A DNA stretch of 64,000 bases, taken from NCBI GenBank assembly GCA_049999805.1, contig JBNGIO010006274.1:205818-269817 (forward strand), in the 5' to 3' direction. This stretch comes from Folioceros fuciformis. Lineage: Eukaryota. A model generated the notes under the pieces. That model was not told where the DNA came from, ran no database searches, and saw only the letters and a list, made by a program, of their open reading frames with translations. Shown piece after piece: positions 1-64,000 of the stretch. The position numbers and the translations under genes are program-made. Positions within the stretch are counted from its first letter, which is position 1; each line of letters begins with the position of its first letter.

Positions 1-218
1 TTTGTCTTTTTGGCAGGCCCTGAATCCCTGGGTCTGAGTAGAAGCCAAACCTGATCTTCTCGATTCCGTTGCGTAGGCAAGACATCAATGCTGAATACAG
101 ATTCTTCCACTTCAGAAGTGCGAACGAGGTTAGCTACCTTTCTCGAGAACACTGTCGCGACGCTATACATTTGGCTATGTTGATCAGGTTGCCAACCCAT
201 TCCTCTTGTTCCCCTTAG

Positions 219-347
219 GTGCGGATGGACGATGTTGATGCTCTTCTATCCGAATATCGCAAGTTGACTACCTCCAAGGAAGTGAATAGCGTACCCTACT
301 CCCTTGGGCTGCACGACCACGCTGAAGGAATGACAGTTTCCGAATAA
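219..347 (+). CDS. Terminal exon of a gene starting upstream of the window (VRMDDVDALLSEYRKL...); weakly resembles the VPS9a C-terminal segment
   Basis: Pyrimidine tract plus AG at 217-218, open frame to TAA 345-347. A probable preceding exon ends at the GT at 129. Family resemblance is from memory of the DVxxLLxxYKxL motif only. Confidence 0.4.
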   Translation: MRMDDVDALLSEYRKLTTSKEVNSVPYSLGLHDHAEGMTVSE

Positions 348-432
348 TGTGTGCCGATCAACAACTCAGGCGGTTCTAAAACCAAAAGAAAGGCTACACA
401 AGATGAAAAGTTGAATTATATCTAAATAATCG

Positions 433-1322
433 CTATCCAGAAGATTGCCTGTTCATCGCCTCAACGTACACATTCAACTCATCCAGCTTTTGCATCCTCG
501 ATCTTTCGCTTAACGTGACAATCTGGCACAGCCAATAACTAGTGAGTGCATAGATCTCTCACCAACCGTCGATGCGCAGGAAAGAGATAGCGACATGTGG
601 AGCTTTACCTCCATTAACCTGCACACAAGATCTGTTTTGATTTTACTCTTCTCATTGTAAGCATCCACAGCGTCTTTCAACTCCTTTTCCTGCTCATTCG
701 AAGCGGAAGCAGTCTACCTTGAAACGACCGAACAAGAGGATTCAAGAGTTCGGAGTAAAAGGTGACACTTAAACCCTCATACCTTCTTTTCGCAGAGTTG
801 CTTCAACGGTCTCAAATCCCTGTCCACCGTCTCGATCTTCTTTCTGATATCAGCAACCTCTTTCTTGGTAGGATCCTCGAGCCCTTCCAACTCCTGCTCA
901 ACCAAATCACCAGACGATGTTGCGTCACATCCTGCCAATACAAATGCAAAGGAGAAGGATGTGCCAAACTTCCAGTTGCAGCCTTACGTACTCACTCTAC
1001 GCAGTTCATCCAGGCGCCGTGCTTCCTGCTCAACGCGGCTGAGCTGAGCTTCAACCTTCTCCCTCACTTGCAGCTTCCGACGCTGGATCTCCTCCTCTTT
1101 AGCGTGCAACGAGTGCACCGCATTGTCAGCCTGCTCCTCCTTGTTCCTGAACCCATTCACGAGATGCACCGGCACGGAGCGCAACGACCGCTGCTGCTCC
1201 CAGGCTACTTTCTCCTGCTCGGCATCTCGCGTACGCCGGTCGCTATCCTGCGCCTCCTGCTGCAGTGTGTTTCGCAGGCTCCGCTCCAGGCCTGCCGCCA
1301 GAAAGCCTAGATCCGACGTCAT
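433..1322 (-). CDS. RAB6-interacting golgin / DUF662 coiled-coil protein, 4 exons
   Basis: Spliced exons read EEEIQRRKLQVREKVEAQLSRVEQEARRLDELRR | ELEGLEDPTKKEVADIRKKIETVDRDLRPLKQLCEKK | EKELKDAVDAYNEKSKIKTDLVCRLME | IVTLSERSRMQKLDEL...SSG*, with GT-AG introns. ATG at 1322 is the likely start. Confidence 0.85.
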
Positions 1323-1788
1323 GGTCTCACACCTTACAACTTGCGTTGTTGTCACAGCGTCTGCCTCCCTGTACAAAATGGAAGACTCTCCAAAGCCTCC
1401 ATGAACGACTAATAATATAGTTTTCCTGTCTTTGGACAAACGCGCATGGACCATATGTCATGCATACATACATTTATGTATGAAGACCACGCGAGGTTCT
1501 AAATTTCAATGCGTCCCGCCACAGTGCTTCGAGGCGCGCAAGAGGGGAACTGGGCAAGCCCCGTCTTCAAATTTGCCTACTTTTGTGTTCCTCTGATGCG
1601 GACGAGACATTCGTGCTAGCCTATCTAGTGCAGTGTAGAAGGCAGAGGGCAGAGCAGCGGCGGCGTGATCATGCAGGCTGCTGAAACGCAGCTTCCGCGA
1701 ATGCTCTTGGCTTCGGGACGAGCAGGAGCCAGGCACAGAGACTCAATTGTAGCAGAAGTATAGCACTGCTGCAAAGCCGACATTGCAC

Positions 1789-4700
1789 ATGATGGATATG
1801 AACCGCAGCGGCTCCTGTGCAGCTGAGCAGGAAATCAGAAAGAACCTCGCATTAGAGGCCAGGGTGGGAGCTCATGTGCAGGAGGAAGCAGTATTGCATG
1901 AGCGGGAAAATGTGGGGTCGGGACTGCGCAGCAAGCGCGGAGCTTCCGGGTCACCTGCCATTGATAAGAGCACCGTGAGCATACCGTCTCTGCAGGAAAA
2001 GTTGGGTTGGGGCAGGCGAAGTGGGAATGCAATGCTTCAACGGGCTGCGAGCTCAAACGCGCGGGCTCGCAGGGCCTCTCTAGAATGCCGGCAGGATTGC
2101 AGGGAGTCTATCTCTCTTGGCCGCCGCTTGGTGTCAGTTTCCTCTTCTTCATCTTCTATTTCCACGGACGGGAGAGTGTCCCTCTCTTGCAGCCCGGACG
2201 ACGCTCATCTCTCCAGTATTTCCATGCACAAGAGGCTGTCTATGTTGGAGGAAAGAGTGAGTGGCATTGCAACGGAGCTTAGAGGTACCAAGGACGTGCT
2301 GAATTCGTTCAATCCCGCTTGGTCGAAGGGGCTCTTGGCGGAAATTCAGTCCAAGATTTCCATTTTGGAGACAGCTATGATTCTGCATATGGGAGCAGTT
2401 CCAGCCCCCGTTGCTCAACACAGTAGTTGTGTTACTGGGAATCTTGCAGCTGAGGTCAAACAGGCGAAGGAAAGTTCCGTCCAGGATTTATGCGGCATCC
2501 ACGGCCAGGAGAAGGAAAGCATTGTGGAATTTTGCAAGTGCAAGGTACCGAATGGCACAGTGGAAGCTCGTGATGCAAGCTCCCTGCCGGCAGTTGCACG
2601 CATGCGGCTTGTGACTCAGTCCAATGATGACGGCGGTAAGAATCTGCATAGAAATCTGGATCAAGGACAGTCAATTGAAGAGGAGTTTGTCCGACAGACA
2701 TTGAAGCAGGTTTCAAATGTGCAGGATGTGAATCATTCACCATCTCCTGTAGGGCAAGGGTCCTGCGACTATGATTTGGAGACTGGTACCAGCGTTACCA
2801 GTACGTTATCAGATATTTCACATGCTGGCAATGAGTCAAATCATATGGGTCGCTGCCTGGAGGGCAGTTGCAGGGTTCAATCTGTAGTGAGCACTGCTGA
2901 GCCCCTTTATACCTTGTCTGCGTCGAGAAGTTCCAAGGATCCTAGGACCTTGGAACTCTCAGGGCCTTCGTATGGCTCCGAGGGAGGGAAAGTAAGAAGC
3001 TTCTCTGGGCTTTCTGTCTCGGTCGATATGCAGCTGAACACCGCCCATGTGGAGAGGTGTGGTGCACACGGCATGAATTTTTCTCAGTCAGGTGACAGCA
3101 TTGCATTCTCCTTTGCCTTGCCTGGCATTCGAACTGGGTAATAATCAATCTGGAAATAACCCGTTAAGCTTTGTTGTATCTGCAGAGCCGTGCCAAATCC
3201 CTCCGTCAAATGCTGTGACGCTGATGGGGGGCAAGTCGGACTCCCATGTAGATCCACAGGGAGTAACTTATCCACCTTCACTCAGAGACCCTGCTGGCAA
3301 CAAGTCCGATTCTCTTCCCAGTGATGCCGACGGAGCAATGGAAGAAGGCTGGGAGGATCTCCTGCTCTCGGCTGATCGGTCTGTATCACAGCATTGTGGG
3401 AGCACACTGCCTATTCGGCCAAACAAGCCGGTTATGTCAGAAGATAGACCTTATGGTAAACTGCACAAGATGGGGCACAAAACAGCGACTGCTGGGTGGT
3501 TTGTCTGTGAAGGTGAAGGTGTGGTGCTGGCACATGAGGATGGTTCCTGCTCATTCTACGATGTTGCAAACATGGAGGTAGTGGTTTCACCTCACCTGAA
3601 ACATCTGCCGTTGCATCTGCCTTCACCTGCCGTTGCTGTATAGTTAGTACGTTCCTACTGACAGACCAACCACCTCTGGTTCCTATTTCCAGAGGATGTT
3701 GACGGTCCCCGTTTTTATCAAGGAGGATTGCTAAGAGTCGGTGACATTGGTGAATTTCATTGCAACAGTTGGCTGTGAAGGTTCACGATGAAAAGAATTG
3801 ATCCTCATAGGTCCAGAATGACTGACTTGCGCTGTTGCTCTTTAATGTTATGAGCGTCTTTATGCTGGTCCTGTGCAGACAGATGAGCCATAGAGTTTTT
3901 GTCTGCATGTCATGGAGAAGTGTTCATCTTTGTGGAAGCTTGATACATACTCCTTTGTCTTTAGATACTGAATTTTCTCATTTTCAATGACAGGAGAAGG
4001 TAGAATTCAGAAGTCCACTAGGATTGGGACCTGGTGCTTGGCAAGACTGCTGGCTCATCAGAGCAGCTGGTGCCGATGGGCGCTCCAGCAAGTATGTAGT
4101 GGCAGCATCTGCTGCGGGAGCTACTGATGCCGGCTTCTGTATATGGGACTTCCAGGAGAGGAATGTCGCTGCTTACCATTGTGAGACCTCCTCTGTGCAG
4201 CCCAGTGCAGCTACAACACAGGTGTCCAGCATTGCAAATGTTTCCCGCCAAGGCCTATTTGAACGTCAGTATGCAGCCCAGAGATTTGAAAGTAGTCCCA
4301 CCCTGAAGTCTATCCAGGCATATCCAATGAAGAGTCTCAAGAGTACAGCTTCTGATGGTCCACTCTGGTGGTACAAACCCTGTGGTCCCCTTCTTGCGTC
4401 AGCGGGAAGTGGCCTGAATACCTTGGCTCTCTATGACGTACGGGATGGGGACATCGTGACTCGATGGCAGGGTCACAGGAGGGTTGCTGGTTTGAAATTC
4501 TGTAGTCCACTGCAATGGAGAGACAAAGGGAAAATCGTGGTTGCCTGCGAGGAATCTGTTGGAGTGTGGGATGTGAATACAATGGCAGCTCGGAGCATTC
4601 ATAGTGTCAATTTCTCAGGCAGTGCGTTTTCTGCTATGCACATTCCTAACGCAGATGCTGAATGCAGTGGAGGTGTCTGGCAAAGGTAAGTTCAGCCTGC

Positions 4701-5326
4701 CGGTATCTTTCGGTGATCTGTTACTCTCACTGTCCGATGCAGCGTAAGTAGCCTCTATCCTGAGAGTCCTTTTTCGAGCTTGCTGCTGACAGCACATTTC
4801 CTGTCGCAGGAGACCTGCTTCAGAGAATGGCAAATGTGACGGGGTGCTTTGCAGCGAACGAGCCATTAACATACTTGATTTTCGTCTCCCAACTGCTGTG
4901 GCCTTGAGGATACCTATGGCCTGTGAAGAGATTCAGTGCATTTATGCCAACGGAGATTCAATATTTACCGGTGTCAGAGCCCAAGGGAGTCTGGCTCTCT
5001 CCCCAGGTTCCAAAAGTGACCAGCATGGCGTATTGCAATGGTCAATTCGGCAAGGCAAGCCTATGTGCGCTTACAACATACTTGGACGTGGTGAAGTCAA
5101 CTCAGTCCGCCAAGTGTGGGGTTCCTCTGAGACGGTAATGGCAGCGGACAACGATGGGCTATGTGTCTTTGATGCAGCAACAGGGTTTGACGGCCAACAG
5201 GCAGGCATACGCGCAACAATTCCGAACGGGGCCAATAGCCTCGTCGATCCTAGCTTTGACTACTCTTGCTCCCGAATACTGCTGATATCAAGAGATCGGC
5301 CGGCCGGCTGGTGTTATTGGCCTTAG
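1789..5326 (+). CDS. KIN14B-interacting protein At4g14310-like (WD40-like C-terminal region)
   Basis: Motifs GHKTATAGWFVCEGEGVVLAHEDGSCSFYD, QDCWLIRAAGADG, WWYKPCGPL and SRILLISRDRPA. Exons approx. 1789-3091, 3186-3577, 3994-4685, 4810-5326. Intron 3092-3185 joins the two long ORFs in frame. Start uncertain. Confidence 0.85.
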
Positions 5327-6474
5327 CGGTCTGTCTGTCCGTCGAAGACAGAGCGGTCGATGCAGCCATGCATGTTTGGGAACCGTGTTTGATACGTCTC
5401 GTATGACTTCAAAGTTTTGTGTCTTGGTCAGGTTCCGAGCTGCACATGCCTCCAAGAAGGCTAACATAGCCTCCTCGCACCAAGACTGAAGGCCAGGCCA
5501 TGGCGTCACTCCGCTCTCGAGCTCCGGTTTCGTTGTGGTCCAAGATGCCCACTTATCCTTTGGCTGTAGGTAGTCTTGCAGTACGAGTAAAGGCTACCGA
5601 GGGTGTTCGATGTGTGTCAGTGGCAGAACAGTTCACGTTGCGTGTGTTGGCTGCTGGCTTGGATCAGTGGATCGATTCAAGAGTCTCGCAAACACTACAA
5701 GTGTCTGTTGTTGCTCGGTAGTCACTGGTTTCTAGTAAGTCTCTCCTAACCACTCGTTTTACCCTACTTGATCGGACCAGAATTCATGGGAATACCGAAG
5801 ATCAGGAAAAGTGTGAAACCATAGTGCCATTGTAAGTTGGGGTTTAAAATTCAAGCGACTCTCACGGGGTCTTGCCGATCTTATCTCTTGCTAAGGAACA
5901 AATATTTAGCAAGAACAAATATTCTTAAAGTTTCTTGATATGAAAATAATAGAAATAATAGATTAGAGAGGGAGTTTATGGAAATAATAGAAATAATAGA
6001 TTAGAGAGGGAGTTTCGTGACGTGAAAATAATAGAAGAGCAAGACAAAATGCAGCCTTTCCTCATTCATCTTGCCTACATTATATATTTTATGTTACCTT
6101 ATACGACATATCGTAGTATACCATGTTAGGTACATAAGTACGTAGTGCAACTTGTACATTGCATATTTTATGCTACCTTGCACTATGTTGTGTTGTATTG
6201 TGTTGTGTTGTGTCATCTTGCGTTGTGTGCTTGCGGATGCACATACATGTGATTTGACATGTTTGCACTTCAAAGTTCATTCTTGAATTTTGTAATATAT
6301 TCATAAACAAGCGCTCACCTTGACTTTGTTGCAACGGGTTATCACGCTTCTTTTCTTGCAGAATAAAATAATTATAATTATAATTATAACAAATTTGATC
6401 TAAATGAAAGTATGACACCACACAAAAAACAAAAAGAGATGCCTTCTGGCATTTTACGGGGTTGCCACGTAGAT

Positions 6475-6874
6475 NNNNNNNNNNNNNNNNNNNNNNNNNN
6501 NNNNNNNNNNNNNNNNNNNNNNNNNNNNNNNNNNNNNNNNNNNNNNNNNNNNNNNNNNNNNNNNNNNNNNNNNNNNNNNNNNNNNNNNNNNNNNNNNNNN
6601 NNNNNNNNNNNNNNNNNNNNNNNNNNNNNNNNNNNNNNNNNNNNNNNNNNNNNNNNNNNNNNNNNNNNNNNNNNNNNNNNNNNNNNNNNNNNNNNNNNNN
6701 NNNNNNNNNNNNNNNNNNNNNNNNNNNNNNNNNNNNNNNNNNNNNNNNNNNNNNNNNNNNNNNNNNNNNNNNNNNNNNNNNNNNNNNNNNNNNNNNNNNN
6801 NNNNNNNNNNNNNNNNNNNNNNNNNNNNNNNNNNNNNNNNNNNNNNNNNNNNNNNNNNNNNNNNNNNNNNNNNN
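6475..6874. other. Assembly gap (N run)
   Basis: N run. Further gaps at 48001-48100, 51862-51871, 55300-55399 and 56540-56639. Confidence 0.99.
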
Positions 6875-7064
6875 AGCCTGAACATACCATGGATTATGGA
6901 TTACGGTATTTGGATCCTATTCATAAAGTTTTCTCAATCTTCTACGTCTTCTTCTTTGGCTTAGCATCCTTCGAACATATATGAGTTATCATACTTGCAT
7001 GAAATTAACGTATATAATCAAAATGTATCATACATGCTTGATAATATCAATACTATGTCGAGCA

Positions 7065-7643
7065 CTGCTCTCGCATGTTATGTGGCTATTCTCAAGATAT
7101 CACAAGACTAGTACTAGACTAGCTACTCATTTTGAGGGATGTTATTCAGCCCGATGCATGCTATGTTTGTTTGCCTGCTCTCGTATGTTATGTGGCTATT
7201 CTCAAGATATCACAAGACTAGTACTAGACTAGCTACTCATTTTGCGGGGATGTTATTCAGCCTGATGCATGCTATGTTTGTTTGCCTGCTCTCATATGTT
7301 ATGTGGCTATTCTCAAGAGATCACAAGACTAGTACTAGACTAGCTACTCATTTTGAGAGGATGTTATTCAGCCCGATGCATGCTATGTTTGTTTGCCTAC
7401 TCTCGTATGTTATGTGGCTATTCTCAAGAGATCACAAGACTAGTACTAGACTAGCTACTCATTTTTGAGGGATATTATTCAGCCCGATGCATGCTATGTT
7501 TGTTTGCCTGCTCTCGTATGTTATGTGGCTATTCTCAAGAGATCACAAGACTAGTACTAGACTAGCTACTCATTCATTTTGAGGGATGTTATTCAGCCCG
7601 ATGCATGATGTTATTCAGCCCGATGCATGCTATGTTTGTTTGC
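7065..7643. repeat. Tandem array, ~111-bp unit, about 5 copies
   Basis: Unit ctgctctcgtatgttatgtggctattctcaaga...gactagtactagactagctactc...gatgcatgctatgtttgtttgc starts at 7065, 7175, 7286, 7397 and 7508. Confidence 0.95.
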
Positions 7644-8171
7644 TTTTGAATAGCATGCGATCACGAGACTGGTGCATGAGTTTAGGGTTACCCTATATAT
7701 ATATTCTAAACCCCAAGCCCTATAGAGAGGTTTTAAAAAAATACTTCAAAGTATTTAAAAAATAAATATTTAAATAAAATTGAAACCCTAACTAATAAAT
7801 ATAGCATACATAACCATTATAAATTAATCTAATTAATAAACATAGCATACATGATCATTATAAATTAACACTCTTAACTAAGTATGCTGAGATACGTTTT
7901 CCGTTCTCTTTCCCTTTAGTCCCTCCCTCTCTTGAATATATTGATAATCTTTCTCTTGAATTGGATTTGTATTTTCTTAATACATCGATGATACAACATG
8001 ATCACCTACCAATCCCTGGTCCATAGATACCCGAGAGAGCATGGAACTTGGTGTCCCCAGAGCTGCTATCTCAGGTTCTGCATTGGATCACAGCAAAGGG
8101 AGGAGCAACCTACGTACCAGTGGACGCAGGGGAAGAGTTCTGCACTGGATCACAGCAAAGGGAGGAGCAAC

Positions 8172-11100
8172 CTATGTACCAGTGGACGTAGGGGAAGAGA
8201 CGCCCACCATGTGCCAGTCCGGGTGTGCGAGTTGCATAGGCTCGACATACGCGCCCTCCTGAAGAGAGAGTGTTCGAGGTCCGATCCTTGGTGATCCATT
8301 GTCCTGTACCAGTTCAGTCTCCGAGACCGAAGGCACAGATCCTGGTTCATGGAATGGATGAATGGCTCCGGAGCCACTAAGTGCAAAGGTAGACTCTGCC
8401 CTTGCTAAACCCATCGGACTTCCCAAAGACGACGTCGCCCAATCTTGTTGGTAAAGAGTGTCAGAGGAACCCAAGCCTGCATCGCTCTCCCTGGATGAGG
8501 GCATCTCGCCAGGAAGTGGACAGTGTGCCATGGCTGCCGCGGCAGCCGAGGTAGAGGACCCAGAAGGAAAAAACGACATTCCCGGTGCTGAACCTTCGCC
8601 GTGATAATGGGCTCTAACATGCTCCTCAATGCCAAACATCACACGGGCGTCTTCACCAAGTGCTCCAATTCCTGTCCCAAGGGCTGGAGAGGAGACCACC
8701 ACTTCTCCAAAAATCTCTGATCCGCATGCCACCATCGCTAGAGAGTTCGATACCCATCCATCCGTTGCCACAGACCCTGGCCGCAATGCGGCAGAATCAA
8801 ACGACCAGGGTACACTGGACACAACAGGCTTCCAATCAATAGCTTCGTTCACCACTTCTCTGTCACTCGATGCCGGCTCGTCACTCTCTGTAGACATATC
8901 TATTACGGGATACGGCAGCGAAGGGCTACTACAGGTGACCCCTGTCGCTGAGATTCTAGCAATGGATACAAATGGAGTTGCATCTCCTCTGTCCGGCGGG
9001 GCGGCCTCCCATGATCCATCCGGAAATACCATAACATCCACAACATTTACCGTTGTGTCCTTCAGCACCTGCAATCAGGATACAGGTTTCGATCAATGAA
9101 CCATACGAGACAGGGAAAATGGGTGACTGCAGTAAGGGAAGGCCAGTCGTTGCCATGAACCTTTGCCATCTGGACGTCAAGCCGAAGATCTGGAAAGCTC
9201 ACAGGCGTGGTGCAGTACGGACAGCGCCAGGCAGGCCTCCTCTTGTTGATTTCAAGAAAGCTGTCGTAGTCAAAACACTGCTCACTACAGGTCAGCTATG
9301 TGAAGACAGCGACTCCTGCAAGCGACTGCGAAAATGAAGAGTTCAATACCTGATGATGTTTGCATAAAGCTCCTTTCACAGGAGTGCTTATACGCTTATG
9401 ACTGGCAAACCGAAGGAGAGTGTTAACATTCTTGACACACGCATCAAGGAACAGGGGCCATGTACTCGTTTCGAAATTCCCCTGACACCAGAAGACCAGT
9501 TTGCCGGTAATAACAAATGCAGGCAGCAGCCGAGGTTCACCTGATTGGGCAGCGTAAAGACACCCTCGAAGCGCACTCAATGACATCTTCATCGTCAGTT
9601 GCAACAGCACTGTTTGCTGCCACAGATGCACACAGTTCAGGCATCCTTGGCTTGGCTGCTGGAACAGCATGAACATGCGTTATAACGAACTGACACCTGT
9701 TCCAGCTTCGGGCCGGGGCATAGTGTACTCTGGTAGCTTGAACATTCTTCCCGATTTAAGCGTTGACGTGATGGCAATAGCGATTGTGTAGGCATCTACA
9801 TCACATATAAATTGTTCATAGCTGAACTGAGTTTCTAATCTTGTCTACATCACACATGAATGGTTCATATCTGAATTGAGTTTCTCAGCTTATCTTGGCA
9901 CTACCTTTGAGCAGGGCGGATCCCAAGAACACACATACCTGGGAAGTCACCTATGACTTGCAGCACGTTGAGCCCCTGACGAACAAAATGCGTAACATCA
10001 GTGGGCACCTGAGGCCCAGAATCCTGGACAAGGACCCCAAAAGAACTATTAGATAAGTCGATATGCACTCTCCCCCGCCGTGCCACCCCCACCGTCTGGA
10101 ATTCCACTACGCAAATTTTGCAAGCAGGAACAGGGTTGTGGATTGCACTCACCGTAGAAATGACCGTCCTCTTTTCCAGACCTCTTCCATTCACCAGAAT
10201 ACTGGACAAAGTACAGAAACAGAGACAAGAACATAATAACTAACAAAAGCTTGGAAACGAAAGCGTTCGCATGTTCAAAGTTTGCTCAAAAGAGACATGC
10301 CACACCAGGTCCCGCATAACTACCACCACAACTTCCTGGGAAACAGAAAACAGAAACACAGTTTCCATACTTGGCGTGAGGCGGTGAGACGAGGCAAGAC
10401 GACGTTTCAGTGTTCTTGGGGAAGACAAACAACCTCTGCCAAAAAGGGACGGATTGAATTTAATGGGAAAGTTGGACGCCAGATTCCATCACCAGATCTG
10501 CGTTACTTCATTTTTCATATAGTAGAAAAAATCAGCTATCAGGAGCTGCGAGCGGCACGAAACAGCGGTAACCATGACATACCAGGCGCTCCTGATTGCT
10601 ACCAAGTGGCGGCACGTTGAAATCACGGAGCAAGACCTCGTAACCAAGCTGACATACCAACATAGTGTGCTGTCATGTCAGTTCTCAAAATATGCTTTCA
10701 TGCAAGTCTACAAGACTTCCACAAGACAGAAGGGGAAAGCGAGCCATCAGCTACCTTGACATCTACTGATAAGATGACTGAGCTTACTTTCAACCAAGGA
10801 AGGTATCTGCATCAAATTGGTTAGTGAGTGACTGTATGCCTCCTCTTTTGAGGAGACAGACAAGATGCTGAGCTGACCATCACACCCCGTCGAAAACATA
10901 CACAATATCTGGGACGACGCAGCTCTTGCTTTCCCAGGGCCAAACCACATCTACACCCGATAAACTGGCGGCCAACGTTTGTAAAAGACTCCTAGGGACT
11001 GTATGGATACCTGTCACTTATCTGATTGATGACCTCTGTGGTGTCCTGTGCTCCAGCATTGATGGGTAGTTCCGGAGAAGACGAAGAGTGATTGTCTTCG

Positions 11101-11789
11101 ACAAAGTATGCTGTAAACTGTAGCGACCAATGGCACACAAGACGATCTGTTACGACTGCAGTGTCCAGTGATGAGAAAGAGTAAGCGCCGTAGAAGGATG
11201 GGACAGGTGCCTCACAGTATGGAAGCTAGCCAGTAGCTCCTCAGCATCTGCAGCTTGGAACCACCCGGCAGAGGAGGCACTCTACGCAGCGGTGAGTGAA
11301 AACACGGTTACTGCGATTCAAAGCCGTCCTGCAGCGACGACGACATGCACAGGCCCAGCATACCTTGAGAGAGAGGAGTAGCACCATAATCGCTGGCCGT
11401 AGACTGACATCTTCCTTCACAAGGCAGACCTGCAACAAGAATTGTGTGTGTGGTATGGTAACCTGCGAATGACGAGGAAGCAACACGGGTCAAGATTTCC
11501 GAAACACACCAGCCGGAAGAGCTGCACGATGTTCGGAGTCACCGATGGCACCAGGCCGCTGGTCACGGCACGATCGACCAGCCTGTGCACAAGAGAATCG
11601 GAGTTAAGGTGATGATGGAGCACCGTGCAAAGCTGCGGAGTGCGGACGTCAGAAGAGGTACCGAGAGAGGTGGACGAAATCTTGCTTGAGATCTGGTTTT
11701 TGAGCACCAGGGCCCGGAACGAGCTTGGTTAAGAGGGAGGCAACCAGATCCGAGAGTCGGTCGTTAAGCTGCGGCTGTGGTGCTACCAT
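8172..11789 (-). CDS. PIAL: E4 SUMO-protein ligase PIAL1/2-like (SP-RING/MIZ zinc finger), multi-exon
   Basis: Exons encode RPAIMVLLLSLK, SAGWFQAADAEELL, SILVNGRGLEKRT, DSGPQVPTDVTHFVRQGLNVLQVIGDF, RISTPVKGALCKHHQ / CFDYDSFLEINKRRPAWRCPYC (SP-RING) and VVDVMVFPDGSW, plus a SIM-like PVIDMS. Confidence 0.9.
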
Positions 11790-11907
11790 GGTGGGTGCTA
11801 TTGCCGAGCGGGGGCTTCACGAAGTTCCGTAGTAACCGATAGGTCTTAAGGCGGGTGGGTGGGCAAGGCTACGACGAAGTGAAGGCTGTCCAACCCGTTG
11901 GTGCAGG

Positions 11908-13011
11908 ATGCCTCCGTATAAGATGGAGATGGAGTGCACGGCCTACTGCAGGTAGGGATTTCATGGCACGGCAGGACAGGGCCGTTGCTGGGGGAATTTG
12001 TGACGTATGTGCTTGGCCTGGGGTGATGGCAGCTGTGGCTATTGCTGCAAATGGGAGTGGGGGATCAAGCTTCCAGGAAGTTGGTATCTTGGTGTCTGCC
12101 CGTGGTGGATTCCTCTGAGAATACGGCGGCGTAAGAAGGGTGTGTACACGGACAAACGAGTGCCTTTGGTGGCCAAGTAGGTGCTTTCTTTGCCAAGGAT
12201 TCGCAGGTGCCTGCACGGTGGCATGCTGTTCGATGACCAGATTGTTGTTGAAGCAGGTACTGGACAGCCACAGGACTGACAGGAAGTCCATACTATGGCT
12301 ACACATCCAACGGAAGATACCCTGGCCAGGTGAGCACTATCAGAGAGGGCTTGCAAAGAGACGGAATTGCCTTTCGCCTTTCCCGGTTTTTGACGACGAC
12401 ACCGCCTCTGGACGCATTGCAGGCCCGACCAGCAATACTGTCTGGGCTGAGCGTGTCACAGTACCAGAAGATTCCGGGCCGTTTGTTGCTCTTTCCTTGG
12501 CGTTTGCTTCCCAGGCGGGGTTCTATTGCTGCAGATACTGACTACTATCCTTTCGGCACACGAATGTTCATCCCAGGCTACGGTTGGGGCGAGGTAAGCT
12601 TGGTATGATCTGATGGGGCTGGGAGAGGAGAGGATCTGGCATTCTGAACAGCCTCTGCTGCCATGTTGTGCAGGTGGAGGACCGAGGGGCTGCCATCAAG
12701 GGCCCCAGAAGAATCGATCTATACCACCACTCGCATCAAGCAGCCCTGAAATGGGGGCGTCGAAAATTGGAGGCATGTCACTGCACCTTGTTGTGCCAGA
12801 CTAGTCTTACCCATCCCTGCCCTGTGCGGTGAAGGTGGAGATTCTGTGCATAGTGGTGTGACCTCAAGCATGTTGTTCATGTGGTGCGACGGGTTAATTG
12901 CAGGTGCTGATTGTGCTTCCAGGGCATAGCACTCTCGACTGTCTCCGGATTCCTCGACCACTGAAGGCAGTACTGAAAGGGCTCAACTGGCTGAGATGCT
13001 TGCTTTTCTGA
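11908..13011 (+). CDS. 3D (Asp-Asp-Asp) domain protein, bacterial MltA-like lytic transglycosylase fold; 6 exons, ~212 aa
   Basis: Exons 11908-11951, 12033-12176, 12257-12329, 12423-12593, 12674-12772 and 12904-13011 splice in frame to MPPYKMEMECTAYCSCGYCCKWEW...YYGYTSNGRYPGQ...GSIAADTDYYPFGTRMFIPGYGWGEVEDRGAAIKGPRRIDLYHHSHQAALKWGRRKLEVLIV...LLF*. The last intron has a GC donor. Confidence 0.88.
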
Positions 13012-13118
13012 ATTAGAGCAAGGTCTAGGCTAGTGGACACGACGCACAACGCTGACATTCTAGGGACAGGAAGTAAGTGGAGAAATCAGTTGTGCTAAGT
13101 CGAGAAGTGTAGAACTGT

Positions 13119-13998
13119 CTATGAGGATGTGAGGGATTGGGCTTGCAATAATGAAGGGACTCGGTTGATGAGAGGAGCTTGGCGGGCCAGTTCCTTGCTT
13201 GCCGCAATCACGCTGGGTGTGAGCGGATGCGTGGCGGAGGGTGCAAACTGTGAGTGCGGGAGAGAGCTGGCCAGCGCCAGGCGCGCAGGCACGATGTTCT
13301 GCCACCACATCTCGCTCAACAGCCTGAAAACGAGGAGCCAGTATCGTCGGTCTCGTTCGATGGAGAAGAGCGCGGAGCCATGCGTGGGGGTGTACACCCA
13401 CAGGTGAAGCCAGGGACGGTCCAGGACCTCCAGCAAGCCCTGCGCCTGCGGCATGTAATAGAAGGGCACAGAGGACCAGGGAGCCTTCTGGTACGGACAC
13501 TTCACCTCCAGAATGCCTCTGTCCGGGAGCAGGCCGTCCGGGGACGCTCCCAGCCAGTCTAGCAGGGGGTCGCCTTCCTTATACACGCAAAAGCCCAAGC
13601 TACGGTCCACCTGCTGGCCGGTGGCGGTCTCGTAGTGTGCCACCCCCTCCGGCTCGTGGAGGCTGCCCCACGCCATAGCCGCGTTGCCTTCACCTGGAAC
13701 CGGGGCCCCAAACACCTTCTCCCGCCACAGGGTCGCGCGCCCGTCCCTCCACATGCCCAGCGCCGACCCGAAGGAGCTGGCCGTGATCCGATCCCGCCGC
13801 ACAGCGTGCCATTCCGCACTTCCTTGTTCCATGTTCAGCATGTCTTAGCAGACGCAATTGGTTGCAGTCAGCCACCTGAGAGATGTTAGGGGTATGGAAT
13901 CAACAGGTAAATGGCATCACAAGGAGGAGCGGACGAGAAGCACCTTTACCCGTGCAGAACGGTCGTACCAGGCGCCATCGCAGACTAGCTGTCAACAT
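13119..13998 (-). CDS. YqaJ-like viral recombinase / lambda-exonuclease-family nuclease (At1g67660-like), probable N-terminal organellar presequence
   Basis: QGSAEWHAVRRDRITASSFGSALG, AMAWGSLHEPEG, WLGASPDGLL, GILEVKCPY, YYMPQAQGLLE (PD-(D/E)xK core). A short first exon 13950-13998 (MLTASLRWRLVRPFCT) splices in frame to the exon starting at 13843. Confidence 0.9.
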
Positions 13999-15168
13999 TA
14001 CGGGATCGCCAAAATAAAAGAGATCCTCCTCTTCCCTCTACCAACTTGAACCCATCTTCCAACGTCCACTCTCAGACTTCGTTGCCAATGAACACCGCGA
14101 ACACAGGCACGGTCCACGCTTCGTCGAGCCCTAATTCGTAGCGCAGCACTATCGCGTATTTATCTAGCACTATGCAAAGAAGCAGCCCTGGTACACTTGG
14201 TGTTTAGCAAGTCGGCATAGGATTACATTTAACCTCATAATGCTAACCGTTTCGGACGGGTAGGTACGTTTCGTTTAGAGGTCCAAAGACATCTGGACCT
14301 CACAAATAAAAAAATACTGGCACCTTCTTCTTTCCCATCTCCTGACAACATGGGTGAGTAAACTCTAGGACTCAACTTCAGTCATTTGTCTTTGTCTTCC
14401 TTGTGTTGCGAAAATGAGGACGGTATTTCTCATCACCACATCCTTGGAGTGATATTCAATGCCTAGTCCTCTCTTCAACCCTCATGGGATTCTTCCTCCT
14501 CATGAGTAGATGGAATCCCCCAGTCTCTTTTTCAATTGAATAAACAACTTCACCTCCTGAGGGGTTTGAATCCTTAGTTCAAATCTTTAAAATTATAAAC
14601 TTTAAGTTAGGCCAAACGAAGAGTGATTGCCATGATATAGGGCTCACCATGCCATAACATAGCACCTTAGTATGGCACCTAATTAATCTAAATGAAGAAT
14701 TAACATTGGTTTGGTCACCCACAAACAAATATTGAAAGGAGGTTGTGTTAAAGGTAGCACTGTATAAGGGTTATGGAGGCCACCTTCTCCATAAGTAGGA
14801 AAAGAATTCAAAAGGGGGCAAGTGGCAATAACAACAAACAAGCTAGAGAGAGGTTACCTTTGAGTAAGACCATGTGGAAGAAAACCTTAGAATTCAAGAG
14901 CAAGGTGACTTAAGGAACCAATGTAGGGTTCAAGATATGATGAGACAGGGAAGCATGATATAGTTGCACATTCCAATCCCTACCCGTCAACAGAGGCAAC
15001 ACTAGCAATGCTAGGATCAGGTCTGTCAATATTAGCAATGCCAGAGAACTTGGGTTCTAGGCTAGGGGGTGATTCACGGCTACTTGAAGTGGAGCGAATA
15101 TTTTGACTACACCACCTACTTGAAGGGGAACAAATATTTGTTCTCCTTCAACACCTCTCACATGTGCT

Positions 15169-15670
15169 GCTACCCATATTAGAATCCTGCCATTCGTTGT
15201 AAGGAAAGAGCATCACAGTAGTTTCATTTGACAACCACATTGGTTCCAAAGGCTGGAACCTTGAGCGCTACCCATGTTAGAATCTTGCCATTCGCTGTAA
15301 GGAAAGAGCATCACAGTAGTTCCATTTTGACAACCACATTGGTTCCAAAGGCCAGAACCTTGTCTGTGAGTCTAGGTGCATGTATCCTTCTTCAGTATAA
15401 AATTTTTGACAACTTGGCTAGCTGGCTACAAGAGATGTTCAGGTGTTTTGCAGAATACAAGAGATGTTCAGGTGTTTTGCAGAATACAAGAGATGTTCAG
15501 GTGTTTTGCAGAATACTAGTGACGTTGAAAGATATGGTGAGGGACATAGGAGAAAGAAGGCGAGAATGGGAATGCCAAGAATGATATACCATCTCCAAAG
15601 GATTCATTGCTTGGGAGATTCATTGCTTGGGAGATTTGAGAAGATTCATTGCTTGGAAGATTTGAGAAGC
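15169..15670. repeat. Cluster of short tandem duplications (98 bp x2, 29 bp x3, gattcattgcttgg x3) in degraded intergenic DNA
   Basis: 98-bp units start at 15169 and 15267. tacaagagatgttcaggtgttttgcagaa at 15427, 15456 and 15485. Confidence 0.85.
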
Positions 15671-16682
15671 TTGGTGATGTAAGGGCTGCTTCCAGTCCAG
15701 TGGAGTCATGAGAGTCATGTAAGAGAGTTGAGTATGATTTAATAGCCCCTTTGAGCACGGTCCCCAAAAGTTGAATCAAATATGAGATGATTGTTGTAGA
15801 AAAAATAATTTAAAGAATACTTTGAATCCATCCCCCAAGAATTGTATGTGATTTGAGTTGATTCTTGTGGATTGAATGGCCTGAATCCACCGGCCCAAGT
15901 TGGAGTGAATAAAAACGATCCAAGACGAAATCCAAAGCCCGAAAGAAAGGCCAAAGCCGCTTCTTCTGCACCAAGAAGGGGACACTACTGTCCCATGCCT
16001 TTTCAACTACTCGGCTTTTTGAAAAGAATTCCTCAAAAATATCAAGGACAAAGAGTATCAAAGCGGCAAACCCTACGGAAGGACCATCAGACCATCCCAA
16101 AGTCCACGGAATCTCAAATCTAAATCAGTCCAGACAGAACACTTCGTCCTCAATCAGGGAGACAAGATGAATGAAGAGGAGTGATGTAATACCCAAAAGA
16201 TTAGACAACTAAATACCTGAATTCAGCAAAAGGGCGTTCACAGCACCCTAAGCCTGGTATTCTTCATTCGACGAACCTAGATGTTGTAGCACCTGAAGCA
16301 AAGCAAACTATCGAACGTAGATCGGACAAGAAGGCCCGCCACAAACCGGACAGTATCCGTTTAGCCCTACAATACTCTGAAACAAAGTCTCTTTGACAAA
16401 GAGAATTATCCAAGAACTAGACTTAGTCCGTTGCAACGGAATGGCAACTATCTTCTGCATGACCTGGCTTTGGAGATCGCAATGCAAAATTGTCTAGCCA
16501 CTACCCTCCACACGCACCACAGCACATCGCGAGAACAAAGTACGATCATCAGACGACGGACACTCCATCCCAAAGTGCTTAATCGCATGTAAAACCTCAA
16601 ATACCCACGCGATCTATGGCATGGGGACATGCATGATATAGACAGGCAATAGCCTGTGACGTGTGAGTGTGGGATCAACCAG

Positions 16683-19600
16683 CTACCTCATGCCGCCAAA
16701 TTGCTGGTTTGGGTAGCCCCCCACACCATAACCCATCCAGGGAGTTGACCCCATGCTTGCACCCAAACCGCCTGCAGGACCCGCACCGACAAATCCCATC
16801 CCCATATGCGTACCACCAGCCATTCCAGAAGGCATTCCCACTCCATATCCAGGGCCCATGCCGACACCCATGCCCACTCCCATATTGTGTCCAGGTCCCA
16901 GTCCCATTCCCACTCCCAGACCCATGCCCCCTCCACCTACAGCCCCCATACCCACCATCGATGGACCTGGAGGAGCCGTCAAATTGCTTGCTGCAGCAAG
17001 GCCAAGCCCAGTTCCTGAACCCATAGCTTTGCCCATAGACGTAGGTGCGGGCTTTTCTGCCTTCTTTTTGACAGAATAAAGAGAACTTGATTTGAGATCG
17101 ATTCCCAACTCTGCCAATGGGTTGCTTTTAGCTGTCATCGCAAGTAACAAGAGTGATGTCAGAGAGTTGAGAAGCTATCAGATGAATCAGAAGCTATCAA
17201 CGACCCCAAATCCATTAAGCCCACACACCATCGAAGAAGCCAAAAAAACGGCAGAACTCAGATCACTTACGTCCTTCTATGTCAAGATTCACAAGACCTG
17301 TGCTGAGAGTATCAGCCCACAACCTAGATTTCTGCTCAAACGGCTTCTTCTGCTTCTCCGGTATGGGTGGAGTTGGCCCGGCAGATACTGGTGGGACTTG
17401 TTGAGTGGAAACTGACATGCTGGGATTGCTTCCACCCGAGCTACCCTCAAACGCACTGAATCCAGAGCCTCCAAACAAGTTTTCCCCGCCGTAACTGACT
17501 GGGGCAGTGCCATTGGATGGCAGAGGATACCCTGACCCTCCAGCAGAAGCTGAAGAAAGCTGGTTGTGTACTGGTGCACCACCAGTATCACTGGCTGGCG
17601 CAGTGCCACTGAACGGCAAGGAAGGCCCAAGCACAGACGCGGCAGGAATGAAGCCTCCAGCAGAAGGTGGAGCAAACAGGTTCTGAGCTGTTGTCCCGAA
17701 TATATCTGCAGAACCTGCAGATGCAGAACTTCCAGAACTCCCTGCAAACGGGTCTCCAGCTGTGTACTGCGCGTGAGTTCCAAAAACCCAAGGTTTACTG
17801 ATCCGGTAGAAGGTACCACCCAGAGACCGTTGTAAATGTCATGCCAGAAACGAAGACTAACATGCAAGTGCTAACACAGTTGACCCATCCATAAATTCAG
17901 ACTGTTATCCAGACATTCATATCTATGTCAGAACACGCGGGTTGAATGCTCCATACACAACCGGGGTCTCAACTCTCGTAGCTGGTTCTAGTTTCTAGAA
18001 ATGCACCGTCCATGATGCAAAAAAACCAGATTTATGATAATTTGAATCACTGTTAAATCTCCACCCATCACAGTCGTTGCATTTACTAACTACTCACTGT
18101 CATAACCTCACGATTTACTCCTCCATCAGCCTTTAGTACCAGGAGAGTTTGTCTGCAACAAAGCCCTTGTTAATGAATATTACAAAAAGATTCAAAACAG
18201 TTCGCCTTGAGACCATTTTCGGGTTATTTAATCAATAGAGCATCGGTGGACGATATGCCCAAGTTTCTGTATAGTCAGCTATAACAACACGCAGCATGCG
18301 ACTGGCAGATTATGAATGACAACAATGAGAAGGTCTACTGACGACTTCCCCCCAACAATCATGCGGGTGTCCGTCTGTCAGCCACAGTAACAACTGCATT
18401 CCCAAAATCAAAGCCATTGAGTAGCTCTTAAGTAATCAATCACAAACACCCAAAATGACACCATACAATCAACCAGAAACCAACTCCACCAAGATCCCAA
18501 TACACATCAAACAGATGCTCCGGAATGCTGAGCTACCCGGAGTTAGCCTGGGAGCAAGTAAATGTAATGCATTTCTAGTATACATTCGAATGCTCACCTG
18601 ACTTGAAGATAACGCTCCAGATGGAGGAGGAGCTGCCAGTTGTGGGGTAGATGCAGGACCAGCCACGAATGCAGTTTGGAAGGGGCCATCTGAGAAAAGG
18701 TCTTCAACCCCACCAACAGTTATAGACGCACTAGCAGCCTGAGGATTCTGACCAAAGACACTATCTTCAGCTCGAGGGGCTCCGGTTGCTGCATATAGGA
18801 TAATGGTGGAAGGTTCAGACACAACAAAATTGAACAGTGCTTACAAAGGAAAATGTCAAGATCTGTAGCCACCATTCCAAGAAGTACCTACCAGGTCCGC
18901 TGACACTCTGTCGTGGATTGAAATCATCGAAGTCTTCATCCACCTTGCTGGAAAAGAAAGAACCTCCAGTGGCCGGTTTGCTGCCAGCTGCAGTAGGGGG
19001 GTTCTGCAGCAGGTTTCCAGATGCTCGAGAACTTGAACTTGCTCGGGCTACTGCTGCAGCCAGGCCGCCCTCCCTGTAGATAGAAATGGTGAGTCTTAAT
19101 CCTAGGAAAGATGGACCTTTCCAAGTATTAACTGGCAACAAAGTAGTAATTAACGCAACGAAGATCCTGACGACCTTCGATCTTCAAATTGTCCCTGACT
19201 AGTATCATTTCCCAGATCTTCATAGTTCGGAGGATTGTTGACTCTTCCCTTAGAGTGGCGCTGATCACTTCTCCTGCTCATGAAAAGAGAGAACCAGTTC
19301 AACAGAACAGAAACTAAGACTGCTGCATAGCTCAGAAAATCTTGACATAGATGCATAACCTAGGCTGAGGCCATACCGCTCATCTGGGGAGTATTCCTCC
19401 GCTTTGCCTCCGCTTGTACCTCTGGTCAGACAGGGCATTGGGTAAGAAAATGCCTGAAGCTTTTCTCCAAACTCCTCCTTTATATGTGCAATTAGTCCAG
19501 TGAGATTCTAACCTGTAAGAACGGTCATCATCTTCAAAGGAACGATCCTTGTCAACGGCATCATACTTTTCTCCACCATACTTATCATTTTGGCGGTCAC

Positions 19601-21935
19601 TGCCTTTCACTCGAAAGCGGTCATCCTCATACCTATCTCGATCACTAAGGTACCCGTCATCTTTACTAGAACGGTCCCCATCTCGCCCATACCGATCATC
19701 CTCCCTTTGCCTGTCACCATCTCGTTCTCTACCAGTGCCATAGCGGTCGTCATCCCTTCCCCCATATCGACTAGTAGTACCAAGCCGTTCCTCATCTCGA
19801 TCCCCGCCGTAACCTCCACCAGTACTAGAGTAGGAACTTGGCTTGAATATGGAACCTGTTGATGATACCCCACGATACCTGTATTATCCGATAGAATATT
19901 AGCTGAAATTAATGACAACTCAACACGGCAAAATCCTGTGTCTTGATACTTACTTATCTCTGTTGGCTGCCGCTTTCTGCCTTGCTTCTCGAATCTTCTC
20001 CTTGTCATTCAGAAGGGCAACAAGTGTTTGGGCCTTCTTCCTTACATTGATACCTTGATCTTTCCCACTTGGTTCCAGGTATTGAAAGTCAACAAGAGTC
20101 TGAGTCACCAACACAGTGCACAGCGAGTACAGTCTGTACTTCAGCAAAGTCTGGTGTGGCAGATGCGCTTGCTCACGGGATTTCACAACACAACATAACC
20201 AAGTCATCCCTCACTAGTTGCAGCTGCTACAGCCAAGGGCAGTCAGATTCTTCCACAGAGACAATTATAGACAAATGACAGAGTTAACACACGATCATTG
20301 ACCAGACGCTTCCACCAAAAGTACCAGAAACATCCATCTCGGCTGCACAATTACACAAAGACTGCCGTGAAATATAAAGCCTGACATGAGATGTACACTA
20401 CAGTGCAGCCATATGGAAGAACGACTTCGATTCCGTGACATCAGGGCACAGAGTCAGTGTAGCGTGCAGAAGAAGCATTCCCCAAACGCTAGCTCGCAAC
20501 TTGCCCACTAGCTTCCAGACGTATTAAAAATATCTTAGATCTAAAAAGCTTCGGTACGTCATGTGGGTAAGTAGACTACGCCAAGACAGCACCCAAACCG
20601 AGAGGGAGGGAAGACTTGAGAATGAGAAGCCAAGCATATCACCCTGTTCTGTTGGTTCAGTCAGGGCATTACCTGCACTTGGTAGGCATGCTCCGTGAAT
20701 TCATCAATGATCCTCTCCGCTCCATTCGAAATGAGGAATTCCAGGAGTGTGAGAGCCTACCGTGCCAAGAGCAATAATTAAAATGATACAGAGAGAGAAA
20801 ACACATTATTGCCTCAGAACCTACCATTGCGTCAGAACAAAATGAAGACAAACGCACCTTGTAGACATGACGCCAATTCTTTCCACTATCATTCAGGCGT
20901 TTCCACAAGATTCCCATGATCATTTGGTACTCGTTGCTGATACAGATCAAGCAGATGTCACGCATGATAGCCATATATTCAACTAGTTATGCATTACACA
21001 CAACCCTGTTTTTCCTCTGGCTTCACGAGCGCAATGACAGAAAAAACAAAAGACTTTCCAGGCCCGTTAATCCACATATTCCAATGCACGCCATTGAATG
21101 TGGCCTGAAAAACCAGTGAGAACATTGCAATAAAGTTCCACAGCTTACAAGTTTCTTGTGGCTTGAGCGATATCTGCCATGAGAGTGCCATGGGGACCCC
21201 AGGGCTCATTGCTGGTTGCCTCAAGGACCTGCCAGGGCAAGGCTCGTTTTAAGCTGGTGGCAATCCAGACTCCACATAGCGTCATCATAAACCAAACCAT
21301 GCATGACAACAGGGCTTTTCGTAGAAATGCCTAAGTCAAAGATGTGTTTCACCTCACAATGACACCTTTTCTTTTTGCAGGGCAACCACAATGCTCACAA
21401 AAGGTTAGGCACAAAGACATCGGTACAAGGTGCAAACTAACGTACTTTCTGCTCGATTTCAGGCACTTTCAGCACCTTCTTGTTCACCTCCCTTTTCCTG
21501 CACAGTAAAGAAAGGCAGCTCAGACCACCTTGCAGTCCCAGTGCCCGAACCTGTCACCTGCGGGACGGGAACTGGCAGCATGACAGCTACGGGGATGACT
21601 TTGATCGGTCAACAAGTGCACGAGATCCTTCCACATGCAAGGAGTTTGGCCAGATGACAAGGACAATGGAGCAGAACACTACACAAGACAGGCGCAACGC
21701 AGCAGCTGGCCTGTACTCTCAACACTGGAGATGCACCAATGGGCAACGGAGCGACACCGGCTACAGACGACGAACACGCTAAACCCAGCTTGAGACAGGG
21801 CGTGCCTTAGAGGCAGCATCACAGGGACCCAAACAGCAGAAATCATTATACGAATAAATGAAATGACAAGCGAGGTGAGCGGTGAGATCCTCACAGTTCT
21901 CTCACTGTCTGATCTAGCACTTTCTTCAAATCCAT
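16683..21935 (-). CDS. EPSIN2: Clathrin interactor EPSIN2/3-like (ENTH domain), multi-exon
   Basis: [57 protein letters not shown]...[16 protein letters not shown]...[19 protein letters not shown]...[10 protein letters not shown], followed by [19 protein letters not shown] and a Gly/Met-rich C-terminus. Confidence 0.93.
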
Positions 21936-23073
21936 TGCTCCGACGCAGCCCTCCTCCTACGCATCGATCCAACAAACCAATCAGCGCAGCCGATCGGCAC
22001 TCCCGCTGGATGCCAGGTCACTTGCATTCCGTCACAACGACAGATCCGACAGGAACCCTACACAATCCATCATCCCCAGATTTGGCATGAAAGGCAGATG
22101 CCTTCCAACGGAGGCGATCCGGATCGCACTAACCTCACGGCAGGCGCTCAAAGCGCACCCTAGTGGAAGTCAGCAATGGACGGTCGGGTTCATGGAACAA
22201 GCCAGCAAGCATTCCCCAGCCAGAGTTGGCGAAACGGACAGCCAGAGCCTTGCGCTCCGCCCCGGTGCGGTGCGATGCGAGGGTGCAGACTTGGGAGAGC
22301 CCAGATCTGGAGAGCTGCCCTGCAGGCTGTGCCCAGTTTCAGCCCGAAGACGAGGAATAACTCAGGACCTCCATCACGTTCGCAGTTAGGTGGGCGAAGC
22401 TCTGAGGAATGGACTTGTGGTGGATGGATGACGCAGGACGCAGGGGCTTGGTTGTCGTCACGACCAGCCAGCTGGCCCCCTCAAGCCGCTGAAATTTCCC
22501 GTTTTGCATCCAAACACGAGCCTCTCAAAAAATGCCTTGTACATAAGTAGGAGGAGGTACGTATCGATAGCTTTGACGTGCCTGCCCGTCCAGTGGTTGG
22601 ACCCGCAGTTTGGAAGCAAAGAACGTTTTGGTTTTGGTACGTGTACAGTATTCGGAATTTGGTAGAAAGCAGCAGCGTCCAAACAGGCCTCTACGCACGG
22701 TACACTACTCTACTACTGTACATGTACAGTAAGTACAGTACAGCACAGCACAGCACTGGAGTGTGTGAAGAGGCGGACATTTGAAACGAGTCGGACATAA
22801 CATTCCCTCGCCTGGGCCAGGGGCTGGAAGACGTCGTCTCCACTTTCATCAGTGCAGTGGCCTGTCTGCCTGCCTGCCTGGCCTGGCCTGGCCTGGCACT
22901 CTACATACATACACTACACGCCTTGGAGCGCGCGACCCTGTCTGGGTGCGCACCTGAATGGGGCTGGCTTCCAAGTTGCGCCCTCCTCGCAATGCAATGC
23001 AGCAGCAGGGTTCGGTAGCTTGAGAGGACCGAGCCCGCCTTCTGTCCAGACGCGTCTCCCGGCGGCATTGGCG

Positions 23074-26000
23074 ATGGAGGAGGCCATCGAGCAACTGGGT
23101 GCCAAGGACACCAAGGAGCGCATGGCCGGCGTAGAGCGGCTGCAGACGCTGCTGGAGCAGAGCCGGAAGGGCCTGTCCGCGCAGGAGGTGGCCACTCTCG
23201 TCGACACCTCCTTAGGTCTTCTGCGGGACAACAATTTCCGCGTCTGTCAGGGCACTCTTCAGGCGCTGGCATCAGCTGCGGCTCTCGCGGGAGAGCACCT
23301 CAAGCTGCATTTCAATGCGCTGCTTCCTGCCATTGTGGAGCGGCTCGGGGATGGGAAGCAGCCTGTGCGAGATGCTGCGCGTCGGCTTTTGTTGGCACTC
23401 ATGGAGGTACTGCGCGGTGTCGGCATTATCGTGTACTGTATGTGAAGGCTCTGTTTTTTCTGTCAGCCGATCGAGGGGCCGCACGCTGGTGCCGGTGCTT
23501 GTGTTGGACAGAGGGGATGGGATTAGATGGGAAGGGATGGGACTAGATGGGAAGGGATGGGACGGTCGCCCCTGTTTCTGCTTCTGCATCTGGACTTGGC
23601 TCTCGCGGGCCAGCTCTGTCATCGAATTCGTGTCATTTGCACTCTTACCGTGGGGTACCGCACGGCGCCGTATGTCGTACGATTTTGTCGCCACATTGCT
23701 TACTCTGAGGGCGGGCATTGCTGTATGTGTGCGGTTTGCTGGGGAATTGCCAACCTGTGCTGTCGCGGGCTTCATTTGACCTAGACATCCGTTCCTTGCT
23801 GGACCCGGTCACCTCCAGCAAACTGAGCTGAATCAGCGTTCTTGCTGCTGCAATAGATTGCATCCCGTCTGGGTGGCTGTGTAGAGTGTTTTATGAGCGT
23901 CGCTCAAGCGGATGGGGCCTGAATGCTGGTACCTTGTGTCCTATCCCTTGCTCGAACTGAACAGAGACCACACTGGAGCTACCCCGCCAAGTTGAAAAAT
24001 GCCCCTTTCGTTCATGTGCCAATGCTGGACACTTACTCGGAGCGCTTGTCTCTAGTTGCTATTGCTGCCCGTACATCGTGAGAAGATTTCTCGGCATCTC
24101 ATGCCACCGTTCTTGTTCCAGATTTCATCGCCCTCTATAGTGGTAGACAGAGCAGGAAGCTACGCATGGTCCCACAAGAATTGGAGGGTTCGAGAAGAAT
24201 TCGCACGTACAGTGGCGTCCGCCATCAACCTCTTTGCTGCCACTGAGCTCCCTTTCCAGCGGCTGCTACTGCCTTCCGTAATTCGTACTTCCCTTCAGAT
24301 TTTCTTTGTTCACTTAGAGGTTGATGGCTGAGCGCGATGTCCGTGGTGTGTTGACGGAATCCCGAGTGGGGGCTGCCTGTCATATCTGATGGAACCATAT
24401 TCTTCTGCAGGTTTTACAACTTTTGGAGGATTCAAACAGTAGTGCAAGAGAGGCAGCCATATTGTGCTTGGAGGTACTTCTCTTCCTTTCTATCTGATCT
24501 ATACATCGTGGAGACCGGAGCAAAGCTCTTTTGCCCGAATGTATTTTCCCGTTTGGAGCACTTTCGTGACCAGATGTTTGCAGTTTTACAAGTACGCTTG
24601 TCAACCGCTTAGAGTTCCGTGTTAGCCCTTCAGGAAATGTATCGGCAAGGTGGGTCCCAGTTCAGGGAGGAGCTGCAGCAACATCACCTGCGACCAGCAC
24701 AAGTAAGAATGAGCCTTCATGACAAAGGTAGTCGAGCCATATCAGGGCATAAAATTGCCAGCACCCTGTACTTTTGCAAGTGTCAATTTTGGATCTATCA
24801 AACAATCTTTGTACCTGTGACTTCTTGTACGGGAAAGGGTGATTTCTAATCCGAAACTCATAATGACTTCTCCCACGGTATCAGTTACAAAGATGAAGGT
24901 TCCTTGTTGTTGGAACTAGTGCTGTCTCTATGGCCCTTGGTTTCTTCTAACCTGGAACTTGTCCTGTGGATCTAAGAGACAAGGCTATTGTCCAGTATGG
25001 TAATGGCGTTTCTGCTGTTGTACAGCTGAGAGATGTAAGCTCAAGATTTGAAAAAATTGAGCCTAGGATGCGGTCATTGGATGTGGTGCCGTTGCAGTAT
25101 TCTGCGACAACAGAAGTAAAAACTGGTAATTTGACCTCTGTTGGGAGTAACAGACGTTCGAGTCCAAAACAAAAATCTTCTGTTGATGTATCATTGGCCG
25201 GAGGTAGGTTTCTTATTTATTTTATTTCTGGGATGATATGTCCGTCGTTCGTGTCTCTTGGAGAGTGTCTAGAGCGGTATGGCTCCTTCAATCTGTGAGA
25301 AACTGGAAAGTGCGTTGCTTGCTCTGAAAGCCATGTTTCGTTGGTAAAGGTGATCTGGACGGAGTAGACAAGCCTGTGGAGCCTGTCAGAATCTATTCAG
25401 AAAAGGAGCTTGCCAAGGAGATTGAGAAAGTAGCTGGCATCCTTACTCCTGACCGCGACTGGTCAGCAAGAATCGCAGCAATGCAGAGAATTGAAGGTCT
25501 TGTTTATGGAGGTGAGAAGGCAATAAAAGAAAACTCTAACAGATATCAACACGCTAACTATGTTACGGCTAGTCTATGCAGTGGTATCAAGTCTGTTTGT
25601 TAAGGTTCCTGACTTTATGGTTCTCAGGTGCGACTGAGTATCCTAGTTTTCCTAGTCTACTGAAGCAGCTCGTCGGGCCTCTCTCAGTGCAACTTTCTGA
25701 CAGGCGCTCTAGTATTGTTAAACAGGTACTACCAGGGTGTGTGTGGTCAGGCCTGATCTGAATTCTTCAGAGCCAGATCTCACTATTTGCCTGTTGTGCT
25801 TTAGATCTGTTCCGCTGTGAATTTGGCAGCTCAACAGGAGCAAAAGGCTGTCCTTTTGACTTCATACTAATGCATTTTTGCTGTTCATGGTTTATCAGGT
25901 GTGCCATCTCCTTAGTCTCCTATCAAAGGAGTTGTTATCTGATTTCGAGCAGTATGCAGAGTCCTTCATTCCGGTTTGCCCTTTCTCCTCTTAACCGTCA

Positions 26001-29000
26001 AGTTTGTTCTTCTCTCCATTTTCTTCGTATCATCCTCTGCCCGGGCCTAAGCCATTGTGGACTGGCTGTATAGGTTTTGTTTAAGCTGGTTGTGATCACA
26101 GTGCTTGTGATTGCGGAATCAGCAGACTCCTGCATAAAAACGGTGAGTATTTTCTGTGCAGGAGCCATAGTCTTATCGATGCATATTTTGTCCCATTTCC
26201 AGGATTAGTAGATGGATTTTCACAAGTCATCCTGGCTAGATCATGCATGCAGATGCTACGGAACTGTCGGGTCCAACGGGTTCTTCCACGAATTGTTGAG
26301 TGCGCAAAACATGATCGGAATGCAGTTCTACGTGCTCGGTAGTCTATTGTCTCTGCACTGTCCAGAGCTGACGGCACAGTGACCATCTTTGCTGAGTACA
26401 CACTATATTTATGCTGCAGATGTTGCGAATATGCTTTGCTTGTTTTAGAAGAATGGCCAGATGCCCCAGAGATCCAACGCTCTGCAGATCTGTACGAAGA
26501 TCTCGTGAAGTGCTGCACTGCAGATGCAATGAGTGAGGTGTGTAGCTCTTTTTCAAGCGTCCATTCATGTTGTTTCTAGGTCAACATGGATGGATTTACT
26601 TTGTCTTACTGAAGGAAGACTGTGACAGAACCAGTTTACATTGGTCCTCATGCATTCACATCATAACTTAATGGTCATGTGGATCGTTTCTAGGTTCGAG
26701 CCACTGCAAGACAGGTATACCGATTGTTTACGAGAAGTTGGCCAGAACGATCTCGTCGCCTTTTCCAACTGTTTGATCCAACTGTCCAACGAGTAAGGAT
26801 ACCTTACTAAGCACATCACCCTTTTGACTCCTCTCATTCATGCAACACAGATGACTGGTTCTGCTGAGGCAAAAGGGTGGTCATGATAGCCTCATAAGGT
26901 CCTTTCCCTGCCCGTTGCCCGTTTTCTACTGCCATTACTCATTGGCCTTACTTAGACTGGGGTCATTTCGATTGAACAGGTCATCACTGAGGAAGAGGGC
27001 AATTTGCAGAAGCGATACGCCTCACCTGCACGTCGGGATAGAGCGATTCTTCCAGTACGGCAATCTGTTTTGTCGGGGATGCCTTCTGGTAGTTCTGCCG
27101 ATCAAGCTGTGGCTGCTTCAGCCCAGATCAGTGGATCAGGTTCCAGAAGTTTAGAGAGTGTTCTACATGCCAGTCAACAGCAAGTAAATGCGATTGAGAC
27201 TTTGCTCAGAGGTGTGGATATTTCAGAGAAAAGTTTTTCCTCTGCGCCCAGGCGTGTTGACGAGAGAGAACTAGGTGACTGCAACAGTTTGATTGCTAAC
27301 GTTGAAATCTTTCTGTTGGCTGCAACGGGATTTTCTCACGCAGCTCAATTTTTCAGTGTCAGAAGCTGATCTGTGTGCTGACTTATTGTGTGATCTTAGT
27401 GGGTGGGAGCTATCGGAAAATTCATGCTGCAGCCAGTGCCATGCGTGTTGGTGTTGATCCGCCTTCTGCTCGAGACCCACCCCATCCAGCATCTGCACCA
27501 GCTCTACTCCAGGGCAGTCTTAGAGCATCGTCTTTTACGACTGGACCTGTTGCAGTTGCTTCAAGTAGTAATCTCGGCCATTCACAGATTAGTAGCTCCA
27601 TGGACTCCAGCAAAGGTGCGGGTTCTATTGGCAGCTTCAGTCGGGAAGGAGTGAGTGCAGCAAAGCGTGTTCCAATGACCAGTGATAGGGCAAGTCAAGG
27701 GGGGTTCAATCCTGAGGGATTGGAAGGGAGGGGCCCCAAACGCCTTCCCAAAGCAGATGCACAATTTGAGAAGACAGGAGCTGATCATGCATTTAGCTCC
27801 TTGCCAGGTTTTCAACGGCCGCTCCTGAGGTCAACTGTCTCTGGAAGGTCACTGGGCAGCAGTAGGAACAGTGTAGACGATAACCAGATGGTTGGTGGCA
27901 TCAATACGTTTGGGGAGATGTTTAATTATATGGATGGGCTGATGTCTTTGACTGATGCCTTGACTGAAGGACTAAGCGCCGGTGCAGATTGGTCAGCTCG
28001 AGTGGCTGCCTTCTCATATCTTAAAAAGCTTCTCCAGCAAGGAGCAAAAGGTGTCCAGGAGGTTGTCCAATGTTTTGATAGGGTTATGAGTTTATTCTCA
28101 GAACACCTAGATGATCCCCATCACAAGGTTGCCCAAGCGGCCCTTTCAACTCTTGTGGAGCTCGTGCCTGTATGCAGAAAGCCATTTGAAGCCTACCTGG
28201 AGAGAATCATTCCTCATGTTTTTGCACGACTGGTTGACTCGAAGGAGGTCATTCGACAGCTTGGCACGTCAGCTCTAGAAATTGTTGGCAACACCTACAG
28301 TATTGATTCCCTTCTGCCTGCTCTGCTGCGTTCTCTTGATGAGCAACGCTCTCCCAAGGCGAAGATAGCTGTGATTGAATTCGCTATAGCATCGTTTGCT
28401 AAACTGGCACTCAATGGTGAGGCCGCAGGAGGTAGCGGGCTGTTGAAGCTTTGGCTGGCGAAGCTGGCTCCTCTAGCAAATGAAAAGAATCCCAAATTGA
28501 AGGAAACTGCTGTGACAGGAATTATATCTGTGTACTCCCATTTTGACTCCACAACAGTACTGAACTTTATTCTTGGTCTTTCTATCGAAGAGCAGAGTTT
28601 ACTAAGGCGATCGCTGAAGCAGTACACTCCAAGAATTGAAGTCGACCTTATGACATATCTACAAAACAGGAGTCAACGGATTAGACCGAAGTCTAATAGT
28701 GACCAGCCTGAAGTGTCATTACCGACTTCAGATGAAGGTTTTGGAAGGGGGTACGGAGGTCAAATGAAGATACAAGGCCCCTCATCTGGTTCGTCCAGTG
28801 TCAACAATGTGAGAAAATGGCACTCGGTGCAGTCCGACCCTGCATATGCTGGGAATCTCACCAGCCAGTCTCCTGCATTTGATGCAAGCAATGTTCACCA
28901 TGGCTATCACGAAGTTGCAGGTGAAATGGATGAACATTTAGTCCCCAGAAAGGAGAAAAATGACATGAATGGAACCACCGGTACTTCTGGGCGGCCTCGA

Positions 29001-30990
29001 CACTGGTCTGACCAGGGGCAAAACGTGCAAGAGGGCAGTTTTGATGTTAGACGAAGCAATCATGACAGGTCCGGTCTTTCATCTTTGGGTGGCCAGGAGT
29101 CTGGACGGGCACTGCCAGACCTAGATGGGCAGATGTCCTATCTGGATGCACGGGATTCAAAAGTCAGAGACAAGTCCAACCAGGTGTCTGACACTGAAAA
29201 TGATTCAAATGTGCTCAAGCTGCTTCGACAGGTAGGGCAGCTGTCTGTAAGACGCTTACTTTTCACCTTTGAATCAGGGTTAGCTTCTGCAGATCTTGAG
29301 ATTTTGATGTTGTCTTCCTTCGTGTCCTTTTTGCAGATGTCAAACTGGGGTGATCACAAGCCAACGGCAGAAAAGTGTGAGGCTTTACAAGAAGTGCTGC
29401 AGCTTTTGCATGTGAATGATGCAACTCTTTGGTCTCAGGTTCGTGTTGCTTTGCTGAATAGTCTTGTCCTGTCAATGTTAAATATGATCAGATTCTATCA
29501 GATTCCTCTGGGATAGGATTCTGAGAAGGACTCTGGCTTTTTACTCCCTGTGATCAGTATTTCAACCAGATATTCACGGCAGTTCTGGAAGCGCTTGATG
29601 ATCCAGATCCCTCCATCAGGGAACTTGATCTTTCAGTGATTCTCGAGATGTTGTCTCATCAGGTGACTTGACAAAGTTGTTCAACAGCCTTTGATACTGT
29701 TAATTGTGTGCATTCTGTATCTGCTCAACATCTGCTTTTCGTGTCCCATCCAGAGGGAAAGGCTGGAAGAATGCACTGAAACCTTGTTGGAGAAATTATT
29801 GAACGCGACAAGGGATTCAGTCCCAAGGGTAAGTCCTTTTGTCAAGCCTTTTTGGTTAGGATATTTCTTAACTCTCAATGCAGTTCCTCAGGCCACACTG
29901 GAGCAAGGAAATCCCGCTCCCACTTTGTATACACTAGACCCACACCGTTATAATGGAACTTGCAGATCCTGCTGCATGTACATTCCGAGTTTCGCTTTGC
30001 CTCTAGCATGAAAGTCGTCCAGTCTTAATGTAGGGTCCCTGCATTTTCATCACGGTACTATTCTGCTACAAGGTTGGAATTTTTCCAGCAGAGAGGAAGC
30101 TCATTGTTAACGTACTGTACCTCGCTTGATTTGGATACAGGTCTGCAGTGCAGCGGAACGTTGTCTGCATGCTGTGTTAACTCAGTATGATCCTTACCGT
30201 TGCCTTGCTGTAAGTCTGCTTACTCCGGCTTTTCTTCTGTCTCCATGTTTTCAGTACTTTCCGCCTTTCGGATAGGATCCGTTGTGGTTGTTAAAGAAGC
30301 TTTGGCTCATTGGGCACTAATGGCTTCCAGGTTGTGGTACCTCTTCTTGTGAGTGAGGAAGAGAAGACATTGGTAACTTGCATTGGCTGTCTGACAAAGG
30401 TCTCTGATCGTAAAACCATCACGGCTTTGGGATTTGGTTTTAGGCTCTTGTGCTGATGTGTATGTCTGTGACGGTGTTATAGTTGAGATTTTAACAGGAA
30501 ATTTTAGTCTTGGCTTATGTCTGACAAGTTATATTGCAGCTTGTGAGCCGCCTTCCGTCGGAGGAGCTTATGGCTCAGCTACCTTCCTTTTTGCCGGCCT
30601 TATTTGATGCTTTCGGAAATCAGAATGCAGACGTCCGCAAGGTAAATCACGGTTGTCCAGCTCCCCTTTTTTGGCCAAGGAATGACTGTAAGGAAACTAT
30701 GAGGGACTGACTCCGTTCCCGTGCAGACTGTCGTGTTTTGTCTGGTGGATATCTACATTGTTCTTGGAAAAGCGTTTGTTCCTTACCTGGGAAGCCTTAG
30801 CAGCACCCAGTTGCGACTTGTCACCATTTATGCGAATCGGATATCTCAGGTAGGTAGCGAGTGTATTTGGTGATGTTTCTACTCAGGACACTGGGCTGAT
30901 GTTGATCAATGGGGCACGATTGAGATTTCACGCCTGGTTTTTGGATTGGATCAGGCAAGAACGGGCAATTCCATAGATGCTCCTTTGTAG
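23074..30990 (+). CDS. CLASP: CLIP-associated protein (TOG/HEAT microtubule regulator), multi-exon
   Basis: MEEAIEQLGAKDTKERMAGVERL, LLRDNNFRVCQG, QLSDRRSSIVKQ, HDRNAVLRARCCEYALLVLEEWPD, RRSLKQYTPRIEVDL, FGNQNADVRKTVVFCLVDIY, QLRLVTIYANRISQARTG. Confidence 0.97.
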
Positions 30991-32300
30991 AGCCTCCAAT
31001 GTGATATCCGAGGAGCGATTCTTTCCAGTTCTGGACTGTAGGAGATAGCTTTGTTGCGAGGGCTTGCCGTACGGGTCTGTGCTATGACGAGTTCCTTGGA
31101 CTGTTTGTGCGTTGACAATTTTCATCACCTATTGGATTCCAGGGTGTGGTAGCTGATCATATTTTGTGTGGAATAAGTTGGTCCTGGCTAACATCCTTTG
31201 CCGACTGTTTATTTATGTCAGTCCTCTTGCTGACGTAATTTAGACAGCGTCACTTCCTTCTTTGGATTGCCACCTGTTTCCGGTCGCGCATATCTTTCAT
31301 CAATCAAATGCATCTATACTGGGTTCAGAGTGTACAGCCCAGAAGCCCAGTGGAAACGACAGCCAAGATCCTGCAGGTTCTCGTGGCCTGCGCCGAAGGG
31401 CTCCTAAGGATAGAATGCCGCACCAGTCCCAGGTGGGCAGATGTCGTCACACTTGGATAGATACACTCTACACGACTAAGGCAGCACTCGCTGTCAAATC
31501 AGTACAGGTCGTTGTCGGACACTACGGTTTGACTGGACTTCACTGTATGCATTGCCACCGTACACATCAGTCACACCAAGGATGTAAACCATTGGTACAG
31601 TTTGAAAATGACTGTATGCCTGGACCCACATCCCTTTTTCGTAATCGAAATCGATTCTAGTTAGATATCGTACGTCTAGGGTTCGTTATCATTTTGTTTG
31701 TAAAGTATTTAAATAATTCTATCCATTTTTAATAGTAAAAAGATACTAAAAAATAGACTTATAAAAAAACAAGAATAAGTTATCTTTCATATGATAATTA
31801 GCTCCTCCTCGTGTTAAAATAATTGGATCTTATTTACCATCGGCATACTAACAAACACAGATTTCCACCCAATATCCCATCCTATGACCCTTGGAGTAGG
31901 ACTTCGTGCAATTGCGATCAAAAAATGTTTTTATATATATATGTATATGTACGTACGTACGTACGTATGTATGTGTTTGTTTTGGGACGCCGGGTGGTTT
32001 AATCCTAGCATTATGAAGTTGGCGACAACACCCTACCTCCCCCATTATCCACGGTAAAATTTGAATTCAAATGGGATGGGAATCCTTGGGAGGTAACGAA
32101 TCTGGCACGAAAGTTCATTCCCGTTATTCAGCTTTACACAAATTATAGGCTCTCTAGTTGGCACCGCATAAGTAACACCGGAACTTGGAGAGAGGGATGA
32201 GAGAGACTGCGCATGCTGAACTTTCTCCAGAGTCCCGACTTCTCCAGACCATCGAGTGTACCAGTTCCTGAGCTGAGGACTGGTAGCGGAGATTGCCAAG

Positions 32301-35300
32301 ATGTCAAAGGCACCCAAGGAGGTGATTCGAATCGAGCGCGAGGCCGTCATCTCGACTTTGAAAGTCAAGCTCGTGGAAAACTTAGCAGATCTCATAGGTG
32401 ACATTCCCGTGAGCAATGCGGGGTCTTCAAATTTGCCTTCTGTTCCCTTGCTCGCTTCATTTTCATGCCACTGACTACTCAGCGGTCCTGGCGCCTCACA
32501 GTGGCCGACTCCGATCGCGATGAATTCCTAAGCTTTTGCAAGCTCGCGGAGGGAGCTATCCGGGCCTGGTACCTTGCGCAGTTCGAGGAGCTCATGGTTA
32601 TACACTACTCCCTTCTGTCCGCTTCTGTAGTCTATGTCCTCAGGCAGGATCGGGTGGACCGTCCACTTACCAGTCTTTGCTTGTGCAGCAACTGTTCTCC
32701 TTGTTTGAACCAGTCTATGGCGCGCATAAGCTTATGCAGCAGGAATTGTCAGCATCTAAAGTGGACGTTCTGGAGCAGCGATTTTTGAGAATTGTGTTCG
32801 AGGTAACATCGTTCTGACTTTGATTCATGGGGGCACGAATGGAGTCGGATGCGTCGTGTCGTAATTCCATCGTCGGTGTCTTAGATTCCAAAGACTTCGG
32901 TGCTCATCGGAAGTGGGTGCTGTAGCTCATTGCCAGTACTTTTTCTTAGAAAGAAAAAAAGTAATATGATTTGTAGTTCGGATTCGTGGATCAGCACTGC
33001 AGGCTCTTGAGACAAGCCACTTCGTATAGATCGTGCTACTTGGATTCTCGGAACGTTTAATCCTCAACCCTTCCCTCCATTCTTCTTTGAGATGAATGAA
33101 AGAAAACAAGTTGTGTTCATTGGAAAGGTCGTTTCTGGTTGTCGCCCTGACCTCTAACCGAATGAAGCTCAGTAGAGGGCCTGGCATTTCCAGTGCATGA
33201 AGTACAAGGTCTCTGAAGGATGTCTATTTCCCTTAACGGGGCTGAGCTTGCTATGCGAAGTCTGATTTGCCTACTTTAGGAAGATCGTCTTGCATGTCGT
33301 TTTTGTGGTGTCGTGTCGTGTCGTTAACTTCCATGGACAGTCAAGCTATGATAAACTGAATCGCTATGCTTTCCACGGCCAATCCGAGCGTGAGTTCCCT
33401 CCAACCTCAGTAGCAGTTGCTCTGTGTGGGATTGGATGTCACAGTTGATGGAAAAAAGCAACTTCAAGATTGTTACCAAGGATGAAATTGAGGTAGCCTC
33501 ATCTGGTCAATATCTCCTCAATCTGCCAATCGCTGTGGATTTATCCAAGGTTCGTGACACTCTCCCACAGCTTGTCTCTTTCCGAAGCTTACCAAGTCCT
33601 TACACCTCATTCTTTATTCTCAGCTGGACAAGAAGCTTCTGTCAAAGTACTTCTCGGAACATCCCAAAGAAGGAATCCCTGACTTCAGCAGACAGGTTGG
33701 TTGGCACTCTTTGATTTAAGTCTAGAATGCCACATGAATCTAGCAATCAGGTGATACTCTCTAGAACTCCGGAATGTTAGCTTGGAGAGTGACTTTGACA
33801 TGAGCTTTATTGCCACTAAGAATCATTGAACTAAGAATCTCTACGATGGGTACAGTATGTCCTTTTTAGGCGTGGTGTGGGAATTGACCAAACAACAGAC
33901 TATTTTGTTTTGTCCAAGTTGAATGTGATCCTCTCACGCTGCTGGAATTGGGTGCTCCAGAAGCTCAGGTGCTTCGTTTCTTTCATGCATTCCATCTCAG
34001 AATTTGCATGCTTGCTAGAAACCGACGATCAAGGTGATTGTGAAATTCGGAACTTTTGACTACCAGGGTCAGAAAGAAAGTTGAAACTAGCAGGAAGAAC
34101 GAAGAAGCAGAAGACTTACCACTACCAAATGGTGACCTGTATGTGGAGCGCAGAAGGATAGAAAACATGGAAATCAGGTTAAATTCTTGCCCGTCGCAGG
34201 TCTCAAAGGCTCATGGAGTATGGGAGCTAGTTTGTACTCTACAGTAATTAGCATTTTCTCTTCGAATTTTCTCTGATTTCTGCTAGCTACATTACTCATT
34301 GTGCCCTGTGACTTGTCAATTTTGCCACAGCGTGGGAAATCTCTTTAAAAAGAACACGGTCCAAGAACCCACATTTGAGAGAGTGATCGTCTTGTACAGG
34401 TGCAACTGTTCACGTAACTGAACTTTTTTTCATACTTGTCGAATGCACCTCCGCTTAACTGTATGTCACGATTTGTTGTCAGCCTGGAAGTCTCATTGAC
34501 ATCATCCAAGGCAGTGTTTGACATAGTTTCTGCTTCAGTGCGGCTTCCATTGACACTGTAGCCTTGCCCTGTCATCAAGTTTGCTTGGGGCTAAGCAAGG
34601 TGTACGTGGAAAGAGGGATGTGATTCATAAGTGTTCTGTTAACAGAGCTTGTTCTGGTTTGGTGCCTGTCACACCAAACCACAGGTTGTGGTTTGGTGTG
34701 ATGCAATTACTGAGAGAAATATCAGAGCAGACCTGTACTGACGAGACTGCGTCTTCTGCAGAGGCTTAAGCATCCACCCTGATGTTGTGTATTCGTGTGG
34801 CAAGCAGAAAGGCCACTCCTCGTGGCTTTACAGCAGATCTTGGGGATCGTGCAATCCACATCAAGCATTTTAGGAACATACCGATGGCAGATATGGAGCT
34901 GGTGCTAGTGAGTGATTTCCACTGAGTGGTTCCTGCTACAGCACGCCAGTAGGGGGCCAGTGCCTTTGCTTTACGAACTGTAGGTGTCTGTTTGGCTATT
35001 CTTCTCTCGTCGTTTTTGCTAAGCGTTCTTTCCCTGTCAGCCGGAGAAGAAGAATCCAAGTCTTACACCCATGGACTGGTTGAAATTTTTCATATCTGCA
35101 GTTTTGGGTCTGGTGAGCCTTATTTGCTTGTTCATGGGCATGCTAGAGGAACTTCCTTTGAGTATGCTTGCGAACCCTGATTTCAGTGTTGTGGCAGGTT
35201 GCGTTTGTTGGTTCAATGGAAACGCATTCCCTAGACGTCTGGGTGGCTCTTGCCATTCTGGGTGGTTTTATCGGGTACTGTGGGAAGATTTATGTCACGT

Positions 35301-36267
35301 AGGATCTCAAGGCCTCTCTTGCTTTGCAGCCGCACTTTTGATTTTCTCCAAGTTTGATTCGCCTGGCTGTGAGAATTGCTTGGTTTCTGAATGATAAGTG
35401 CACACGATAAAGCTTTGTTCTGTCCTCCCACGGCTATTTCATATTTAATAGATACTTGATGATACGGCTGAGATCGTGCAGCTTGTGCAGATATGGGTAG
35501 TCGCTGAGCTACTGTGTGATCTGTGGCTGCCCTGCAGCTTCCAGAGCAATCTTCGGGAATATCAGAACCTTATCACCAAATCAATGTACGATAAGCAGCT
35601 GGACAGTGGGAAGGGGACTCTTCTCCATTTATGTGATGATGTTATCCAGCAAGAGGTTAGGAGTCACAACGTTTTGCTTTGAAGTTTTGTTCAGTGCCGC
35701 ATACGACGGCCAGCTCAGCTCAGGCAGGGCCTTGATATTAACCGCGCGGATTTCATGCTGTTGTTGAAGGTGAAGGAAGTTATCATAGCATTCTTCGTCA
35801 TGACGACGCAAGGGAGGGCGACCGTAAATGTATCAGACCATGCATACCTACATGGATTGAAATATGCTTGGAACATTCTGGTGGCTTTGGCGCTGCTACT
35901 GAGCAGCTATGTCATAAGAGCTACAGGGGAAAATGCTGACTCATGCGTTGTGTCAGGAACTTGACGCACGGTGTGAAACCCTCATGTTTGAAGAGTTTGC
36001 TGAGAAATGTGACTTCGAGGTCGATGATGCAGTCAAGAAGATGGAAAGATTGGGAATCCTTACGAAGGTAAGAGCCAATCGCCTTATATAGTACTCACGA
36101 ACATACGTTTATGGTTGCCTGACAGTACGTGTGTCTTGTTATTTATCAAAACACCGGATGTTGCGCAGGACTCCTCGGGTAGGTACTCTCATGTGTCTTT
36201 GAAACGCGCTAACCAGATATTGGGGGCTGCCCAGGAATCATTAGGGGAGAAGGATCTCGTACAGTGA
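32301..36267 (+). CDS. DUF3754 family protein (At3g19340-like), multi-exon
   Basis: [34 protein letters not shown]...[87 protein letters not shown]. Confidence 0.92.
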
Positions 36268-36932
36268 ACAGGTGATGATTTCTTTCCTATGGTTGATTTT
36301 GTTGTCGATCCGAGGAGTTCGGAGTCAAGGGGCTTTTGGAACAGTTGGCTTAGGGCCCAATGTAAAGTGGAAGGCATGCGACATTCGTTGCGGCATCGAG
36401 AGTCATTACGTGTTGTATTAAGGTTTATTTCATGGATATGTCGTCCACTGCACAGGATGAATCAAGCACAATCCTACACAACTCCGTTGTATGTCTTTAT
36501 ATCCTGATATGTAGGTTAAGGGTGGAAGAGTTCGTGTGCTTGAAGATCCCATTATTTGTGAGTGCCATTTCATGGGAGGCCCTTGTCCCCCTCCTACCTG
36601 TTTTCAAGGGGCGTTTTCCTCCTCTAAACGATACGTGATATTTCCCGCTCACCCGAAAAGGAAAACTCGATATGCACTCACGCATACATTTCTACCTTAC
36701 GGGCCTGGGCCTGGGTTTACACATACACGTATACACATATATGTCCTTGTGTATTTCCACGTCAGGTTTTTCGTGTTTCAAATACGGTGTGAAAGATATC
36801 TCACGGCGGCGGTGCGCCGTTCTGTGCAGCGAAGCTGCAGCGAAGGACTGTTTTCGTGGAGCTTGTCTGTCCATGATGGTATCATTTAGGCTTGTCCTGT
36901 AGCATAGTATCACTGATGACACTTGGGTGCGT

Positions 36933-39609
36933 ATGGCGGTGCTCAAGCAGAAGATGATTGTGGTGGATGTGACGAGTAGAGACATTCCTCGACACACCCT
37001 GCCCGTTTCCATTTCCATATCCACTTCCTCTTCCCGCTCCACCGAGCTTGCTGTACCGGTGATTCAATTCAGCAGTTTTGTTCCCTGTGCCGAAATCGCC
37101 AGCAACAGGAGAAATTCAGGCAGAAAGGGAGACGCTGCCGGAGGCTACCAGAAGAAAAGGATAACGGAGAGCTTCGGCACATTTGTTCCACATTCTCCAG
37201 CTCCTTCTCAGAATTCGCTCCAAGACATGCCTGTGACAGCAGCATCCAGCAATGGCTGGGGTCGGCAAGGAGGCGCTGCCGATAACTCTCCACCTGATAT
37301 CGATAAGGGCAAATTCTCGGATATTGTCGCGGGGCAAGCCAGGGACGTGAGCAGGATCAGCTTTGAGGGGACTCCGTATGACGCCGCCCTCGACACAGCT
37401 GCAGGTAAGAGCAGGAACAGCTACGAGGGAGCTGAGGTCCTGGACAAGGACCGGGAGCGCACCAAAATTGCAGCCGACTCCAACTTCCTTGACCCCGAGA
37501 ATCAATGGCAGAATGTCTTCCCATCATACATGCAGAGCAAAGGCGATGAATCCGATGATTTGAACCTTTCGTCCTCGCACTTCGCGCAAGCCAACGGTGC
37601 GGTCGTGAATGGAGTGGTGGCCAAAAAGGCAGCCGCGGCAGCTACCGCTTCGGCCAAGGCTCTGGAATCTCATGTCACAACGGCTCCTCCCCTTTCCGCG
37701 CCTCCCTGCTCCGCAGCGAAACCTCCAACTGAGGGAGGCAAGAATCTTTCGGACCTCATCTCTCACGACCCTATCTGGGCTGCAATTAGAGCTGAAGCTC
37801 GGCTGGAGGTGAGTGTCACTTTTTCTGTCTGTCATCACCACCTCCAGCGCTTTCGTTTTGTTGCCTACACTACTTAGAGTGTTGACATCCTTGTAGGCAG
37901 AACGGGAGCCTTTACTCAGCAGCTTTTTGTATGCAAGCATCCTAGCTCACCCGTGCTTCGAGCGCTCTTTGGGTTTTATTCTCGCCAACCGACTGAAAAA
38001 TGCAACTCTGCTTGCAACACAACTCATGGATGTGTTTGACGACGTGTTTGGCTGCGACCTGCATGTCCAGCAGGCTATTCGTTTGGATGTACAGGTGCTT
38101 CTTACTCTTCTTTGTCACTTCATTTGTCTCTCATGCTTGTTCTGGCAATCATTGCATCTCGGGTAGAAACCTAAAGGATGGATGAAGGGAAATGCACATC
38201 ACAAAGCTCAATATAACTTGGGAATCTCTATTCTTTTTCTCTCCAATTTGGTGTTGCCAGGCTTTGAAGGACCGTGATCCTTCTTGCAGGTCATACAGTT
38301 CAGCTGTCCTCTACCTGAAAGTAAGGCTACGCCCACCCAAAGCCAAGTTGTTTGGATGTGCTTAGTTTCCTCAAAACACAGGGGCTCAAGCGACCGACCT
38401 CTAAGTGTTGGACTTCTTTTCTGGCATCTTTGTGATGTTCTAGAACTCAGGGCCAGGGTAATTTCCACATGTCTTTTCGCAGGGTTATCATGCTTTGCAG
38501 GCTTATCGGATAGCTCATGTCCTGTGGAATCGTGGCCAGCAAGTATTTGCTCTTGCATTGCAAAGCCGAATCAGTGAGGTGACGATCTTCTCACAACTGT
38601 ATCGTATGAAAAAGAACTATTTCTAGGGAGGCTTATAGATCGATCCCTTTGTGCAGGTGTTTGCTGTGGACATCCACCCAGGTATGAGAATGATTTGCAT
38701 ATGAAGACACAGGTTCCTCCACAATGGAGATGTGTATCTGCTACTTCTATCTGACCAGATGGAAGTCTAAATTGTTTGTGGGACGTACTTGGCTTCAGCT
38801 GCACGTATTGGCAAGTCCATCCTCTTAGACCATGGAACCGGCGTGGTGATTGGAGAGACAGCCGTGATCGGTGATAGAGTGTCGCTAATGCAGGTAGGCG
38901 TTTCTGCCTCCATGTCCTGGAGGCACAGAACACGTGGGCACCTGAGTGTATGAAAAGAATGCCTTCCTTTCTTTCCGTGTTCGGAAGGCAACCCTCGGGA
39001 AGAGTACCTGCTTTTCGATTTTATGGCGGCTGTAGTCATCCACAGCTCCTGCACTCTAAATTGTTGGCTGGTCTTTCAGGGTGTGACATTGGGAGGAACT
39101 GGGAAGGATTCTGGCGACAGGCACCCTAAGATAAAGGAAGGAGTTTTAATTGGAGTTGGCGCGACCATTCTGGGCAACATAGTAGTTGGGAAGGGTGCAA
39201 TGATAGCAGCAGGGTCGCTTGTTTTGAAAGATGTGCCCCCTCACGGGTTCGGTTTCTGAATGACCTTGAACTGACCTCTTTTCCCATGTGAAGGTGATTA
39301 TATCGCCACTGTTCTAATTGGATGGCACGCTGGCGTTGCAGCATGGTGGCTGGCACTCCTGCGAAGCTAATAGGGATTCTGGAGGAACCGACGCCAGCGT
39401 TGACTATGCAACATGGTATCCCGGTTGACTTTTGCCACCCTTCACCACTTGACATAAGTCTGAACGTCTTGCATAATCGTCTGTTCTCTCAACTGTTTGC
39501 ATCGTCTCCACCTGCAGATGTCACCCGGGATTTCTGTGCAGACCTCGAAGCAGCTGTTAGGAGGCAACTAGCAGGGGAACACGAATTGTACGGAGGAGCT
39601 GGCATCTAG
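36933..39609 (+). CDS. SERAT: Serine O-acetyltransferase (intron-rich SERAT3-like) with long N-terminal extension
   Basis: DPIWAAIRAEARLEAEREPLLSSFLYASILAH, RDPSC, KGYHALQAYRIAH, VFAVDIHPAARIG, DHGTGVVIGETAVIGD, VTLGGTGKDSGDRHPKI (hexapeptide repeats). Ends ...ELYGGAGI*. Confidence 0.95.
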
Positions 39610-41380
39610 GTGTATATGATTATTGCACTTCGATACTTACCTGTGATTGGTAGCTGTACAAGTAGTTAGCTTTAACGGGCTCAAAGGTTGGGTTGTGTAG
39701 CTCGTAAATTACGAGCATTGGTGGTGTTGGTCAGACGTCGGGAAATAATATCTAGCCCGGGTGTAAAGCCCTTGTTTTCTTAGATTTTCCAAAACACTTT
39801 ATACTTCAGTGAACTGTCTAGCAAACGTATTTTCTTTCTTATACTTGGGTGTTTCTATTATGTTTTTATTAAAAAGGATATTTTATTTTTATACGAAAAA
39901 CAAAATAAATAAATAAACTGAAAAGTAGAAGTAGGAAGATGTTAACATTAGCTGTAATATGTTCATAGCTTGTACAACATCTAAGATTTTCTTGTTTGTC
40001 CAAAGTTTTAGTGTATTGTTGACAAGATTAAATTCTTTTATGTTCTTGTATGTGAAGTCTTCTAACAGCTTATATATGAAGTGTCATAACAGCTTGTATG
40101 TGAAGGGTTATAGTAGTTTTATGATGTTCGATGTGTAAATTCTATGAAAGATTCCATTGATTTGATTAGGAACACTAAACCGATTTATTAAACTAGTGTA
40201 TTGATGTATTGACCTAATACTATTTTCACACTCTTTGTGGCCACTAAAGCCATGATGTTGTGATGCAACATTTACTTCTCCTATGGTCTTGTGCACATTG
40301 ATTATATAATAAAAATGTCTGAAGGGGTATTATTCCTATCAAGGTAATATGTCATATGAAATTAGAACAGATGAAGAAGACTATTAGAACTACACTCTAT
40401 GGCATTTTTAATCTTAGACTATCATGATCTTGTGCTTCAATTAAATCCCAACAAATTGCACTAAAATTATGTTTGTCCATTGAGCTAGACTTGTCCATAT
40501 TGCTTATAAAATTTACCCCAAATATCTTGGTCTAGGCATTGTATGGAATCCATTGATACTTTTCTCAAAAAGATATGCCTTCCACTTCCTCCATCTTTGT
40601 GCGGTGTATTCTCAACTTTCTCATTATTTGAAACACCAAAACTCTCTCTTCTCTCTAAGCCTTTCTGATCTACTTGATTGCTTTAACAACCCTCCATTGG
40701 AAAGATTTGATAATAGGTGACATTGAGTTGAACACCGTGAAAATGAGAAATAAAACAAGAATAATCTTGTAAATATAGGTCTTTAAAACTTGTGGTGTCT
40801 TCCTACATATAGACTCGCTAAGTGCAAAGCCTTGCTATATGTTTTCAATATTGCTGAAAGATCCACGATATTATTAAATTAAACATGAATCTTACTAATC
40901 TAAATTTTATTATTATTATTATTAAAATACAATCAAAATCTAAGATATACGTGCCTTTCAATAAAGAGATCATTTCCTTTAATATTATTCTTAATTCATA
41001 TTGCCGCGATCTGGTTTTAACATATACCCTTTCTGTTCAAAGTTAGGGGGCCACCTTGTCAATAGGTGTTTAGGGTTTGGTGGCCAAGGGGCCAAGTCCC
41101 CCAAATTGTAAAGAGGTGCTTTCCCGAGATTGGTGAACGTGCCGTACCGAATAATGTACAAAACGAATTGTCCTTTCTTTATGCGAGTCGGCGATTATTC
41201 TCATCTACACATTTCGCATATTGTCGCTTTTAAATAAAGATACAACCTGCAAAATCAGAAATGTTCGACGATCTGTTTCTACTCTATATTGCATAACATG
41301 GCAATTCGGTGCACTACTGCTGCCCAAACTCGTTCCTCTCACATCAGCACCGGACCTACAGGGCCTGACTGAGTGACGCT

Positions 41381-44300
41381 TCATAACGACGCCTGGAGTG
41401 GGGAACTCCGTTCCTGGGCTGCAATCGCCGAGTACATGTCTGCTATTGCCTTCTCAAAGTAGACCTTAGCCTGCGGCCTTTTGACCTGAAGATAACAACC
41501 CACCCCATGACTCAAACCATACACCGTTCTTAGGGCAATGAAGTTATAATCCGAAACACCGACGTTGTTACCTTTAAAGTAGGAGTAAGAAGCCCGTTCT
41601 CAATCGTGAATGGTTCATGTACCAGATGGATGGCCCTCGCAAACTCAAAACCCCGAAGCTGTACACAGTAAGAGCAAAGCTTCATCACAAACTGCACCAA
41701 TACGATGGACCGAATCGAAGCCAGGTGGCAAAAGAAGAATTGTCCAACTTACTTTGCTTTGCTGACCAACCCTGGTCATATCTGCCAGCACGGCAGAATT
41801 CACAACTGGATCGGAACATAACTTTCCCAGATCAGCAGCATGCTGCAGAGAAAAGCAGCTTGTAAGATAGTCGATGATATTGGACGTACAAGCAGTAAGG
41901 AGCAAAACCTGGTCTTATAATGGAGTCTAACTTGCCTTGATGCCTCTCGCTTTCGCCCACGGTACCAACGTTTCAGGATCGACTACTACCACTGCAACTA
42001 GGTTTGAGTTGAAGCTATCGCCTGCAAGCAAGTAGAGAAACCTCAGAGCATCTACTTCTGCTGCACTGAAGTCAAAACTGGCAGCATTCTGAGACATGAT
42101 ACCAACCATAAATGAAGCATTGGGAGATAAATTCACTTTGAGCATAAACGTTTTCAATTTTCTCCGGAGCAATATATTCTCCTTGTGCAAGCTTGAAGAT
42201 ATTTTTCTTTCTGCAATTAGCTTGCGTAAGTTCGGACATGTACCCTCAAGGAAAAGATCCTCACATCCGATAGAAGTATTACCTGTCAATAATCCTCAGT
42301 CTCCCACCGGGTAGCCACATACCAATATCACCAGTGTGTAACCAGTCTTCCTCATCAATCATCTCCCTCCTGGACCCAGAAAGAAAGGTGATTAGATGCT
42401 AAACTCAAACTCAGAATATCACGCTTAGTCTTTTTCTACTTTGAACGCACTCACGTCTGTTGTTCGTCCTTGTAGTAGCCCTTGAAAATTATAGGACCTC
42501 GTACACAGATCTCCCCTCTGGGATAGGGTTTATCGTCCATGGTGTAGTTCATCTCAGGGACATCTGCTAGTTTCAGCTCTGGAAAAAACATAAAATGTGT
42601 GAGTTCAAACGAAGCATGCATGTAAAAGCAAAAGGTGGGCACCCATATACCACACAAAGGAATTTACTGATCCCAGCGACAAACGGAATATGGTCCAACT
42701 TGTCAATATCACCCTACCACAGGCTGGATTTGGTGACCCCACATGACCAGGCTCAGTATCTTTGTCATCTTGTGAAGTTATAACGCATGATGTCTCTGTC
42801 ATCCCATAACCCTCGGTAACTCTTCCACCAAAGCATCTGGAAACGTAGCCCTATGACGATTTTAGTTGCCACATGATCACTCCTACAATCTTAATGCCAA
42901 GGGTTGAGACAAATGCAGCCTGATGATCTCTAGACATAATTCATTCCGGTCAAGACATAACACTGTAAACTTATTCAACTGATGCTGTTCAAGGCAGTTC
43001 TCGAGGGATAAAGAAAAGCACAAAACATGGTTAGAAGCTACTCACACCCTCAGAAACTCCAACACCTCCGAGGATATTGGTGAGGCACCCGAAAGGATAA
43101 TTCTGACACGCCCACCCAACCGTGCTTTAATCTTATTAAAGACCAGACGATCCCAGATCGGAGATGGCGTATTTCCTACAAGTACGAGACATGACCTTCG
43201 GTGAGAAACTCTCATCTACTCATGAAAGAAAATCTAAACACAGAACATGCAGTAGAACTGCTTTCCAAATCAGAGTACCTCTCCTTAAAGCCTCCCTTTT
43301 TGAGTTGTAGGCAACTCTGAATAATCTCTCTCTAAGACCGCCAGAGCTCTTGACAGTTGCATTGATCCTGAGAAGTGACGGATACTAGTGAGCACTCATA
43401 CACGTCAATATCTTATCCAGAACGTATTTACACATGACAACCCGCACAAATAAATGGCAACAGGAACTTGAGATTGATGCCCATATAGAACACGAACTGT
43501 ACCTGTCATAAATCCTATTGTAAAGTCGTGGTACACTGGCGAAGATGGTTGGCCGCAGGACTTCCATGTCATCCATCAACTTCAACACATCCTTCATTGG
43601 CCAGCGTTTCTCATACAAGGTGAGTGCCTTGCAACAGCGAAATGGACGGGGGCCAAAGCAGGAAGCTTGCATGCATCTCACTCACCCCTTGATAGAATCC
43701 GACTGCTGCTCCAACGTGCGTCATAAATATGATATTTGCCCTTTCGTAAATATGGGCAAGTGGCAGATAAGAAATGTGTCTGCACAATCAAGCACGTCTA
43801 GTCATTAGGTACTAGCAGTGCCACCTGCAGTGGCAGCATCTGCGTTCACAGTTCCTTGCAGCAATAGAAAAAATGCTTATTTCATAAGGGATTCACCAAT
43901 TGGACTCACATATCTGAACTGTCAAGCTGTAAGCACAAACTAGTGCCAGCTACATTTGCAATCAGCCCGTGATGTGTTAGCATTGCACCCTGCAGGGTTA
44001 AATGTGAAGGTTGTCGTTACCAGGGAAGATATTCCTGAACGTTAGCAACATCAGGTCTGGCAAATGATGACTTTGTCAACAGAACAACAAGGCACACCTT
44101 TGGAGTGCCGGTTGTGCCGCTTGTGTAGCAAAGAGTTGCAACATCCTCAGGTTGTGGTGGGGAGAACGGGGAAGGATCATTTTTCCCCTGTACCGCCAAT
44201 AGTAAGGAAAAAAGTGAGACAAGCTGAAAGCATGAATCGCACAACCAGCGGGGAAATCACTCGCAGTAAATCTAATATGCTCCTTCGAGCTATTCAGCTA

Positions 44301-46087
44301 AATGCAAGCACACAAGTATAATTCTGAGTATTCTGAGTATAAAATACCTGCGCCTCCAATTGCTGGTATGACAAAACGGTCACTCCAGACTTATCAGGCA
44401 GAGAGGGTAGTCGACTGTCCCCTCCTCCAACAACCTGAGCAATCCCGTCCGAGAGATTTGGTACGAGGAACGAGTTCATGGGGGAGTAGACAAAAAGCAA
44501 CAATAAGGGAGAGGACGTACAATAATGAGCCGAACTGAAGGCAAATCGGACAAACAGCTTAGAAGCTGCCAAGAACAAGGCACAGCTTTTGTGAAATCTG
44601 GTGCTTTCAATGAGTAGTAAACCGTGTCGTTAAACATCTTAGTTGAAAGAGGGCGTGGACTGGGGTCACTTCCCATGAACACAGGAATATCCACAAACAA
44701 TGCATGCTTTCACCTCGATCAGGATTTTTTGTGTAAAAGGAGAGGAAGAATATGGGCACACATTCTTACAATCTCAAGCTTGTCTGGGGTGCAAAACACA
44801 GTTGTTATGTCTGCGTGATTGATGATGTACGTCACAGAATCAGGACCTGTAACCAAATTAATAAGCTCAGTTCCTACTCGAGAAAACAGTGCAGATGTTT
44901 TAGCAAGGCACATCGGCAGGATACGAAGACCTTACCAAGCGTGTCATACAGAGGAACAGAGATGTAGGAATAAGATGCACAAGCCTGATCCACAATTATC
45001 CACTCCGGCCGGTTGATAAAGTACAATCCAATGCAGGATCCCTGCAAATACCCATCCGCCAACAAAAAGATGATATGCGATCAGAGAACGAACAGAAGGG
45101 TCGACAGCTTAGTTACAGTCTCCAAAAAAGGCAAACACTTGAGGATGGGTCGGCACCTTAGGTACTGCATTCAACACAAGCCCAGAACCCACTGCAGTCC
45201 GGGCAGCACCTGCCTCACCATATGTTGTCCATCTGTACCTGCAGTACAAGAACAGACAGGATGAAAATCTTGTGCTCCGCTTCAATTACATTTCCTCAAC
45301 AGCCGTGCATGGCACCAGAGGATCGGAGGCAGACAGCTGACTTACTCGCCAATGGTACCATCGTCTTGAATCCTCGTCCCCAAATATTTGAGATCTACAT
45401 AAGCTTTGGTTGCATAACTGCAGAGAAAGGCGTAGTCAAGCACCCCGTCGTGCATCTTGTAAACAGTACAAGCAGCAGGGATCATCAATTATGGCAGCAG
45501 TTACACCTCCAGGGACCAGGCCTTACACGAAATTGTCATGGATTGTGCGTATCCAAGGTTGGTCCGCAAAATGCTCCACCAACTTCAAAGGTGACCTCGC
45601 TGACCTACCAACAGAAGGTAGATGAGACCCACAGAGCTGGTGCAGCAAGAACCAGCGGCGGTAAAGAAGCTCGAGGTACCTGTGCACATTCCATTTTCCA
45701 GTACGCAACTTCTCCGGCAGAACCACGCTGTAGCCTTGCTCTGCATGCGCGAAGGCGGGAAAGAGTGAATTCAGCAGTGAAGACCAGTGCCCCAATGCAA
45801 CGTGAGGGGCGCTGCGAGCAAGAGGTTGAGCATTATACGTTGATAGTGCTCCCCAGCTGTCACAAGCATCCCAAGCTGCCCATCTTCACCTGAAACAGAG
45901 CAAGCCAGCAGTTTTCGTATCGGCGTTCGATGACGAGAAGCAGGACAACTGGGCAGGCAGGTATGCAAATTGGAAAGTTGTGGTGGCTGCGCTAGACAGT
46001 ACCAGCAGACGAGAGAGGGCGAAGGTGGGCATTGAGGGTGCTGAGGCGGCGCAGAGCCTGCGAATTGGAGGGGCTATGTCCTTCCAT
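41381..46087 (-). CDS. LACS7: Peroxisomal long-chain acyl-CoA synthetase LACS6/7-like, multi-exon
   Basis: N-terminal RLSTLNAHL (PTS2), [98 protein letters not shown]. Confidence 0.95.
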
Positions 46088-46577
46088 TTGCAAACCGGCG
46101 GTGGCAGCTGATCCTGCGTAGATGGAGCTGCTGCAGATGTGTGAAGGCACCGCCCGCCACAGATACTCGTCTCGCGTCGGGCTGGCGGTGACAGGTCGCG
46201 TCACCGTCGCCAACGAGTTCCCGTGCCGTGATTATAAATAACTTCCTCCTTGACAAGCACGCCAACTTCGGATTTGGTTGGCAGTGCAGGATAATCAGCC
46301 CCAGAGAATCGGGCGGATAGAATACGGTCCATTTGGGTAAGTTCCATACACATCCGTACAGTTGTAGATGGCATGTTCCTAGATCCCCTCTCTCGAGCAT
46401 GAGCACGAGGTTACCTTCGACCGCAGCCTGCGCATCGAGGCGGATCCCATTGATTCAAGAGTGTACAGAGGCCGGGTGGCCTTGGCGCAGCGTAGGCACG
46501 CTCTTCCTGTAGCAAAATGGTGGTGGAAGCAAAAGCGATGAAGAAGAGAGCTATGTAACAGCCTAGGGTTTGCTTGG

Positions 46578-48998
46578 TCAGGAGAGCAGAGGCAGGTCCA
46601 GATCCACGACCTCGCTGGATCTGGACGTAAAGGCGGCGAGAGGCAAGCTGGGAGGAGAGGGCGAGAATTCGAAGGGCAGGGCGGGCAAATCGGCCTGGCC
46701 GAGCAGGATCTTGACCACGTCAGGCATGGTGGGGCGCAACGCAGGTATTCTCTGTAGGCAGAGCAGGGCTAGCATGATGCACAGAGTGGCCTGGTCCTTG
46801 GAGAAGCGGCCCTGGAAATTGGCGTCCACTAGATCCAGCACATTCCCGGCCTGCGCCAAGTGCCTGGCCCAGGAGATGAGGTTGGCCCGCTCCAGCTCCG
46901 CGATAGGGGACGCCATCACCTGCAGCGGCCTTCGTCCAGAGATGATGACGAGCATAAGCACGCCGAAGCTGTAGACATCGCTCTTCTCCGACAACACGCC
47001 CCCGCCACCGTACTCGGGGGCAACGTAGCAGATGGTGCCGCGCATGCTCGGAGTGCTACTCACTCCTCTGCTCAGATCCCCGGAAAAGTAATCCCGGCTG
47101 CGCGTGCGAGCGCGGGTTCTCGTCCTCCGGCTGCTGTTGTTGCTTCTGAGCTCCGCACTGTAGGACACCTCGCTGCTGGCGTCGTCCCGATCCTTGTCCC
47201 GGTCCCGGCTGCCCCCTCGCTTCCTACTGCTTTTCTTTTCTTTCTCCTTCCCGGCGCCGTGCTCCGCGGCTGTGAAGTCCTCCTTGTTCCACCACTCCCT
47301 TGGAACCCTGCCACCCGCCTTGCCTTTGGCGCCGTCCCCACCGCCGCTGCTCCGAAGTTGGCCGCTGTACTCATCCTTCCACCACTCCCGCCTGTGCTTT
47401 CTCGCCTTCCCCTTATCTCTGCTGGTCCTGTCCTTGTCCTTGCCCTTGCTGCTCCCTTCCAGATGCTCGTCCTTCCACCATTCTCTTCCCTCTCGCCTCC
47501 CGACTTCCTTCCGCTTCAGCGGTTCTTGGATCAGCTCCCCACTGAGATCCACCCAGCCGTCCGAGCTCCTGGACCCATCCCTGCGCCGATCCTTATCCAG
47601 TCCCTTCCCAAAGTCGTGCGAGTTGAGATCCACGCTGTTGTCATCCATCCAGGCCCCACCCGCCTCCCTGGCTCCGCGTGCGGCCCGCCTGGCGGACTCA
47701 TTGCTCCTCCACTCCAAGATGTAGTCCCGGATGCTGAGCTCGCCGCTGCTAGGCACGCCCTCACTCTTCACCTCAACCCTCGCCCGCCTGGACGGCAAGG
47801 TCTCGTCCTCCCCCCTGCCGTCCTCCGTGCTGAAGTCCACCGTCTCGGTGTCCGCCTCGGTGCGAGTGTCCCCTGCTTCCCCTTCCAGCTGCAAGTAGCG
47901 CGTAAGAGGGGAGTCTGCCACTGGAGTGGCAACGCTGGCGGGAGTGCCCTCCGCCTGCTGCTGCTGCTGCATTGCCGCTGCTAAACCTATTGCTGCTGCT
48001 NNNNNNNNNNNNNNNNNNNNNNNNNNNNNNNNNNNNNNNNNNNNNNNNNNNNNNNNNNNNNNNNNNNNNNNNNNNNNNNNNNNNNNNNNNNNNNNNNNNN
48101 CCTCCCGCTTGCGCAGCCGCCGCACTTTCTCCCTGGCAGCCCTCTCGTAGCGCATCCTCTCTTTCTCCAAGGCCTCCCGCTGCAGCTCCTGGCTCTCAGC
48201 GTCCGGCACGGCGGGCTCCAGCTTGAGGCGGGCCAGCCCAAAATCCGCAATGCGGGCAGAGAAGTCGGCGTCGAGCAGAATGTTGGAGGGTTTGACGTCG
48301 CCATGGATGATAGGCGGGTCACACTGGAAATGCAAAAAGGCGAGGCCTTGCGCGGTGTCGAGGATAACCTTGAAGCGAGTCTCCCAGGCGAGCGTGACCG
48401 GGTAGTCGTCGTCGAACAGTGCCTCCTGCAGGCTGCGATTCGGCATGAAGTCGTAGACGAGGAGGCGTCTGTTGCCATCGACGCAAAAGCCGAGCAGCGT
48501 CACAATGTGCGGGGAGGCGACGCGGCCGATGACAGACACCTCGTTCTGGAACTCACGTTCCCCCTGCAGCGACGAGGCGTCCAACTTCTTCACGGCCACA
48601 GCCTGGCCATGACGCAGCTGGCCGCGGTACACAGTCCCGAATCCGCCCTGCCCCAAGCGTTGGGCCTCGTTGAAGCCTGCCGTGGCCGTCTTCAATTGCC
48701 GATACGAGAAGCGCCTGAGCTGCTTGAGCCCGGCCAAATCATAAGGATTGGTCTTGCTCGTCTTGAGGCGTTGGTAGACGAGCAGCAGCAGAAGCAGCAG
48801 CAGCAGCAGCGCAGCCGCGCCTCCGGCGATGCCCGCGCCCACCACCACCCTGCTGCTGCTGCTACCGCTGCTGGACGCGGAAGAAAGCCCGGCATCGCCA
48901 CTCCCCAGCTGGCGCTGCCGCGAGGGCATGGTGCGTGCTGCACCCCCCTCCCCCCTCGCTGCTGCTCTCTTGATCTTCCTTCCTCTGCCGCTATGCAC
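46578..48998 (-). CDS. Receptor-like Ser/Thr kinase, RLCK-XI / At4g25390-At2g45590-like; intronless, large insert in kinase domain
   Basis: N-terminal TM segment, GQGGFG, VAVK, IIHGDVKPSN, ADFGLARLK, a long charged insert, then SSTPSMRGTICYVAPEYGGGG and KSDVYSFG. The start may be Met at 48929. Spans a 100-N gap. Confidence 0.92.
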   Translation of the reverse strand: MHSGRGRKIKRAAARGEGGAARTMPSRQRQLGSGDAGLSSASSSGSSSSRVVVGAGIAGGAAALLLLLLLLLLVYQRLKTSKTNPYDLAGLKQLRRFSYRQLKTATAGFNEAQRLGQGGFGTVYRGQLRHGQAVAVKKLDASSLQGEREFQNEVSVIGRVASPHIVTLLGFCVDGNRRLLVYDFMPNRSLQEALFDDDYPVTLAWETRFKVILDTAQGLAFLHFQCDPPIIHGDVKPSNILLDADFSARIADFGLARLKLEPAVPDAESQELQREALEKERMRYERAAREKVRRLRKREXXXXXXXXXXXXXXXXXXXXXXXXXXXXXXXXXXAAAIGLAAAMQQQQQAEGTPASVATPVADSPLTRYLQLEGEAGDTRTEADTETVDFSTEDGRGEDETLPSRRARVEVKSEGVPSSGELSIRDYILEWRSNESARRAARGAREAGGAWMDDNSVDLNSHDFGKGLDKDRRRDGSRSSDGWVDLSGELIQEPLKRKEVGRREGREWWKDEHLEGSSKGKDKDRTSRDKGKARKHRREWWKDEYSGQLRSSGGGDGAKGKAGGRVPREWWNKEDFTAAEHGAGKEKEKKSSRKRGGSRDRDKDRDDASSEVSYSAELRSNNSSRRTRTRARTRSRDYFSGDLSRGVSSTPSMRGTICYVAPEYGGGGVLSEKSDVYSFGVLMLVIISGRRPLQVMASPIAELERANLISWARHLAQAGNVLDLVDANFQGRFSKDQATLCIMLALLCLQRIPALRPTMPDVVKILLGQADLPALPFEFSPSPPSLPLAAFTSRSSEVVDLDLPLLS

Positions 48999-50596
48999 TG
49001 GGCCTTACACAATGCCAGCCGGGAAGGCAGCGGCACTGCGGCAGAGGGGAGGGCCCCAACGGACAGGACAGGCCACTCGGCCCCTCCCGCCATTAAAACC
49101 CACCACTCATGGGCATACATGTATGCATGAGAGGGGCCGGGACCTGGCAGTCGCGCACCCGCCGGATTCAAGCCCCCACTGTTGACCTTTCTTCCCTCCT
49201 CCACGCTATGCTCGCTCCGCTACCTAATCCCACGTACATGCTCGCTCAACGGGCATTCCTTCCCAAAAAATATCAGTTATGAGTGGATGAAGTCTACCAG
49301 CCCATACCAAAAAAGGACTGAGTTTTTCAAGAGACCGGGGTAAAGGGCCTAAGTAATGTAAGTGCCTACGTCACCTTCATTTCACGGAGTATATATTTAT
49401 GAATTTTTGTAGAAGAATTTTTTTTTTCAAGTCTTGGATAGTGCACTCCACTAACTAACTAGGGCAAAAGTCATAGTCCACACAATGCTCGTCTTGCCTT
49501 TGTTCACAATCTTTGGCCTTATCTAAGATTGTTTCATGTGCATGAGACTTTGTTTTCCTTTGCCTTTGCTAGTAAGGAACTTCTTAGTATATGGAGCCTA
49601 AAGGTGAAGCAAGCCTCGTGCTCTAAGTAAAGCAAGCCTCATGCTCTCATGTCAAGCAGTCCTTCCACTCTTCTCATATGAGCACTCCTTGGCTTAAAGA
49701 TTAGTCTCTCTAAGTACCATGTCTTGTGTCATTAAACCCTTTCCTCCTACATAATTAAAGGGTTTAACTTGAGGTCTACATATTTTATGGGTCTCCTTTG
49801 ACCCCTCTAGCTCAATCCAGAACTCCTTATGCTAAGTTGTGGTGCAATTTATCTCAAATGTCAAGGATCTCCCTTTGTTGAAGAATGTTCATATGACCTT
49901 AGGCATTTCTTCCCTCTAGCTTGGCTAGCAATCTTGTTATCTCATTTGCACAATGCTCCCATCTTCGAATCTTCTCTCTAGGTTGAGGGGTTTGATAAGG
50001 AGGTCATCAATGTACATTTTTTAGAAGACATCATGGACATACGGGCTTTTTGAGTACTCGGTTAACAATTTTGCTACCTAACAAGCATCCATGTCTATGG
50101 AAAATGGGCGCATTTGTCTCCTCTAACTAAAGCTTTCCTCTCTTAATGTGCTTAAGGTAGGCCAAGAATATGCCATTTGCAATTGCCTTATGCTCACCAC
50201 AAATGCTTCCCATTTCTCATGAGATATTTAGCATAAATGGTTTCACATACCATTTTGATGGTTTCACATATCATTCTGTAAAACGAAACTTGGCCAACTT
50301 GCCTTCCAATACGTCCTTGTAGGACTCTCCATCTCACTTTCATAAGAGTTTGGCTTCCCTCTTATTCTAGGACATAGGTACTTAGCTACTAGCTTGTCCA
50401 TGAATATGTGGGTTTTAGATCACATTAACAACCTTCACTGCATCGTGATGCAATTGTGTCTAGGCTTAATCCAACTTGTGGCTTTCCATTCTTAGCTAGG
50501 CTTTGCCCTTCATTACTCCCAAGTAGTAACCTTACTTGTTGGGCTCTTGAGGATCATCTCATAGCCACCCACAAGTCATTGATAATCTCTTTTTCT

Positions 50597-51690
50597 CTAG
50601 ATCTCGCAACGTCTAGTTGACCTAGAGGGAATAGGGATGTAACCAATATTCATACTATTAATAGCTTGCATCATGTACAATGATTTCCTCTTCAAGAGAG
50701 GGTACACGGTCTTAGTTTTTGAAAGAATGCGCCAAGTAGTCTTCAGCTTTCCAAACGCACGTTCAACAACAATTCGACTAGATGAGTGCTTGAAGTTGAA
50801 ATAATTCTGCAATTTTGTCATGCCTCTCCTAGGATAAGGTATTACAATCCACGGTAAAGTGGGATACTTTGCATCGCATAGGAATACTAGTAGAAGAAAG
50901 CACGGGTGCTCCTTGGAGCACTTGTCCCATTTATGCTTTCTTATAAAAATCAGAATTGGAAAGAATTCAGGCATTGATGATAGACCCTGGAAAGCCATAA
51001 AACACATCGAGAAATTCCATATCCATATTAACAATAGCCAGTATGCACACACTGTAGTTGTGGTTGCTATCGAAGTAATCAGTAGCCATGCGCTTGGAAG
51101 GCAACTCAATGGACACGTGAGTCACATCGATAGCACCCACACAATTTAGCAAGCCCTGGTGAGCTGTGTATGTTGCTTTAGTTCATTCCAAGGCATCGAC
51201 TTCTGGCCAGGAAATATGCTTTCTTGATGCCCTGTGCAAAGCCTTCACAAATCAACAAGTGAGTTTAGAGTTAGTGCACTCAACTAAGGCCGAAAAGTTC
51301 TCCTATTGACTTCAAAGAGTCACTTGTAGCCACTCTTCTTAATGCCACTGCAACTTGGGTACCCACTTGGAGCTTTCGATTTGGAATACCTTGGAAAGAA
51401 ATGTGGTGTCTTTTTTGTTAAAACTATATGAACCAAGTCACAAAGATACATGAAAGATTGAGGACCCATTCGGAAGAACTTTGCAAACCATGCACCATCG
51501 CCATGTACAATTGCACCACTGTAGAGCTGCCACCACAGTAAACACCTTTGCATAATGTACCATTCTCTCATAACGCGTCTCCTCCTACATAGAGCAGACC
51601 TTTGGACAAGAGAAAGAAAATACATGAGGAGTAAGTTGTGGTCCATGCTTTCCAATTCTTGGTCTTTCTTATAGTTCCGACAAGACAAGA
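50597..51690 (-). mobile_element. Degenerate PIF/Harbinger (DDE_Tnp_4, HARBI1-like) transposase
   Basis: Fragments in different frames: WFAKFFRMGPQSFMYLCDLV, NCVGAIDVTHVSI, FLDVFYGFPGS, FNFKHSSSRIVVERAFGKLKTTWRIL. Frameshifts present. No convincing TIRs found. Confidence 0.85.
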
Positions 51691-51765
51691 GAAAGAAAAT
51701 ACATCAGGAGTAAGTTGTGGTCCATGCTTTCCAATTCTTGGTCTTTCTTATGGTTCCAACAAGAC
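51605..51765. repeat. ~79-bp tandem duplication at the 5' end of the transposase remnant
   Basis: gacaagagaaagaaaatacat.aggagtaagttgtggtccatgctttccaattcttggtctttcttat.gttcc.acaagac occurs twice with a few differences. Confidence 0.9.
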
Positions 51766-53643
51766 GTGTGTACGCCACGCTGAACATGTGCAAGGACCTA
51801 TACAGATGTGGGTATGACAAGAGGTGTGGCAATGAAAGAGGAAAAGGAAGCAATTCTCCTANNNNNNNNNNTGACAAGAGGTGTGGCAATGAAAGAGGAA
51901 AAGGAAGCAATTCTCCTAGGGTCCTGCATCATGAGCGCGCAAGGGCTCCCGCAACAATTCATGTTGTCCACCCACTTCACGCTTCAAACCTCCATATTCA
52001 AACACTTGAGACAGAGGGAATGTAGTTGTGTATTATGGTAGAAAGCCTCAAGGCCTTACTCTTCCACATAGGACCGGTCACCAACAACGTGTCGGTTAGC
52101 TAGCAACGTTGATTACACCTAGAAGTCGATAAACCGAAACAAACGTATTTTTCATGGCCATGAAAAGTGGTTTCGTGGTTATGGCTTTCGAGAAGTAGCC
52201 AAAAGTTAGGAGCCCATGGAAAGTGGCTCTAATAGGGTAGGCTCGGCAACGACTTGGTGAAGTCGCTCACACCAAGTCGCTCACTAAGGAGCAAATTGGT
52301 GAGGCACAGTTGCAACGTGAGCTAGTGAGGTCGGCTAGGACACTTGTGTGGGCGTGGGCTGGTTGGCCCGTGCACAGGCTAGTGAAGCGGGGTTGGGGCA
52401 TGAGCATGGACTGTAAGGCTAGGTTAGATTGTAGAGGATGGTGCTGTGATTAGGCCATGGAAGCTAGGTGCGCACTAGGTTATTGATTGGTGCTCAAGCT
52501 ATGGCTGGGCATGGCTAGGGCTTGCTTGAGCTGGACCGTAGAGGTCGAGGGTGAGCTTAGCCAAGCTCGGGCTAGGCTGGGCTACAAAGGTTGAACATGA
52601 GCTAGGCTTAGCCTCTTGCCACCATTGAAGTGATATTGGAAGGAGGATGAGCACGAGTTAGGCCTAGGCCTCTTGGTAGCATTAAAATTATTTGGAAGTC
52701 CAATCATAATCATTGTATCAAATGATATGTGGGGTGGGTGTTTCAAAGTAATGCACAATATTATATCCGTAAGTAAAATTATATAAAAGTATTACATATT
52801 AGAATCCATATCATCTATCATCATAAATTGTAGCCCTAAACAAACCCTTCTACACCCTAGTCGTAAAAGCAATGAGCATGCACTAAACTAGAGAAATTAG
52901 AGATAGTTGGCTAGTTTATCACTACATGCTACCAAGTAGCCTCCCCCTTCACGTTTGGGGCATAGTAGGCCTAGATATTGTATATTTGAAAATACCATAA
53001 ATGGGCATTTAGACACATATAATCAATAAATCATATATACCTTGATTTTGGGAGTGTGCACTCGATTCAAGGTTATCAGTATATATGGATGGCTATATGA
53101 TGTGTAAGTACTATATCGAGTTATCCTATTAGTCTATATTATGACGGAAATGAATGGAACAATATTTTTATTGATCAAACATATATGCTTACAACAGGTA
53201 TTGGTGTCCACATTCAAAATCATTCATTATGTTGTTCCTAATCTCTCGTGAGCAAGAAATTTGATTGTCGTGTTACTTTTGACACTTTTGTGATAACTTG
53301 GGTTCTTCCCCCATCCTAGACCCCCATTGCATGCCCACTCTTTCGTTTCTAGCTGCTAGCACCTCCATCATTTAGTGTTGTTTCTAATAGTCGGAACCTA
53401 AGCTACATTGGTGGTCATCTTCTTTATTGCACGCAAGTGTAATATCTGTAAACGCCTTGCACATCAATATTAGGCACCTTGCTTCTCTCAAGGAAAAGGC
53501 CCTAATCCATGAAGGAAATGTGGTTAGGCAAGATGGTTGGCAAGGTTTGAGGAGAAGTTAGGGCGTGTTTTTGTTGAACAAACCATAAGCATAGTACTAA
53601 CTATGCATGGTACTTGCCCATGCATAGTAGGTCCCATTGGTAT

Positions 53644-54609
53644 TTACATCCTATGGTTAGGCTCGTCATGATGTGTATCCTCAGTCGGATCCTCGTTCTT
53701 GAGCATTAATCCATGCACCATGTCTATAGGTAGAGCAGCTCTAATTTTTACTCTTCTAGTAAAATCAGCTGCTAACCTGTTCTTACGGTTTTGTTTTTGC
53801 TCTGCAAAATTTACATATAGAGGTTTTGAATTCATAGCCACTATTCGTCTATTCATTTCTCTTTTTGCATGATTGGCATCTTCATAGTTTGAAAATGAGA
53901 CAAATCCCACACCCTTACTCAAACCCTCATGGTTTGTGAGAACCTCGCATGAGATTATCATGCCAAAATGTGCAAACCACTCTCTCAAACTCTCATCATT
54001 TATGTTGTCGTCCAAATGCTTTATGTATAGGCTCACACCTTGATGAAGTTTCGCCAGCTCTACGGCTCTCTCATCTTTCTTTTGGGCTCTTCCAACATAC
54101 AACACATTGTTATTCAACTTCTTTCCATTGAGCTCTACAACGGCTCGCATGGCATCCTCTACATGTTCAAAGTTAACAAAACCAAAGCATCTTGACCTCC
54201 CATCATTGTCATGCATCACAATACTGCTAGTGATGTTGCCATAAGGTGCAAAGATGTTTTGCAAGTCCTCAGTGCTTAAGCTCTCAGGGAAGTTCTTCAC
54301 ATATACATTGGTGAATATTTCTGGATTTTGAATGTTATTTTCACGTTGAATAAATTTGGTCACAAACAATTGTTTGCCATTGAATAACTTACCATTCATT
54401 TCTGTTATGGCACGTTCGGCATCTTTCTCCTCTTGAAATTGCACAAACCCAAACCCTTTAGATTGGCCTAAACTATTGATGGTTACCTCACATAATAAAA
54501 TTGGCCCAAAGTTGGAGAATGCTTCATAGAGAATTGTGTTATTAACTGACAAGACTAGACCTTTCACAAAAATCTTGGCAGCTTCGCTCATCTCAATATC
54601 ATTGTCCAT
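53644..54609 (-). CDS. Intronless polyadenylate-binding-protein-like ORF (RRM2-RRM4 only), 321 aa
   Basis: KIFVKGL...SKGFGFVQF, FTNVYVKNF...SRCFGFVNF...LYVGRAQKK, LYIKHLDD...SKGVGFVSF...SKPLYV. No RRM1 or MLLE domain seen. AT-rich codons. Confidence 0.85.
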   Translation of the reverse strand: MDNDIEMSEAAKIFVKGLVLSVNNTILYEAFSNFGPILLCEVTINSLGQSKGFGFVQFQEEKDAERAITEMNGKLFNGKQLFVTKFIQRENNIQNPEIFTNVYVKNFPESLSTEDLQNIFAPYGNITSSIVMHDNDGRSRCFGFVNFEHVEDAMRAVVELNGKKLNNNVLYVGRAQKKDERAVELAKLHQGVSLYIKHLDDNINDESLREWFAHFGMIISCEVLTNHEGLSKGVGFVSFSNYEDANHAKREMNRRIVAMNSKPLYVNFAEQKQNRKNRLAADFTRRVKIRAALPIDMVHGLMLKNEDPTEDTHHDEPNHRM

Positions 54610-57600
54610 ATTGAAATATAAAATAAAAAAAAAGCCTAAGCTAGAGGGTAGAAGAATATGGAGTAGTGATCACTCCTTACTTAGATAAAGATTCTTAAAT
54701 AATAATGTAGAGGCCCACAATTGAGTCCCTAGCTTAACGAATGATAAATTGCTTTCGATGGATGAGTAAGAAGAGGCCTTTACTGCTTTCGATGGATGAG
54801 TAAGAAGGAGCCTTTGCTTTAGCCTATATAGAATTGCTAACAAAGCTCTTCGTAGAGATAGGAACACAAGATAATGATTGATGATAGTTCTTGGTCTAGC
54901 CAAATATATAGCTTGGAGGCTAACTTTAACTAGGCAATAGCTAATACAGGTATCCATAAACACCACACATTTCTAAATTTTGACATATAAAATCTTTCTA
55001 ATTTGAATTATTCACAGTAGATGGATTTATTAAATACTAATTTGAATTATTATTGGGTGGTCCATTTCTTAATATTAATCTCTACTATTGTTGTTTATTG
55101 TCCATGGTTTAGTATTATTTTTATTATTACTCATTGCTTAGTTTTTAATACTCATTTCAATTCATATTAGTAGGTTCAACACTAATTTCATCTATGATTG
55201 GTTGGTCCATTTTTTAATGCTAATTTCAACTAGTATTGGCAGGTCTTTGTCTTCCCACATATTAGAAGATCTCTAATTTTAACCAATCAGGGTTAATGGN
55301 NNNNNNNNNNNNNNNNNNNNNNNNNNNNNNNNNNNNNNNNNNNNNNNNNNNNNNNNNNNNNNNNNNNNNNNNNNNNNNNNNNNNNNNNNNNNNNNNNNNC
55401 ATATTAGAAGATCTCTAATTTTAACCAATCAGGGTTAATGGATTTCTTAACTACTAATTTCATTTTATGGTGGATTCTTTTACTACTTTCAACTACTAAT
55501 AGTTAGTGGATTTTTTTAATATTAATTTCAACTATCTATAATTATTGTTGGTCAAAATTTCTTGAAATAGCATTGATCGGTTCAAAACGAGAGCCATTAG
55601 AGGTCCTCATTTACGACAACCTTGGAAATTATGGGATTTTCTAATTATTAATTTCACCTGCTTGTTAGGTGGGTCTAAGGTTTAGGGTTGCCTTCTTAGC
55701 GAGGTCGATGCATATTTTCTTGCTTATTGTGCAAGTCAAAGCAAGTAGTGCGCTCAACATGCGTATAGATACCCATCTTGTGTTTTGTATTATTGCGATG
55801 AGTAGATGGATATATAGGATGGTATTTATTTCACAAGTCCTCATATTGCGGCCATCTTGGGGACCTCACTTATATGAATGTGTCTGCAAGGCAAATGAGA
55901 TTTTCATGCTAGTGAAAGAATAGAGTAGCGAGTCATCTTCTTAGATATATGGCCATCTTCCATGTTGCACCCAAGTCTCATATCCATAAACCCTTTATGT
56001 ATGAATACTAGTCACAAGTCCAACATCCTATAGATATCGTGTAGTGTTGTTGATCGTAGGAACACTAAGGTTGTAGGAACACTAAGGTTCTTAACACAAC
56101 TTGGTGCTCAAGTGGATCACAAGGAACGAGGTAGGCTGCACTTAGCTAATCCTCATTCTCTAGATTGCACTTAGCTAAGTCCCATTATCTTGGAAGGAAC
56201 ATGTATAAAGTATTACCAATCAATTGAAGAAAGAACATGGAATTGTTGTTCATAACATGAAAGCTAAGACAATGATCTTCGATTAGTATTGAACAATATA
56301 GGTATTAGAAGAAGAAGCTTCAGTTGTCAAGTTAAGTCAAATATTGTGTCATGGAAGAGGACTTGCAAAACTTACTACTGAAAATGTTGGTGATCATGGT
56401 GAATGAAACATGTACTATTTTCATGTTAATTCGACTGACACGTAAATAATTTGTGATACGATGATTTATTTAGGGGACCAATGTAAAGAAAACGAAACTA
56501 ATAGCCCATTATTACTTGTTGGTTAGGACATTCTCACTCNNNNNNNNNNNNNNNNNNNNNNNNNNNNNNNNNNNNNNNNNNNNNNNNNNNNNNNNNNNNN
56601 NNNNNNNNNNNNNNNNNNNNNNNNNNNNNNNNNNNNNNNCCAATTAGAATTAACTTCGATGCTGACCTAGCTTAGCACTAAATTGGCCAAACTGGTAGTT
56701 TGTATGCATTCTAGAAGTAGTTTGATTGCATGATATTGTGTAAAGGAACTGTGTAAGAAAAGATCGGTTACCTCATGCTTGCATGTGGATATGACTTATA
56801 AAGTGTCTCAAAATTTATCAAAAATAATAGCCTCAAAGTAGTTTATCAAAAGTAATAGCCTCGAAGTAGTTCAAGTTATCCAATCTAGGCGGTTTAACCT
56901 CTCCGTAGCTTCCTCTATGTGAACTAGTACTACCTCGGGTCCATCTAACGACGAATGTTTAATTCTTTGGTAGTAAAAAAGTTTTGTACAATGATGCTCA
57001 ATGAAAATGCACTTGTACCACTTTCTATTGCTACATGGAGTTCTTGATGGCATTCATTTCAAAGTAGAGTGGTGTTGGAGGTGTAACCTTGGCCTTGCGA
57101 GAAAATTGTTAATTTTCTTCTAGGATAGATGCCTCCCAACTCAATGGCAAATTGGGTTCACATATTTTGTAGTGTCAAAAAACCTTTTATCCCTATATTT
57201 TGAAGCGTTTGTCCCTCGCGCAAACTACAGCCCTTGACCCCAGATTCTCAAATAACTGCCTAGTCTGAAAAAATGATGTACGTACATACGAATCATACGA
57301 TATTTACAGATTGGAGAACCCAAACGTTTGTTTGCGGATGACTCGATATGCGCGTCACACTTACGGTCAAGGCACCTACTCCCATAGACACGGGCTCACA
57401 TGTACCTTTTAGGGCCACGCGTATGTATCATTGCTCCCGCAATTCGACACGCAACAGCACCACATCATACGCATGCGTCACCCGTACGCCACGTATTAAG
57501 GCAAAACGATACCGACTCACAAAATTCATGGTCCGTGCTTGGAGTGGTGCGCGACCTGGTACTGCATTTTTTTTCGGCAAGGCAGAAAGTTGCACAAGAG

Positions 57601-58040
57601 CTTGCTCTATCGTGAAGCAAAGAGTAGGCTCAAATTTCAAGTTAACACATGAACCGACGGATGAAGTTCACAACGTCAAAATTTAGAAGCAAGAATCCTT
57701 GCACACCTGCCAAAATATCGGGCACACTGGCTCCCCATCAGCCAGATGAAAAGCCACAGCTACTGAAAGTGCCTATGCCTACAGTCTCTTCACACTATGA
57801 AACAAAAAGCCGTTGAAAATTTCTTTTGCCATCATTCGTGGCCTAGTATCTACTCAGTCTCAGAGAGCCAGACTTGAGGCTCAAAAGCAAAAGCGGGGAA
57901 AAAAAAAGACAGGCACCTTTTCGACAAGGGCTTGGCCAAAAGGAGTAGGTCTCAAAACGCTTCCTCGCTTCGGGCAGGCCCGGTGCCTTCCTTCCAGTTC
58001 TCTACTAGACGTACTTCGCCAAAATTTACCTTCCCAGAAG

Positions 58041-60008
58041 CTATTGCCGAGCATGGGTTATGCCAGCTTCTTTCAAAACTGTTGCAAGACCTGTCCTCTC
58101 CATTCTGCGAGAAGTCCTGGGCAACACGGATGGGGGCTGCCAATCTGTAACCATGACCGTGATACAGTTCTCATCTCGAGTTCTTAATTTGTTGGCTCCT
58201 TGCGGGACGGCCTGCTCAAATCTCCGGCCATCTCCTCCTCTGGGAGGACGGCCCACTGCTCCATCTGGTGCGCGAGATAGTTGAAACACGACATCAGATT
58301 TGCGGTAAGGAAACTCCATCTCGTCAGTGAACTTGGAGTCTCTCATCCCAATGCAGCCCAGGTCTCTGCCAAGATCCTCGTCACTACTCTTCCGAGAGAG
58401 TGATGCTTCGTTAGTAGTCCTCTTGTAAGGAGAGAACCATTTGGCTCGCATGTACTCTGGTTTCCTCCAGGGCGGAAGATGCATGCCCCTCTTTTTTAAA
58501 GACCGCTTAGCAGCATCAGACATGATGCTTACCAGTTGCTGGAGACGGTCGACTTTCCCCACAAACACGCTGGGCAGTTGATGCATGACAGCATTGTACT
58601 GACTGGTGGGGCGGGCGATTTGAAATTGTCCTCGAAAGTCCAAATCCACAATTATCCTCTCTCCTTTTCCATGGTGGCCGTCCAGCAGGATGTCAATATA
58701 CTCATAGTCACCTGCAACAGGGTACCAGGCCTCAGACCTTGGATTTGCTTTCCTTTGCTCTGTCGTGACATGTGCCATGAAGAGGGAAAACGAAAGAGAG
58801 GGGTTGGAACCATTTTCAAAGCAAGTGCACTTGCTTTGAAAAAGCTGAGCCAGCTAAGCTAACATGAGGATGAAACTGACCTCCAGGAAAGCCTCCTGCA
58901 TGATCCCACCGAGACTTGCAAATGGCAGCGTTGAAACCACTAGAGCGCAGCTTTCGCATGACAAGCCGGCGCAGACATCCATTGGGGTTGTTGTCGTGAG
59001 CCACATCGCAAAGCGGGTCCGCTTCCTCTTTGGCCCCAGCCATGAAGGCAGTGACCGTGGCAAGTACTGCGCGTTCGGAAGAGGAGGCGCAGGAATTGAG
59101 GCCCTGCATCAGCCGACTGAAGCTCATCAGGAACACACACTAAATATCTCAGGGATGGATGATAAAAGACTCCCGTCCCCGATGGGGAGGCAGGGGAGCG
59201 AGAAAAAGAGAGCGGGAGAGTTTTGAGTCCAAAAAATGCAAGTGCCAGCGAGCGAGTAGGCGATTCACACTCTCTAGCACAATGAAAAAAAACTGCGCTA
59301 GGCTAGGCTATTGAAAACAAGACTAGTAGAAGAATGCAGCAAGATGAAGGTGAGCATCCTGTCCTGCGGTAACCTGGTGCGAAGAAAGCAGGAAGAAAGA
59401 GGCAGCAAGTGCGCAATCAAGAGGTTGGGCAGAAGGAGAAAAGGGCAAGGTTGCAGGGCAGGCAGCGATACCTGTACTATCTCAGCTAGTTCCCCTCCAA
59501 CTGCAGATTTGGAATCATCAGCATCGGCAGCGAGTCCAAAACGGTTGCAGACGCCGTTGACGCAGTTGCAGCGAAATGTTGGACAGTGGGCATCGTCGTC
59601 CTCCTCGTCCTCTTCCATGAAATGGTGCACCATGGCCGCCAGACAGACGGAACTGGGGTCGTGGTCGCTGCCGCTGCTGCAGTAGTTGAAGGGCGTGAAA
59701 TCCGCATCGTCGAGTTCGAGACTGCCGCAGAAGCGTGCCCTGACCCCATCCAGCAGGGGATCCGCCACCTGCTTGGGCCTCACCTGGGGGCCGAAGGCAT
59801 GCAGTTGCGAGGAGCGGAAGTCGGTGAGGACGTGCCACGGCAGAGTGAGCGCATTGGCGTTGGCAGTACGGCGCGCCGGGGAGGCCACGGGATGCGCAAA
59901 CCTGTCATCCCGAGCCTTATCAGGCTTGGTGGGAGTGACAGTGGTGGAAGCGTTCCTGCCCGTTTTGGAGGCAGAGGTAAGCGGGCGCAGTGTGACCAGT
60001 CCCGGCAT
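58041..60008 (-). CDS. DUF506 family protein (PD-(D/E)xK-like), 3 exons
   Basis: Exons 59472-60008, 58881-59103, 58041-58711. Motifs PSSVCLAAMVHHFMEE, LRSSGFNAAICKSRW, GGDYEYIDIL, IVDLDFRGQFQIARPT, SLKKRGMHLPPWRKPEYMRAKW. Confidence 0.95.
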
Positions 60009-60044
60009 GGCAGTCCTCCTCCGCGCAGGTAGCGAGGAGCGGAG

Positions 60045-60319
60045 CTAGAGTCGGAATCCCTGAGACGATGAGCACGGGCTTATGGAAGTCCGGATCGGAG
60101 TAGAGTGAGCCCACGGGCGCAGCGGCAGCAGCAACAACGAGTAATGAAGGTTGAGATTCCAGCTTGACGAACGGAGCAATGCCGAGCACGGCAGCAGCGA
60201 GCAGCAAGCCAGCAGCAGCTCCCTGTTGCCCCTACGGCTCGCGTTACTCACTCAGCTCCACAGCTCCGACTAGCTGCCTCAGCGCATCCGTCAAGAAAGT
60301 AGCAGCCGTCGCGGCCGAT
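60045..60319 (-). CDS. Candidate spliced upstream ORF (CPuORF-like, ~61 aa, non-AUG start) in the DUF506 5' leader
   Basis: GTGAGT donor at 60251 and AG acceptor at 60163-60164 join IGRDGCYFLDGCAEAASRSCGA-D-WNLNLHYSLLLLPLRPWAHSTPIRTSISPCSSSQGFRL*. The stop is 36 nt before the DUF506 ATG. Confidence 0.5.
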
Positions 60320-61781
60320 GGCGCTTCAAGTATTCCAGATCCAATTCCCCAGGCTAGCCAGCACGAACACAAGGCAGACTCGGCCGTGAAGAGCGCAACG
60401 CAGGAGATGTCAACCAAGTTTGGAAGCAAGGAAGCGCGGGTGGTCTGGTCTGGTGCGGTCCGGTCAGGTCCTGTCCCTTCTCTCCGAAAGTAGTAGTATG
60501 GTAAAGGAGATGAGTAGAGAAGGCCCACAGGAGTAGGGAAGAAGAAGAGGGCAGCAGATCTGGCGGAAATAGCTAGGGAGGAGGAAGCGTGAAGGGAAAG
60601 AGCGCAGAGCTGGAGCGGGAGGCGGAATGAAGAAGAAATGGAAGCTTGCACGCAAGGGGGAGGGGAAGGCGATGAGCTGGCGCGGGGAGGGGAGGGGAGG
60701 GGAGGCTGGTGAAGCGGAGCCGTGGGTGGGATGGAGGAAGAAGGAAACCCTTGGGTGTGGTGTGGGATGGAGAGAAGTCACGAATCGATCGGTTCGAGAC
60801 GCGACGTGTCGTGTCGTCTGGTGTGGTCCGGAGTGGTCCGGTCCGGGCCGGGCCAGTCCGGCGCGGGAGAGAGAGAGGAGCGCTCGGGGCTCGGTGGCAG
60901 GAGAGAGTAGCAAGGAGGAGGAGCTGGGGCTTGCCTGCCTGCCTGCCTGCCTTCCTTCCTCTTCCTTCCTGCTGCTGCTGTACGCTCTCCTTCCTTCTCT
61001 ACCTCATGGATGTACATAACATATATAACCTCACTAACTTACTTCCCTTGACCAACACGATACCCAAATAAAAAGGCCCTGGGCCGGGCCTGAGGCGCCT
61101 GCAGACTGGGGCAGCAGTGAAAGGGAAGGCACTGGCAGTAGACGGCACGCGACCAGGCGAGGCGACTTGGATGTGGCCCCCCGCCTGCTGGGTACCTGCT
61201 AGCAGGCCTGCTGAGAGTCGAGAGAGAGTATATGCCATGCCATGCCATGCCATTCCTTCCGTGTTGTTTTGTTTTTCAATATGGCACCTTTTTACCCGGG
61301 GGAGGCAGGGGGCAGGGGGCAAGGGCAGGGACAGGAGCAGGTGCCGGGGCTGGGTGAAAATGATAGGGTGGCAGTGCGGACTGCCGGGGTAATAATAATA
61401 GGGTGGCGATGATTGATGCGGGCAGCCGTGTAATAATAGGCAGGAGCCGGGTACAGGGAATGAATGTGGACACAAATGGGGTGAGCCATGCCCATTGCCC
61501 TCCCGGCCAGGGAAGGGGGAGTAGCACTAGTAGTAGTAGTAGGCAGAGTCCCGAGGGCGGGCGATGTGCCGAGACTTCCAGAGAAGAGAGAGAGAGAGAA
61601 AGAGAGAGGTAGTAGTAGTAGTAGTGTGTGGTGTGCAGAGACGGCCACGGCCTTCACGGGTTGCGTGCAGTGCAAGTCCACTGCCCCAAAAGAAGAAAAG
61701 AAAAAATTGAGGGGGCCAACGGCAACAAGGATTGGGACAGGGCACGGGCCACGGCACACAAAGTGCATGGGCCCCACAGGG

Positions 61782-61805
61782 TGACGTGGTGGATGGTGCC
61801 ACGTG
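61782..61805. promoter_or_regulatory. Paired ACGT-core elements (TGACGTGG and G-box CACGTG), ABRE-like, upstream of DUF506
   Basis: Both motifs lie within 24 bp in the GC-rich upstream region. Function untested. Confidence 0.25.
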
Positions 61806-64000
61806 ACCTACCCCACCCTGCCCGGGCTTGGCGGACGCGGAGACGCTGGATAAAGATCCGGGATGATAACACTGTCGACTCATCCCCCCCCGCTTCCATT
61901 CCTTCTGCCTTCCCACTTGGGACGTTGCCACACACCACCTGGCTCCATGCTGCCTCCTGCTGCTCTGTGCTCTGTGCCTGCCGCCGACGCTCACGGATGC
62001 TTTGTTGTCAAGAAATAGACTGACTTTACTACTCAAGGCCACCACTGCACTGCTCTGCTCTGCACTCATCGGGTTTTTGCAGTTGGCAGTCGAGTCTGCG
62101 AGTCTGGAGGGAAGGAGGGAGGGCCGCTTTGCGGGGTTGCCGGGAAGCACTCGCACCACTGACTGACCGACCGGCATGCAGGGAAGCTCGGCTGAGGATG
62201 CGGATGCGGATGCGGCTTCCGGCTTGGGGCTTCGGGTCCCGTCCCGGCTTGGGTCAGGTCAGCGAAGCCGTCGCTCCCGCCTACCGCTGCTTCTCGTTGT
62301 GTGCGCACACTGCAGCAGGTCATCCTAAGAGCAAGAGCGACGGGGGCGGAGGCTGGCCACTGCAGTTGCAGCTGCAACTGGCTGGCAGGTAAGCCGGCCA
62401 AGCACGCAGGCCCGAGGCAGGCGGGCAGGCAGGCAGTCAGTCAGGCAGTCAGGCAGGCAGGCACGCGATCTTGTTGTCTGCGTTGCTGCTGTTGCTGCTA
62501 CTGCCGCACCCTTGCGTCGCATCGCCTAGTTGCCATTGCCATCTCTTCCTTCGGACACCGGTTCGGGGTCCGGGCTCAGGTTCGGGCCGCGTCGGGTCGG
62601 GGTCGGTTCGGTTCGGTTCGGTTGAACCGTCTCCTGTCTGTCTGCCTGCCTGCTCGCCCGCCTGCCAGCCTGCCCGCCTGCCCACCTGCCGTTGCGTTGT
62701 TTCGCTTTGCCCTTGCGTTTCTCTTGGCAACCCTCTTCTTCCCGGATCGTCTTACCGTCTGTTTACCACCCCAACCTCAACTTTACTGCTCTGTACTCCA
62801 TTCCGTTTTCCACTATTCATACGGATATACTTTTTTTATGTGCCAGGGCGGCCTCTGCCTGCCTCTTGGACCTTCCGCCACGCTCTCACTCGTGCCCTTG
62901 CCAAACTTGTTGTTAGCCCTTCAGATAGCGCTTGCGACATCCCCAATTCCCAACCCACTATCCCCCGCGCCCACGCATACCACCGCTCGGTTTACGCTTC
63001 CCGAACTCGCCGTATTTAGTGCGCTCGTGGCCCCTTCGTCACCAAAATGGCAAATCCACCGGCTGTGCTGCCCTCATGCACTCTGTCACGACAAATGTCT
63101 CAACCTCACCTCCCGTCGGGTCCTTGTCTATTTCCGAACCTTCATCACTTACACGCCATCTCTTTTGGCATCTCGTAATCTCATGTTTGATCATTGGGCA
63201 TGCAATTGGAAATCGCGATACCTTTTGAACCACGGGAAAATAGTGTCACTTCCTACTGCTATTGATGACTAAACATATGCCGAGGAATATTTGTCCCCTA
63301 ACCAAATCAAGGACCAGCAAGTTAAAAAAGAAAAAGAAAAAGGCACATACACAATGAAAGCTACCATTCAATCCTTGATTTTACCAAGTCATGACCAAGG
63401 TCAATGACCTTACATGATCCAATGTCACCTTTTCTTTACTATCTACTAATTGACTAACTAATGGTCCAAGTTTACTAGTTTTCAAAGCTAGGACTCAAAG
63501 CTCACTCGTACAACAAATAGAACTTTTCTTCTATCTCTATACATATATGCAACATTGGTGTACTAATCTATGAAGGTCTATGCAATATCACATTTTATTG
63601 AAGGAACCAAAACAAGCTTAAAGTTTAGGGTTTAGGGTCTAGTCACACTAAATAACTACCAAACCCATCATGTTGTAATTGCTACTCATCACTCTTGCTC
63701 TTGTGCATGTTCTTCTTGTTGTTAACAAGCTCAAATGTACCTCATCCTAAGTAATCCACAATACCCTCTCAAGTCCACTCCTTTATAGGTTGGATAGACT
63801 TTTATCCCTTGCCATGGAGACCCACAAGTCCATGTGCAAGGCATTTTCCAAGTTTCAGAAGACTCGCACCAAAGGGAAGGTGTTTCATACTAGAAAATAT
63901 GTGCTTGGTCTTGAAAAAACAAAAAACCTAAGTCCTATTCCAAGTGTCTAGTAGTATGATTCTGCCAAAAGCAAGCTAATGGTTGTCACTGAGCCTTAAT

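Follow-up and report, generated by a model that had tools for sequence, protein, structure and literature searches.

A spliced nuclear gene of ancient bacterial origin in Folioceros fuciformis encodes a predicted lytic transglycosylase of the 3D-domain family

Our analysis of a 64,000-nucleotide stretch of the Folioceros fuciformis genome, hereafter the window, revealed a real, spliced nuclear plant gene at positions 11908-13011 of the forward strand, on which all features described below lie. Its six exons join in frame into 639 nt, 212 codons followed by TGA, and the 212-residue protein discussed here is the spliced translation rebuilt from the exon coordinates. Exon 1 (11908-11951, 44 nt) carries the start codon and a short, conserved N-terminus with Thr11 and Cys14, without a presequence; the start is fixed at 11908, because the frame is closed further upstream by a TAA at 11833 and no ATG intervenes. 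Exon 2 (12033-12176, 144 nt) encodes Cys16, Cys19 and Cys20 together with a eukaryote-specific insert that contains a basic cluster (residues 44-51, 12118-12141), exon 3 (12257-12329, 73 nt) opens a middle region common to the bacterial subfamily, and exon 4 (12423-12593, 171 nt) completes that region and then enters the 3D domain, whose initial third, with Asp125, it encodes. The core of the domain, with Asp147, Asp159, His165 and a WGRR motif, falls within exon 5 (12674-12772, 99 nt), and exon 6 (12904-13011, 108 nt) contributes the last barrel strand, a eukaryote-specific C-terminal tail (residues 181-212) and the TGA. The introns measure 81, 80, 93, 80 and 131 nt; four have GT-AG borders, and the fifth (12773-12903) has a GC-AG border.

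The joined form is present in a public sequencing run whose library is presumed to be RNA (X1). A 3738-nt contig from this run aligns with 0 mismatches and lacks exactly the five intron intervals; its skip of 11952-12032 agrees with the 3' border of exon 1, its skips agree with both borders of exon 3, and its skip from 12770 to 12902, with 3 ambiguous letters, is consistent with an intron 5 at 12773-12903. Three runs from another organism (X2-X4) yielded only short pieces, at 90-95%, from exons 2 and 6 only. The neighbouring genes are of plant type, namely an At4g14310-type propeller, a PDDEXK_6 gene and an RRM gene. A first-pass annotation, made from the sequence alone, had proposed a six-exon, in-frame gene for a protein of about 212 residues in a nuclear plant context and had called for RNA support at the splice junctions. 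The rebuilt exons, the spliceosomal introns with their plant neighbours, and the presumed-RNA contig bear out each of these points. The same annotation had assigned the product to the 3D family on the strength of three signature aspartates, a terminal WGRR motif and an N-terminal cysteine cluster, and here too it was correct: all of these were located in the joined protein, and the domain is recovered by profile search, as follows.

For the Pfam, fold and homologue searches, the query was either a single exon or P0001, the orthologue nearest to the window protein in the databases, at 82% identity. Exon 5 alone, at 33 amino acids, scores 32.8 bits on the Pfam 3D profile PF06725 (E 7.9e-8), above the cut-off of 23.8 bits; exon 4 matches profile positions 2-20 and retrieves 89 longer homologues; and the full-length relatives, seven out of seven, score 50.4-62.5 bits. 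The joined protein aligns end-to-end and without internal gaps with the annotated proteins of Marchantia (72% identity), Sphagnum, Selaginella and Diphasiastrum (71% each), and identity remains at about 70% across streptophytes, from Chara to a conifer. The motif residues are Thr11, Cys14, Cys16, Cys19, Cys20, Asp125 (12534-12536), Asp147 (12680-12682), Asp159 (12716-12718) and WGRR at residues 171-174 (12752-12763), with His165 at 12734-12736. The three aspartates are equivalent, in this order, to D129, D151 and D162 of YuiC and to D261, D297 and D308 of MltA, and their spacing is 22/12, compared with 22/11 in YuiC. Their equivalents are invariant in a 28-sequence alignment of eukaryotic members, as is Thr11, which lies on the first barrel strand; the fold alignment maps this strand onto YuiC from residue 81. 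Of 426 aligned relatives, 356 retain the complete Thr-Asp-Asp-Asp set. According to the YuiC study (PMC4499186), YuiC is a demonstrated lytic transglycosylase with a 1,6-anhydro product, in which D162 is catalytic, as is MltA D308, D151 binds the -2 sugar, as its counterpart MltA D297, D129 corresponds to MltA D261, and T91 (T99 in MltA) orients the catalytic aspartate. By alignment, the window protein thus keeps the catalytic aspartate as Asp159, the sugar-binding pair as Asp125 and Asp147, and a candidate Asp-orienting residue in Thr11.

An AlphaFold2 model of the orthologue P0001 (pLDDT 92.5, pTM 0.86) indicates that the fold is a double-psi beta-barrel. In VIA-align comparisons, the model matches YuiC with Z 11.8 (rmsd 2.5, 96 aligned residues, 31% identity) and MltA with Z 11.2 (rmsd 1.6, 88 aligned residues), while expansin-type and other double-psi beta-barrel proteins reach Z values of about 8. 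Foldseek likewise pairs the model with YuiC (E 7.5e-5), and a profile of 96 family members returns YuiC as its best match among PDB sequences (E 2.4e-17). A nucleolar zinc-finger protein matched in the PDB profile search (E 0.2) was set aside as noise. YuiC, of the SpsC group (stationary-phase survival protein) of Bacillus subtilis (PDB 4WJT, 4WLK and 4WLI), is a minimal MltA-type barrel that crystallises as a domain-swapped dimer, and it is both the best sequence and the best fold match, with its three aspartates aligned with those of the plant protein and its orienting threonine a probable counterpart of Thr11. In contrast to the plant protein, YuiC is secreted with a signal peptide, has other residues at the positions of the Cys3-His site discussed below, and lacks the roughly 95 residues that separate the first strand from the Asp125 strand; with only 62-65 bits on the NCBIfam SpsC model, whose cut-off is 280, the plant protein does not qualify as an SpsC equivalog. 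MltA of E. coli and Neisseria has the same barrel with the same catalytic aspartate (D308; Z 9-11) and likewise accommodates a second module after the Thr strand and ahead of the first aspartate, the corresponding point of the topology. It is larger, however (about 335-400 amino acids), this module is a large, unrelated domain B, it lacks the Cys cluster, basic insert and C-terminal helix, and it is tethered to the membrane beside the wall via an N-terminal lipoprotein anchor. Taken by sequence, the product of the window gene is a small, very basic 3D-family protein of the MltA/YuiC type and a predicted lytic transglycosylase.

Three of the N-terminal cysteines covary with His165. Among 375 scorable sequences, all three Cys and the His occur together in 347, neither is present in 18, and only 10 are mixed; a Ser/Asp/Ser...Arg replacement of the Cys3-His set recurs in both algal and bacterial members. 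Cys14, Cys16, Cys19 and His165 probably constitute a metal site, with zinc as the probable metal, which would tie the first strand, the one with the Thr, to the residues that directly follow the catalytic aspartate.

What has changed in the eukaryotic proteins? The window protein begins 10 residues ahead of Thr11 of the first barrel strand, and 34 of the 43 eukaryotic proteins start at most 12 residues before the corresponding threonine (41 within 25 residues). No N-terminal presequence or transit peptide is present in the window protein, and those 34 members leave no room for one, although non-canonical plastid targeting is conceivable. The window protein also lacks a signal peptide and any hydrophobic segment, its maximum 19-residue Kyte-Doolittle mean being 1.0, and, unlike its bacterial sisters, it has no leader for export to the wall compartment by signal peptide or lipoprotein anchor. 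Its net charge is +21, with +9 within residues 25-63, and the median of the eukaryotic clade is +18 versus +3 for the bacterial sister group. The basic insert is missing from bacterial homologues in our alignments, and in prasinophyte-type relatives it is replaced by a two-helix hydrophobic hairpin. Equally missing from bacteria in the alignments is the C-terminal tail, which in the P0001 model contains a helix at 194-210; the last 18 residues are amphipathic and cationic (hydrophobic moment 0.46, net charge +4).

The origin of the gene was addressed in a tree of 69 rows, comprising 37 eukaryotic-type proteins, 24 bacterial proteins and 8 distant 3D proteins as the root, after 8 rows had been removed from a quick tree of 77 rows with long branches. 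The eukaryotic rows form one clade with support of 99/96 and the bacterial rows receive 94/92, in a bootstrap that had not fully settled (correlation 0.988). Among land plants, and with weak internal resolution, the window protein is sister to a transcript-like record with 82% identity. Sister to the eukaryotic clade is a lipoprotein subfamily that is uncharacterised and comes mostly from Thermodesulfobacteriota, and the named bacterial relatives belong to Thermodesulfobacteriota or their allies, plus Sumerlaeota and one Planctomycetota MAG. No cyanobacterial relative occurs among the named bacterial matches, which come from database searches and from one genome scan biased towards Desulforhopalus-like loci; in a Synechococcus control, the PF06725 matches represent the generic domain, not this subfamily. 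Orthologues in Prasinoderma and in prasinophyte and streptophyte algae, with all eukaryotes in one clade, date the gene to the green-plant ancestor or earlier. The single eukaryotic clade, the introns, the plant neighbours and the exclusively green identity of the named eukaryotic matches support an ancient transfer from a bacterium to a eukaryote. The bacterial ancestry suspected in the first-pass annotation is upheld by this topology, as is its hunch of a deltaproteobacterial rather than cyanobacterial type. Its view of an ancient acquisition holds with regard to age, but its framing around non-seed plants was too narrow, since green algae such as Prasinoderma, a conifer and two flowering plants carry the gene.

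The bacterial 3D lipoproteins (Desulfobulbales, other Thermodesulfobacteriota, Sumerlaeota and Planctomycetota MAGs; e.g., P0052 and P0037) are themselves unstudied, and NCBIfam has no model for the subfamily. They are homologous to the plant protein over its full length, at about 50% identity, and have the Cys3-His site, the middle region and the 3D core in common with it. Unlike the plant protein, they have 28-65 residues of signal or lipobox ahead of the barrel and lack the basic insert, the C-terminal tail and introns. A lipobox-like motif is present in half of the bacterial sisters (33 of 66), which are, judging from such features, wall-side, periplasmic lipoproteins of sulfate-reducing bacteria and their allies. 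Their genes lie in the order PBP1A, mutL, 3D, MFS, trmFO. In a biased sample of 80 loci, those most like a Desulforhopalus query (L001-L080), we counted the 3D reading frame in 66, mutL in 60, trmFO in 53, PBP1A in 35 and the MFS gene in 19, the class A PBP of those 35 loci being two genes away from the 3D gene. This context is housekeeping synteny, from which no specific function follows. The adjacent MFS transporter was considered as the muropeptide permease AmpG and rejected, as no AmpG model occurs among its 15 NCBIfam matches, all of which are far below cut-off.

Every named eukaryotic match is a green alga or plant. Orthologues span all three green phyla, and annotated examples come from some two dozen green species, including the algae Prasinoderma, Pyramimonas, Cymbomonas, Myrmecia, Chlorokybus, Mesostigma, Klebsormidium, Chara and Closterium and, among land plants, three liverworts, three mosses, two lycophytes, the fern Adiantum and the conifer Cryptomeria; Marchantia (MPTK1_1g05360) and Physcomitrium are both carriers. 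In word-seeded searches, the only flowering plants among the named matches are Tasmannia and Colocasia, and the Colocasia gene model lacks 28 mid-region residues and the C-terminal tail. The plastid peptidoglycan toolkit has been described from bryophytes, lycophytes, gymnosperms, Prasinoderma and a few chlorophytes, with a patchy presence in angiosperms (PMC10784329). Class A PBP reportedly extends no further than gymnosperms (PMC12681378), and Cymbomonas is said to have a complete peptidoglycan synthesis set, "uncommon in the Chloroplastida" (PMC5741210). The range of the named matches resembles these published Mur/PBP ranges, in a comparison of database matches with literature tables that covers taxa other than Tasmannia, Colocasia, Myrmecia and Pyramimonas, and the gene broadly occurs where plastid peptidoglycan is known, a match that is weak evidence in itself. 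The copies in the two flowering plants sit poorly with it, as class A PBP is said to be absent from angiosperms (PMC12681378).

We propose the following model, to which we assign about even chances of being right. The window protein would be a lytic transglycosylase acting on plastid peptidoglycan, cleaving the MurNAc-GlcNAc bond of its strands and leaving 1,6-anhydro-MurNAc ends, as MltA and YuiC do, and the wall would thereby be trimmed or opened during plastid growth, division or turnover. Plastid peptidoglycan is the proposed target because it is the only endogenous peptidoglycan of these organisms, a thin layer between the envelope membranes, and because the range of the gene appears to follow that of its toolkit. 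A non-cyanobacterial origin is compatible with such a role, since most plastid peptidoglycan enzymes are reported to be non-cyanobacterial (Sato and Takano 2017, as cited in PMC7154730). On entry into the eukaryote, the bacterial lipoprotein signal would have been lost, and the basic insert, about 15 positive charges and the C-terminal amphipathic helix gained; these additions may stand in for the lost anchor and fasten the protein to membrane or wall at the plastid envelope. The model leaves a presequence-less route into the intermembrane space unexplained and is weakened by the missing transit peptide. Known routes into this compartment use N-terminal signals, and the known plastid peptidoglycan hydrolases are reported to be plastid-targeted. 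These comprise an unrelated MltB-type plastid lytic transglycosylase, reportedly described with others in moss by Utsunomiya and colleagues in 2021, and DipM, a plastid peptidoglycan hydrolase said to have been described by Miyagishima and colleagues in 2014. In moss and glaucophytes, these enzymes have the role proposed here, cutting plastid peptidoglycan for division, but their families are unrelated to the 3D family. The existing MltB-type candidate in moss counts against the model.

It is conceivable, though a long shot, that a cationic enzyme made in the cytosol attaches to the plastid outer envelope and crosses or permeates it by means of the insert and helix and cuts peptidoglycan on the host's schedule, in division, turnover or elimination. 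Entry would then resemble the way in which some phage endolysins pass the Gram-negative outer membrane to get at murein, and the Cys3-His site beside the catalytic aspartate might serve as a redox or metal switch. If true, this would amount to a new form of host control over the organelle and an import-independent route to the intermembrane space.

Action on plastid peptidoglycan has to be weighed against functions elsewhere. A repurposed cytosolic or nuclear enzyme or scaffold, with another GlcNAc-containing glycan or an anionic partner and no link to plastid peptidoglycan, would fit the lack of both presequence and signal peptide, and the net charge of +21, with an Arg/Lys cluster resembling a nuclear localisation signal, would suit a nuclear or nucleic-acid-binding role. 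We regard this as rather unlikely, given that Thr-Asp-Asp-Asp and Cys3-His are conserved across the green clade (with the Ser/Asp/Ser...Arg variant in some algal members) and that the range appears to track the peptidoglycan toolkit and is not universal in plants; we know of no alternative substrate with the same phyletic range. On the other side, YuiC cleaves chitin-type penta-NAG in vitro, so the fold is not strictly murein-specific (PMC4499186), and MurE offers a precedent for a change of role, since in angiosperms it was exapted to serve in the RNA polymerase complex of the plastid (PMC12681378). The copies in Tasmannia and Colocasia point in the same direction.

Distinctly improbable, in our judgement, is a cationic, cytosolic muralytic enzyme directed against bacteria, be they invaders, endophytes, the prey of phagotrophic prasinophytes or symbionts. 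Such an enzyme would be aided by its basic surface and amphipathic C-terminal helix in crossing a Gram-negative outer membrane, as some phage endolysins are, and the rise in median charge from bacteria to eukaryotes, the amphipathic, cationic C-terminal helix and the copy in Cymbomonas, a bacterivorous alga, are consistent with such a lysin, for which a missing plastid presequence is no obstacle. The missing signal peptide, however, rules out classical secretion and weakens any idea of extracellular defence or symbiosis, and near-total loss in flowering plants, which face the same bacteria, would be unexplained. Identity of about 70% across streptophytes also represents slow evolution, and typical immune effectors evolve faster. 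That the gene is bacterial contamination, a recent insertion or a decaying pseudogene could be suspected from the overwhelmingly bacterial distribution of the 3D domain (13111 clusters at E <= 0.001), but it is refuted for practical purposes by the five spliceosomal introns, the contig with the exact joined form, the plant neighbours, an open reading frame with every catalytic residue, the orthologues in green species and the well-supported eukaryotic clade.

The green-lineage 3D family appears unstudied. We found no publication on a plant or algal 3D-domain protein in the literature searched, although supplementary tables of horizontal transfers or organelle proteomes could list the gene. There, the phrase "3D domain-containing" occurs in Bacillus or Bacillus phage contexts only, the plastid-peptidoglycan papers do not mention the family, and "Mp1g05360" is absent; nor does the main text of a Physcomitrella study of 57 horizontally transferred families mention it.

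What would such an enzyme mean for plastid biology? Plastid peptidoglycan is established in mosses, ferns, conifers and green algae, and the plant literature that we searched deals mainly with its synthesis, while the enzymes that open the plastid wall for growth and division are barely known. The gene described here is a strongly conserved candidate for such a wall-opener, catalytically intact by sequence and distributed similarly to the wall toolkit, and its carriers include Physcomitrium and Marchantia, models in which knock-outs are easy. How the host reaches and remodels a wall between the envelope membranes becomes a pointed question for a protein that lacks a presequence, carries about 15 additional positive charges and has acquired a C-terminal helix. 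If the protein does act on plastid peptidoglycan, the non-cyanobacterial plastid-wall genes would be joined by one that dates back to the ancestor shared by all green plants.

Joining the six exons of the 3D gene by their plus-strand coordinates (11908–11951, 12033–12176, 12257–12329, 12423–12593, 12674–12772 and 12904–13011) yields 639 nt, equal to 212 codons and a TGA stop. The start is fixed at 11908, since an in-frame TAA lies upstream at 11833 with no ATG between the two positions. Four of the five introns have GT-AG ends, and intron 5 (12773–12903) is GC-AG. In the public sequencing run X1, whose library type is RNA by guess only, a 3738-nt contig identical to the window lacks exactly the five intron intervals, bounded by GT..AG or GC..AG, and is most simply read as spliced transcript; because the same contig extends into both flanking genes, it represents a merge of overlapping transcripts, not one mRNA. 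Annotated proteins from Marchantia, Sphagnum, Selaginella, Diphasiastrum, Chara and Cryptomeria align end to end with the window protein at 70–72% identity, which validates the gene model as well. The in-frame six-exon structure proposed in the first-pass annotation is thus borne out by exon joining, by the junctions in the X1 contig and by the orthologue alignments, and every motif quoted there is found in the joined protein. An artefact reading of the gene is excluded. Intron 3 (12330–12422) is 93 nt long, stop-free and in frame, and an open frame at 12252–12608 covers it together with both flanking exons, 3 and 4; its retention would add 31 residues with the frame kept, and the X1 contig has only the spliced form.

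The evidence on domain, homology and fold comes from single exons and from the closest orthologue, the database record P0001 (211 aa), rather than from the joined window protein. Exon 5 alone (33 aa) scores 32.8 bits against Pfam 3D, above the cut-off of 23.8 (E 7.9e-8), exon 4 matches profile positions 2–20, and seven of seven full-length relatives match at 50–62 bits, confirming the domain call. Exon 4 retrieved 89 longer proteins, the best being P0001, which shares 82% identity with the joined window protein across its full length. Bacillus subtilis YuiC was found by a 96-sequence family profile (E 2.4e-17). An AlphaFold2 model of P0001 (pLDDT 92.5, pTM 0.86), used for structural alignment alongside a Foldseek search, has YuiC (Z 11.8, rmsd 2.5 over 96 residues) and MltA (Z 11.2) as its top matches, with other barrels of the double-psi type, for instance expansins, lower at Z ~8. 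According to excerpts of PMC4499186, YuiC D162 is catalytic and equivalent to MltA D308, D151 and D129 complete the set of three conserved aspartates, and D162 is oriented by T91. The spacing of Asp125, Asp147 and Asp159 in the window protein matches that of the YuiC aspartates, Thr11 is invariant in an alignment of 28 eukaryotic sequences, and the Thr-Asp-Asp-Asp set is intact in 356 of 426 aligned relatives. Since the active site is intact and proteins of this fold are lytic transglycosylases, we infer that the product would share their chemistry.

Where did the gene come from? Named bacterial relatives are nearly all Thermodesulfobacteriota (Desulforhopalus, Desulfopila, Desulfocapsa, Desulfobulbus, Desulfosalsimonas, Desulfolithobacter and Desulfuromonas), the others being one Sumerlaeota, one Planctomycetota and a few oddly labelled MAGs, and none of those named is cyanobacterial; these identities support the earlier hunch of a deltaproteobacterial-type layout. 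The tree drew on 77 rows hand-picked from 465 proteins and 66 locus ORFs (16 of the 66 being used), and the careful search covered the 69 rows left after removal of eight on long branches. It comprises a eukaryotic-type group (37 rows, bootstrap/SH-aLRT 99/96), a bacterial subfamily (24 rows, 94/92) and, as root, distant 3D proteins (8 rows, 100/99). The eukaryotic-type rows include 17 named species and the window protein; five more are of EukProt or MMETSP origin or fall in one cluster with Prasinoderma, the remainder being unnamed records that bear the eukaryotic insert or tail. Two indels back this clade, an insert that follows the Cys cluster and a C-terminal tail that most members have, and together with the tree they establish a single acquisition that predates the divergence of the three green phyla. 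The bacterial ancestry suggested at first pass therefore stands, and its land-plant framing proves too narrow, orthologues being present in all three phyla. Most enzymes of plastid peptidoglycan are likewise reported to be non-cyanobacterial in origin (Sato & Takano 2017, cited by PMC7154730). In Desulfobulbales the homologue lies in a block of a class A PBP (PBP1A, encoded on the other strand), mutL, 3D, trmFO and a DnaB-like helicase, with an MFS transporter gene often placed between 3D and trmFO; among 80 GTDB loci, a set skewed toward the Desulforhopalus query, mutL occurs at 60, trmFO at 53 and PBP1A at 35. This is conserved housekeeping synteny and decides nothing on function.

Named eukaryotic holders comprise Prasinodermophyta (Prasinoderma coloniale, with two paralogues), Chlorophyta (Pyramimonas obovata, Cymbomonas tetramitiformis and [Myrmecia] bisecta), streptophyte algae (Chlorokybus, Klebsormidium, Chara and Closterium and, read from database prefixes, Mesostigma, Mesotaenium and Spirogloea), liverworts (Marchantia, Riccia, Calypogeia), mosses (Physcomitrium, Ceratodon, Sphagnum), lycophytes (Selaginella, Diphasiastrum), the fern Adiantum and the conifer Cryptomeria. 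The only flowering plants among named records are Tasmannia lanceolata and Colocasia esculenta. Flowering-plant copies look altered: in the Colocasia (P0185) and P0109 models the amphipathic tail and 28 residues of the middle region are missing and an upstream extension is present, and Tasmannia isoform P0099 differs at its C-terminus, for which annotation errors or ongoing decay are both possible. When 1.84 billion representatives were searched with a profile of 28 eukaryotic members, 13111 clusters had the generic domain and only 47 reached E <= 1e-30; the subfamily is therefore small. In a language-model atlas there is a single cluster, whose 82 members are 78% eukaryotic and mainly Streptophyta.

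What distinguishes the eukaryotic proteins? In bacterial members 28–65 residues (median 43) precede the Thr, and a crude pattern picks out a lipobox-like motif in 33 of 66; such leaders would fit periplasmic lipoproteins, as MltA is. Eukaryotic members begin at the barrel, starting at most 12 residues before the Thr in 34 of 43 and at most 25 in 41 of 43, and a cleavable N-terminal presequence is excluded because cutting would take off a catalytic strand. The window protein has no hydrophobic segment (highest 19-residue hydropathy 1.0). Its insert (residues 25–63, net charge +9) holds an Arg/Lys cluster, and the 32-residue C-terminal tail gained in the eukaryote closes in a cationic amphipathic helix (hydrophobic moment 0.41–0.50 across members); the overall net charge of the window protein is +21, compared with a eukaryotic median of +18 and +3 in bacterial members. 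Prasinophyte-type relatives from Prasinoderma, Pyramimonas and MMETSP records (P0328, P0344, P0186, P0189, P0195 and P0205) lack the tail and carry, at the site of the streptophyte basic insert, a far longer one in which an Arg run precedes one or two Gly/Ala-rich hydrophobic segments (hydropathy 1.7–2.3). Modelled as two helices of ~25 residues each (moderate confidence, pLDDT 75), it may be a membrane hairpin. We interpret the basic insert and tail, on the one hand, and the prasinophyte-type insert, on the other, as two putative replacement anchors for the lost lipoprotein signal.

Cys14, Cys16 and Cys19 were scored against His165 in 375 relatives: 347 have all three cysteines and the histidine, 18 have none of these residues and 10, several being truncated or mis-spliced models, are mixed, the counts being of kin sequences, not independent observations. 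The pattern points to the cysteine cluster and His165 as one unit, most likely a Cys3-His zinc site, predicted to link the strand bearing Thr11 with the stretch six residues past the catalytic Asp. Lineages losing the site have a common Ser/Asp/Ser...Arg replacement, in algal (P0195, P0205, P0209, P0342) and apparently bacterial (P0210, P0213, P0086, P0449) members alike; it looks as if a salt bridge took the place of the metal site, on what seems to be more than one occasion.

The 3D gene is surrounded by plant genes, as noted earlier; they encode a beta-propeller of the At4g14310 type, HEAT/TOG, RRM and PDDEXK_6 proteins and a DDE transposase of the Harbinger type. Convergent with the 3D gene at a stop-to-stop distance of 108 nt, a single 241-aa open frame (13119–13844, minus strand) contains a domain resembling the YqaJ viral recombinase/exonuclease (PF09588, E 2.7e-21), which makes it a second case of a phage- or bacterial-type domain among plant genes; the X1 contig is unbroken across both genes. 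This contig also skips 11582–11660, whose CT..AC ends mark a GT-AG intron belonging to a gene on the minus strand. An open frame at ~11661–11789 (minus strand, Met near 11789) suggests a divergent neighbour, its first exon having no Pfam match and its start codon lying ~120 nt from the 3D gene ATG; the two 5' ends apparently overlap, or are merged at least in the assembly. The transposase fragment (DDE_Tnp_4) lies at 50597–51121 (minus strand), and five N runs are assembly gaps (6475–6874, 48001–48100, 51862–51871, 55300–55399 and 56540–56639).

What might the enzyme act on? The plastid peptidoglycan toolkit is reported from Prasinoderma, a few chlorophytes, streptophyte algae, bryophytes, lycophytes, ferns and gymnosperms, and only patchily from angiosperms (PMC10784329; excerpts of PMC12681378), with Cymbomonas singled out for a full peptidoglycan set (in part of PMC5741210). 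Named 3D gene holders fit this range well. Because the gene's range follows that of the toolkit, plastid peptidoglycan suggests itself as the target, and we give action on the plastid wall roughly even chances. Its weak point is location: the protein has no presequence or signal, and we know of no route by which such a protein would reach the space between the envelope membranes. A function repurposed for the cytosol or nucleus is conceivable, if rather unlikely, and use as an antibacterial lysin seems less probable still.

Databases automatically name these proteins '3D domain-containing protein'. Full-text searches of main texts returned no work on the plant or algal members of the family, although supplementary tables might list them; in the texts searched, the phrase '3D domain-containing' occurs only in two papers, on Bacillus or Bacillus phage, the Marchantia gene id is absent, and the plastid-peptidoglycan papers make no mention of the family. 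The enzyme family is well known; new is its eukaryotic, leaderless, polycationic and apparently re-anchored form. The plastid wall as its target, if true, would close a gap in plastid biology.
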